Source: Gracilinanus agilis (taxonomy: Eukaryota). Taken from it: a stretch of 64,000 nucleotides of DNA. Positions 1-64,000 of this stretch are shown one piece after another (within the stretch, counting starts at the first letter, position 1; the number at the start of each line of letters is the position of its first letter). The DNA lies in assembly GCF_016433145.1 (NCBI RefSeq), contig NC_058134.1, positions 34,878,957-34,942,956 on the forward strand, read 5' to 3'. The notes under the pieces were generated by a model. The model was not told the origin of the DNA. It ran no database searches and saw only the letters and a list, made by a program, of their open reading frames with translations. The translations under genes and the position numbers were made by a program.

Positions 1-836
1 TCTTTTTCTTCTGGACTTCCCTATTGCTTGCCATTGTTAGCCCCGCCCCTTTTCAGCTTTGTCTTCGCACTCAGGGTCTGCCTGTGCCTTCCAAGCTCCC
101 AGGGGCTCAGGTCTCCTTGTCCTCGGGGTCAGGCCTGCTGGTAGACCCCGGTCTGCCCCTCTGCCAGAGGCTTCTTCAGCAGTCTTTGGGGCTGCTTCCA
201 CAGCTGCGCTCCCATCCTCACCAGGTCCTCACTGGAGGTCTAAGCCTGGGCTGGAGATTGTTATTCAAGCCTAGGGCACTGCCTTTGCCTGCACAGATGC
301 TCTTAGAACACTACTGCCTTCACCCATGCAGAAGCTAGGGAAAGTCCTTGGGCTGGAGATCTTTATTCACACCTGAGGCAATGCCTTCAGTGCTTGGGAA
401 AGACCGTGTTTTAGAGGCTTTGTCCCGCCCCGAGGTGGTGCCTTCACCCACGTGGACGCTCAGGGAAAGTCTGTGCTCGACCCCCAGCCACTTGGGGTCC
501 CTCGTGTTGCAGCACACAGATACAAGCCCTGGGGCTGCCAGTGATTATCTGGTTGCCCCAGTCCTATTTTCACTCTTGTGCGTTGGCGTTGTGCGAGGTG
601 TGCGGTGTGGGGGGTGGGGGTGGGGCTTCTTCCTCTCAAGTTTTAGTGAGAGCTGTTTCACACCTTTATAGTGTTGAAATGCCCCAATTCTGCGGACCTT
701 CAATGCTGCGCCCTGTTGTGGGTTTCCTTCATTCGTCTGGACTCGTTTTTTATTTCCCCTTGAGGAGTCCTGTATGCTTTGGTCAGGAGAGATCGAGCAG
801 CTGCTCCTTACTCTGCTACCATCTTAACTGGAAGCT
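1..836 (-). mobile_element. L1 (L1_Mdo-type) 5'UTR and 5' end; element continues off the left edge
   Basis: Minus strand begins cttccagttaagatggtagcagagtaaggagcagctgctc, the typical opossum L1 start; GC- and CpG-richer than the flanks. Confidence 0.8.
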
Positions 837-1004
837 GGATGTATCCTTGTAAGTTTCTTAAGGAGGGAGTGACGTGACCAGATCTGCATTTTAGGAATAT
901 TATAATGGCAGCAACACAGAAGAATGATTGTAGAGGGAAGAGATTGAAACTTGGTAATTTAATTAGGAGACTATCAATTATAATAGTTTATTTAAAAGAT
1001 AAGG

Positions 1005-1790
1005 GCAAAATGACCAATGGTTAGAGAGGGTGTAGAAAAATGTGGACACTAATACATCATTGGTGAAACTATGAGCTGATCCAACCATTCTGGAAAACAA
1101 TCTGGAATTATATTCAAAGTTATAAAACTGTGTATACATCTTGACTCAACAATACCACTACTAGATTTATTTTCTAAGGTTACCAAGGAAAATAAAAAAT
1201 ATGTTCTAAAATAATTATAACAGCTTTCTTTGTGGTGGCAAAGAACTTGGAAACTAAAAGAATGTCCATCACTTTTGGAATAGTCGAACAAATTGTGGTA
1301 TATGATTGTAATGGAATACTGTTGTGCCATAAAAAATTACAAACAGTGTGGTCACAACAATGATATATGATGATCAGCTCTGAATGACTATTGTCAACAA
1401 AGCAAGGATCCAGGACAAATCTAAGGGACTCATGATGAAAAAAGAATATCCACCACTCAAGACTGAAATGTACCATTCTTCACTTTATTTTCTCTATGAA
1501 TTTTTCTCTCATGAAAACAATATATGTCTTGTTTTACAACATAAGGAACAGGGAAACACATGCAATAATATATGTAGAACAAATATATTACCTGCCTTTT
1601 TGGGGAGAGAAAATAAAAACTATTAATTTATTGTTAAATAGGAAGCTTTTGAAAAATAGGGCTAGTTATAATTATGTAAGAAAGAAAAGAAAATTGATGA
1701 ATAATTTAAAAATATAAATGAGAGCAAAAGAAGATATAGAATGGGCTTTAGGCTAGCAAAGCAGTGTGGCAACTCATGTTAAATTTGAAA
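1005..1790 (+). mobile_element. Old L1 3' fragment (ORF2 C-terminus plus 3'UTR)
   Basis: Decayed L1 ORF2 end motifs (atccaaccattctggaaaacaat, ttgtggtggcaaagaacttggaaac, atggaatactgttgtgcc). Confidence 0.8.
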
Positions 1791-4700
1791 TATATATGTT
1801 TTAATATCTGTATTTAATGGAGATCCACAATTTCATATGTGGTCCTCTTTTTCCTGTTTTTTTTATGTGGAAAAGTTCATGTTTGTTATTGCTTATCAAG
1901 TTCATAGTAATAAGAGAAAATTAAAAAGGGTAGTGATGGTAGCCTGGAATAAGGAGAATAGATTTTTCTAAATCAATCATTCAATGAACAATCATTTAGG
2001 TAATTACTATGTGCCAGGCACTGAGCTTTAGTGATGGAGATACAAAGGAAAAAAATGGAAATAGACCCTGTCTGCAACAAGATTAAATTCTAATGATGTT
2101 TTAGGGGAAGAATCATCAAGGCTTAGAAACTGATTTGATATTGAATATAAGATAATTCTGAGGTTTTGGCTGTAGAAATTTTACCTTCATTATGAAATAA
2201 AATGCTCACTTAAAGTGCCACTGTATACTTGATGTCTTTAATGTATCTTTTCCCAAATTCACTGTTACATTTTCAGGAGGTATTGAGATGAGGGGCAGTG
2301 TTTTAACTTTTAATACTAATAGCTTATTTTATGTAGTGCTAACTGCCTTACAAATATTATCTTAATCTTTAGAGGTAGGTGCTATCATTATCCTTATTTT
2401 GCAGGTGAGGAACCTGAGGTAAACAGAGATTGTGACTTGCCCAGGATCAAACAACTAATGTGTCCAAAGGTCTTTCTGACTACCATCCCAGAAATCTATC
2501 CATTGTGTCATCTAGCTGCCATTTATCACTACCCAGTCCATCTGATGAATGTCTGTTAATATTTCTCAGCTACACTGTATATACAATTCTAATTTTTAGG
2601 GCTTCCTCCTTATCAGCTTCCTTTAATTCTCATATTAAATTCTCTGGATTCATAGTTCATGTGAAGATAAGCCTCCACTCTTATGGCAACCATTACCTCC
2701 ATCCTTTATATAATTCATGTTTCTTTATCCTTTCCTTATTTAGCAGTAGAATTGTAGTAGAATACCTTGTAGTAGAATAGAAACCTTTTGAGGGAAGGGG
2801 CTGTTACTTGCTTTAGTATTTATAACTCCAGTGCCATGCACACATGGCATAGGGATGCAACCTGTGATTTCACTTATCTAGGAAACTCTTAGATGAGGAA
2901 ATTCTCTCTACCAATTCAAGTGGTCACCTTCTATGTAATCTACATCCTTGGAAAATCTCCTAGAGTGCTTACATGATAAGTAACTTTCCATGGGTAAAAC
3001 AGATAGTATGTCACAGGCACAGAACCTGAATCCAGGCCTTTTTGACTTGGAGGCCAGCTGTCTTTCAATGGTGCCATGTTGCTTTGCACACTATGGGTGA
3101 TTAATAAATTCTTGTTACATTGAACTGAATCCCATTGACTTTCCCCTGACATCAGGAAAGACTGCCCCTGAACATATTGTAATTTCAGAAGCCATTGAAT
3201 AGAAAAATATGATATACCTGCCAGACTGGATACAGAGACTTGTTCTTGTTGTCTGTTCCTTTTATCTCAATCTTTTTTTGGATTCCTTTTTTCTTATGCC
3301 TTTCTTCTGGCTCCTTTGAGCTCTGACATTATCACTGAGGGGGACGAGAATAAGAAAAACACTGGAAAGTAGCTACTTTCTATAATGATGATGCCCATTT
3401 CCATCCTTCTAGAGATGTATTACTCTCTCCCTCATTCCCAACACATTTTGAAATTATAGGCTGTTGTTCAATGGCCTCTGGGTGGTAGAGTGAGAGCTGT
3501 CTGGCTTCTGTACAGAAGAGCAACCTTAGCTTAGTCTTTTGTTTGTGCCTGCATCTGTCTCCCTTGAGGTACCAGGACTAAAGAAAACAGATGAGTGATG
3601 ACGTATTTCATTTTACTTGATGGTGTTAGAGGACAGCAGAGTATCTCTTTTCCTGACAATATTCCCTATAAAGGACTATAGAACAAGAAAGAGCTTCGCT
3701 GCAAAGCTAGAGTAACCAGAGAGCTACATTTGTATGATGGTGCCAAAGGTCAAGGATATCACCCATTCTGGAGGTTTTTGGTGTTAAGAGAGGTGGAAAA
3801 AAGTGGTGGAAAAAGAGATTATCTTTGGTGGAAGAGAGATGCTACAGGGATAGATGACTGATAATTGAAGCCAAACTCGAGAATGAATACATGGATTCTG
3901 AATCCCTTCCTCCCTTTAAGGCTTAGCCCCAGTGCCACATCCTCCTGAAATCCTTTCCTAATTTCCCACACTTGGTAGAACTTGAACCTCCTTAAAATTA
4001 CTTTGCTACTGGACTTTGAGTTAGCAAGTCATGGGTTCAAATCCTGTTTCAGATATTCAGTAGCTATGCATCTTGGACAAGTCAAATAACCTTACTGAGA
4101 TAAAATGGAGATAATAATAGCACCTATCACAAAGAGATGTAAGGATAAAAAATTATCAAATAATGATAATAAAGGAAATTATATTATTATATTAATTATG
4201 TTATAGTAATATTAGATTATATCAATAATTAAGATAATAAGAAGATAATAAAATACTTTGTAGCCCTGAAAGTACTATATGAATGCAATTGTTATTATTT
4301 GCTGTGTGCGTGGGTATCTCTAAAGTTTTATTTCAGTTTTAAGCCATTATGAGGTGTTGAATCACAAAATCACATAATTTCAGAGTTGATGGGAATCTCA
4401 GGGACTATATAATATAACCTCACCCTAACCAAGAATCTATTCCTTAGTGAGGAGAAAACCTCTATCTTCCCAGGGCAACCTATTTAACTTGGCATAATTT
4501 ATTATTAGGAAGTTTTGCTTATATTAAGTTTGCTTCTCTGCACATATGAGTTACAATTCTGCTCTCTGTGGCCAAGCAGAAAAAAATCATATATATATAT
4601 ATATGTATATATATATTATATACACACAGAATCACATAAATTATAAAACCCTTTACATTCTGTCTTGGAAACAAAGTTATGTTTGTTTCTTTGTTCCAAA

Positions 4701-7700
4701 GGAGGAGAGAGATGAGGGTTAGGCAACTCATATTAAGTGACCTGCCTAGGGTCACATAGGAAATGTCTGAGGCCAGGTTTAATATATATTTTGCATATTA
4801 CTGTTCAGTTGTTGCAGTCATTTCTGACTCTCCCTGACCCCATCTAGGGTTTTCTTAGCAAAGATAGTGGAATGGCTTGTAATTTCCTCCTCCCTCTTAT
4901 TTTACAGATGATGAAACAGGGTTAACTGATTTGCCTAGAGTCAAACAACTAGTCTGTGTCTGAGGTCAGATTTGGACTCAGGAAGATGAGTTCCTGACTT
5001 TAGATCTGACACTCTCTATCCACTTTGTCATCTAGCTGCCAATCCTTTACCTGACAGTCCTTCAAATGAAGCTATTTATCATAACCTCCTTAAGTCTTCT
5101 GACTGAACATCTCCAGTGTTTTTAAAGCAACTTTTATATGGCATTATCTCAAGGTCCTTTACCAGTCTGGTCACCCTGGAGCTCAGAGGTTAAGTTACAT
5201 TACTGTTTTTCTTTTATATGTATATTTGTCCTTGTCTCCTATTAGAATATAAACAGAGACTGTTTCATTTATTGAACTTGTATTTCTAGTTCTGTGTCTG
5301 ACACATGGGAGTTGCTTTTTAAATGCTTGCTTATCAAATCTCCCCCACTAAAATGTGAGCTGATTGAGGACAGGGACTTTATTTTTGCTTTTTTTCTGGG
5401 TCCCTTACAATTGGCACAATGCTTGGAATTTATTCAGCACTTAAAAATATTGGTTGACCTGATAAAATGATTGTCTTGGATGAGATTTGAACTCAGGACT
5501 TCCAAATTTCAAATCTAGTACACTCCATTGTGCCAGGCTGTGAGGAGTTACAATATGTCTTTAGGCCTTAAACTTCATTTATTGGAACCTGAAGGAGACC
5601 CCTGTCCCTGCAAGTTTCTTCAGAGGGATCAGAGCTGGGTTCAGATAGGAAGCAGCTAGCCATGAGGCAGTCAGAAGCTTCACGGCCTCTTCCTCCACCC
5701 AGCCCCAAAAGATGGCTCACTGACTGGTAACCTCTGCCCCTGCTTCAGAGCAGAAGGCTGAAGTTCTTCATTTAACTGGCTGGGGAGCTGGGGAGCTGGG
5801 GAGCTGCTGCTGCAGTGTGAAAGCCCTTGATGGGTATTTTAACAAGCTTTCCAGCTGGACTATATGTGGCACAATAATGTTAATCACTGAGCTCCAGAAA
5901 GGTTTTGGCCCCAGGTGACAGCTAATCAAGGCCTTTTCTTTTCCAGTAGCAACCTTACTTCCCATTGGCAGTTTGTTATGGCTAGAAAACCTGGAGCTGG
6001 TCGGTTATGACTTGAAAGGAGCCAATTGTTGGAGTTAGAGTGTACATTTTTGAAGATTTATTAAGACTGTGATGAAGAGATGAGTGGGAACTTGGAGAAA
6101 CCCTCTATCTTATTCCTTCTACACTAGAACCAATCCTGAAAGTGAGAAAACGAAACAAAGCCAAAACAACTCAATAGACAGGCATGCAAACAAGAGTTGA
6201 ATTAGTTTTTGTGGGGGATACATGAAATTGGATGAAACAATTTTATTGCTAAAGAATTCCCAAGTCAATCAAAAAGCTTTAAAAAAAAGTCTTACTATGT
6301 AACTAGGCACTGTCCGAGGTTCTGAAAATTCAAAGACAACAATGAAACAGTACAGAAAATGTTAAACCCTCTAGAATGTACATTTTATCAGGATGCTTTA
6401 GGGATTCTTTCTGAGGAGCTCAATTTTATATATTATTTAAAGTAAATCAAGTTGACAATTATTTATTATAGTACTTACTCTGTGACAAATCCATTGTAAA
6501 TTTAAAAAAAATCTTTATCTTCTGTCTTAGGAGCAATAGTAAGAGTCAATTTCAAAGCAAAACAGTGGTAAGGGACAGGCAATTGGGGTTACATGACTTG
6601 CTCAGGGTCACATAGCTAGATTGTATCTGAGGTCATATTTGAATCCTGGATCTCTTGTCTCCAGGCCTGGCTCTCTATCCACTGAACCACCTTGCTGCCC
6701 CCCACTTTGTAAATCTTAACCTGCTTTATAAGTACTATTGTTGTTATTATTATTATTTACGACTCAGAATCAGGTAATCATAGATGGAGAAAGTGCAAAT
6801 AGATACAACTATCTTATTTTAAGAATGGGAAAACTGAGACCTGGAGAGTTTGTGACTTACCCAAGGTCATCCAGTTAGTTATAGCTAATATGCAATTCAA
6901 TTCATTTTGCCTCAGTCCCCTCAAATATAAAATGAGGACAATAGCTCCTACCTCTTAGTTGTTGTGATGATGAAATGAGGTAATATTTGTAAAGTGATGA
7001 GCAGAGACCCTGGTATATAGTAGGTAACTAGTGGATGGCTGTTTCCTCCCTTCTTTGCTAATTAATTTCTTTCTGCCCTATACAATTATTTCTCTCCATG
7101 TTCTAAATTGGATCATTAAGGCACAGAGAGGTTCTCTCACACTAATAGTCACAGAAAAATGAAAATTCATGCTCTGAAACTCCCCATCTGGGACTCTTTC
7201 CAGGAAACAACAAAATAAGAAATGCTGAGAGTTGGAAGGGGACCTTGCTGATCCTCCAGTCCAACTCATGCCTAGGAAAGGAACCCTACTTCTAGTACCT
7301 AAATTCCTGGATAAAAATAAAGAACATCTAAGAGAAAGTTTATTTTAAGTATTCTCCCAAATATAAAAAAAACTTGCTTTTAAACCAAGGAAGCAAAAAA
7401 GGCTCCATTAAAAATATCACAGGGTTAGACTAAGAAGGGATCATAGAAGTCATAAAGTTCAAGCCCTTCACTTTATAGAAGAGGAAGGGGAGATTCAGGG
7501 AGGCAAAATGATTTGTTGAACATCACACAAGTAGTAAGTTGTAAAACCAGGATTGGTATCTGGGTTCTTTGGCTTTGAATCTAGAATTTTTTTGCCATTG
7601 CACTACTTTGGTAGAAAATGAGTAAAGAAAAACAATTCTCCACTCTTTTGCCTTCTTTCATCTTTCTATTAATTGCAACCTTATGATACGTTAGGAAGTG

Positions 7701-8108
7701 GATAGATCTGGATGAATTTGGCAGAATGTATGGTGATAGAATTGATTACAGTTTCTGACTTCCTTGTTTTGATTCTAATCAACAGCTTTAAATAAAATGT
7801 TTCTATCTCATTCCTTCCAGCTAAGTAGAGGAATGGAGGATGATGTTGAGAAGATAAAGGGAAATAGGGTGGGATGTTAGAGCCTGAGAACATAAGCAAG
7901 TAATTATTGCCTTTGCTCAGTGGGAACACCAAACTTAATGATGTAGTAGTGTAGGCAAGATTTGATGGCATGGAATCCAACAAGAGGATCTAAAAGTAGA
8001 TTTCACCAAATTCTCTTGCCAAGGAAAGTTTGGATTTGAATGAAGTTCTACAGTTTTCATCTCATGGGGTTATGCTGGGGATGTTTCCTCTTTATAGAAA
8101 AACAATGA

Positions 8109-8311
8109 GCAGCCCAGCTGGGTGGCTCAGTGGTTTGAGAGCCAGGCCTAGAGATGGAAGATGCTAGGTTCAAATCTGGTCTCAGATACTTCCCAGCTGT
8201 GTGACCCTAGATAAGTCACTTAACCTCCTTTACCTAGCCCATTACCACTCTTCTGCTTTATAACCAATACATAGTATTGATTCTACAATGGGAGGTAAGG
8301 GTTTAAAAAAA
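8109..8311 (+). mobile_element. SINE1_Mdo-like tRNA/CORE SINE
   Basis: A/B-box head, CORE, tail ending ggtaagggttt(A)n; TSD aaaacaatga on both sides. Confidence 0.9.
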
Positions 8312-10570
8312 CAATGATAATAATAATAATTTATGATTCCATAGTGGCTTTATAGATGATAAAACATTTTCCATTCAGCATCTCATTTGGTTAACTATAA
8401 CTTTGTAAAGTAGGTTAGTACAAGCATTGTTATATTATTTTATAAATGAGGAAACTGAGGTTCATGGAGATACCTTGCTCTATTCTCCCCCAGGGATTGG
8501 TTTCTCTATCTAGGAAATGAAAGTATTTGATTGGATATCCTCTGAGGACCCTTCCAATTTTAAATCTATGATGATAGGCTTAAAGTTCACATAGTGAGTC
8601 TGAAGCAGGGTCAGGACTTAAGCTTTGCACAGCAAGATGGAACCTTAGAGATCATCTAACTCAATCCAATTATTCAAAATTGAAGAAAGAGACCTGGAGA
8701 AGGAAAGTGACTTACTTGAGGTCACACAGTACATCAACAACAGGCCAAAGATCAAAACAAGGCTTTGGACTCCAAGCCCCAGTGCTCTTCCTACTACATT
8801 GGACTCAATTGCATGGTTGATTTTTTTTCTAGCTGCTACTTCTCTAATTTTCCTGATGATTAAAGTAGGAACAGTTAATGAGCTTGGGGGCACTGTGCCT
8901 CAGTGGCTGAAGGGAGCTTTGGGGCTAATCCTAGCTTTGCTAGTGACTTTCAGTGTAGCCATAAGCAAGTCACTCAGGTTATTAGTCTCTGAGAAAAGAC
9001 GATGGTGGAGCTGTATGCTCGGCTACCATGACAACAACATCTCTCTTAACCTGGATAAAGTCTCAGTTAGCTCTGTTTTTTAAGCAGGTATACACACTGG
9101 TAGAAATAAATTTTGGTGGGGAATAGAGATTGGGAATTTATTGTTCCAACCTTTTTGGCCTTATCAATATACATAGGATTTAATGGTTAGAATCAGAATT
9201 CTCAGAATAGGGAATTTCCATTCCCTCTACTAATTATAACTGAACACAGAGAAAGTGATTGCTAAGGCATTTTAAGGTCTTCAATACCACAATGTCCTTA
9301 TGCACTCCCCACTGAAATTTGACTACAGAAAAAAACCCATGGAATTAACAATGAAAATGGATAGCACAACAAACAAATACTTTAGAACACCAACTGTGGC
9401 ACCTGTAGGGGGAAGTTCAGTGTCTCATGTAAAAATATCAGCTCTCTTGACCAGCCTTACAAAGTATGTGTCGAGTCAACAATCCTAAGCACTTAACTAT
9501 GTTTTAGACATTGTACTGATATGTCAAAAGAAAGCCCATCCCTGGCTTCAAAGAGCTTACATTCTAATAGGGGAAGATGATACAGCAAGGGAATTGGAAA
9601 GGGAAGAGGGAAGGAGGAAGTATTACTTGTGTGGGGGCGTGATGGAGAAATCTTGAGAGTCAGGGATGGAGCTGGGAGAGAAAAATGAAGGAGTGGAGCA
9701 TGACTGGTATTGGTACTTTCTCAAAAAGGAGGTTCTGGGAGCAACTCATCACTCAGAGGAGTAGAATGTGTACTGCCATATGTGTAGTTCTAGGCTCTGA
9801 TGGGCACTAAGAAAATCAAGTGATCTTGAGAAATTCGCTAAAATTCTATGATGACTTTGGTGACATCAGAAACAGCAGTATTTTTTTCCATGATTCTCAA
9901 TAGGATGGAGTGTGGCAGTATTATGTCCCTATCTTTATCTCTTTCCTTTCTCCATTCCATTTCTATTTCCACCTTTCTTTTTTTCTTTTTTCTTTTTTTC
10001 TCTCTTTCTAGTTCGCTACAACCATTGTGAAGGCCAAAAAAGAGAACCGGTGACTCAATATATTTACAGGATTGGGGCAAGTCCTTTCATTTCAATCAAA
10101 GAACATCACTGTAAATAATTTAGGTAGTTATAAACAAGGTGTGTATACACGTAGCTATCATTTCCAAGTGTGCATGTGAGAAGACATAGACTTATAGAAT
10201 ATTAGAGTAAGAAGAAACCTAAATCTGTCCTTTCAGTACAGTGAATAGAGCACTAGGTCTATAGTCAGAATGACATGACTTCAAATACAGTTTCAGGCAC
10301 TTGTGAACTATGTGCATGTCACTTAAACTCTATCTGCCTTGATTGCCTTATCTCTAAAATAGGGGAAATAATAATACCTACCTAACTCACAGAGTTGGGA
10401 GAATCAAATAAAATAATATTGCTAAAGTGCTTAACATAGTGCTTGACCCATAGTGGGTACTTTACGAATGTGAATCACCTCCAACCTTCCCTCTCCCACT
10501 TCACAAGTGAGCAAAGTGAGTCTCATAGAATGAGACTTTGAAGTGGAGGTGATTTTAAAGGCCTTCTGGA

Positions 10571-10765
10571 AGAGCAGCAAGGTGGCTCAATGTATTGAGA
10601 ATCAGGTCTAGAGATGGAAGTTCCTGCATTGAAATCTGGTCATGGACACTTCCTAGCTGTGTGACCCTGGGCAAATAACTTGTCCCTCATTACCTATTCC
10701 TTACAACTCTTTTGCCTTGGAACTAATATACAGTATTGATTCTAAGATGGAAGGTAAGTTTTTTA
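10571..10765 (+). mobile_element. SINE1_Mdo-like SINE
   Basis: Full head-to-tail match; degenerate TSD aaaggccttctgg / aaaggctttctagg. Confidence 0.85.
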
Positions 10766-10831
10766 AAAGGCTTTCTAGGCCCACTGGTACTTCAACAAGA
10801 ATCCCTTCTATTACTTACTTAATAAGTGGTC

Positions 10832-11845
10832 TTCCTTCCCAAATATATAAGGAACTCATTTACGAAAAATCAAGTCATTCCCCAATCGACAAATGGTCAA
10901 GGGATATGAATAGGCAGTTCCCAGAAGAAGACATCAAAACTATCAATAATAACATGAAAAGTGTTATAAATACCTCCTGATTAGAGAAATGCAACCCACC
11001 ACAACTCTGAGGTATCACCTGACATCTAGAAGATTGGCTATTATGGCAGCAAAGGAAAGGAATAAATGTTGGAGGGGATGTGGCAAAACTGGGACACTAA
11101 TACACTACTGGTGGAGTTGTGAATTAATCCAACCATTCTGGAGGACAATTTGGAACTATGCCCAAAGAGCTTTAAAATAATTCCTGATCTTTGATACAGC
11201 CACACCACTGCTGAGTTTGTGCCCAAAAGAGATAAAAGGGGAAAAAATACATGTACAAAAATATTTATAGCCACACTCTTTGTGGTTACAAAAAATTGGA
11301 AAATGAGGGGGTGTCCATTGATTGGGGAATGGCTGAGCAAATTGTGGTATCTGATGGTGATGGAATACTATTGTGCTGAAAGGAATGATTAACTGGAGGA
11401 TTTCTATGTGAACTGGAAAGACCTCCAGGAATTGATGCAGAGCAAAATGAATTGAACCAGGAGAACATTGTACACAGAAACTAAAACATTGTGGCACAAT
11501 CAAAAGTAACAGACTTTACTACTAGTAGCAATGCAATGATCCAGGACAATCCAGAGGAACTTATGAGAAAGATGCTATCTGTATACGGAGAAACAACTGT
11601 GGGAGTAGAAATGCAGAAGAAAAACATGTCAATCACGTGGTTCAATGAGGATATGATTGGGTTTATGGCATTAAAAGATCATTCTACTGCAAATATGAAT
11701 AATATGGAAATAGGTTTTGAACAATGATACATGTATAACCCAGTGGGATTGCTTGTCAGCTCAGGAGGGGGAGAGAAAGGGGTGGGAAAAATCATGAATC
11801 ATGCAACTATGAAAAAATATTCTAAAGAAATAAATACATTTAAAA
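10832..11845 (+). mobile_element. 5'-truncated L1_Mdo (ORF2 C-terminus plus 3'UTR)
   Basis: Translation TLRYHLT..RLA..KCWRGCGKTGTLIHYWWSCELIQPFW matches the L1 ORF2 Cys-rich end; 11-bp TSD aataagtggtc at 10821-10831 and 11846-11856. Confidence 0.92.
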
Positions 11846-12589
11846 AATAAGTGGTCATCTTTTTCCTTGAAGACCTCCCATGAGGGGGAGAACCCACTAT
11901 TCCCTGAGGCAGCCCATTCTATTTTTGAACCCCTCTAATTGTTAAGATTTCTTTCTTATATCAACCCTAAATTTTCCCCTGCAGTCTACTTCTTGTACCT
12001 ATTTCTTCCTTCTGTGGACAAGTAGAGCAAGTGTAAACCCTTGGGAACTTAATAATCCTATGAATACTTCAAGATAATTTCCTTTTCTCCACCAAGTGTT
12101 CTCTTTTTGTAGGTAGAATAGCCACATTCCTTTAGGGTGGTCTCATATGACATATACTCAAGACTTTTGAGCAGAGTTGAAGAGTGGAGAGGAAGACTGA
12201 GAGTCTGTGAGTCAAGTATTGAGCCTCATAAGAAGGAAGGGACAATGACCTAGAAACTGGTATTTGACTGCAATAAAGAACTAGTCAAGATCAGGTCAGT
12301 CATGTATTTGGATTTGAGAGAGACCTTATATATCATATTTTCCAATCCCTCATTTTATAGATGAAGAAATTGAGGTTCACAATGGTATTACTTGGCAGAG
12401 ACAGGATTTGAATCTAGGTGCTCAAACCACAAATCTAGTACCTCATGTTCTCCATCATCTCTTCAGTTCCATATTCCTTGCAATTCTGTACTCAGTCCTC
12501 TTCTCTTGTGTACCTTACTTATTGGCAGGATTGTTAATTCCTAAAACTATTCTGATCATCCAAACAATATGATTCCTAAAATTTTAATT

Positions 12590-13380
12590 TATATTTCTGA
12601 CCTCTTTCCTGAATTTCATAACAGCAAATTGGTAAAGAACTGGCTTTTGAATTGTTCACTAGCATTTTGATTTTAACTTATTTCAAACTGGACCTATGTT
12701 TTTCCTCTTTAATTTTTCCATATGATGACCTCACTATTTCTCTTAGTGTTAATCACCTTTCTCAAACTCCTTTGTTTAAAACTTTAACATCACCGTTGTC
12801 TTTTTATCATTCCTTATTTCAGAACTCTCAAATGCTTCAGTAGACCTTGGATCTTGACAACTCTTGATCTTGAGAGTACCATCCAACCCATTCATGGATG
12901 CCTATCCTCTGGAAGGCTTGTTCACAACCTCCCATATATTCAGCACAGGGGGTACAGTCAATGTACTAAAGGCCTTCCTGACAAGTCTAATCTTTATTTT
13001 CGTATCACAACCTATCTTCTTATAAAGTCACTCTGTGGTCCAGTCAAGCATGACTAACTCATAAGTGTTCCTCCTGATGTCTGTGTTCCTCTGTGTCTTT
13101 GTACCTGCTGTCTCCCAATTCTTTTTCACCTATGCCTCTTGAAAATCCTGGTGTCCTTCAAGATTTAGCTCAAGTGGAACCTTTCCTGATTCATTCAGGA
13201 GCCAACACATTTCCATTCAAGGTTACCCTGTGTTTACTTTGCATGTTTCTTGGACATACATGTATACATGTTATTTTCCCTGCTAGAATACAAACTTCTT
13301 GAGAGCAAGGAAAATTATGCTTTTGTCTTTATATTTCCAACACCTAGCATAGTGATAAGCACATAGTAGACATTAGGAAT
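12590..13380 (+). mobile_element. L2 3' fragment
   Basis: C/T-rich L2 body ending ctagaatacaaacttcttgagagcaagg...cctagcatagtg...gcacatagtag. Confidence 0.7.
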
Positions 13381-13640
13381 TAAAGCTGATATTTCATTGG
13401 TACAAGGCATTCCCAGGTGGGAAAAGTAGCTTGTCATATGAAAGTCAAGATCTTTCCCACAATTTATGATCTTAGAGATTTGTCTAGAGCAGTGAGAAGT
13501 TAAATGACTTGCCCATGATCACATGGACTGTATGTTAGAAGTAGGTCTGACTTTGAGGCTGGTTTTCTATTCGTTGTATTGTTCCACATCTCTTTTCAAA
13601 ATTAAGAAGAAATCAAGATTGTAGTTTCATTGGTCTAGAG

Positions 13641-13822
13641 CAGTGATGGGCAAACTTTTTAAAGAGAGAGCCAGAGGAAAAGAAATGCTCATCTGTCAGT
13701 CTGTTTCTAAGGCAATTCTTTTGGAGTTTCTTTGTATTGTATCCTACTCATTATATTCGTCAGATTAGGAATAATTTTGCACCGCTAGATCTGGCCCATT
13801 GGCCGTAGTTTGCCCATCACTG
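13641..13822. mobile_element. Non-autonomous hAT (Charlie-type) MITE, 182 bp
   Basis: 16-bp perfect TIR cagtgatgggcaaact; 8-bp TSD gtctagag/gtctagtg; same family as 63850-64000 in the opposite orientation. Confidence 0.92.
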
Positions 13823-13989
13823 GTCTAGTGAATTCCAGTGAGAAAACTCCCTCTAAGTCTACCTGTCAAGACAAACTTAGGTAAATTAATTTAGGTAAAA
13901 TTGTTATTTAATTATATTGTCTTGGCCTACTCATTAGCAACTAATATTTTCCACTTATTTAAGTCTGACTTGGTGCGAAATGTGTTTTG

Positions 13990-14940
13990 TAGTTGTGATC
14001 ATGGTCAAAGGATATGAACTGGCAATTCTCAAATAACGAAATGAAAACTCTCTTTAGCCATATGAAAAAATGCTCCAAATTACTATAAATTAGAGAAGTG
14101 CAAATTAAAATAACTTTGAAGTGCCAGCTCATGCTTTATCAGACTAGCCAATATGACAAAAAATAATAAATATTGGAGAAGATTTGGAAAATTTTGGATA
14201 CCAATTCACTCTTAGTGGAGCTGCGACCTGGTCCGACCATTTTGGAATACAATTTGGAATCATGCCCAAAGGTCTGTATAACGGTACATACTCTCTGACC
14301 CTGCAATACCACTATTATGTCTGTATCCCAGAGATAAAAAATAGAGATAAAGGACCTATTTGTACAAAAACATTTATAGCAGCTCTTTTTGTGGTGGCCC
14401 CAAACTGGAAACTGAAGAGATGTCCATCAACTGGAGAATGGTTGAACAAATTGTGTTGTATAACTGTAATGGAATGACAAAATGATCACCAAAAAAGCTT
14501 GGAAAGACTTATGTAAAGTGATGTAAAGAGAAGTAAGCAGAACCAGAAGATTGCTGTACACAGTAACAAAAATAGTGTACAATAATCAACTGAAAATGAC
14601 AACTATTATCAACAATGCAAGGATTCACGACAATTGCAAGTGAGTTATGATGAAAAAGGCTACCCACCACCAAGGAAGGAAGTGATGGAGTCTGAATGCA
14701 AATTAACACATTCCATGGTTCACTTTATTTCCTCCATGAATTTTTCTTTACTGTAAGTGATATATATCATTTTATAACATAATGAATATGGAAATCTGAA
14801 TTGCATGATACCATGTACAACCTATGTCATATTACCTGCTGTCTTGGGGAGAAGGAAAAAGAACAGAGTTGACAAAATGTCAGAAAACAATTATTAAACA
14901 TCATATTGACATGTAATCTGGAAAAAATAAAAAATAAACA
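13990..14940 (+). mobile_element. Old L1 3' fragment
   Basis: Translation CTKTFIAALFVVAPNWKLKRCPSTGEWLNKL is the L1 ORF2 end; followed by 3'UTR and an A-rich tail. Confidence 0.88.
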
Positions 14941-16280
14941 AAAATGTGGAAATACACTCTATCAGCATAAGTGCCTTCTCTGCCACTTAAGCTCTTAAGA
15001 ATTACTTGAAAAGATGAGGCTAAATGATTTGCCCAAATTTGCCCAACCAGTATGTGCTGGAAACGGAACCTGACCCCAGATTTATCTAACTTTAAGAGTA
15101 ACATTCTGCTTTTCTTAATTCTGGGTCTTAGAAATGTTGATTGATTGATTGTTGAGGTTCTAATAATTTGTTGTTTGTTGGATATGATTACTTATTAATT
15201 GGGGAAATAAAAAAACCACTTGCTAGCACCTTTCTAATTGTCACCTGACACAATAGGGCTTTTTCTACTCAGCCCTGGTTCTTTTCCCACCAGGCCTGCT
15301 CTCATTCTCTGAGTAAGCCCAGAGTATGAGTAATGCAACCCAGTCTTCCTTGTTATATGGCTTTCAAAGTAGATTTAGACTCCATGTGGGTCAACAACTT
15401 TGGTATTTAGCAGTGATTCTGAGCAGATAATGGAAATATTTCATTTCACATTTAGGTCAACTTGACTTTGTTGATATTTCAACTTACTGTACAAAATTGA
15501 ATTGAGGGACAAAGCAAAGGGGGGATCTGCACATCAGGGGGTGGGTGAAGGGGAAGGAAGAGGAGCCCAGAGAGGCTTTTAAAAGCTTCAGTCTATTGAA
15601 ATGGTCAGGGGCCTCAGCTGGCTGAAAGACACAAAACAAGGGTACCAGGGCCTGGATGAAAAATTCATATAAAGCCAAGAGAAGTCTGAGTAGGACAATA
15701 GGAATGTACTCTTCAGTAATGACAGACCAATGGAAAGGGGGATAGTCTGTCTGGAACATTTGTTGGGGAGTCCTCTGCCACTAATGATGGGCACATGATT
15801 AAAACAACAAACCAATCCCTGACAGCTGCTTTCCTTCCTTAAGATCTTCCCTGGTGGCAGACTCAGTTCTGATATCCAGTCTCAGAGAAGAGAAAGCTAT
15901 TGCTGTCTTGGCCTCCCTCCCCATGAAGTAAGCATGCCAATATTTGTGCCTATGAAGCATTCTCAAGTCAAAAAATATCCTCTGTGGTGAGTGAAAGCAG
16001 GGTTCTGGGTCTGGCGTCAGGAAGCCTCCATGGTTCAAATTCTGCCTTATGCACTTAAAACCTTTGGGACTCTGGAAAAGTCCTTTAATTTCTTGGTTCC
16101 TCAGTTCCTTCTCCTGTAAAATGAGTCACATGGACTTGAGGGTGTCTAAGGTTCTTTTTGATTCAAATCTATGATTGTAGGATCAAAGATTCAATGACAC
16201 CATCTGTCTGATTTTATATCAGACAAGTATCTCTGTGGATCATGGTTTTTGTCTTTATAAGGTCAGTCAACAAATATTTA

Positions 16281-16655
16281 CCAGTATCCCTTCCACATCT
16301 TGGGGATTAGGGGAAGGACACCCCTGAGATCTGGAAAATCTGCATAAATTTTTTGGCCCTCCCTTTATGCCAGAGAAGAAATCTGAATTTTTTCTTTTTA
16401 CTCTCTTGAGTATTTATAGTAAAAGAAATCATGTATTTTTATGGTATTAAAAATAAAATATATTGATAATATACAATGCTCCTCATAAACTTTATGCCTT
16501 TATGAGATTCTAAACCTTTTCTGTGTTATCTTCTGGCCTTCATTTGTCTTCTGTGGTTTCCTCAAACCTCCCCCCAAATTCCCATTTAATTTCTTATGCC
16601 TACACATGACAGCAAAACCCTGATGAGGAGAATTGTAATGTGGAAGGGAAACCTG
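16281..16655. mobile_element. Tigger/pogo-type MITE (MarsTigger-like) inserted in an L2 tail
   Basis: Imperfect TIRs ccagtatcccttccacat / atgtggaagggaaacctg flanked by TA; L2 tail sequence continues on both sides. Confidence 0.75.
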
Positions 16656-18032
16656 TACTTGCTATATGTCAGGAACTATCCTAAGTGCTGAATTCATAGG
16701 CACAAATAATGGCAGAATCACAGGGAGTTTAATTTCAAAGGGTGAAGACAATGATGGAGTTGGAATCAGTAGCCTCTGAGGTTCCATCCAGTTGTTAACT
16801 TTGGATTGTGGTGCTTATGGTCAGAGCTTAGACTTCAGCTGTCTTTTTCCAACATTTAGAGTAGTGGTCCCTCTAATGCTCTGTACTGTCTTATCAAGCC
16901 CAGGAAAGAAGGAAGAGAATAAATATTAATTAGGTACAAATTATATATATCAGGTTCTCTAATAAGTACTTTATAAGAGCGCACAGAGGTGTCAGGATGG
17001 GAAGTAGAGAAAAATACCAAGAGAAAGAAATGTGAGCAAATAGCTTTTCTTTAAATCCTATTATAATTCCTAATACTATTGGGTTTAGATAATATGCTTG
17101 ATGCCAGACAGAAATGTAGCTAATAGAAGGTAAAGGATCACTCCAACTCTCTACTGGTAAATGGGAGAAGAGCAAATGTCTATTAAAAACTGAAAATTAC
17201 AGGTCAATGAGCTTGATTTTGTGTCCTGGCAAACTTCTCAAGTATATTATTGAAGTTATGGTGTTCTGGGTTGGGTCTGGCTCAAGCCAGTCCCTTTGTA
17301 CTTTAGGTTCAGTACTAGAACAACATAAGCCACTTATGGCTCATCCATAATTAGAAAAAGGAAGATTTAGTTTGCCACAACAGAGGAATGATTCAGCCAG
17401 GATAGGCACTGATAATTCCTTTGTCTTGGTTCAGATGAGAGAAATTTCCATTATGTTTCATCAGTATGAGCTCCTTATGACTGCTTTCTACTTATCTATG
17501 AGGAACTGATTTAAATAATCTGAAGCCTTAGTTTAATATGACACCATTTTTATGGAGAAAGTATCTTAACTTGCTTGTGGGGAAGTGAAGAAGCACTTAT
17601 TATGAGAGTTAGAATGTAGAAAGTAAAGCAGAGTTCATTGGGAATCATTGAGGCCTCATCATGGACAATAAATCCATTTCCTTTTTTAAAAGGCCTCTTA
17701 GTTGGTGAGTAACATGAGTAACATTTTGATCTAGTAGTTAGAGAGCTGGTCTCAGAATTAAGAAAATATAGGTTCAAATCCTATCTATGATGCATACTTT
17801 CTATTGACCCATTGATGTTCCAAAAGACTTCAAATCACCAATTAATTGTCTCTCTAAATAATTCTAAAAAGAGGTTCCTTTTAGTTTTATTTTTTCCATT
17901 TTAACCAATTTTTATTAATTATTCTTCTTGAAAAGTCTTATTCATCTAACAAGCGTTTATTGATCACATAGTTTGTTCCATTAGACTAGAAAAGAGATGA
18001 AAGGTGAAGTCTGGTTTTTCTCTACTAACTTC

Positions 18033-18228
18033 TTAAAAAATCCTTACCTTTTATCTTAAAATCAATTCTGTATATTGGTTCTAAGGCAATAGAACAGAAA
18101 GGGCTAGGCAATGGAGATTAAGTGACTTGCCCACAGTCACCCATGTAGAAGTGTGAGGCCAAATTTGAACCCAGGACCTCCTGAATCTAGGCCTGGCTCT
18201 CAATCCACTGAGCCACCTCACTGTCCCC
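18033..18228 (-). mobile_element. SINE1_Mdo-like SINE
   Basis: Reverse-strand head-to-tail match; degenerate TSD tctactaacttct / tccactaactct. Confidence 0.85.
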
Positions 18229-18431
18229 TCCACTAACTCTTAAATCAAATTAATACCTTAATCAATTAGTCCTTCTTACATCTCTCAATAACTATTCTAT
18301 TTTTCTAATATGCCCAATAGATAGCTGAGAATAAACTACCCACTCCAGTCAAATAAACCTGTTTATGTCTATAATTTAATCTCTCTGAGGCTTGTTTTAC
18401 TAAATTGTGAAATGTTGAGGTTGGACTAGAC

Positions 18432-19712
18432 CAGGGGTTTTTAAACTTATTTGTGTTATAGACTTTGTAGTGCAAAAGTGTGCATATTAACCCTGCAAAG
18501 CCTTACTACAGAATTTCCGACAGTTGAAAAGGGTTTAGAATCCTGACTAGTGACAGTTGATCCTGGAGTAGGAGGGTCAACTGTGCTCTATCTTTGGACT
18601 GAAAACCTGGCCAATATTCTGCAGCTTTTCTCTTAAGATTTGTTAGCTTAGCTATTTCCTTTGGATTTTCCTGACCTTCCCTTTCCCAATCATCATTTTC
18701 CCTTCCTGAATTTCTGTGGGTTTTTGAAAGGAGGGTGGATCTGGGTGGTAGCTTTCAATCTTTGTAGATTTAGTTTCCCCGTAGTCAAGTAGGGCTTCCC
18801 TTGATACAAATTATCTCTGGAATCATTATATGCAACTTTCCTACGCATTTTGAGCAACAAAACCTCAGGGGCTGAGTTAAGCAGGTCCTTTCTCAGTCTC
18901 ACATTCCTGTGTCCCTCCCCCACCTGAAGCTTTCCCTAGGTGGCTGTTAGATTTACCTTGTATCCCTCTTTCCTTTCCAATCAACCCTGAAACTCAATAA
19001 ACCCTGTTTGTCACTTAATTAAACCTTTGGCTAATTCAGTAGTTTTTTGATAAGAGAGGGAGAAGGGGAGAAAGGAATTACATTCTCTCTGAGTCCAGAG
19101 GGGAGTTGGAGGCTTCTATTTTGGAGGAGGTGGTAATCTCAATACTTCCTCTGGACTCTTCCTTTGTGAACCTGAAAAACTGACTAGAAAGCCCTCTAGT
19201 CAGTTTCAAGCCATTTCTGGCTGGCCCCAACCTTTGTCTGTAGAAGTGCCCTTCCTGCCTGAAGGGCTCAGTCTGTTTCCCTTCAGTGTCTCTGTCTCAA
19301 ACCTGTGTACCCAGTCTGTGTCTCCCTTTGCTCCACTATTGTATCCTCCTTATCCACTTTACTGTCTTAGTGATCCACAAACCCCTATCCACAGTGCCTT
19401 TATCTCCGATTATCACCTTAACCTGGTTTTGTCCCCTATTACCTACCTCCAGCCTTTAGTCCCTTACCTGCCTTACCCTCTATTACAATCTTACCTTGCC
19501 TTAATTTCCCTATTACAACCAGTTTATTACCCTACTTGCTTCATTCCATTATTACAACTCCTTTTGCCATCTGGTGAAACCTATGGACCCCTTCTCAAAA
19601 TAATGCTGTCAAATACATAATATACATAGGATTCCAAAGGAAAATAAATTAAAGTACCTATCAAAATATTTTTTACAAAAAAAGTTCACAGACCACAGAT
19701 TAAGAATCCCTA
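18432..19712. mobile_element. Old hAT-Charlie MITE (MER5/MER58-like) split by the LTR at 18466-19556
   Basis: TIR caggggtttttaaac ... ttaagaatcccta; removing the LTR rejoins the internal motif gacccctttggcagtctggtgaagcctatggacccc. Confidence 0.7.
18466..19556 (+). mobile_element. Solo ERV LTR, about 1.09 kb, probably ERV1 class
   Basis: TG...CA termini (tgtagtgc...ttattaca), near-identical 4-bp TSD actt/actc, AATAAA near 18996, C-rich U5-like end. Confidence 0.72.
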
Positions 19713-20093
19713 GTCAAGATGATTTCTGAAGTCTTTTCATGTTATTCTCTGAACCTTCTCTTACAATTCACCTATTTTTATCTTCCTCCTCAATAAGAGC
19801 TCATTCACTTGGATAACACTTTAGAAACATCTTATATATATGATCTCCTCTCATCCACACAAGAATATTATGAGAAATTCAGGTTATCCTTATCTTGTAG
19901 ATGAAGAAACTGAGGCTCAAAGAGGTTAGGCCCCTTGTCTGAGGTCACATATCTAAGAAGAGGCATAATTGGGACTGAAATCTAGGCATTTTGACACCTG
20001 ATCCATTTCATCAGTCATTATTATTAAAATAACTCACATCTCTACAGTATCAGTATATCTGTCTATCTATATATTTGTCTATCTATATATTTG

Positions 20094-20150
<57 letters not shown>
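20094..20150. repeat. (TCTA)n microsatellite
   Basis: Direct reading of the sequence. Confidence 0.97.
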
Positions 20151-22885
20151 GTTTCAAAGCTTACAGATCATTTCCTTCACAACAACCCTGTGAGGTAAAT
20201 AGTGCAAATATTATCACCCCAATTTAATTGATGAAGAAACTGAGAGAGAATAAATGTCAGCTATTAACTGATGGAGTGAAGGCTCAAGCTAAAGTATGGT
20301 GACTCCCATATTGTGCTCCTTGCACTTTATCACTGTCTCTCAATTATGCCCCTCCTTTCTTCCTTGAATGCCTTGTCCCTCTTCTCTGCATAGCCTTTAC
20401 ATAATACAATGTGGTTTCAGTCTCTTCCATCACTTCAACAACCTTCCCTGAGCAGCTGTCTTACTTTTATAATCAACCGGGCCACATTTCTATGTGGAAG
20501 AAAATATATTTTAATAAACTTCTGTGGTTTTGCTTGTCTGCTTTTATTTTTTTCAATAGTAAGCTCCCTGAGGGCAGAAATGGTGCTGCCTACAGCCTGC
20601 CTGCTTTTGCTACAAATAGGAATAGTACCTAACAGAGTGCTCTTCATTTAAACTCAATGAAACATTACCGATTAGGTCTTTGATGCTTAATGGTTAAATG
20701 CAAAAATGATTCATTGTGAGTAAGAGTAAAAGTATGGTTATACAGCCAGGTCTTAGTCTGATGGTATAACCAAAAGGAAAAAAATATATTTTCTATGTCA
20801 TTCATAGATTCAAATCCAACACGATAATCAATCATGCTTATTACAATGTCCAATATAAGGCACAGTTTTTACACATATTAAATCTAGAGCTCTGATTTTG
20901 ATATTTTAATTTCTCTTAAATGTACTCACTCCCTGAAATAATGAAATAATCAGACTATATTAACCAAGCTTAGACTACAAGTGACTAGTGAGTCTGTATT
21001 AGACTTCACAAGAAAATAATGATAAAGGGTACTAAAAAGCAATGAAAAAACCTCAACAATGATCATTTGAACCCCATTTTTCATAGGGAATAAGCAATCC
21101 TACTACCCAGTCAAAATTCATGTCTTTAAAGGAATGATATAAGCACAGAACATCTTGATTTGCATAGGACAAAATGTTGCAGATATAAGCTAGACATTAT
21201 ACCTATGAAACATAAGGTCTTGCAAAAATATTGGTAAGGTAAAAAATGGCAAAGTCTGTTCTGAGACTTTCAGAGTTCCTAATTCTTGTGTCCTTTTAAA
21301 AGACAAGTGAGAATCATTATGAATTCTCACCAACTTGATTATAGTTTTACTAAGGGATGTTCAACTGGAAGTCAGCAGAAGAAATAAGTTGATGGGATAA
21401 ATATATCATTTGAAGTTTTAAAAATAATTACTTAAGAATATAAAATTAGACTCAAGACATTTTCTATTTGAAACAAACAATGTTAACACAGATTGCTTCA
21501 AAAATAAAGGCTAAAATATAAAGCTATTTAATTTAAGGTTGAGAGATTTGGTCTCTTTTCAATCAAACCATTATTTGGCAACTTCCTCCCCAAATTCCTA
21601 TTTGGTTGTGCATTTGCATATATATATTTCTCTATAACTATATATGGTCTTTGAAAGCTGCTGCAGTAGAAAAATGACCAACCCATTCAGTCAAACTGGT
21701 GATAAATCTCAGCCTAAAATGGATATTTCTTATGAAAATTATTTTTGGGATGATTCTATTACTACTACCAGTGTTTCTGAATATATATATTGGGACTGAA
21801 TGATTGTATAGTTAGGAGACTTCAGAAATGACTAAAGGACCAGATCCAAAGAATAATCATTAAGGGGTCCAATATCAATTTGTACAGAGATATCTAATGG
21901 AGTGCTACAGGCATCTTTCTGTGGAACAGTGTTTTTTTTTATCAGCAACTTAGGTAAAACTATGGATCATGAGCTTATAAAATGTTTAAGTGAAGTTCAG
22001 AGGTGTTGTGCAGCAGAATCATCAGGAAAAATGATCTTACAGGCTAGAATAATGGGCCAAATCTATTATGATAAAATTTAATAGGAAAAATTCAACTTTA
22101 CACATTTAGGTTAAGAAAAAAATCAACATTAAAAAAATAGAACGAGGGAGGTACTATATGCCTAATAATTAACTAGAAAAATATCTGGGGTTTTTAGTGG
22201 ACAATAAACTCCATATAGGTCAATAGTTTGACATGCTTCAAGACTTTGATGAATTATTTGATTAATATAGCAATTTCCTTCTCCATTAAGATTATAGTCC
22301 ATTAATGCCTTCTTATTCTATATGATCTTTTTGTCTTGCTATAAATCTTTTAGAGAGGAGTTATGCAACATGCTGGAGGTCTTTGACTAGTTTCTTTAAT
22401 CACTTCATGGGAAGGAGAGTTGCACTTAGACTATTATACCCAGTTCTTGCTGCTGCCTGACCCATCAACTTTTCTGATATCTTGCCTTAATGATATTTCT
22501 CCCTCTATTCCTACTTCAGGAGTCATTCTTAGTTATATTTAGCAGTCAGCTCATACTTGGCATGTCTTAATGTTGTCTTTTGGGCTACCAATGATTTAGA
22601 ATCTTCACTGAATATATTTGCCTTCATTCAGAGTCAAATAACAACACTAAAAGAGTGGTAGCATTAAAAAGAAGGAGTTTTGTCTTGGAAAGCAGCTTGG
22701 GATTGTGAAAGCATTTATATAAGTTTCTAAAAGCATTCTAATCCAGTGATATGACAGCCAAAAAAGCTAACATACTCAGACTGAATTAATATGAGCATAG
22801 TGTCCAGAATAGTAACAAAATATTTATATAATGCTTTAAGATTTACAGAATACTTTCTTGACAAGAACCATAGAATCACAGATCT

Positions 22886-23025
22886 AGGGCTGAAAAGAAT
22901 TTAAAAGGCACCTAGACCAATTTTCCTTTTTCAAATTGGGAAACTGAGGTACAGAGGGCTGAAAAGAATTTAAAAGGCACCTAGACCAATTTTCCTTTTT
23001 CAAATTGGGAAACTGAGGTACAGAG
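22886..23025. repeat. Perfect 69-bp tandem duplication
   Basis: agggctgaaaag...gaggtacag repeated exactly, copies starting at 22886 and 22955. Confidence 0.97.
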
Positions 23026-23209
23026 ATGTTAAGTGTCTTGTCCAGGGTCACAAAGCCATTAAATATCTGAAGCAATATTTGAATTTAGTTCTTCCTGACT
23101 CCCAGTTTGGTGCCTTATCCACTGTGCCTTGCTACTGCTAAAACATCTTATTTTTGAAACTAACTCTTTTAGGTAAGTAGATAGTCTCATTGTGCCTTGT
23201 CTTGGTTAA

Positions 23210-23210
<1 letters not shown>

Positions 23211-23263
<53 letters not shown>
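23211..23263. repeat. (TCTA)n microsatellite
   Basis: Direct reading of the sequence. Confidence 0.97.
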
Positions 23264-23264
<1 letters not shown>

Positions 23265-24199
23265 AAATTGTTTTCAGTTTTAGAAGCCATATTAGATATG
23301 GAAAACTGGAGTGTGTCCAGATGTAGATAAAAAGGAGGGGGAGAGAAATTGAAACCACGACAAGTGAAGATTAATTGCAGGATCTGAGAATGTTTAATTC
23401 TAATCTGGAGTGGATTAGAGGCAGGGGATACCAGCTTCCTTCAAGAATCTAAAGGACTGTCACCTTGTAAGAGGTGTCCTATCTTTTCTACTTGGTTCCT
23501 GAGTACCAGAAATCGATGCTATAGATACTCACTGCAGAGAAACAGATTCTAGTGAAAGACTAACTATTAGGACTATCTGAAACCAGAATGAGCTATCTCA
23601 TGATGTGGTGTATTCTTCACTAATGGAGTTTTTAAGCAGAGGCTTAATGGTGACTCATGATACACAGAACAGAGCTATTTCTACTTAGGTATGAATTGAA
23701 CTCAATAATATCCTCTAAGGTCTATTTTGCTTCCGAGAATTTATAAGAATGTTACAGAGTTGAGAGGTGTCTGGGCTACTTGGTATAGCTATTCTTTCCT
23801 TAGCTGTTTTTTTATTTCTTTCCTATTCACCCATAGTCCCTCTGAAAATCAAGACCTTTGTCCTATGGGTAGGCCCCAAATCCTTGTGTTGGAGAATAGA
23901 CAGGGCAAATCTATTGTTCTATTATTTTATTATTCCCAAGAAGCCATGTACTAGAGGGGAATGTGGCAAGTCACAGTCTCTCTGAGCTCAGGAAATACCA
24001 CAAGAATGTGAAAAAATTTATTAAGAATTTATAATATGCCAAGCATTATACTAAGCCTTGAACATACAGTTGTAAATGCAGATAATCTCTTCCCTCTGGA
24101 AGCTTACATTCTGATAGGGAGAGACAAAAAACATAAAGAGGGTGATAGGGTGTGGCACTGCGGTTTGAAAGTTATGGAAATGATGAGTAGAGACATAGG

Positions 24200-24870
24200 G
24201 AGTAGACTAATCCACTCTTGAGGATGACAGCAGCAGTTGTATTCAGTGCAGAAGTGAAACCTTTCCCATTACCAGGGCTTACATGATGCAGTGCAGAAGC
24301 TTTTGGTGCCAAAGAAATCGCTATAGAACTATAGGAATGCCCTTTCTGAAGAATCTGTGATATCCATCTGGTGTCCATTTCTCTCTTCTTGGACACCTTC
24401 TGTATTGCCTCATCTACTCTATCACTTTGTTTTCATCTACTTCAAATGCTCCACATTCATTCTACAGCCTGGAGAAACTGGTGCTATGATATCTCTGAAT
24501 TCCTCATTCTGGAAGCCACACTATTTCAAATGGGCCCAGCCCCTGATGAGACCCTCCACACCCACCATAATCTCCTCCATCCAAACTTGGGTCAGCAAGG
24601 GTTAACCATCAAGATTTGCCTAAGCACTTTATCCATGAGCAATTTTAAAGACTTTCATGTATCTACTGAGGGGCCAAGAAAAAGAATCCAAGGCAGCCAA
24701 GTCTTCAGTGTCCATGTCAAATTGAATACAAGAAAGCCAGCAGGATGCTAGATGGTGACTTGAGTGAGAAGGACCCCTGTGACCTTATGGGTCAGCCTCA
24801 ATGAACTTATCCTTGCTGTGTTGACCATGACAAACTTCCAACTTGATATATGTAAGGCCCCTAGAGAATA
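24200..24870 (-). mobile_element. Possible ancient LINE ORF2 remnant (RT N-terminal region), family unassigned
   Basis: Minus-strand translations give KWTPDGYHRFFRK (like KxPGPDG) followed by GKGFTSALNTTAAVILKSG (like GxFPxxWKxAxVxPILKxG), across frameshifts. Confidence 0.35.
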
Positions 24871-25559
24871 TTCCTTGAAAAGCCGAAGTCCAGTTCTTTA
24901 CTCTCTCCTCTGACTTTGCCATTCTCTGTCCTTCCAACTGTTATTTCTGACCAGTTTCACTCCAGTGATAATCATCTTCTGTGTCAGAGCCAAACAATAT
25001 ATAGGAAATATTTTCTTTAAATTCACTTTCTTACCACTTCTCCATGTTTTTCCTCCTTCCCATTATAATAACAGCTGACAACATTATCTTTTTTGATCTG
25101 ACAACTTCCTCACTAAGTCAGAAGTTCATATTATAATCTACATTTTAAACAAAGTTCCAGGATATGAATTGACTTGGATGCGGTAACAGGGTGTAATCTT
25201 GAACTCAGATCTTCAACTTCCAGATCTACTGTGCCTTCCATTGCCATTGCTTCCATTCTAAATGTCTATCACTGTGTAGTCAGTTTGGATTTCAGATCAA
25301 GGTTATCCTAATTTCTTCCATGTACAATATGTTATAACTCTGATGTCCTTTGTATTTTTTTGTGCCATAGAAACATCACCTAGAATGAATTATGATGCTT
25401 CCTGCAGTGAAAATGAGGAAGAATACCAAGATCCATTAAAGCCACAGGAGCAGTTAAAATTGTGGCATAGGATTAAAAAAATCTGTGTTGTAAATGTCTT
25501 TGAAGACAGTAGACCCCATGATGGGAAATAAGAATAGACAAGAAAATAAGATGAAAGGG

Positions 25560-26410
25560 TAAATTGATGAGACAAGAGGGTAATTAAATATAGGGAAGGT
25601 TAATTAATTAGATGACATTGTGACCAAGATGAGTGAAGGAGATTGTTTAATTTTTAGTCACTAAGGAGGACATAAAGGGATCACAGTGCACAACATCGTA
25701 GAATTCCATCTTTGTGATTCTGATCATACAGAATTCAAGCTTGTAACAAATCAGAATGAGAGAAAATAACCCATTACTGGGCATACTTCTACCAGAAAGT
25801 TCTGCTGGAATGTAATGAATTGGGTTATAAAGTTGTAAATCTCCAGGGTATAAGTTCTAGGAAGTTCTCCTAAAATTGAAGGGCTATGAGCATGAGTCCA
25901 ATGATGGATTGTCAATTTCTTATCTAATGACCACCTTATCTAAGTTTGGAGAGGAAAGCTTGTCTGCAGGTCAGCAGCATCTTGTTTTGGCCATAGCATC
26001 TTGCTGAAGACCATCTACTATAGGGGTGCCATATGGTTTGACAGAGGGTATACCCACAATGATGAAATCACAGATTCTTCAGTTATTAAAGTAGGGATAA
26101 TACACTTTACTACTTCATGCTATTTTCTACTTAAAGGAACTACCTTAATGACCTTCTAGAGTGCTGATGCCATCTTGGTAATGATATCACTTTTATAGTG
26201 GAGAAGCCCTTAAAGTTCAGAGAGAAGAAAGAGTGTGTATGTAGCAAAAATATTCCCATGGAAATGTGTGTATCTGGATGGTCTTTAAAAAGAGAATGAA
26301 CTTTGTTGTATTGTTTACCAAGCACTGAATCTTTAGTACTCAATGGAATATTCTTACTCACTGATGAAATGGTGGAAATGGATGAGTAAGGTAGAATTTT
26401 GAAATATGTC
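25560..26410 (+). mobile_element. L3/CR1 endonuclease-to-linker remnant
   Basis: Decayed GGTLGGSDHxILEF-like segment near 25665 and EKAELLNSYFA-like segment near 26390. Confidence 0.55.
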
Positions 26411-26682
26411 TTTGCTGCTATTATAATTCAATAAATTACAAATGCACAAACATATACAAATGGGGAATTAGAAATACATAAAGTCTCATTATCAACAAAT
26501 TTCAGGAAGAAATATGTATTAAAACAAATTGAAAGATGTAGTCAACTAACTTGCCCTCTAAGCAGGATTAGAAGAAAAATTCTGGATGATTAAAGAGCTG
26601 GAGGTTGACGATGGCAACTTAAATTCAACATCTCAACCTAAATTGCTCATTTCCCTCCTTCCACAATTTCTTCATCAACAAC

Positions 26683-26885
26683 TTAAAAAAAATAACTCTC
26701 ACCTTCCATTTTATAATCAAAATTAAGTTTCAATTCTGAGACAGAAGAGCAGTGAGGGCCAGGCAAAAGGGGTTAAGTGACTTGCCAAGAGTCACACAGC
26801 TAGAAAAGGTCTGAGGCCAGATTTGAACTCAGCATCTCCCATCTCTAAGTTTGGTTTCCTATCTGCTGAGTCACCTTGCTGCCTC
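26683..26885 (-). mobile_element. SINE1_Mdo-like SINE
   Basis: Reverse-strand head-to-tail match. Confidence 0.8.
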
Positions 26886-28971
26886 TTCTCCCCTAACTTC
26901 TAATTTCTTCCACCAAGGAATAAAATATTGGAACTTACAGGATCAAAGGGACATCTATTTAGAACTGTAATAGAGACCCCACTTAGCGTTATGTCCCTAA
27001 TTTTACAGTTAGGGAAACTAAAACTCAGAGGAGTTACCCTATATTCCAAGCAAACTAGTTTACTTTCAGTTTCATGCACATGCCCCATAGATGTCACACA
27101 CTCTCTGACCTTAGTACCTGTGCAAAATACCTACAGTCATCTTACTCCTCACTTCTGCCACTTGGAATCACTAGCTTTTTTTGAGACTCAACACAAGTTC
27201 CATCTCCTCCAGGAGGTATTTGCTTGATTCCTCCAGTTATTAGTGAATGAATGATTTTTGCCCCAATTTCATATGGAAATTCTTCTGTATTTACATTGTC
27301 TATAGTTTACTTCTACTTTTCTAGGGAGAATTGTATTCTTCCTAGTAAACTGAAAATTCCTTCAGGGCAGGGACCATTCCATTTTCCTTTGATTCCCAAG
27401 CACTTAGTATGGTATTTTATACACAGTATGCTTGGGATAAAAAACAGTTCCATTGAGTTGAATTATGTGACCTTAGTTAAGTCCCTTTCTCTTTCTGTAC
27501 TTCATTTTCCTTCTACAAATTGTGCATAGGGAGTTCAACTAGATGACTTCCGAGATTCTTCACAACTCTAAACTCATAATCCTAGAGAGTTTAATAAGAG
27601 CCATCTCAAAAGAATCTACCTGGGAGTACATAACAGTACCTTGGACAATATGTGCCCACCGTTATTTAAAAAAATTTTTTTTGCCCACCGTCATTTTGAG
27701 AATACTTGGATTTGAAATTTTTCCTAGAAGAGTCCATTGGCTAGCTTAGCAACTAGCTTCAGAGAGCTTTGCGGGAAGATCATAGGGTTATAAAAATACT
27801 AATGACCCTTCTGTTAGAGGCACCGTGATGGCACAGTAGATAGACTGTTGGACTTGGACTCAGGAAGACCTATGTTGAATCTGGCCTCAGGTATTTACTG
27901 TGTAAATCTTGGCAAGTTACTTAAATACGTATTTGGCTCAGTTTCCTCAACTGCAAAATGGGGATAATAATAACACCTATCTCCCAGGGTTATTGTGAAG
28001 ATCAAATGAGATAACATGTAAAGCACTTTGCACAGTGCCTAGCATCTAGTAGGTGTTTAATAAATGTTTGTTTCTTGTTTACTTTCTATCCTTAAGAATG
28101 CCAGATGTACTTCCCAGATCTGAGTTTGACAATGTTCTTTAGCAGAAGGTGACAATATTCCACTGCACCCCTCTTGGGCTCTCCAGTGTCTGTGCTGCAT
28201 TCAGAAATAGTTATCACTTAATTCTAAATAGTCCAGATGAGAAATAGTCCTCCTGTTTTAGATAAGAAGGAGTCTTCTATGCTAAAATGTATACTGAAAG
28301 AGGCACAGAGGGACCAATTCCTTTCTCAACAAGAAGCAAATAAATCAATAGATGTCTCTTGTGTATCTACCATTTATCAGGCAGTATACTAGGTGGCCAA
28401 GTGGAAAACATATATGATACAGCTCCAGATCTCAGGGAGTTTCCATTCAATAAGAAGATATATGTGTATGTAAAACAATATAGCAAATAAGCGCATGCAA
28501 AAACAATAAAAATGATACATGAGATATTCTCTCGGTAGGGACAGTTGAAATTGGAGGAACATGGTGGGCCTTAAAATGTGAGTGCAGATTTGAAGGAAAC
28601 AAAAGATTTACCCAGTGAGTAAGATGTTTCCCTCTAAACTGGAGACTTAGACTCTGCTGAAAATTAAAAGCATAAACACCTTTTATTCCCACCTGCCCCT
28701 GTTTTATTTTCTTACTTTTTAATTCAAGGATGTGGTACATACCCATTTTATCCACTTTCTTTTAGTCCACAGTTGGACAGTACCAGTAGCCAAATATCAA
28801 TGTTGCACTCTCTTCATTCACAGATGTCTATTACCTTCCCTCAAGACTGGGACAGGAAGCTGAGAGATAAATACCGATGCATATACCCATTTTGTCTTTC
28901 CCACATTCCTCTGCCACATCATTGTCACTGCCCTTATCTGTTCTTGTAACAACTAAGGCTGCTTCCTCGAT

Positions 28972-30045
28972 TCATAAGTTGGTATGAGGTCTCTCTCCTT
29001 GGGACACATACTCCTCCATTTTTGACAAACTAGGGGAATTACTGAATTTAGCACAGTTATGGTCACAATATCTGGCCTTTACTTTGTCACTATATCTGGT
29101 ATTATCCCTGTTGCTACTATTATTGGTGTTGTATCTAGAATTATAGTATATGCTTCTCCTGTTGTTGTTATTTTTGTTATTGCTCTTATTCCCAAAATTA
29201 ATCTTTTATTTAAACCTACATTTACAAACAATATGCCCAAGTCTCGAGCACAAGAAGCAATGCTTGACAGAGTTGCTATTATTGCTGGAGGATTGCCTAG
29301 ACCTGCTCTGGCTCTTCTGTTTGCTGGACATCAGAACCATGTTCTTAATTTCCTCATTCTTCTTGGACTTTTGAGCTTCCTTTAGTTGTCTCTTCAGCTC
29401 TGCAATCTCCCTATCTTTTTCTGAGGCCTTTGATTTCTTAGGTTCACTAGACTCATGGATGTATGCAGCAGTCTTTCTTAGTTCTTCAATGGGCATGGTC
29501 TCTCATTTAGGGCAATGCAACTTGAAATAAGCCTGGATGTGGTTCAGACTGCCTTTTACAAAATGCCTCCTGACATGCTGGATGTTATCCTCAGCTGTCA
29601 TGTCCCTGAAACCTAGGATAGTTTCACTTGCCTCTAAGAGCCTGTCCAGGAAAAGGCTTGGGTGTTCTTCCTCCCCTTGTCTTAATTTATCAAAGGAGCC
29701 CCATGCATTTGATAGTCTTTCATGCAGCCTCATTGCTTCTGCTAAGTCCTCTCTACACCTTTTAAGATTAGCCATATTTGCATGTGAGGAGAGTTCTAGA
29801 TCCTAGTGTTGTTCAAGCCATGAGGCAAGATTGGGATTGCTTCTTGTCTCTGCTATAAACTTTACCTTCTCACTAGTGGCGTATAATTCTGATAGGAGCA
29901 ATTCCACGTCCTCAAATGTTGGATTGTAAAGTCTCACACGCTGTTTATATTCTTTTATAGGCTTATGGGGATTTGTGTAGAACTGAGGAAACCTCCTTTT
30001 TAAGGTCTCCAAATCACCCCCTGAGAAAGGTTTGTAGCCCTTAAT
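28972..30045 (-). pseudogene. Endogenous retrovirus gag remnant (class I / gamma-epsilon-like capsid plus CCHC nucleocapsid), 3 internal stops, no frameshift
   Basis: One frame: YKPFSGGDLETLK...LYNPTFEDVELLLSELYATSEK (like the p30 N-terminus PFSxxDL...PTWxDxxxLLxxL), MHR-like LRQGEEEHPSLFLDRL, zinc knuckle CFLCSRLGHIVCKC (C-X2-C-X4-H-X4-C); stops at 29803, 29503 and 29206. Confidence 0.9.
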
Positions 30046-30479
30046 ATGTATAAGACAAGAGATGATTTGGTTTTTAAAAGGCTGATGCAGTTCATTCTGC
30101 TTGATTTGGCTTCATGTCATGCTTCTTTCACATTCAGAGTTAGATTTTATAGTCCATATAATTGAGGGACAGTTTCTGGGCTGTTAATGACAACCAACCC
30201 CTGATTTTCATGTAATGATTTTGAAGTATTTTGGTAGACACTAATCATTGTAACTTAGAAATATATCAAACACTGGCCAAATTATAGCATCTTCTAGATA
30301 TGGTGGACATCTGGCTTTTCTATTCTCTTCAACTCATAGTGCCTTTGTCATGACACTGTTAATTTGTCAATCAAGAAACATAACAATATTTGCAATTATT
30401 TTGTAATCAAATAAATGTCTATGTTCACATCCATGACTATCTCCTTATGAAGTTGAGACGATTTTCCTAGCATCATAGA

Positions 30480-30900
30480 ATATCTAGGTTGAAAAGAAGT
30501 AGAGACTCTCTGTACAAGAATCTCTCCTTCAATGTCCTTAACAAGCAGACATTTGCTCTCTGCTCTAAGGCGTCAATTGAGGGTAATGCTCTACATCCCA
30601 GGGCAGCCCATTCTATGATTGAATATTTCTCATTAGAAGTAGGTTTCTTTTCTTACATCAGATCTAATCCTTCTAATTTCTGTAACTTCCAACTAATATT
30701 CCTAGCCTTTTCTCCTGGGGCCAAATAGAACAAGTTTAATCCTTTGCCCACATATCAGTCTTTCAAATACTCAAAAAGTTCTCAATAACCCCCAAATTCT
30801 TCTTTGCCAAATACCTCTGGTTTCTTCAACTGATTTTCTTAGGCACGTTCTCCTTTTCTTTCACCCTCCTACTCACTTTCCTCTAAATTCATTACAAACA
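30480..30900 (-). mobile_element. L3/CR1 3' fragment
   Basis: CR1 3' end motifs (cttcaatgtccttaacaagcagac, gggcagcccattcta, ttctcctggggccaaatagaacaag). Confidence 0.7.
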
Positions 30901-31542
30901 CAATGTCCAATACCGGAAAAAAAATCTGTATGTGTGGATTTTCTGGAGAATAGAATTAGTGAAATTATGGCTTTCCTCATTTATGGTCATTATGCCTTTC
31001 AGAAATCAACCAAAGAGAGCATCAGAATTTTGGCTGGCATGTTACACTTTTGACTTTTATTGAAATTGAAGTATAATTGCTATCCTCTCCCTCCTAGGTT
31101 TTTAAAACAATAGTTGACATTTATAAATCATTTGAAGTTTACAAAGAACTTTACAAATGTTGTGCTATTTGATTCTAATAATGTCTCTGGGGCAGTTGCT
31201 ATTTTTATCTTCATTTTGAAGTCAGTGAAACTGAGGCAAACAGAGGATAAGTGACTTGGTCAGGGCCACATAGCTTGTAAGTGTCTGAGAAAGGATTTGA
31301 ATTTATGTCTTCCTGGACTCCAAGGTTAATTGCAGCCATTAGAGTGGTACACATTATGCATTGCCACCTACCTGTTCCTTTTTTACAGGGATTATGATCC
31401 GGTGAATGTATCTTTGTTCTGTATATGTGAAACTAGTTGATTTTACCCACAAAAGAAGGAATTTATATTGATTTATAATCATTGCATCTTTTAAAATTTG
31501 GCCCACTCTCTCAGCCTATTTGATAAAAATAAGTTAGTGTTC

Positions 31543-32395
31543 TCCCACCTAGCAGATTGGCTAAAATGATAACATGGGAGAGTAATGAATGTTGGAGGGA
31601 ATTTGGCAAAAGTGGGACATTAATGCATTGCTGGTGGAGTTGTGAACTGATCCAACCATTTTGGATGGCAATTTGGAATTATGCCCAAAGAGCTCTAAAA
31701 GACTGCCTGCTCTTTGAGCCAGCAATAGCATTGCTGGGTTTGTACCCAAAAGAGATCATAGATAAAAAGACTTGTACAAAAATATTTATAGCCGTGCTTT
31801 TTGTGGTGGCAAAAAACTGGAAAATGAGGGTATATGCCCTTCAATTGGGGAATGGCTGAAAAAATTGTGGTATATGATGGTGATGGAATACTATTGTGCT
31901 CAAAGGAACAATAAACTGGAGGAATTCCATGTGAACTGGAAAGACCTCCAGGAATTGATGCACAGTGAAAGGAGCAGAGCCAGAAGAACACTGTACACAG
32001 AGACTAATACACTGTGGTAAAACTGAATGTAATGGACTTCTGTACTAGCAGCAATACAATGACCCAGGAAAATTCTGAGGGATTTATGGAAAAGAATGCT
32101 ATCCACATTCAGAGGAATAACTGCAGGAATAGATATACATAAGAAAAACAACCGTTTGAACACATGGATTGATGTGGACATGGTTGGGTATGCAGACTCG
32201 AAACGACCACACCAATGCAACTATCAATGATATATATAAATAAGTCTTGATTGATGTCACATGTTAAAACCAGTGGAAATGCACATTAGCTGTGGGGGGG
32301 GATGAAGGCGGAGTGAAGGGGAAAGTAAAAACATGAATCATGCAACCATGGAAAATTTTTCTAAAAAAATAAAATATTTAAATCACCAAAAAAAT
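31543..32395 (+). mobile_element. 5'-truncated young L1_Mdo
   Basis: CWREFGKSGTLMHCWWSCELIQPFW...CTKIFIAVLFVVAKNWK plus 3'UTR; TSD gttagtgttc at 31533-31542 and 32396-32405. Confidence 0.93.
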
Positions 32396-33499
32396 GTTAG
32401 TGTTCACATAGTGCTTTAAGGTTTTTGAAGTATTTTAAGTATATGCATGTATGTGTATGTATTTTTATCTCCATCTCGGCCTCTTCCCTTTCTCTCTCTC
32501 CCTCTGTCTGTCTCTGTCTCTCCCTCCTCATCTCTTTCTTTCAACTAATCCTTATGCTATGATGAAATTGACACTATTAAAATATACATGTATACATATG
32601 TGCATCTATATTTGGATCTATCCCAGAGTTTGTCATTCAATATATTGGGCTTCTCCCAACCTTTAACCATTTTATATCTTGAGAAGTAAACATAGTTTTT
32701 TAGGGGGTTGGGGGAATAGACCTGTGATTTTATTATTCATGTTATTTATTATATTTCTGACAATATTTATGGAATTTTCAAATTTGACGAACTTCAATTT
32801 TGGGGGGGCCTGGGGAAAAAGAATAGCCCTGGGATTTCATTATTCACATTATTTATTGTGATCCTGCCAACTTTCACAGCATTTTCAAATTTAACAAGCA
32901 AGCAGATGGGTTTTTTTTGGGGAGGGTTGTAGAGAACAGACCTGGGATTTCATTATTCTAATTAGTTCTCAATCTTTACCAATGCAGAAAAATATCTGCT
33001 CTGTATCTTATAGACTTAGACAATTGGGCACTGTGGGGAGGCACTGAGAGCTTATGTGAATTGACCAAATTACACAATATAATATGTGTCAGAGATGGGA
33101 CTAACTATAAGAGGTAATGTGGAGCACTAGAAATAATATTCCTTCTGCAAAATGTGGAATAGAGTTCAAATCTTATCTTTATCATTTAGTATTTGTGTGA
33201 CCTTTTGAAAATTACTCAATTTCTTTGAGCTTCAGGTTCCTCATTTGCAAAATGGGGAAATTGGATCAAGTGGCCTCTAAGGTCCCTTCCAAATCAAACT
33301 CTTTGATTGTATAATAAATATTTGTGTAGGTGGGCAGTTGGGAAAATCCTCCAAGTAATTGACCCATTCAAGAACACATATCATACAAATGTAATAGAAC
33401 ACTATTGTGCCACAATGATGAAAGAAGTGATGAGTTCTAAACTTTGGAAGACTGTTATAAACTGAGACAGAGTAAAATAAACAGAATCAATATAACTGC

Positions 33500-34720
33500 A
33501 AAAGTGTAAAACAGGTCAGGATCAAGGATGTATCTCTTTTCCCTAGGGATCTCTTTCCTAGTAGTTACTGACCAATTAGTGAGTATTCTTGGGTGTGGAA
33601 ATTCAACAAATTGGAAATCTTACTGTACTGCCATTGAATCCTATATCTTTCCATCTTAGCAAGAAATAGAACATGTATGGTTTTGTGAAAGCCTTGCTAA
33701 AAAAAGAAACAACAAAACTCTTCCAGGAATACAGTTCCTAGGACATTCTCCTGATCCACCAGATTAGTAAGCCTTCCAAAAATAGAAATGAGATTGGTTG
33801 GCATGATTGATGAGGCTATGCTGGCTTTTTTAGTAATCACTACTTCAATTTCTAGTTGGTCACATGCCATCTTTTTTGAGAGAATATGTCTCACTCCTTC
33901 ATTCTTGGTTTTTTTTGTCATCAGTGTTAAGTACACAAACACACTATTAGAATTTGTTGATTTATTGATAATATTATGTTAGAAGGAATTGAAACTCTAT
34001 AGTTTATAGCCTATGGTTTGCAGGCTCTATTCACTTCCTTAAAAAACAGGGATAGAATATTCTTCAGTTTTTGGTTAGCTTTTCCATTCTATAAGATCTT
34101 TTCATGAACAATGGCTCACTGGTGCTATCAGTACTCTAGGATGTAGTCCAGACCCACTAATTTGGGCAGAGAAATGCTGCCATATTATTTCCTCATTCAT
34201 CTTGATTTCTACTCCCTGCTAATCATTTTTGTTCTAGTCTTCCAAATCCTCAGGTCATTTTCTTTGGTAAAGAGAAATAATAAAGTCAGAGTTGGGTAGG
34301 TAAGTGTTTCCTCCATCATCCATTATGATCATTCTATCAATCACAAGTAATTGTTGTCTTTCTTGTTCATCCTTTGACTACTATGAGCCTTCAAAAACAA
34401 CCTGTTGTATCTTTTCATTGTTCTTAGCACTCATATCCAACCTCAGCATATTTTGAATTTCAGCACTTCCAATGTAATTAATTCCTAACAGACTGACTGT
34501 GTTAGTTTTATATTTATTATGTTATTTTCTTTTGCTTCAATATTCTGATACCTTTTTAGTATCTTAATTTGTCAGTGTGTTCTCTGTGTATCCATATCAG
34601 TCCTTTTAGGTAGCCCCAAGTTTTCCTTCTCATGATATGATTTATTCCTCTGTCTTCAGACTTTCATTATTAAGAGCTTCCTACTATACTGGAGCTCAAT
34701 CACTATGCAAAATATTAGTT
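33500..34720 (-). mobile_element. L3/CR1 RT-domain remnant
   Basis: Translation LVDQENVLGTVFLE..SKAF resembles CR1 LVDxGxAVDIVYLDFSKAFD. Confidence 0.75.
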
Positions 34721-35894
34721 TACTGGATCAATCAATCAGAGACAGAAGTGTAGTAGTCCCTCAAGAAACTCAAGAGAAAATATATCTAAATGTAAATATA
34801 TACAAGACATACAACACAATCAAATACAAGGCAATGTTGGAATAAAGTCATTAACAGCTCAGAAGACCAGAAAGGATGCTGGCAGGAGAGATTGTTTGAG
34901 TTGAATCTTGAATGAACCATGAGACTCCATGAGAATTGTAGATTGAAAGCAACCTCAGTGATAATCTGGTCCATCCTCTTCATTTTACAGTTTAGCACAG
35001 TGAACTATGGAGAGGCTAAATGATTTGTCCCAGGTTATATAGGTAGTTGGACCACCAGGATTTCAATGTAGATCTTCTGGATTCAGATCCTGAAATCTTT
35101 CCATATCTCAACCAGATGGGGAAGAAAAGCATTAAGGATATGGGAGGCACCCAGACCAAAGTAAAGAGACATGATATAGAATGTTGGGTGGGAGGAATAT
35201 AAAGTGAGCCATATGGTTAGGCCACAGAGGGCAGGAGGGCAGTGATGTAGAAGACTGGAAAATTAGGAAGGGGTCAGGATGTAAAGAAGGACAAATACAG
35301 GAGTTTCTTCTTGATTCTAGAGGCAGGTGGGTGCCACTGCTGTGTATTTATTTGGGGGTTGACATGGTCAAACCAGTTCTTCAGGAAATACACTCCAGCA
35401 GCTGGATGGGGTTTTCTTGTTCTTTTCTTCTACCCTTTTGCCAAAATGGTCATTAAGTTAAATCACAAATGGATCAGTTGCTCTTCTTTTGACTAACATA
35501 ATGAAGATATCTGGATGGTTAAAATTCCCATCATTACCATGATAGTCTGTGCCATATCTGTATTTTTCATCTAATCCCTTCTTCTTATAGCACATTTCAA
35601 TTAACATCATTATTCTTTCTCTTCCCTTCCCTTCTCCTTCCCCCTTCCCCCTTCCCTCTTTTCTCTTTGTCATTTTCTCTTCCTCCTTCCCAATTTCTCT
35701 TTCTCTTTTCCTCTCCTCTATCATCTCCCCTTCCCTTCCCTCCTCCTCTTCTTCTCTTTCTTTTATTTTACTTGTCCTGTCAATACACTTAGAGGATACT
35801 GTAGGGTAGTTTCCAATCTGGCTTTAGTCTATCTTTGGGGCTTCTTGAATATTCCACTGACACTGACCCATTTTGATCAGGAAAAAAGAAAAAG

Positions 35895-36340
35895 CAACTA
35901 TATATTCTCAAATATTTATGGCAGTTCTCTTTGTGGTGGCAAAGAAGTGAAAATTGAAAGGATGCCCATCGATTGGTGAATTATTAAACAAGTTGTGGCA
36001 TATGATTGTGATGGAATACTATTATTTCATAAGAAATGAAAAACAGGCTAATTTTGGAAAAACTTGAAAAGACCCATATGAAATTATGAAGAATGAAACA
36101 AGCAGAACCAAGAGAACATTATATACAACAACAAGAATATTTCTTTGAAGAATGACTTGTGTATGTCTGCCTCCAGAGAAAGAAATGATAAGTAGGAATA
36201 AGTAAGAAAGAGTTTTATATGTAAATACATTTTTTTTGGTCAAATTATTCCTTCTCAGTTAGGGAAGAAATTTAATAGATGATTTCTTGGATAGAGGTCT
36301 CATATCTAAAATGCATCTTTTTCAAGTTTATAAGAAAAAA
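35895..36340 (+). mobile_element. Old L1 3' fragment
   Basis: tttgtggtggcaaagaagtgaaaattgaaaggatgccc...gcagaaccaagagaacattatatac. Confidence 0.8.
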
Positions 36341-36717
36341 AATGATGTCTTCTGTAATGGGGGAAATAAAAGGAGGTATTTAACTGAATACTTTGATGTT
36401 ACAAAAACAAACAATAAATAAGGAACTGGCCTATTTGCTGTTGCCTAGAAATCCATCTCCTTATTTCATCCATTTGTAAATGTCTAGAATTCACTCCCTG
36501 CTCATCTTTGCCTCTTAGAGGTCCTCCCTTCCTTCAAAGTTTATCAGGTGTTGTCTCTTAAGATAAGGATTCCAAGTCCTTTTTCTTTCTTATACTCTTT
36601 AACTTCCAGCACAACCTTTCATGATCCTCTATTTTGTCATAGAGGAGAAAGAGTCTAGAGTTCCCATTTAACATGAATGAAGGCATAACAAACAAAATGA
36701 GATTAATTTCTATAGGG

Positions 36718-36940
36718 CAGTGTTGAGGAAGTATTGGCATGTGTGCCAGGATGGCATGGGGGAGCTGCTCCATTCCCCCTCTTCCCAGTGCCCAATGACA
36801 TTTTTTCATGCCCCACTCCTCTGTCCAGGCTCCCAGAGTGAATGTATCCTCCCTCCACTGTCTGAGATATTGAAGGGGGTTCACAGGCAGCTTGAAGTTG
36901 CAGTCTGGGCACATGAATTAAAAAACATTTGCCAACACTG
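36718..36940. mobile_element. OposCharlie1 (OC1)-like non-autonomous hAT MITE inserted in L2
   Basis: Ends cagtgttg...tggcatgtgtgcc / tttgccaacactg; 8-bp TSD ctataggg/ctatatgg; body similar to 50176-50416. Confidence 0.75.
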
Positions 36941-37449
36941 CTATATGGCAATACTGTTATTTACAACATATTTCCTGTACCCATTTGCAAACTTATTATA
37001 CCCTCTAAGGGGCATGAATAGCCTACTTTGGCAGCCTCTGATCTATAGGAAGACTTTTTTTGTTATTAATACTTACTCATTTATCTTTTCATTTTCGAAT
37101 TATTATGTATGTTCTTTTCTGTTTAGATATTATAATCTCCTAGTAGAGTATAAACTCCTTGAGGGCAGGTGCTATTTAAGAGTTTATCTTTAAATGAATG
37201 CTTATTGGATTGGGTGGTTGAATTAGCCAAGAAGGGGTTGAAGGGGTAAATTATTAAGATAGTTATCTGTGATAAGATCACTTATCCAGTTAGATATCAG
37301 TGAAATGTGATCTATAATTATTTGGCCAACTCAGACCCTTTATAGTTTCTGTGACCCTGGGCAAGTCACTTAGCCCAATTGCCTAGACCTTACTGCTCTT
37401 CTGCATTATTGTTATTATTCTAATAGGCTTAAAAATTCCAATTATTTGG

Positions 37450-39074
37450 CCAAAGGAAGGGATTTTTTTTTGTGGGGGACGTGTGTGTGTTTGTATGGCC
37501 AATAGCAATGGATCACAAGTTATCCACGCAATGGTGATTACGTATTAGTTTACTGCCTTAGAAATTGTCCTTTTTCTCCAGTATCTTTGGTATGTTTATG
37601 AACATATATAATTTCTAAATGATCCTCCAGGAGTCTTTGTCTCTCCAGATGTGTTGGGTCACTGAATTTCCATACCCATTCCTATCAGCAGTAAAGAATA
37701 ATATGAATAAGTTTGTGGGTGATGCATCCAATATGCCAACTACATGGGCTTAGAAGATACAGATATGTCTTCTTAACTAGAAGGACCAAATGCATTAATT
37801 GACACAAACTTTACTTGGTCCTTTGAAGCATCCTAAATTTTAGTTCTTCTTGTTAGAGAAAAGAAAACAATTTAAACAAAGGGGTTTATGCCATTACTAG
37901 ATGGAGCAGTCAATTTGCACTTTTCATAAGATGTATGAAAGTAATAGAACAGGGGACAGAGTTTTGCATTGGATGCTACTTGGCATGGGGAAATTTCTAA
38001 TTTCACTGTGAAATAAGAGATGCCCAATTTTCTTAGATCAAATAGGAAATTCCATCCATCTGCTTCCTTATCATAGGGAGACAAGAATAGTCTTAATTCG
38101 ATCACTAACAAGGGCCCCTGTGCATAAAGAGGGTACCACATCACACAGGTTTCAAGGTTAATGTATTTGACTTAACATTGTGTCTGACATTCCATATTTT
38201 TATTTTATTAGTAAAATATTACCCTATCTTCTTATTGGTATTCCACCAGTATGGTGGTACATTTGTCCCAAACAGCATGCAAATAAAAGGGGATTCCTTC
38301 TTAAACTACAACCTCTTAATAATAAATTATTTGATCTACTATACACAACGGTAGGCCATTTCTTGTTAAAACAGCAAGCTTTTTTCTTTATACCAAAATG
38401 AAAACAAAACATTAATCTCTTTATAAATATTTTAAATATTTTAAATACATATTTCATCCCAAGGATATAAAAATAGCCTTTTTTTTGATAAATAAAGAAG
38501 TTTCATTTACATGACAAATAGCGTGCAACAGCTAACCACTGGCCACCAACTCTATCTGGCTGATTGTCTGGATGGCATGCAGGGATAATTGTCTCTTTGC
38601 CTTCGAATAACAGAAAAAAAAAATAGATCAGCAGGAGCTAGGAGCACCCGGAGCTGACAGGGCTGTGGATATTGTTCAGGAATGACAAACAGGCACTCAG
38701 GAAAAACCTTTGCTTTAAGCCACAAAAGGCTCCCACAACAAAAAGTGAACCATAAAATTCTTTTGTCCTGGACTTCCAGCTGCTGTGACCCCTCGGGGTG
38801 TTTGGACTATTACCAAAGTCTGTGGAACAGACCAATAGGTTAATACCAGTAGAGAAAATGCTTTCCACATGCTTCTGGAATCTAGAAATTGTTGTCTATG
38901 GTATGTATGAGGTTCTACCTTTTCCTAGCCACTCATCCTTTAATAGTCAGGTGCCCCACATTGTTCTGTCTCCAATGGGCAGAGAAAAGGCAAACCAAAG
39001 CAGTCATGCAGCAAGGAGGTTGAAACGGGGAGTCCCATCATATATGCTAAAGGTCCCCTTTTGCAGTCCAGGCA
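37450..39074 (-). other. KCNH8: Putative KCNH8 3'UTR (distal end uncertain)
   Basis: Repeat-free 1.6-kb block directly after the stop codon, bounded by SINE and L2 remnants. Confidence 0.6.
38199..38209 (-). terminator. Candidate poly(A) signal: overlapping AATAAA hexamers
   Basis: Minus strand reads aataaaataaa about 870 nt after the stop, followed by a GU-rich tgtgtgatgtgg near 38140. Confidence 0.45.
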
Positions 39075-39779
39075 TTATACATTTATGGCTTTGTTATCTT
39101 TCACGTCTGTTGTGCTTGTTACAATTTCCAGAGGGAAATCTTCTGAGGGTTTTGGGGGAAGGGATGGCATTCCCTCACGGTCCCAAGAGCCAGGCAAGTT
39201 TTCCAAACTGAGAGAACTGACCGCTCCTTGACTGAAACTACCTTCCTCAGATCTGCTGGGGAGCACGAGGTGTAAGGATGTCTCCGAGGAAGAACATGCT
39301 GAGGATGAGAGCGTTGCCGAAATAGACTGGAGAGGGGTCAGTGTGGTATCTGAATGGGGAGAAGTGCACCTTATAAACTGCAAAGGACCCTCTCGGATGA
39401 CCTGATAATGAGATGGGGAATAGTCAAGGCCTGAACAATGATAAAGGTCATTGTCCAAAAGATTTTGCTCATTGGCTCCAGTTCTTTGGGGGCTGCTACC
39501 AACGGAGGAACGCTCCATTTCCCAAATGCTGGACATGCTGTTACCGTGACAAAGGTGTGCTTTGGGGCAGGCACTCTTGCCTGCTTGCTTGTGCATACAA
39601 GGTTGGTGAGCTGTCCAAGTCATTCTATTCTGTAAGCTCTCAATAGAAGGACACATGGATGCACTGTGCACTGAGCAAAACCCTGTAGGCTTTGGGGCCA
39701 TTAATACATTTTCCAGAAGATTCATTATATTCTTCATATCTTTGCTTAGTTGTGAGACTTCTTGAGTTAAGGTCATTAC
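39075..39779 (-). CDS. KCNH8: KCNH8 (Kv12.1/ELK1) terminal coding exon: C-terminal coiled coil and tail, 234 aa plus stop
   Basis: [26 protein letters not shown]...[11 protein letters not shown]...[10 protein letters not shown]...[21 protein letters not shown]...[21 protein letters not shown]...[10 protein letters not shown] matches the human KCNH8 C-terminus as I recall it, including exon phase and length. Confidence 0.97.
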
Positions 39780-39802
39780 CTGTAGGAAAAGAGGAGAGTT
39801 AG
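39780..39802 (-). promoter_or_regulatory. KCNH8: Splice acceptor, polypyrimidine tract and branch point of the last KCNH8 intron
   Basis: Minus strand reads taactaac-tctcctcttttcctacag|GTA ATG; CTAAC at 39802-39798. Confidence 0.9.
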
Positions 39803-40299
39803 TTATGTGACACTGAAATGGACCTTCATTAGTCAAGTCAATTCAAGTGGTCCCATCGGGGTTACCTTCTACCCACTCTATATATGCATGAGTTTGAGAG
39901 TGTAAACATCTTGGGGGTAGGGGCTGTTTTTGTTCTTTCGTTGTATTCCCAGTGCTGGGCACATACCAAGTGTCTAATGAATGCTTCTTGATTCATTGGA
40001 GGATTGCTAATTCTGGTATTCCTCTAATGGTGTGTGGAATTGGGGACTTGGACTCTATTTCTAGATCAGTCTTGAAGGGGCTCTGGAATCCCTGAAGCAA
40101 ATGTGACCATGACACAGTACCATTCAACTGCAAGCATAAACTCTAAATCCAACAATGATATATCTGAAGAGCTCTCTGGACCAGATGTTAGGGATTAAAG
40201 TTGTTTTCAGTATTATTTGGGATCAGACTGAGTACTTCCTACATCTCCCTAGTTGAGATGAGCTGCTTCAGAACCCGCCTGGCCTCAAATAGTGATGAC

Positions 40300-40322
40300 G
40301 GGGGCTGGGGTAGGGAGGAGGG
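40300..40322 (+). other. Canonical G-quadruplex motif
   Basis: GGGGG-CT-GGGG-TA-GGG-AGGA-GGG. Confidence 0.5.
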
Positions 40323-43300
40323 CTATCATTGATGAAACTTATGGTTCTTTATATCTTATTGGACCTGATCATTGTTCCACTCTCCTGTGACAAAGATGCT
40401 ATAATTTACTCCTATCATTTCAAAATGGAGCATATATTTTTCTACGTGCTCTGTGGCAAGAAATCCCATTTCCACATCTGTCAAGCCCTACCCAAGGCAT
40501 ACATTTTTTGAAATATTATATAACCTAAGCTTGTTTCAATTTTACTTTTGTAAGAATTTTGATAAAGGCTTAAATTATAAAATAATATTAAAAACAATTT
40601 ACATAATGTAAGGAGCTAGGCAGTCAGTTAATAAGGAACTACTATGGCATTGTATCCTCTCATTGGAATCTTTCATTCCATAACACAAGCCTGGATACAA
40701 TAATTCTTTTCATATTCAAATTGTTCATCACATTGTCACCTCTTCAGAGAAAAGCCAGACACATCTTGCCCTATTACATAGGTATGGTCTAAGGTTATTT
40801 CTACCTAAGATTTTGATTTTTCTTTAAACAAAAGAATCATATGATCATAGTTGTAGAGCTAGAAGGACCTTGGAGGTCATTCTTTCTCTTTCTGTTACAG
40901 ATAGAAAAACTGAGGCTTGGTATCCAGATGAATTTAGTTGTAAATTGGTTTATGAAATGGTAAAAAGGGCCACAAGGTGATGTAGAAGACAAGAATCTTT
41001 CATTGTTTAATTTTAACTTACACGTATATTTGTTTTTAAAGATGAATGAGACATATTGAATTCCAAATTCATGGAATTGATTAAGCAGCTTATGCATTAA
41101 TTTCACAAATGTTAAAATGTAAATTCAAAGAACTTTCAAGTATGGAGCAATTCCTGGTATAATGGAAAGAACACTGGATTTGAGGACCTCTAAAGGCAAC
41201 TCCAGGCTCTTTCTTCACTATATTGTGTTGTGTGACCATGGAGAAGTCACTTAACCACTCTGGATAAAATGAGGAAGTTACAAAGGGTGTGGAATAGTGG
41301 AAAGGGTTATGTTTGGAAATATGTTTGTAATTACATGATTTGTCTTAAAATCCTGTCTCTATTTCTTAATACTTTGTTGACCCTGGGCATGTCATTTAAC
41401 CTCCCCTTATTACAGTTTTCTCATCTGTAAAATGTGAAGGTTGGAGTAGATGATCACTAAGGTCCTTTTCAGAACTAAAGTCAATCCCATGAAATATTGA
41501 AAAAATTGATATTATAGGTTAATTCCACTGTGCAGTCAATTTTGAAGGAGGGTAAAGGGAATCAAAGAGAGAGGGAGAGGGAAGATATGTCAGAATAAAA
41601 GCAAGAAAAGGGAAAGAGAAAATGATAAATATGATGAAGGAGGAAAATAGAAGGAGGAGATGGAGGAAGCAAAGAAATGGGGAGGTGAAAAGAAAGGAAG
41701 GGAGAAGAAAGCTAGAGGAATTTTAATTAAAAAGTTAAATAAAAATTGAAGTGGTGGTCTAATGGGTAAGGCAGAGCTATAAAATGTTGGAAGAAAAGAA
41801 AAAGTCTTGCTAAGTGATGACATGTAAGCAGACATGGTGTTCATACTACTCCATATGTTCTTAATATCCTGCCCCATCTCCCAAATTCCAAGTTTTCTGG
41901 ATGATTTTCCTTCTTGTTACCCCCTCCCATGGGGCTATTTTTCTCATATTACCATGTAACCCAATTTAAAATGATATTTTCTATAGTGTATCTATTCTAC
42001 ACAATGTAGTGAATCTGAACTGCATTATACTGACTTAGATAATGGGGAGCATATGATCTTTGGGTGATTTTTAACCCATTTGGAATTTGTATGGAGATTT
42101 CTTCCACTCTGTCAACATTGTAGGATAACAATAAAGAGAAAATAGAATTTTTGCAAAGGTAGCCAAATTCTATGATATGTATTGAGATTATAAAAGGACA
42201 GGACCATGTGTAAATGGCAGACTAAAGCATTTATTAAATATCTAGTAGGTAAATATCATCTTCTTCAAACAAAGTCAAAATCTGTCTTTTGTAATACCCA
42301 GTGGAATATCTTGATAATATCCTTTTCTCAAAGGCTTATAAAAGCTGACAATAAGGAAAAAGACAGAATTCAGAGAATTTTTGAGATAGACATATTTCAT
42401 TATAGTTATATTCTTATTTATAAAAACAATCAAGTAGTTCAGCAAGAATACAATTAATTTTTTTCTTTGGCATTTATTTAAAAATGTCAACTTTCACATT
42501 AACATGATAAGTTATATGATCCAAAAGATCATTTTGAGACATTGGGGAGTAAAGTTATAAAGAAGCAGATTTGGAGTCAGGGCAACTGGGATTTAAATCC
42601 TGCCTCTGACACAGACTGGCTATATGACCATATGACCTCGAAGAGCACTCTAAGTCAATAATTTGCAGAGCAATTGACCATCTATATCATTAGGGGTAGA
42701 TCTTCAGTAAGGAACTCCCTATATCATTGAAATCTGAAGTCCAGGGGGGAAATGACCTAATAGAAAATAGGATCATAGATATAAAGTTAGATAGTAGCTG
42801 TGATTAGTCCAAGATTATATAGCATATATGTGAAGTAGAATTCAAGCCATACTATTCCTGATACCAAGTTCAGCACTCTGTACTACATATGCTAAAGATC
42901 TCTAATTTTATCATTGTGAAAACTCCTTCTACCAATTAGATGACTTTGGAGATAATTTTATGTTGCCGCAACGGTCAATCAGATCACCCACTTTAGCCAG
43001 TCTTATCATGAGCATCTAAGATCATTCTTGCCTAGGTCTCAGGTAATAGAATCACATTTTATTATCAGTTCATTTTCAAAACCATTACAGCCTTATAGGA
43101 CCTGTTAGAGCTTATACTATTTTAGCCATGACTTTAGAGCCAGAGTTATTCAGTCACTCAATAAGCGTTTATTAATTATTTACTATGTACCCCAGACACT
43201 ACAGTAAACATCGGGGATAAAAAAAAAACCCAAACTTTGGTTCTTTACCTTAAAGAACACACATTTTGTTGGGGCAGAAAACATTCAAACATTGTACATA

Positions 43301-44821
43301 CAAGATACAGAGAGAAGTCACTAACAGTGGATTGGAGGGAACATAGAAAGATCATCTACTGAAGAGAGGATTTGAACATAATCTTGAAGGAATTCAAGTC
43401 AAGATTAGGTTCACGAGTGGATTTTCTTTGTAGGGAGTGCAAAGTATATTACAATTATAGGGCAATCAAACAAACTATTTTGGGTCTTGGCATTTTAAAG
43501 ACATAAAAAGGAATGTTCTCATTAGAAAGCAAACTAGTTAATTAATGTGAGCAGCAAGAAGGAATGAACCCAGAGAAAAGGGATGTTTCCTCTACCATCA
43601 ATGGTGGTGAAATGAGATTCTTAGGTGGTAGATTATTGTCATTGTGCATGTGAGAAGACGCCCCTGCCATTCACCTGAGTGATGTGAGGGAAAATAATCT
43701 GCCTATAACAGGCCATGACTTTCTATTCCTTTCATCAGGACAAAACCACCTGTCAAAAGGGAAAGAAAAAGACTGCTCTAGAGGTTAGCACTTTTCCCCA
43801 CATGAAAGAGACAACTCACTAGTTATCGCCTTAAACAGCAACATGGCTATCAGACACTGAGGGCTCATTACTGTGACAGTGACAGGAAACCCTCTGAAAA
43901 ATGGGTATGTCAGAACAGGAATTAGATTTTGGATCCTCCACTGTACTTTAGGGTTTCCTGCTAGAACTGTGAACAAAGGATGCACAAATATAGGAATGAC
44001 CTTGGTATTCTTCACCAAATGAGAGCATTTAAAGGGGAGGAGAATGAAGTGCTTTTGGCTCCACAGGGGACACAAGACTTGAGGTCTTCCCATATGTGGC
44101 AAGAAGACAGGTGCTCACTAAAGAGGATTCTACAGAGCTCTGTATATCTGATGATCTAGCCACCAGATTTAGATAATCTTTTCTTCAAATTTCAGTTGTA
44201 AAGGAATAGGTGTATTGAGGAGAGGCAGCCTGGGGGAGTGAATGGGGGTTAGCCTTGGGAGTCTTGGAGACCTGATTCAAGTCCTGCCTCCTATGGAACC
44301 TCTAGAAAGAAACCTGACCCCTCTGTGCCACCAGGCAACTCTGTAAGGTTGGATGTTACAGATAAGTCACTGATCTGCTTCACTTTCTATGCAGGGAGTT
44401 CTAGAAAGTATAGGTACTGGAGTAAGAGGAGCTGGGTTCAAATCCCACCTTTAATTCTTCCTACCTATTCAACCTTGGGAAAGGCATTTGACTTCCTAGA
44501 TCCTGCTTTTTTTATTCATAGAATAAAAAAATGGACCTGGATATCCTCTATGATCTCTTAACATTTTTACATCTATGAGTCCATGAGCTTTTAGATATGA
44601 ATTTTACTCATATCCATCTTAGAAAGAAATGGAGAATTTAGTGGAATATAAATACTTTTTAAGAAAAATTGAATGGAAAGGCATTATAGAAGACTTTCAT
44701 ATAATAGATATAGTCTTGCTTTTGGTTAAATGTTTTTCTGCATTTAGGAATCACCTGATTTGGAACAAATTCCAATTTGAATAGAATCAGAACCCAAAGC
44801 ACTGAAATAATAAATCTAGAC

Positions 44822-45276
44822 CAGTTGTTCTCATAGTGTGGTCCAGAGACTTCTGTGGGTATTTAAGACCCTTTCAGGCCATCCACAAAATAAAAACTAT
44901 TTTCATAACAATGCTAAGATGTTTTGATTATTAATCCTTATTAATATGGTATTAGGCATCATATAACATGGTAAGTATAGGAAACAAAATATCTTGCTAT
45001 TATTATGAAAATTATTGAATACTTTAATTTCTAATATTTACCATACTAGATATGAAAATATTTTAGTAATATTATGATGATATTGATAAAATCTCCATAT
45101 ATCTATATAATATTATTAAACATATTGGTAGTCCAACGGGGCTGCAATGAAGGTCCCATAACTCAATAAAACAACCCCCCTCAACCCCCACCAAAAATCA
45201 AAAACTCTTTCAGGAGTTCTCAGTAATTTTTAAGAGCACAAAGGAGTTCTGAGATAAAAAAGATGTAGAACTGTTC
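44822..45276. mobile_element. Old hAT-Charlie non-autonomous element (MER33/Charlie-like)
   Basis: Starts cagttgttctcatagtgtggtcc after atctagac; AT-rich interior; decayed right TIR. Confidence 0.6.
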
Positions 45277-46027
45277 GTCCAGATCAAGAGTAGCCTGGTG
45301 TTATGGAAATAATAGGAATGATGATGAGCAAAGTTAAATAACCTAACCCTTCACAAGTTATTCCATTTTCAACTCACATTTAAAGGTTTCCTGCCCTTGA
45401 AAAGTTTTAAGCCTTTGATTTTATCGTAGCTCATAACTTAAGTACAAATCTACAGAGGAAAACTACCTGGCTGAAGAACATGATATTGCTGATTCTATAA
45501 CAGGCACTCTGTTCAGACTCAACAAAGTATGGATTGGAATTATAGCTGCTAAAACTCAATACATAAATTTACTTCTACCCAACCCAGGAGTATTTCCTTA
45601 GTTGCCAAGAGAAAGGTGTAATTTCCCCAGTTAAGAATTCCATCTCTCCTTGGGTTTCCTTCATAATTACAGACATTGGTCTCATCTGGCCCAAGAGTTC
45701 AGTTCATCTTCATTCTTCCCATTGTTTGTCACTTATCCTGGCATGATCTTGATTTCCTTTGGTATTTCTACTTTCCTGGGAAATTCCCACCCCCCCACCC
45801 CCCTGCTAACCTCCATTTCTCATAACTCTATTATGAGAGTCAAGTGACAAATTCAGTTTGGTTAGTTGATTCACAAGCTGAGAGTTGCTTGTGATTTTGG
45901 TCCTCGGTTTTATGTGGGACCTTTCAGTGATGTCTGATTGAAAACCACCATGGAAGAACAATAACAGCAGCTCACAGATTTATTCTCTGGGAGAAACAAG
46001 GTTACTTAATTGATTTAAAATATAAGG

Positions 46028-46224
46028 AATCATAGAAACAATTAACAATTTCATTGAAGACAATGACAATGATGAGACTTCTTACCAAAACCTATGGGAT
46101 ACAGCCAAAGCAGTTCTAAGGGAAAAATTTATATCACTGAGTGCATATATTAACAAATTAGGGAGGGCAGGGGTTAATGAATTGGGCATGCAACTTAAAA
46201 AACTAGAAAATGAACAGATTAAAA
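46028..46224 (+). mobile_element. Isolated internal L1_Mdo ORF2 fragment (EN-RT linker)
   Basis: Open translation IIETINNFIEDNDNDETSYQNLWDTAKAVLREKFISLSAYINKLGRAGVNELGMQLKKLENEQIK; no 3'UTR or poly(A). Confidence 0.92.
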
Positions 46225-46589
46225 TATCAAGGAAAACATCTCATAAATAAGAAATAGATCTAAATCATTTTTCTACCATCCTTATTCTCTATGTAGGGAA
46301 GGGAAGGGAACAAGTCCTTATTAAGCATCCACTTCACGCCAGTCTAAATGCTTTAAAATATTAATTATGTTATTGTATCCTCTCAGCAGTGTTGTTGGGT
46401 AGGTGCTATTTATAAATATGTTCATTTAACTGTTGAGGAAACTGAGACAGGTTAAGTTACTTGCCCAGGGACATGCAGCAAATAAGTGTCTGAGACTGAC
46501 TTTGAACTTGTTTATCTTCTGTGCCACCTGAGTAAGATTAGCCCATAGAACTTTTCTTGTAATGGAAGAAGCATTGTGGCTAGCCTTAG

Positions 46590-47340
46590 GCTCTGACCAT
46601 CTGAAAATTCAACTTATTTTGAAACTTAAAGGTCTCTTTAGGAGAGCACTCATGCAATTTGCTATGTTTTATTGATTCCATCTCCCAACATATTTCATCT
46701 GTACCCTACCTATTCATATTCTAGTTTAGGCCCTTGTCACTTCTTATCTCTATTATTGCAGTAGTCTCCTAATTGGCTTCCGATTCATCTTCTAAAGAGT
46801 CACCAAATTGATATTCCTAAAGTGTAGGGCTGACTATGCCATTTCTCCCTCAACAATCACCTGAAGGATGAAATAAAAAATTTTCAGCTTGGTATTTGAA
46901 GCTTTTTACAAGAAGGTTTCCTTCTAATTTTCTAGTCAATTCATTTTACTCCCCTTCCTGAATTCATTAATCTAATAAAAATGCCAGGCTGGGTATTTCC
47001 TGGAAATAACTTTAAAACTCCTCCCTCCATGCACAGGTAGTACTCTATGTCTGAAAGGCTGTCTTCCCTATCTCTGCTTCTTAGAATCTCTGGCTTCCTT
47101 AAAGTATAGTGTAGAGTCCTTTCCTATTCTCCTCTCTAATAAATGCTCTCTCCCTCATTATCTTGCCTTGTATAATTGATTTCTATTTGTTTGTACACAT
47201 ATTTCATTCCCCAAGAAAAATGTAACTTCCCTGAAGTCAGGGACTGCTCTGTTTTTGGCATTTTATTCCAACCGACTATCTTACTACCTTACCTACAGTA
47301 AATGCTTCATGAATGTTTATTGAGTTGAATTGAATTTACT
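46590..47340 (+). mobile_element. L2 3' fragment
   Basis: ggcccttgtcacttcttatctctattattgcagtagtctcctaattgg...atgcttcatgaatgtttattgag. Confidence 0.75.
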
Positions 47341-47480
47341 GAAAATCCAAACTATTTAGGGATCTCTCTACTCATCTGCTGACCTCTTCCCTCAGAGTAA
47401 ACTTTATTTGGGACACACAAAAGGCAGCTAAAGGGCCCAGTGAATAGGGGCACTAGACTTGAGTTCAAGTCCAGTCTCAG

Positions 47481-47675
47481 GGGCAGCAAGGTGGCTCAGT
47501 GGATAGAATGCCAGGCCTGCAGATAGGAAGTCCTGGGTTCAAATTTGGCTTCAGATACTTCCTAGCTCGGTGAAATCGGGCAAGGTATTTAGCACCAATT
47601 GCCTCACCCTTATCACTCTTCTGCCTTGGGACTGATACTCAGCATCAATTCTCAGAGAAAGTAAGAGTAAAAAAA
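47481..47675 (+). mobile_element. SINE1_Mdo-like SINE
   Basis: Full match; TSD tccagtctcag / tctagtctcag. Confidence 0.88.
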
Positions 47676-47705
47676 CATCTAGTCTCAGCCATTTCGTAGT
47701 TGTGT

Positions 47706-47803
47706 ACTGTTGTGTGGAGATGCAAAGCATGGCAACCCTGCAAAGGTACAGGGATAGCCTCACCTTTGCAGGGTTGCCATGCTTTGCATCTCCACACAAC
47801 AGT
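47706..47803. repeat. Perfect 42-bp inverted repeat with a 14-nt spacer (mini-MITE or hairpin RNA candidate)
   Basis: 47706-47747 actgttgtgtggagatgcaaagcatggcaaccctgcaaaggt is the exact reverse complement of 47762-47803. Confidence 0.98.
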
Positions 47804-49846
47804 GACCTTGGAAAAAATCACTTAACCTTTTTCCACCTCCATCTCTTTATCTATAAAATGGGGAAAGTAATAATACTTACATCACTGTATATTATTAAAA
47901 TATTAAAATAATATTTTCAGTGCTTTGCAAACAATAAAGTGCTATGTAATACTAAGATTTATTATTGTCATAAGCATTAAAGTAAGAACAAGGTTCTTCT
48001 CCTGGACTTTGGCTAATGTTTTGTAGTCACGTAATTTTTGATATTTCAAGGGTGGAAGAATTGAGTTTCCTCCTCTCCTTCATACCCCATGAACCTTGTC
48101 TGAGATCTAAAAGTGGATATTATAGCTAGCTCTTGATTAGATTGATTCATTGAAGGATGTGGGCACGAATCACATGGGATGGGAAGACATGAGATAGTTT
48201 GCTTTTGATCTGAACTCAAACCTTCAACTTCAGGTCCAGGACTCCACCAATTGTGCCACCTAAATAAGATCAGTCCATGTAGCTTTTCTTGTAATGGTAG
48301 AAGCAATGGGTATTGTGATTAGGCTTGGATGGAAACACTTAAGGCCCAGTTGCTGTGTATATATTTAATTTCTGCCTACTAAGATTATCTGATTCGTGGG
48401 CTTTAGGAATAAACAGAATGCCAGCCCATGTGGGGAGAAGAAAGTTGTGATTTTCCTTCTTGTTATTCCAGTAAGCAGATGGGGGAAGCATCTGTTGACA
48501 TAATCATCATAGTTCGAAAAGTTCTTGACCCACTGCACAGATTTTGACAAACATTGTCCACATTTCCTTGCTGGAGACAATTTGCCTCAATTCAGTGGCA
48601 CTAATTACAGGGACTGGAGTCCCCCCTCCTGCCATGGAGACTCATACATTTCACAGACTCTGATTCAGGTAATTAAATAGCCTTTCATTACAGCTTTTGT
48701 GGTGGTATGGAGTTAGTAGGAAATTCAGAAAAGTTCATTCAAACTCAATAAGCTGGCCAATGCACAAAGACTATAGGAATAATTCCAACTTTATGTCTCT
48801 TGATTCACAAAGCATTCCCTAAACAAATGCACATCCTTTATCTGCTAGCTAAAGTAATAATCATCCTTCTGCACTTGGGTAAATTTCTTCTGAGAAAGGA
48901 GCTCAAACATTTCTTTTAAAAAAGTCAGTCTATGAGCAGCTGTAGGAATCAGAGCCCAGGCAGTTGAAGAAGGTGGGGAGGAGAAGGTTGGGGTCATAAA
49001 AGACTAAAACAGAAGCTCCTCTCTTTTCAGGTACAGTCACAACCACAAGATTCTATTGCTGGAGGAGAGCTTGAGATCATCAAGTTTGGTTCCCCAAGTT
49101 TAAGGATGAGGAGACAAATCTAGACAAATGAAGTGATTTGAGCCCACAGAATGAAGGCTAAAGAGCTTTGAACTTAGAATCAGGAGATCCCTGAGGCTGA
49201 ATGTCAGCTTTGACACCTACTCACTGTGCTCATGCTACCCCTATTTGAGTCTCAATATCCTCATCTGTGAAATGGGGAAGGCGATACTTGCTTTGCCTAC
49301 CCCCTGGTGATGTTATGAGGTAAAATGATCCAGCCAGGGCAATAAGAAGTGACTAAGTGCTGATTATGTGCCAGGCACTGTGCTAGTCACTGGGAATACA
49401 AAAAAAGGGTAAGAACAGTCCTTGCCTTCAAGGAGCTCAAAATTCGAAGGGGGAGATAATAAACAAACTATGTAAAAACAAATTCAGATAATTTCAGAGG
49501 TAAGGAGCTAGCAGTAAGTGGGACTAGGGAAAGCTTCTTGCAGAAGGAACAACATTAGCTGAGACGGGAAGGAAGCTAGGGAAACTAGGAGCTGGAGGTG
49601 AGGAGGGAGAGCATTCCAGCTATGGAGAATAACCAGTGGAATGTCCAAGTGAGAGGTGAATTGCATTGTGTAAGGAGCATCAAGGAAGCCATTATCGCTG
49701 GATCATAGAGTATACGGAGAGTATAATAGTATAAGAAGAATGGAAAGGTAGAAAAAGTGAGCTTGGGTTCTAAAGGCTTTTAGAGGCCAAACACAAGATT
49801 TTATATTTATCCTGGAAGTGGTAGGGAGTCACTGGACTGTTCAAGT

Positions 49847-49848
<2 letters not shown>

Positions 49849-49894
<46 letters not shown>
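49849..49894. repeat. (GT)23 microsatellite
   Basis: Direct reading of the sequence. Confidence 0.97.
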
Positions 49895-49899
<5 letters not shown>

Positions 49900-50175
49900 A
49901 TATCTCTTCTTAATGTCTTCATTGCTGTCAAAGGCACCACCACTCTTCCAGTCATCAAGACTCATGCCCAAGGTGTTATCCCTGACTCTTCACTCTCCCT
50001 CATTCCCATATCCAATATGGCACCAAGTCTTTGATTTTACATTTACATTTCTCATCTAGACCTTTTCCCTCCTTTGACATTGCTGCTACAGGACAGACCC
50101 TTCTCACATCATATCTGGACTACTGCAATAGACTTCTATTTGGTCTCCCAGGCTCAAGTCTTTCATACTTTAGTT

Positions 50176-50416
50176 CTGTGTTGGTGAAGGTATGGCATGC
50201 ATGCCCCAGCATGCCAGAGGGGGCTGTTCCATTCCCCCTTGCCCCCATGCCCAAGGACAATTTTCACATGCCCTGTCCCTCTGCACAGCAGCCCAATTCA
50301 AGGAGTTCCTCCCTCCTGGCTGTCTGAGGTAATGTGGGCAGGGGAGAGGGGAGGCCTCACAGGCAGCTTGAAGGCGCAATTTGGGCATGCAGTCTCTAAA
50401 AGGTTCACCAACACTG
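50176..50416. mobile_element. OC1-like non-autonomous hAT MITE inserted in L2
   Basis: ctgtgttggtgaaggtatggcatgcatgcc ... aaaaggttcaccaacactg; body similar to 36718-36940. Confidence 0.75.
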
Positions 50417-51269
50417 CATCTAGTCTATCCTCAGCAATCAAAGGGATCTTTCTAAAGTGTATCCCTTATTCAGTAAACTCCAGTGACTTCTATTTACTTG
50501 TAGGAACACATCTAAAATCCTCTGGTTGACTCTGAATACCCTTCCCAACTCTTCCTAAGTCCCTCTTCTGTCTTTCCTTTCTTTTTATACCTTATTCCCA
50601 TCTATGTATGCTATATTATACTGATACTAGCCTCCTTACTCCTTGAACAATGTGCTCCATCTCCTGATGTCATGTATTTTCATTGGCTGTTCTCCTTGCA
50701 TGGAATGCCCTTACTTCTCATCTCTATCTCCTTGTCTTTCTGTCTTTCTTCAAGTCTCAACTAAAATCCCACTTTCTGCCAAATGACTTCCCTACTCCTC
50801 ATTAATCATCACAACTTCTCTGTAAGATTATTTCTAATTTATCCTGTATAGAACTTGTTTGTACATGGCTGTTTGCTTGTTGTTGCACCTATTAAAGTAC
50901 TTGAGATCAAAGTCTTTGGATATTTTCTTTTTTTGTGTCCCTAGTGCTTAGCATATGGATTGAAACAGAGCAGGCACTTAATTCATGCTTGTTGATTTGA
51001 CATGACCTACTCTAGGAAGCCAAGTGGAGGATAGAGTGGAGGCAGGGGTATGATCACTAGGCTATTGCAATTGTCAAGGCATGAGGTGATGAGGACCTGT
51101 ATAAAGGTGGTGGCAGGGTAAGAAGAGAGTAGGGGGCTTAAATGAGATAACTTGGGAAGTTAGGCTAGGACTTGGCAACAGATTAAAACGAGAGAGGGAC
51201 AAGCAAGAGGATCAGGTGAAGATAACTAGGAAGAGGGCTTTGTCAGCCTTAGTCTTTGCCAACTTCACT

Positions 51270-52110
51270 TTGTGAAGTGCCTCAGTATTATTAGTACTTC
51301 CCAAGGTCGTATAGTGAGTCAGTGCCTTTCAAATTCAATAAGAGAGGGATTACAGCAATGGCATTACCAATACAGAATGACCAATTACAGCCCTTGATGG
51401 TTATTGCCTGGAAGGCTATAGTGAATTTTGCAAACTCAGATCCTTCTGGACAACTTCATTACATTTTAGTTGGCTTGTTATAATCCATTATTTATCAGTC
51501 CTCTGGCTGCTTTGCTCACCTGTTTTTTGGTCTCCTCTGATAATGCTGGAAGGCCAAGAGAACTTCACTACCTAGAGCCAGATTAAAAGACTCTTCCCTC
51601 TCCTAATATCAGTCTTCTAAACCATTGATTCACCAGGGAGTAGATGTAGAGTACAGAGGGACTTTCTCCAAAGAATTGTCTCTTTCCAACTTCATCCTTT
51701 GCTCTTCTCCATTCCAAACCACACCAGATCCTATTAATGACAACTTGGACTCTAGGGCTACATGCAAGTGTAGGAAGTGGTAGAGTTAGAGGTCTAGAAA
51801 CAAAGCCAGGAGATGTTGGGGTCACCATCAATGTCACCAGAGGTGAAAAATCTCCTTTCCCAAGAGCAGCCCCATGAAGAAACTCTTTTGCATTCAGACT
51901 TTTGCTGAGATCTAGCCTCTGTGGTCCAGATTTTGATTAACATTCTGTGAAGCAGAACTGCCGGAAAGCAGCAGGAGCCTTCCATGGTACCTGCGGAAAC
52001 ATCCTTATATTCTGGCATCATGGAAATTCTACTCTGGCTACTTCATAGATCATTCCTGTGATACACCCAAAAATCCCCCAGACAATTGATACATCCCTTC
52101 CACAGGGCAA
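51270..52110 (+). mobile_element. Ancient LINE ORF2 remnant, probably RTE-X/L4-like
   Basis: Across frameshifts: endonuclease-end-like DPSGQLHY...VIIHY, then *PxVVQILINIL*SRTAGKQQEPSMVPAE (like WPPV..LINxLKxGKAPGPDxIPAE), then NPPDN*YIP / HPFHR (like IPxDW..IIPxxKKG). Confidence 0.5.
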
Positions 52111-54079
52111 GCAGGTAGCCTGAGTCATTTTTTAATTTTGGAAGAATTTCTTTCCATCTGGTTCCATACTCTATCTTTGGATTACCTTTTAGAGGTTCCA
52201 TTTTATGAGTGGTAAATCAGTACCACTTCTGACACAAACTGGCTGTGGGACCTGAAACAAGTCCTTTAGACTTTGAGCGATCTAGTCAACACCTGAAGAC
52301 AATAAGCCGCAAAGGAGGTGCCAAGCTGCTAGAGGGTGTTTTCCTCATCCCAGAGTTCCTTATACAGATGAAATCACAGATCTAGCCAGTACTCATCACC
52401 TAAATCATCTCCAGAGAGAGATGGCATATCAAAGTATGTAGGGAGATGCACAGCAGTCAAGAATTACCAGGTTCATTTTTAGCCTCCAATACATACTGGC
52501 TGTGTAACCCTGGTCTAGTCAATTAATCTCATAGGGGTACCTGGCAACTTTCCAACACTATAATTCATAGAAATAGTGTTCTATCTGTGTTGATAAAAAG
52601 CTCCTCTATGTTTCAAGGTGTGGCTATTGCCTTTTTATTAGCAGTTCCCTTAAATGATGAAATCATAGGTAGGGTAGGTCTGCTTCAAATCAGTCCCAAG
52701 GAGATACCAGAAATAATTGGTGAAGGATAGCTTGTGTTGGGAGACAAAGTTGTAAAAGGGAAAGATCAATGACTGGAGCCATAAAAATTGAATTCCCAGT
52801 TGATGCTTTGCCAAGTTCTACCTGTGTGACCTTGGACAAGTCGTTTCATATCTGGAAGCTTAGTTGGGTTCTATATCTGGAAAATGAAGGATTAAACTAT
52901 ATGACCTCTAAGTTATCTTCTAACTGTAGAGATGATGAATAAATGCAGGAAATCTCCCTTTCAACCTCACGAAACAGAAAACATTAATGCTAAAAGGACT
53001 AAGGCAGTCACGAATTTTAACACTGACACTTTCTCTCATTGACTGCCAGTACAGCAAAAAGATCGAGAGGAAAAGAGGGAAGTGGAATTCATTCTACTAA
53101 TCAACACTTTAAGAAAGCCTGATTAATGTGAGGCCTCCTTTTATCAGACTGAGCATCTGAGGCATAAGATAGGCAAATGAGATCTATGATCCAGCTGAGA
53201 ATCTGTATGATGGAGACGAGCAATTGCCATAAGCTCAGACACAGGAGTCTGAGAAGCCAAGAAAATGAATTAGGGATGAATTGCTAAGGATTATTACCCA
53301 GTATGTAGTTATCAATCATGAAGTTTTATTGCTAAAAAAAACTTTGTGACAATCAAGAAAAATTACCAGTGAGTTTTTTCTCTTTCCTTTTAAAAAATAT
53401 TCCCTTGTAAGTCTTAGAAAAAGGTGCCCCAAAGGTATTTGTCAATGTCATAGAGAATATGAAGGGCAGAGTGCCAGCAAAAGGGGGGAATTCCCTAAAG
53501 ATGGTGAAGTTTTTCAGATGATCCTATTTATGGAGGGCTTGTCCTACTTGCATAAAGTCCCAAAGAAAACCTTCTCAATGAGATCCATGATCACTTAACA
53601 GAGTTTGACTTAAGAATTACATAGGAAAATCCAAATGGATGAAGAATATTTATTGTCCAGACCATGACAGGTAGATGGATGGACAACCCATAGTGCTGAT
53701 CCATCCAGCCTTTTTAAGGACCCATTTATCTTTTCATACAAATTAGTAGTCAGCTGTTTGATTTCAGCTGGGTTTTTTTTTTCATAAATTGGTCTATACT
53801 TGTGGACACACTCTAATTCACTAGGTACCAGGGGAGAGAAAACAGAAAGAAAATAATTTCCAATATACAATATTTTAAAATACTCAATCTGTATCCTATC
53901 TCAATTCAATGAAGATACATTAAGCATAGACTCTAAGTTGTTTAATCTCTCAGTGTCTCTAGGTAACTCTCTAAGCTTATAAGTTCTATAAGAATTGCAA
54001 ATCTCCATATGTGAAGCATGTTTCTACACCAGGAGTTCCCTATATTATTAAAGTCACAAGTTTCAACTCTAGAGTCTTT

Positions 54080-55540
54080 CCCTTCTCTAAAAACACAGGG
54101 TAGAGCATTATGCTAAGTGAAGACCAAAATAAAATATTTCTTGATATTCAAGAGTTTATATTTTACAGGGGAAGTGAGGAACCCAATGTGGACACCAATA
54201 AGTGTCACATAAGGAAAACTGGGAGACATTAATAACTGGAGGGCATGGGAGGAAATCAGAAAAAGCACAAATTAGGGAGTATCTGAGATGAGATTTGAAA
54301 CAAAGAAACACATCTGAAATGTGGAGATAAGAAGGATGCAAATTCTAAGTACGAAAAATAATAACTTGTACAAATACCCAGAGGTGGGAGATGGAGAAAC
54401 AAATCTGGGGAATGGCTAATAGTACAGTTCAGCTGGAATGTAGGGTTCATGAAGGTAAGTGATGCAAAATAAAGTGAAAAGGGTATATTCAAATTAGATC
54501 TTGTGAGATTTTTTTTGGTGAGATCTTAAAAGAAGTTGAGGAACTTAATTTTAACCTAAAAGGTGACTTCTAGAAGTCATTTGCCTTTTTAAAAAGTTCT
54601 CATGCTGTTTAGTAATATTTTGATATAATCTGGAAATTTTCTTTACATGTTTACTAGTTTGCTGGTTTGCCAAATATCCATGATGTTACTAAGATGAATA
54701 TTCATGGAATGGAACCCCTTTCTTCCACAATCACTGTCAACAAATATTTATTAAGCACCTACTATATGCCAACCCCTCTGCTAACTAAGCACTGGAGACT
54801 CAAAGGAAGTCAAAAGATCATCCCTGCCTGCAAGGAACTCACAATCTAATGAGAAATGACAACAAGAAAGCAACAAGTGCAAACAAAAATTTATAGGATA
54901 AATTGGAAGTGATCAAGAGTAGGAAGACACTGTAATAATGAGAGGTTGGGAAGGGCTTCTTGTAAAGGTGGGATTTTACCTGCTACTAAAAGGAAACCAG
55001 GGGGCGTTGTGGGGGGCTCAGTGGATTGAGATCCAGGCCCAGAGATGGGGAGGTCCCCAGTTCAAATCTGGCCTCAGTCACTTCCTAGCTGTGTGACTCT
55101 GGGCAGGTCACTTCATCTCCATTGCCTAGCCCTTACCACTATTCTGCCTTAGAACCAATATCCTAGCAATATCCAGTATTGATTCTAAGATGGAAGGTAA
55201 GGGTTTTTTAAAGGAAGCCAGGAAAAGTAGAAAGTAGAAAATAAGGAGTGAAAATATTTCATACATGGGGAAAGTCAGTGAAAATGTCTGGAGTCTGGAG
55301 ATGGTGTATCTTGTTTGAAGATCAGAAAAATCCAGTGGAACTGGATCACAGAGTCCATGGGAGAGGAAATTTTTGAAGACTGGTGAATTCATGGGGTGGG
55401 GACTAAGTCATGAACTGCTTTGAACTTCAAATGGAAAAATTTTATATTTAGTCTTGCAGGTGACAGGGAGCCATTGGAGTTCATTGAGTAAGGGTACAAT
55501 AGTTAGACATGTACTTTAGGAAAATCGCTTTAGATACACA
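54080..55540 (-). mobile_element. L2 fragments with a SINE1 inserted
   Basis: caacaaatatttattaagcacctactatatgcc...ccctgcctgcaaggaactcacaatcta and upstream L2 body. Confidence 0.75.
55001..55212 (+). mobile_element. SINE1_Mdo-like SINE
   Basis: Full match; TSD aaaggaaaccag / aaaggaagccag. Confidence 0.88.
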
Positions 55541-56404
55541 TCAGGAGATACACCTAAGTATTCAAAATATGGAACGAACAGCACTTGAACATAAACATCA
55601 GAGGTGAGATTTGAACTTAGGCTCTCTGAGTCCAGAGTCAGTATTTCTCCTAGAGCCTTTAGCATAGAGCTTTGCATACTTAAATGTTGAGTTGAATTTG
55701 TTGGTTCAAAATGTTGGATTGAAGTTCTCTCAACCTTCTTTTCAGAGATTAGATATAAAGCCCAAAGCATGCAAAGCCCCTCAGAAAGTCAGGCAGTAAT
55801 TGAAAACTATCCTTGATTATTCTTGTTTTGTCTGTTCTACTCAGTAGGATCCATTGTCCTAGCAATATGATTTGAACACACACATGCCCACTCCCTTTCC
55901 CAGGTGTCTCCTAGACAACATACACAAAGGCTCTCTCTTGAGGTTGACCTCAGGCAGGCAGCTGTTTATCTGTTTCTTTTTTTTCCTCACTGGGCACTAC
56001 ATACTACATAAAAATACTGGCATGGTGGGCCTTCTTGAATGATCTTTTGAGCAAAATGTGAAGGGCAAGGTCTTACTGTATCAATATGTGGGTATGAGTC
56101 TGAGCAAAGATGACTTCTTTCTTTTAACATTTTAGAAGCACAGGTGAACTTATTACTTCAAAGAAAATTAATAAGGGATAGAGAATGGACTTGTGATTTC
56201 CTTAACATAGGGAACTCCAAGTGAGGAAATTGTTTCTTTCAATGAAGAGGGACACTTTCCCAACCACATAGCCTTCAAGAGTTGTCTAGAATCCTCGGAG
56301 ATTAAATGACTTGCCTATGGTACGAGAGTGAAAGGAAGTGAACTGAAGTCTTTTTGACTTTATGGCAAGTTCTTCATCTATTATGCTATACTAATCACAT
56401 ATTG

Positions 56405-56580
56405 AAGGGGATGTGGCAAAAATTAGGACACTAATACATTGCTAGTGGAGTTGCAAATTGATCCAACCATTCTGGAAGACAATTTGCAATTATGCCCAAA
56501 GGGCATAATAAAAATAAAAAAGGATTGTATAAAAATATTCATAGCCACACTCTTTGTGGTGGCAAAAAAATTGGAAAAAA
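56405..56580 (+). mobile_element. Short L1 ORF2 3' fragment
   Basis: ggggatgtggcaaaaattaggacactaatacattgctagtggag...tttgtggtggcaaaaaaattgg. Confidence 0.8.
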
Positions 56581-58681
56581 AGTTTTTAAAAAAAGAGAAG
56601 CAATAAAGATGGAAAATAAAAGAAAGATTCTGGGGATTTCATCACCAAATCTGAAATTCTTTCTTTTTGGGTCTTGAAGACCATGTAAAGTGAGTTTTAG
56701 TTGAATGAGAATGAAGACTACTAGATTTAGAGGCAGCAGATCTGGGGGAATAATTCCCAACTTTGTCATTTATTACTAGTGTGTGATTTTTGGGAAGGTA
56801 ATTTAACTTCTTTGGGGTTCAGCATATTCTATGTAAAGTGGGATGGTTGGGCTAGATTAGGGATTCTTAGCCTCTTTTGTTTCCTTTGACAGTCTGAGGA
56901 AAAGTATGGACCTCTTGTCTGAATAATGTTTTTGAGTGCCCAAAATAAGATCTATAGGAAGATGAAGGAAATCAATTATATGAAAAATATTTATTAAAAT
57001 AGGTAAAATTGAACTAGATGCTCTCTCAGTCTTGCCCACTATAACTTAATGAATGATGCAATTTAAGAAAAAGGAGAATAAATAAAGGGATTATTGTTCT
57101 TAAGTGAGCTCTGAAGGACAATGAATAATCTTTTGTTGTAGTGGATCATGTAGGCATACAATCTTTTTTTTTAAATGAGAGAATTCAGTGCTTCATTCAA
57201 TGGCAATACTAGTCTTCTAACTCTGCTTCCCAAAACTAATTCATAGATGAGGCTATTGAGGTCCAGGGAAGCAAAGTGACTATTCATTTGATACACATTT
57301 ATAAAGTGCAGATAGCAAGATGGAGGTCTGGGTGAACACTGGGAAGGGAAATGAAATCTGCTCTGATGATTAGGAGCCTGCTAGGTAGCAGAATAATAGA
57401 TTCATGTCTAGAGCCTGAAGGTATATCAGAAGTCCAACTATACCATTTTATAGATAAAGAAACTGAGGCCCAAGGAAATGTTAAGATTTGCCCAAGATCA
57501 CAAAACTAGGAAACATTAGTGGGATTTGAAGTCAAGTCCTCCGACTCTAGAGTTGGCATTTTTTCCATTACACATTCATTCAGTCACCAATTTATAGTGT
57601 TATTCACTACTGATAATAACTTTATCATATGAGAGCAGGAATAAAAATATCATGAGAGGGTTTTTTGAGGATAGGGATAAAAAATAATAATAAAGAATTA
57701 ATATAACACTGTAAGATTTGCAAAGCACTTCACAAATTTCATCTCATTTGAGCCTCATAATAGTCATGGGAGGGAGTTGATATTATGATACCTTTGCCAT
57801 TGGGTAAACTGAGGCAGCCTGAGTTTAAGCAACTTTCCCAGGGTCACACAGCTAGTAGGTACCTGAGGCTAGATTTGAATTCAGGGATCCTGACTATAGG
57901 TGCAATGCTTAATCAATTGCACTCCTAGCTAATTCTGATCTTATGGTATATTTGAAAGTTATATCTTCATGAAGTATATGCTTCTTGTTCTCATCCAGCC
58001 ATACTGGCTGCCTCTTTAATGAAGGCAAGACATAGGCAGAGAGACCCCAAATACCCTCAATTGATCCCAGTGTTTTTCTCTTTAGTACTGACCATCCTGG
58101 AAGCAGTGGGTTTCATCCTCTTTGGCATAATTGCCCTGACACTGAGCTACCGTATGCCCAGGAGTGTGTTCCATTATGAGCTTCCATGGCTTTCCCTACA
58201 AAGGGACCACCCTGGAGTTGCAACATTACTTACTCCTTTGTAAGCAATGGAAATGACATTACAAGTGTTGTTAATGGTAACAGCTGCTATGCATCTTTCT
58301 GGAGGCATTTAACTGTGACTGTGGGTTATTATGAGTATTTATTTCTCTTCTCTTGCTTTTCCCATATTTAGCCAGTTGATTATGAAATCTACATATCAAC
58401 AGAGAATTGCCTTTTTTTTTTGCTCTGCTGAAGAATTTTCAGCATATGGGCTTTTCTATTAGAGTTACCATATTCTTCAGAAAACTTTTCAATGTAAAGA
58501 TATCCTATATTTTCCTAACCTTGAAGGGGACACGTACTTTAGGATTTCTAAATAGCTCAGAGGAAGATCAGTATGTTCTCAAGAACATTTAGTGGTTCCC
58601 TATTGCCTTTAGGATAAACTACAAAATCCTCAGTTTGGAGTCTCATCCAACAGATCACCCTCTGCCCTCTCCATTCTACCA

Positions 58682-58895
58682 TTTCTTTTTCTTTTTTTTA
58701 GGGTTGTAAAAGATATACATTTTAATTTTTACAAAAAAGAGTGTCACAAAAATCAATTAACAGCCACAAACTACATTCTCCCACATAGCATTCAGTGCTG
58801 GGAAAAACAGAGGATCAGCATATGATCACATTTCTGATTTCCCATCACCAACATTACCCTTTGATTAGCCATTAACTCATTAGTCAAAGTATTTA
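58682..58895 (-). pseudogene. Probable retroposed mRNA 3'-end fragment, parent gene not recognised
   Basis: Minus strand: U-rich UTR-like sequence, ATTAAA at 58726-58721, then a poly(A)-like tract 21 nt later (58699-58682); interrupts an L2. Confidence 0.5.
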
Positions 58896-59081
58896 CCCTT
58901 GACCTTCCAACACTCTCATCTCCTGGATACATTTGGTTCTGCTGTTGCTCCTTGAGGTTTCTACTATTTTCCTATGTCTATCATTTATTTTCAAATTCTC
59001 TTTCTCTCTCTCTCCGCTGGTTCCTTCCTTACTGAATACAAACATGGCCATGTCTTCCCTATCCTCAAAAAAACCAACACT

Positions 59082-59281
59082 GGGGCAGCTGGGTAGCTTA
59101 GTGGATGGAGAGTCAGGCCTAGAGACAGGAGGTCCTAGGTTCAAATCCGGCCTCAGACCCTTCCCAGCTGTGTGACCCTGGGCAAGTCACTTGACCCCCA
59201 TTGCCTACCCTTACCACTCTTCTGCCTTGTAGCCAATACACAATATTGACTCCAAGACGGAAGGTAAGGGTTTAAAAAAAA
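59082..59281 (+). mobile_element. Young SINE1_Mdo copy
   Basis: Near-consensus with CpGs retained; TSD aaaaaaccaacact / aaaagaccaacact. Confidence 0.93.
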
Positions 59282-59769
59282 GACCAACACTCATGTGATA
59301 TTCCTACCCCTACTCTCATCCTATATCTCTTCTGTCCTTTCTGGGTATCCTTTCAGTAGAATGTAAATCCACTGAGTGGTTTTTAATATAAAGGAGTTGT
59401 TGATATAAAAAAATAAATGGAATTTTTCCTTTGGTAGAAGGAAAGGAATCTTTTTTATATGTGTTTCCCCATCACCTAGCATATAACGTGTAATTAATAA
59501 TAAATAAAATCTGGATTGGATTAGATATTAAAATGAGCCCCTTTCCCATCTTTCCTAAATTCCAAAAGAAGGAAAATCAGACCAGCTACAGTATAAGAAT
59601 TTAGAAACAGACCATGAGACTGTAAGATCCTTGAGGACAGTATCTTTTTTTTTTGTCTTTGTATACTTGGCATTTCAGGATTGCTTGCTTGCTTAATTCA
59701 TTGGACTGTAAATAGTAGGTACTGCTTATTGAATTGAAGTAACAGAAGCAAGGATGTAAGGCTATTATT

Positions 59770-59984
59770 TTCTTTCTTTCTTTTTTTTTAAAACCCTTAC
59801 CTTCTGTTTTGGAATCAATACTGTGTATCGGTTCCAAGGCAGAAGAGTGGTAAGGGCTAGGCAATGGGGGTTGAGTGACTTGCCCAGAGTCACACAGCTA
59901 GGAAGTGTCTGAGGTCAGATTTGAACCCAGGACCTCCCATCTCTGGGCCTGGCTCTCAATCTACTGAGCCACCTGGCTGCCCCC
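59770..59984 (-). mobile_element. SINE1_Mdo-like SINE
   Basis: Full match; TSD aaggctattat. Confidence 0.92.
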
Positions 59985-61479
59985 AAGGCTATTATCAAAG
60001 ATGGATCACCTTTAGGCATGACAGCACCACAAACTTTTAGAGTTTGTAAGTTCAGAGTGGATCAATGTATATTTCCCTTGTCACAATGTGTTTTCATGCT
60101 TTCTGTAGGTCTTCTGTGTGTCTTAATGCATTATTTAAAAGGTGAGGGATAACTGCAAATTGAATTAGGTATGAAGGATGGTGCACTAAAGAAATCATAT
60201 TTTTGCCAGGTTGATAAAGTGATTGTGGGGGAGAGAGAGAACTGGCTCCCTCATCATTTTTATCACCTACTGCTCTTTAAATGTATGACAAAATTAAGGG
60301 ATTCATGCAATTTCACTGGGAAAGTGATGATCAAATAGAGAATGACTGTAGGGGAAATGTTTGTTTTTTTTCAAGTGGATTTCAGCTTGGAGTATCTGTC
60401 ACTGGACCATATTTTCAGTTAAACAACAACAACAACAACAGAGAGAATATTAATTTACATCCCCCAACTCTGAAAAGAAAGTACTTCCTTCTCTCAGGAC
60501 ACAAAGGAACGAGCAAGGGAATTTCTTTCCCGAAGAATCATGAACACTAATGCCTTTTTTCAATATTTTTTTTGTTGAGGTCACTAAATGATCTTTAGTC
60601 TGGCAATTTCAGGTGAAGGAAAAGGATTCATCTGTCCTTAGTGGGAATGTAGCACCAAGAAATTTATCAAAGTAGAGGATGCTATGAAATATAATGGAAA
60701 AGAAAATGCACAGGAGTGGCCAAGAGAATGAATTGCTGCTAATTAACCATCTGTGAAGTTTCATGGTTTTCATCCTTCCATATCTCATAGGTCTGTTAGG
60801 AGTAAAAGGATTTATAGCAATTAAAGTATTAAAGGAATAGGAGAAGTTGTTATTTTAGGATTCTTTAGCTGAAGTCAATGTGCTGTTAATGATTAATATT
60901 CCACACCAAGCCCCATTTATATAATTTAACTTCAGGTATAAAGCAAACAGTCAAATCTCAGACATTCAAGGATTAATAATAAAAATTATTGTCTTGGGCT
61001 TCTTGTAGACAAGTTTTTGTACAGTTTAATTGTTTATTATATATTATATTTTCTGCCAGGTGGTACAAAGGATGAGTTCCTGCACCCAGAGTCAGAAAGA
61101 CCTGAGTTAGTAAGTTGAGACTTATCTGCTATGTGACCCTGGGCAAGTCACTTGACCTCTGCCTGCCTCAGTTTCCTCATCTGTAAAGTGAAGATAATAA
61201 TAATAGCACTTGCATCCCAGGGTTGTTGTGAGGCCCAAATGAGATAATATTTATAAAGCAATTGGCAAATTTTAAAGTATCACATAAATGCTATTATTAT
61301 TATTATTATTAGAAAGATAGCTATTCTTAATGGATAACAAGATTGTGTATATTATATTCATCTCAATGCTTTCCTATATATTGTATAGGATGTAGGCATT
61401 CTCATATATATGTATGTATGTATAAAATAGTTTGATTTTCAGTGTATTTGTAATCTTATTAATGTAGATACTGATCCTA

Positions 61480-61620
61480 CTGATATAGCTTATCATCCAT
61501 CCCTGCCTGCTCATCCTGCATGAGTCTCATCCTCATTATCTTGTAAATCCTCCATGGGAATCTACTCCGCATACTGGAAGACCTTCCTCTAGCCCATGGG
61601 TGTCTCCTTACTTTTTTTTT
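61480..61620 (-). mobile_element. RTE LINE 3' end fragment
   Basis: ARGRSSSMRSRFPWRIY...QDEQAGM resembles the marsupial RTE end RGRPPARWVDPLWRIY..AQDEKAWMG. Confidence 0.65.
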
Positions 61621-62247
61621 GTATCGTAGGCTTCTTTTTCTGATGAAATCCATGAATCTCTTTTCAGAATAATACATTTAAATGAATAAGATAAAATATG
61701 TAGGGCCACAAGCAATACTGGATTGTATTGAAATAGCATTGTCAAAATATTCAAAAACCCACAAAACTTCACAACCCCCCACATTAAGAATCCCTGCTCT
61801 ATGTCTCTTGGCATTACATGGATATAGTGAGCAGATAAAAGGGATACTTTGCTTTCATGCAAAGCACCATCTTCCCCACTGTCTTATTCTGGTAATGCTG
61901 GTTTATATAATACTATCCAAGTAGAATTTCTCATTTGCCTCATAAACTTAATAGCTATGTGACTATAGGTAAATTACTTCATCTCTCTTGTTCTCAGTTT
62001 CCTCATCTGTAAAATGGAGATAATCATATCACCTAACTCTTTAGGTTGTTGAGAAGATTAAATGAGGTAAGATATAAAATTCTTTATAAACATTAATTTT
62101 TTAATAAATACTGTTAATTATTATTATTAATTATTGTTATTGTATGACAACTGCTCATGCCTACATCATTTTTTAATGTCCCTTAGGTAACCTTCATCAT
62201 TAATGTTCCATGATTCACAGCCATGCGGCAACAGGCATAGAACATTG

Positions 62248-62445
62248 ATTTTTTTTTTAAACCCTTACCTTCAGTTTTAGAATTCATCCTAGGTTATCAA
62301 TTCTAAGGCAGAAGAGTAATAAGGGCTAGGCAACTGAGGTCAAGTGACTTTGTCAGGGTCACAGAGCAAGGAAAAGTCAAATGTGAACCCAGGACCTCCC
62401 AGCTCCAGACCTGGCTCTCTATCCACTGAACCACCCAGCTGCTCC
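62248..62445 (-). mobile_element. SINE1_Mdo-like SINE
   Basis: Reverse-strand match with poly(T). Confidence 0.85.
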
Positions 62446-62779
62446 TAGGACAGTAATTTTTAAAAATTGGACTTTCAAGGAGAAGCTTGAATTTCTTAAA
62501 GAAATTATTCAATTTCCCCAAGAGAGTCCAAAGTCCACTCATTCAAGACCAGTTTATCCTCCATTTTCAATATCTATCCAAGATCTTATATGCTAGCTCT
62601 ATGGGTTATCCACTCAATTGCATATCATACATGAATAAGACAAATGGTATTTTCATTCACTTTTCATATGTAGACAATTGAGAACAGAATCCAGAATTGA
62701 GTAGAAGGAGGAGGAAACCATGTTGATTGACTACAGTTGAAAATTCAGAACCAATAATACTGCTTTGATGATAATACTG

Positions 62780-63400
62780 CTATGAACCAATTTTAATGGT
62801 GCCAAGAAACTCATTGACATAGAAATTCATTTTATAATAATGCTATATGGCAAAGAATGGTGGGATATCATGAACTCACAAGTGTCAAAATTGTAGGCAA
62901 TCCAGAGAAAAGACACTTGGCTGGTGAAAGCAAGCTCAAGGATAATACCAGGAATGGTGGGTCTGTGAATGGTGTCATATAAAACCTTATAAAGTACTAA
63001 TCTAACTAGAAAAGGATTTGGATCAGCCAAGGAGCCCAAGATGGATAAGCAATAGACAGATGGAGGGTTGCCCTTAAGTATTCAGAGTATTGAGGATATC
63101 TTCTTTGGAAGATATATAGAAGGATACAGAAGGATCACTCAAGAGAAGATCTAGACCAGTGATTCCCAAAGTGGGCACTACCGCCCCCTGGTGGGTGCTG
63201 CAGTGATCCAGAGGACCGGTGATGGCCACAGGTGCATTTATCTTTCCTATTAATTGCTATTAAAATTAAAAAAACATTAATTTCAGGGGGCTAAGTAATA
63301 CTTTTTTCTGGAAAGGGGGCGGTAGGCCAAAAAAGTTTGGGAATCACTGATCTAGAGGGAAGGGCTTTGATCTGCACTAGTGGAGAGACTGTTCAGACTT
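62780..63400 (+). mobile_element. RTE LINE 3' fragment interrupted by a hAT MITE
   Basis: IMLYGKEWWDIMNSQVSKL*AIQR resembles RTE VMLYGCESWNTTISEESKLQVTQR; ends gatctgcactagtggaga. Confidence 0.65.
63157..63349. mobile_element. Non-autonomous hAT MITE, 193 bp
   Basis: 14-bp perfect TIR cagtgattcccaaa; 8-bp TSD atctagac/atctagag. Confidence 0.92.
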
Positions 63401-63849
63401 CTAAGATCATCAAGTCATTGATATATTAATTATTAATAACCATGTAAAACGAGGAAGCTGAACTTAAGCAACCCAGAGATTATGTCTAGCTTTAAATCTG
63501 TGAATCTGTGTAACAGAGGAATAGGTATTGAGAGCAGTGAGGGAAAACTGAAATCAATGGGCATGACCACTTCTTAGAGATGGCAAAAGAGTTATAGGTA
63601 GGCAGTTGAACCTAATGACTAAAATCATGTTCAGGATCCATCAATCCATGAACCCACATGTATTTAACTATGTGCCTTGAGTGTGCAAATAGATGGCTAT
63701 TTGAAATGAGGAAATTCCCAAGGATTAAAAGAATTAAAAATGGAAGGGATCAAAGGGATTGCCTAGTTCATTCCCTCTTTCTACAGATAAGGAAACAGAA
63801 CTATGGAGGGTAAAGAAACAAATCCATGGTCACAAAGATTAGTCTAGTG

Positions 63850-64000
63850 CAGTGATGGGCAAACTATGGCCCACCGGCCATATGCGGCCCCCTGAAATGT
63901 TCTATCTGCCAGGCAACATTATTCCCTATCTGACGAATACATTGAATAGGAGATAATACAATGAAAATTATAAAGACTTGCCTTAGAAACAGACTGACAG
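63850..64000. mobile_element. hAT MITE, same family as 13641-13822, cut by the window edge
   Basis: TIR cagtgatgggcaaact after gtctagtg; interior is the reverse complement of the 13641 copy. Confidence 0.9.

What the first reader, a model, noticed from the sequence alone, without database searches (positions are those of the whole stretch)
47706..47803. Perfect 42-bp-stem hairpin inserted into a MIR in the last KCNH8 intron: candidate new mini-MITE, miRNA or endo-siRNA source
Seen: the arms have no mismatch. The 14-nt spacer can add a 3-bp stem (agg-gatag-cct). The insert splits the MIR core tagttgtgt|gaccttgg and sits 17 bp from the TSD of a visibly diverged SINE1 insertion, so it is younger or homogenised. 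I found no other copy of the arm in this window. The ends can be read three ways: (a) TGTTG...CAACA, 94 bp, with a 5-bp TSD gt(g)ac/gtgac, as for integrase-type elements; (b) CTGTTG...CAACAG, 96 bp, with TA/TG, as for a MADE1-like Tc1/mariner mini-element; (c) no TSD, as for a template-switch product. Established: MADE1-type palindromic MITEs gave rise to the miR-548 family, and long perfect stems are Drosha, Dicer and ADAR substrates. Inference: it would be transcribed with KCNH8 pre-mRNA and folds on either strand, so it could be a lineage-specific small RNA locus or the marker of an uncatalogued transposon family.
Basis: partly seen in the sequence, partly recalled or inferred. Interest (0 to 1): 0.7.

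Follow-up and report, generated by a model that had tools for sequence, protein, structure and literature searches.

The report
Young palindromic insert in KCNH8 intron
A flawless 98-base mirror-image DNA block sits as a clean, recent insertion inside an old SINE in an intron of the opossum potassium-channel gene KCNH8; it is probably a small fold-back mobile element or a one-off repair product, and nothing here shows that it makes a small RNA.

Summary
Arms 47706-47747 and 47762-47803 are 42 nt and 100% complementary, with a 14-nt centre. It is the only such repeat in the 64 kb. The fold energy is 14 to 19 sd beyond shuffles.

Ten other MIR-type SINE cores in the window read TGTGT|GACC without a break, so the whole 98 bp is a precise extra block and no host base is lost. 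No part of the arm occurs elsewhere in the window. That excludes a simple template switch that copies an adjacent stretch.

The simplest reading of the ends is the full palindrome ACTG...CAGT with no target duplication. TGTTG...CAACA with a 5-bp GTGAC duplication needs one lost base. The mariner TA reading fails because the target was TG.

No Rfam family, paper, viral, metagenome or prokaryote sequence matches the arm. The KCNH8 terminal coding exon lies 7.9 kb downstream on the minus strand.

Earlier follow-ups of this scan reported both young TGT...ACA fold-back MITE families and one-off hairpins elsewhere in this genome. My best reading is a young copy of a pre-formed fold-back mini-element (about 0.45). 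The main rival is a one-off repair insertion (about 0.3). Interest is low to moderate.

The parts
47706..47747 (.). Left arm of the palindrome (42 nt), begins ACTGTTGTGTGGAG
   Evidence: 100% complementary to 47762-47803
47748..47761 (.). Asymmetric 14-nt centre (ACAGGGATAGCCTC) with a 3-bp mini-stem AGG/CCT
47762..47803 (.). Right arm of the palindrome (42 nt), ends CTCCACACAACAGT
47689..47705 (+). Host MIR-type SINE core, left of the insertion, ends TAGTTGTGT. Its last 7 nt (GTTGTGT) recur 3 nt inside the arm.
47804..47834 (+). Host MIR-type SINE core, right of the insertion, begins GACCTTGG. The SINE runs on to about 47970; places 47835-47875 were left out of all searches.
47481..47676 (+). 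Older CORE-SINE (SINE1-like) nested in the same MIR-type copy, flanked by AGTCTCAG at 47473-47480 and 47681-47688. It is 73-87% identical to other copies in the window.
39078..39779 (-). Terminal coding exon of KCNH8 (context), 7.9 kb downstream of the hairpin in gene sense. The exon start is approximate.
   Evidence: (P0018, named KCNH8 by JGI, 68% identity over 92% of the query)

Best explanation
A pre-formed 98-bp palindromic DNA was inserted in one step, recently, into the core of an old MIR-type SINE inside a KCNH8 intron. It consists of two 42-bp inverted ends around a 14-bp asymmetric centre, with ends 5'-AC TG...CA GT-3'. I think it is most likely one copy of a miniature fold-back non-coding mobile element, that is, two transposon or LTR-type ends with almost nothing between them. 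Earlier follow-ups of this scan reported elements of that general kind in this opossum genome as TGT...ACA fold-back MITEs.

It entered in one of two ways. One is an integrase-type reaction whose 5-bp GTGAC target duplication lost one base on the left. The other is end-joining capture of the blunt, unprocessed linear element, which leaves no duplication.

It is carried passively in the KCNH8 pre-mRNA, where it can fold into a 42-bp perfect stem. No processing into small RNA is shown.

Shown: the structure, the precise insertion, the lack of a local source and the gene context. Inferred: mobility, family membership, mode of insertion and age.
For: - Perfect arms.
- The 98 bp is a clean extra block. 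Ten of ten other MIR-type cores in the window read TGTGT|GACC contiguously, and no host base is missing or added.
- Neither arm has a source in the flanks or anywhere in the 64 kb. The DNA therefore came from elsewhere, already carrying both arms or able to make them.
- TG...CA lies two bases in from each end. The layout AC-TG...CA-GT is that of unprocessed retroelement DNA ends (my own knowledge). Junctions that keep these dinucleotides are documented (PMC2797772).
- A TGCAAAG motif occurs twice in each arm, 18 bp apart, as sub-terminal binding-site repeats often do. By my estimate the chance of this is about 0.04.
- Earlier follow-ups in this genome (unchecked here) reported young perfect fold-back MITEs with TGT...ACA ends in thousands of copies.
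- There are no differences in 84 arm bases and no CpG. That gives an age under about 12-24 My at 95% for assumed neutral rates of 1.5-3e-9 per site per year.
Against: - No second copy was seen, but only 64 kb of this genome could be searched.
- The flanks do not show the clean 4-bp duplication reported for the TGT...ACA families. The zero-event reading has no duplication at all, which is unusual for DDE or integrase transposition. The 5-bp reading needs a 1-nt loss in an otherwise unmutated young copy.
- TG...CA two bases in from the ends could be chance, roughly 1 in 16 per offset.
- The by-sequence look-up in earlier findings was blank.
- Copy number, the empty orthologous site and read support are all untested.
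Confidence: 0.45

Rival explanations
1. One-off repair product. A double-strand break between T and G of the SINE core was repaired by copying about 56 bp (arm plus centre) from a distant donor. The new strand then snapped back on itself, with ACC pairing to GGT across a 14-nt loop, and copied its own arm before rejoining. This is polymerase-theta or MMBIR-type templated insertion. The locus would be single-copy and not mobile.
For: - No target duplication in the most parsimonious reading, and no loss of flanking bases.
- No other copy in the window.
- The 7-nt GTTGTGT at the very end of the left flank recurs 3 nt inside the arm, a possible microhomology trace. I estimate the chance of this at about 0.01-0.05.
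- Template switching can make perfect stems of 30-55 nt in a single event (PMC10710096).
- Earlier follow-ups reported such one-off hairpins in this genome (unchecked here).
Against: - Classical template-switch hairpins reuse an adjacent ancestral arm. Here both arms are foreign to the host SINE, so an ectopic copy and a snap-back are both needed.
- End-joining that leaves both flanks intact to the base is not the rule.
- The GTTGTGT repeat is separated by ACT, so it is not a collapsed microhomology junction.
Confidence: 0.3
2. It is a working small-RNA locus, a lineage-specific microRNA or endo-siRNA hairpin processed from the KCNH8 intron. This does not exclude either origin above.
For: - A very stable hairpin on the sense (minus) strand, -90.3 kcal/mol.
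- It lies inside a transcribed gene.
- There is precedent: the palindromic MITE Made1 gave rise to mir-548 (PMC1784062).
Against: - No Rfam family reaches its gathering score.
- No paper in the library holds the arm sequence.
- A 42-bp flawless stem is longer than the roughly 35-bp stem preferred for microRNA precursors (PMC10710096).
- No listed run that holds the stretch is on record as RNA.
- A perfect young palindrome shows no sign yet of selection.
Confidence: 0.07
3. Assembly artefact: the palindrome is not in the animal's DNA.
For: The one strong holder, X1 with 0.92 of the sampled words over 2,940 bp, may be the sample the assembly came from.
Against: - The SINE continues in register on both sides of a 98-bp block with a unique asymmetric centre. 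Fold-back chimeras of long reads do not look like this.
- Cloning and sequencing tend to lose short palindromes, not create them (my own knowledge).
Confidence: 0.05

Closest known systems
Made1 / mir-548 palindromic MITE (Tc1/mariner, primates; PMC1784062)
   Same: A nearly fully palindromic mini-element: two inverted ends of about 40 bp around a few bases (Made1 has 37 + 6 + 37). It forms a very stable RNA hairpin when transcribed from an intron.
   Different: Made1 inserts at TA and duplicates it. Here the target was TG and the ends show no sequence relation. Made1 is multi-copy with sequenced small RNAs; neither is shown here.
TGT...ACA fold-back MITE families reported by earlier follow-ups in this genome (s1-153820, s1-179294)
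   Same: Young, perfect or near-perfect short palindromes in opossum introns with TG(T)...(A)CA termini.
   Different: Those are reported with a clean 4-bp target duplication and sizes of 115-146 bp. This one is 94-98 bp with no clean duplication. Sequence relatedness could not be compared. Those notes are unchecked by me.
Template-switch (TSM) hairpins (PMC10710096, PMC8794818)
   Same: A single mutational event that yields a flawless stem of 30-55 nt. It is lineage-specific and can seed microRNA genes.
   Different: A TSM copies a neighbouring ancestral stretch in reverse. Here both arms are foreign to the host SINE and no source lies within 64 kb.
Spy and other transposons without target duplication (PMC4122938)
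   Same: Terminal inverted repeats and a precise insertion without duplication, if the 98-bp reading is right.
   Different: Spy inserts between AAA and TTT and is known from invertebrates. Here the insertion lies between T and G in a marsupial.

Membership tests
Tc1/mariner MITE (Made1-like) | Insertion at a TA dinucleotide, duplicated on both sides | tested here: not met
   The flanks would be TA on the left and TG on the right. Ten paralogous SINE cores show the target was TG.
Tc1/mariner MITE (Made1-like) | Many copies sharing the same terminal inverted repeats, and an autonomous partner | not testable with these tools
Integrase-type fold-back MITE (TGT...ACA ends, 4-5-bp duplication; Ginger-like or LTR-end-like) | Element ends 5'-TG(T)...(A)CA-3' | tested here: met
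   TGTTG...CAACA at 47708-47801. It lies two bases inside the full palindrome, and chance is not excluded.
Integrase-type fold-back MITE (TGT...ACA ends, 4-5-bp duplication; Ginger-like or LTR-end-like) | Clean 4-6-bp target site duplication | tested here: inconclusive
   A 4-bp reading fails (GTAC against GTGA). A 5-bp reading works only with a 1-nt loss (GT-AC against GTGAC).
Integrase-type fold-back MITE (TGT...ACA ends, 4-5-bp duplication; Ginger-like or LTR-end-like) | Multi-copy family with the same ends | not testable with these tools
   No copy in the window. The look-up of earlier findings by sequence was blank, which is uninformative.
Template-switch mutation hairpin | One arm is ancestral local sequence and the other is its reverse-complement copy | tested here: not met
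   Both arms are extra relative to 10 of 10 paralogous cores. There is no similarity to the flanks beyond chance; shuffle p was 0.33-0.53.
Known microRNA family (Rfam/miRBase-derived) | Match to a curated family at or above its gathering score | tested here: not met
   The best match is MIR2587, a plant family, at 45.9 bits against a cut-off of 75.5. All hits are generic hairpin matches. Nothing reaches gathering.
Known microRNA family (Rfam/miRBase-derived) | Mature 21-23-nt reads with defined ends | not testable with these tools

The most novel reading that the evidence does not exclude
The block is a miniature fold-back made of two copies of one retroelement (LTR-type) end. It was caught with its unprocessed terminal dinucleotides (5'-AC-TG...CA-GT-3') and without a target duplication. 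That would make it a fossil of integrase-independent capture, or of aberrant gap repair, of an extrachromosomal palindromic viral-type DNA. Together with the TGT...ACA fold-back MITEs noted elsewhere in this genome, it would point to an uncatalogued class of integrase-mobilised mini-palindromes that were recently active in an opossum lineage and that scatter ready-made hairpins through introns.
Probability: 0.12. Interest if true: 0.6.

Novelty: new member of a known kind. Interest (0 to 1): 0.3.

Why it matters
If it belongs to a recently active fold-back family, it adds to the signs that small DNA elements moved recently in a marsupial genome, a group where DNA transposons are thought to be largely extinct. 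Such elements supply perfect hairpins that can become microRNA genes, as Made1 did for mir-548.

If it is a one-off, it is a tidy example of ectopic templated synthesis plus snap-back creating a 42-bp stem in one event.

Either way, nothing indicates an effect on KCNH8. Taken alone it is a neutral intronic insertion.

Tried and rejected
- **Rfam.** No family matched the hairpin.
- **Other copies or a local donor in the window.** None found.
- **Exact-match scans with the arm.** Viral contigs, JGI metagenome contigs and prokaryote genomes gave 0 hits each. These collections are not expected to hold opossum DNA, so this only excludes a viral or bacterial source.
- **Papers.** A full-text search for six 16-17-nt pieces of the arm, as DNA and as RNA, found 0 papers. 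Literature searches for opossum palindromic MITEs found nothing specific.
- **The look-up of sequencing runs.** One strong holder (X1, 0.92 of the words). All others held 0.09 or less, and all are kept as contigs.
- **Read laying.** No read, depth, empty-site or small-RNA evidence was possible.
- **Indirect copy-number test.** I searched the ORF that runs through the hairpin against 5.8 billion predicted proteins and found nothing. A positive control with an ORF through a hAT-like MITE in the window (inverted ends 13635-13828) was also blank. The test has no power and is discarded.
- **KCNH8 exon.** The PDB, Pfam and Atlas look-ups were blank or meaningless. The word search named it.
- **Penultimate exon.** tblastn of the longer homologues did not locate it. 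'Last intron' therefore stays unverified.
- **Earlier findings by sequence.** Blank, which is uninformative.

Full report
**Observation**

The region reads exactly as described. The repeat finder gives arms 47706-47747 and 47762-47803, 42 nt, 100% complementary, with 14 nt between them. Across the whole 64 kb, with arms up to 400 bp apart, it is the only perfect inverted repeat. The next best are two 21-22-nt pairs at 95% that bound MITE-like elements.

As RNA the stretch folds at -91.1 kcal/mol on the + strand and -90.3 on the - strand, with z-scores of -14.5 and -15.1. As DNA it folds at -58.4, z -18.9. No shuffle reached these values. The 3-bp mini-stem AGG/CCT in the centre appears in all three folds. 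The hairpin has no CpG and is 51% G+C.

**It is an insertion, and a precise one**

I did not rely on a remembered consensus. I took ten other MIR-type cores from the window and aligned them with the locus. All ten read ...TAGCTGTGT|GACCCTGG... without interruption. The locus reads TAGTTGTGT, then 98 bp, then GACCTTGG.

These ten cores serve as paralogous empty sites. They show that the extra block is exactly the palindrome and that no base of the host SINE was lost or added.

It is 73-87% identical to the other copies in the window, so it is old.

The hairpin has no difference in 84 arm bases. With assumed neutral rates of 1.5-3e-9 per site per year, that puts its age under about 12-24 My at 95% (the rates are my assumption). 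Homogenisation of the arms would void this bound.

**Where the arms come from**

Neither arm has another copy in the window. A 36-mer with up to 3 mismatches hits only the two arms, and blastn with word size 7 gives nothing longer than 17 nt. Local alignment of the arm to the flanks is no better than shuffles, with p of 0.33-0.53.

A classical template-switch mutation copies an adjacent ancestral stretch in reverse (PMC10710096). It cannot explain the locus by itself, because both arms are foreign to the host SINE. It would take an earlier unexplained 56-bp insertion, plus a switch whose end point happens to fall on that insertion's boundary.

One detail remains unexplained. The last 7 nt of the left flank (GTTGTGT) recur 3 nt inside the arm. 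I estimate the chance of this at about 0.01-0.05. It does not have the form of a collapsed microhomology junction.

**Reading the ends**

Three readings can be scored against the paralogous cores.

1. The whole palindrome ACTG...CAGT, 98 bp, with no target duplication. This needs no extra event.
2. TGTTG...CAACA, 94 bp, with a 5-bp GTGAC duplication whose left copy reads GT-AC. This needs one lost base. As a later mutation in a copy with no other change it is unlikely. It could, however, have arisen at insertion, because the 5' AC of the element is identical to the last two bases of the duplicated GTGAC.
3. CTGTTG...CAACAG with TA/TG. The target in all the paralogous cores is TG, not TA, so the Tc1/mariner reading is rejected.

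A clean 4-bp duplication, as earlier notes report for TGT...ACA fold-back families in this genome, is not present: GTAC against GTGA.

The layout AC-TG...CA-GT is that of unprocessed retroelement DNA ends (my own knowledge). Junctions that retain such dinucleotides are documented (PMC2797772). This is a lead, not a result.

**Comparison with known RNAs and sequences**

No Rfam family reaches its gathering score. The best hits are generic hairpin matches, such as a plant MIR2587 model at 45.9 bits against a cut-off of 75.5.

No paper in the library holds any of six 16-17-nt pieces of the arm. Exact scans of viral, metagenome and prokaryote collections were blank.

**Gene context**

The ORF 39075-39836 on the minus strand follows a pyrimidine tract and CAG, and ends in ...DNKAINV-stop. 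Its exon part (39078-39779) finds 44 relatives. One of them is named potassium voltage-gated channel subfamily H member 8, at 68% identity over 92% of the query.

The hairpin therefore lies 7.9 kb upstream of the terminal coding exon in gene sense, and the sense strand is the minus strand. I could not locate the penultimate exon, so 'last intron' is likely but not verified.

**What could not be tested**

- The look-up of sequencing runs listed one strong holder (X1, 0.92 of the sampled words). The other runs held 0.09 or less, and all are kept as contigs.
I have no read support, no depth-based copy number, no orthologous empty site and no small-RNA evidence.
- An indirect copy-number test was blank. 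It searched the ORF that runs through the hairpin against predicted proteins that include calls on run contigs. A control ORF through a hAT-like MITE in the window was also blank, so the test has no power.

**Earlier notes of this scan**

These are unchecked by me. They report two things in this genome. One is young perfect fold-back MITEs with TGT...ACA ends in thousands of copies (s1-153820, s1-179294). The other is one-off hairpins made by copying errors (s1-153817, s1-153909). They raise the prior for both main readings and do not decide between them.

**Verdict**

The structure is real in the assembly and is a young, precise insertion of foreign palindromic DNA.

- Most likely (about 0.45): one copy of a miniature fold-back element with TG...CA-type ends. 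It was inserted either by an integrase-type reaction with a flawed 5-bp duplication, or by end-joining capture of the blunt element.
- Main rival (about 0.3): a one-off repair product, made by ectopic templated synthesis followed by snap-back.
- A working small-RNA locus (about 0.07) and an assembly artefact (about 0.05) are not excluded.
- The mariner reading and a simple adjacent template switch are rejected.

Nothing suggests an effect on KCNH8. Interest is low to moderate until copy number and small-RNA data are in hand.

Noticed in passing
window 13635-13828: A 194-bp element bounded by 22-nt inverted ends (CTAGAGCAGTGATGGGCAAACT, 95% complementary). It looks like a hAT-type MITE of the kind earlier notes call very abundant in this genome.
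   Followed up: partly
window 63150-63356: A 207-bp element bounded by 21-nt inverted ends (TCTAGACCAGTGATTCCCAAA, 95% complementary), a second MITE-like element with related ends.
   Followed up: no
window 5480-5535 (-): A tRNA model hit just above gathering (30.7 bits against 29, model positions 8-63). It is probably the tRNA-derived head of a SINE and not a tRNA gene.
   Followed up: no
window 47699-47705 and 47709-47715: The 7-nt GTTGTGT at the very end of the left flank is repeated 3 nt inside the left arm. It could be chance, a target preference or a microhomology trace.
   Followed up: partly
window 47722-47728 and 47740-47746 (mirrored in the right arm): TGCAAAG occurs twice in each arm, 18 bp apart. 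This resembles the sub-terminal binding-site repeats of some transposon ends. I estimate the chance at about 0.04.
   Followed up: no
window 39078-39779 (-): In the word search, the best relatives of the KCNH8 terminal exon of comparable length are only 71-72% identical. Full-length KCNH8 proteins fall outside the tool's length range, so this says nothing about which species the window comes from.
   Followed up: no
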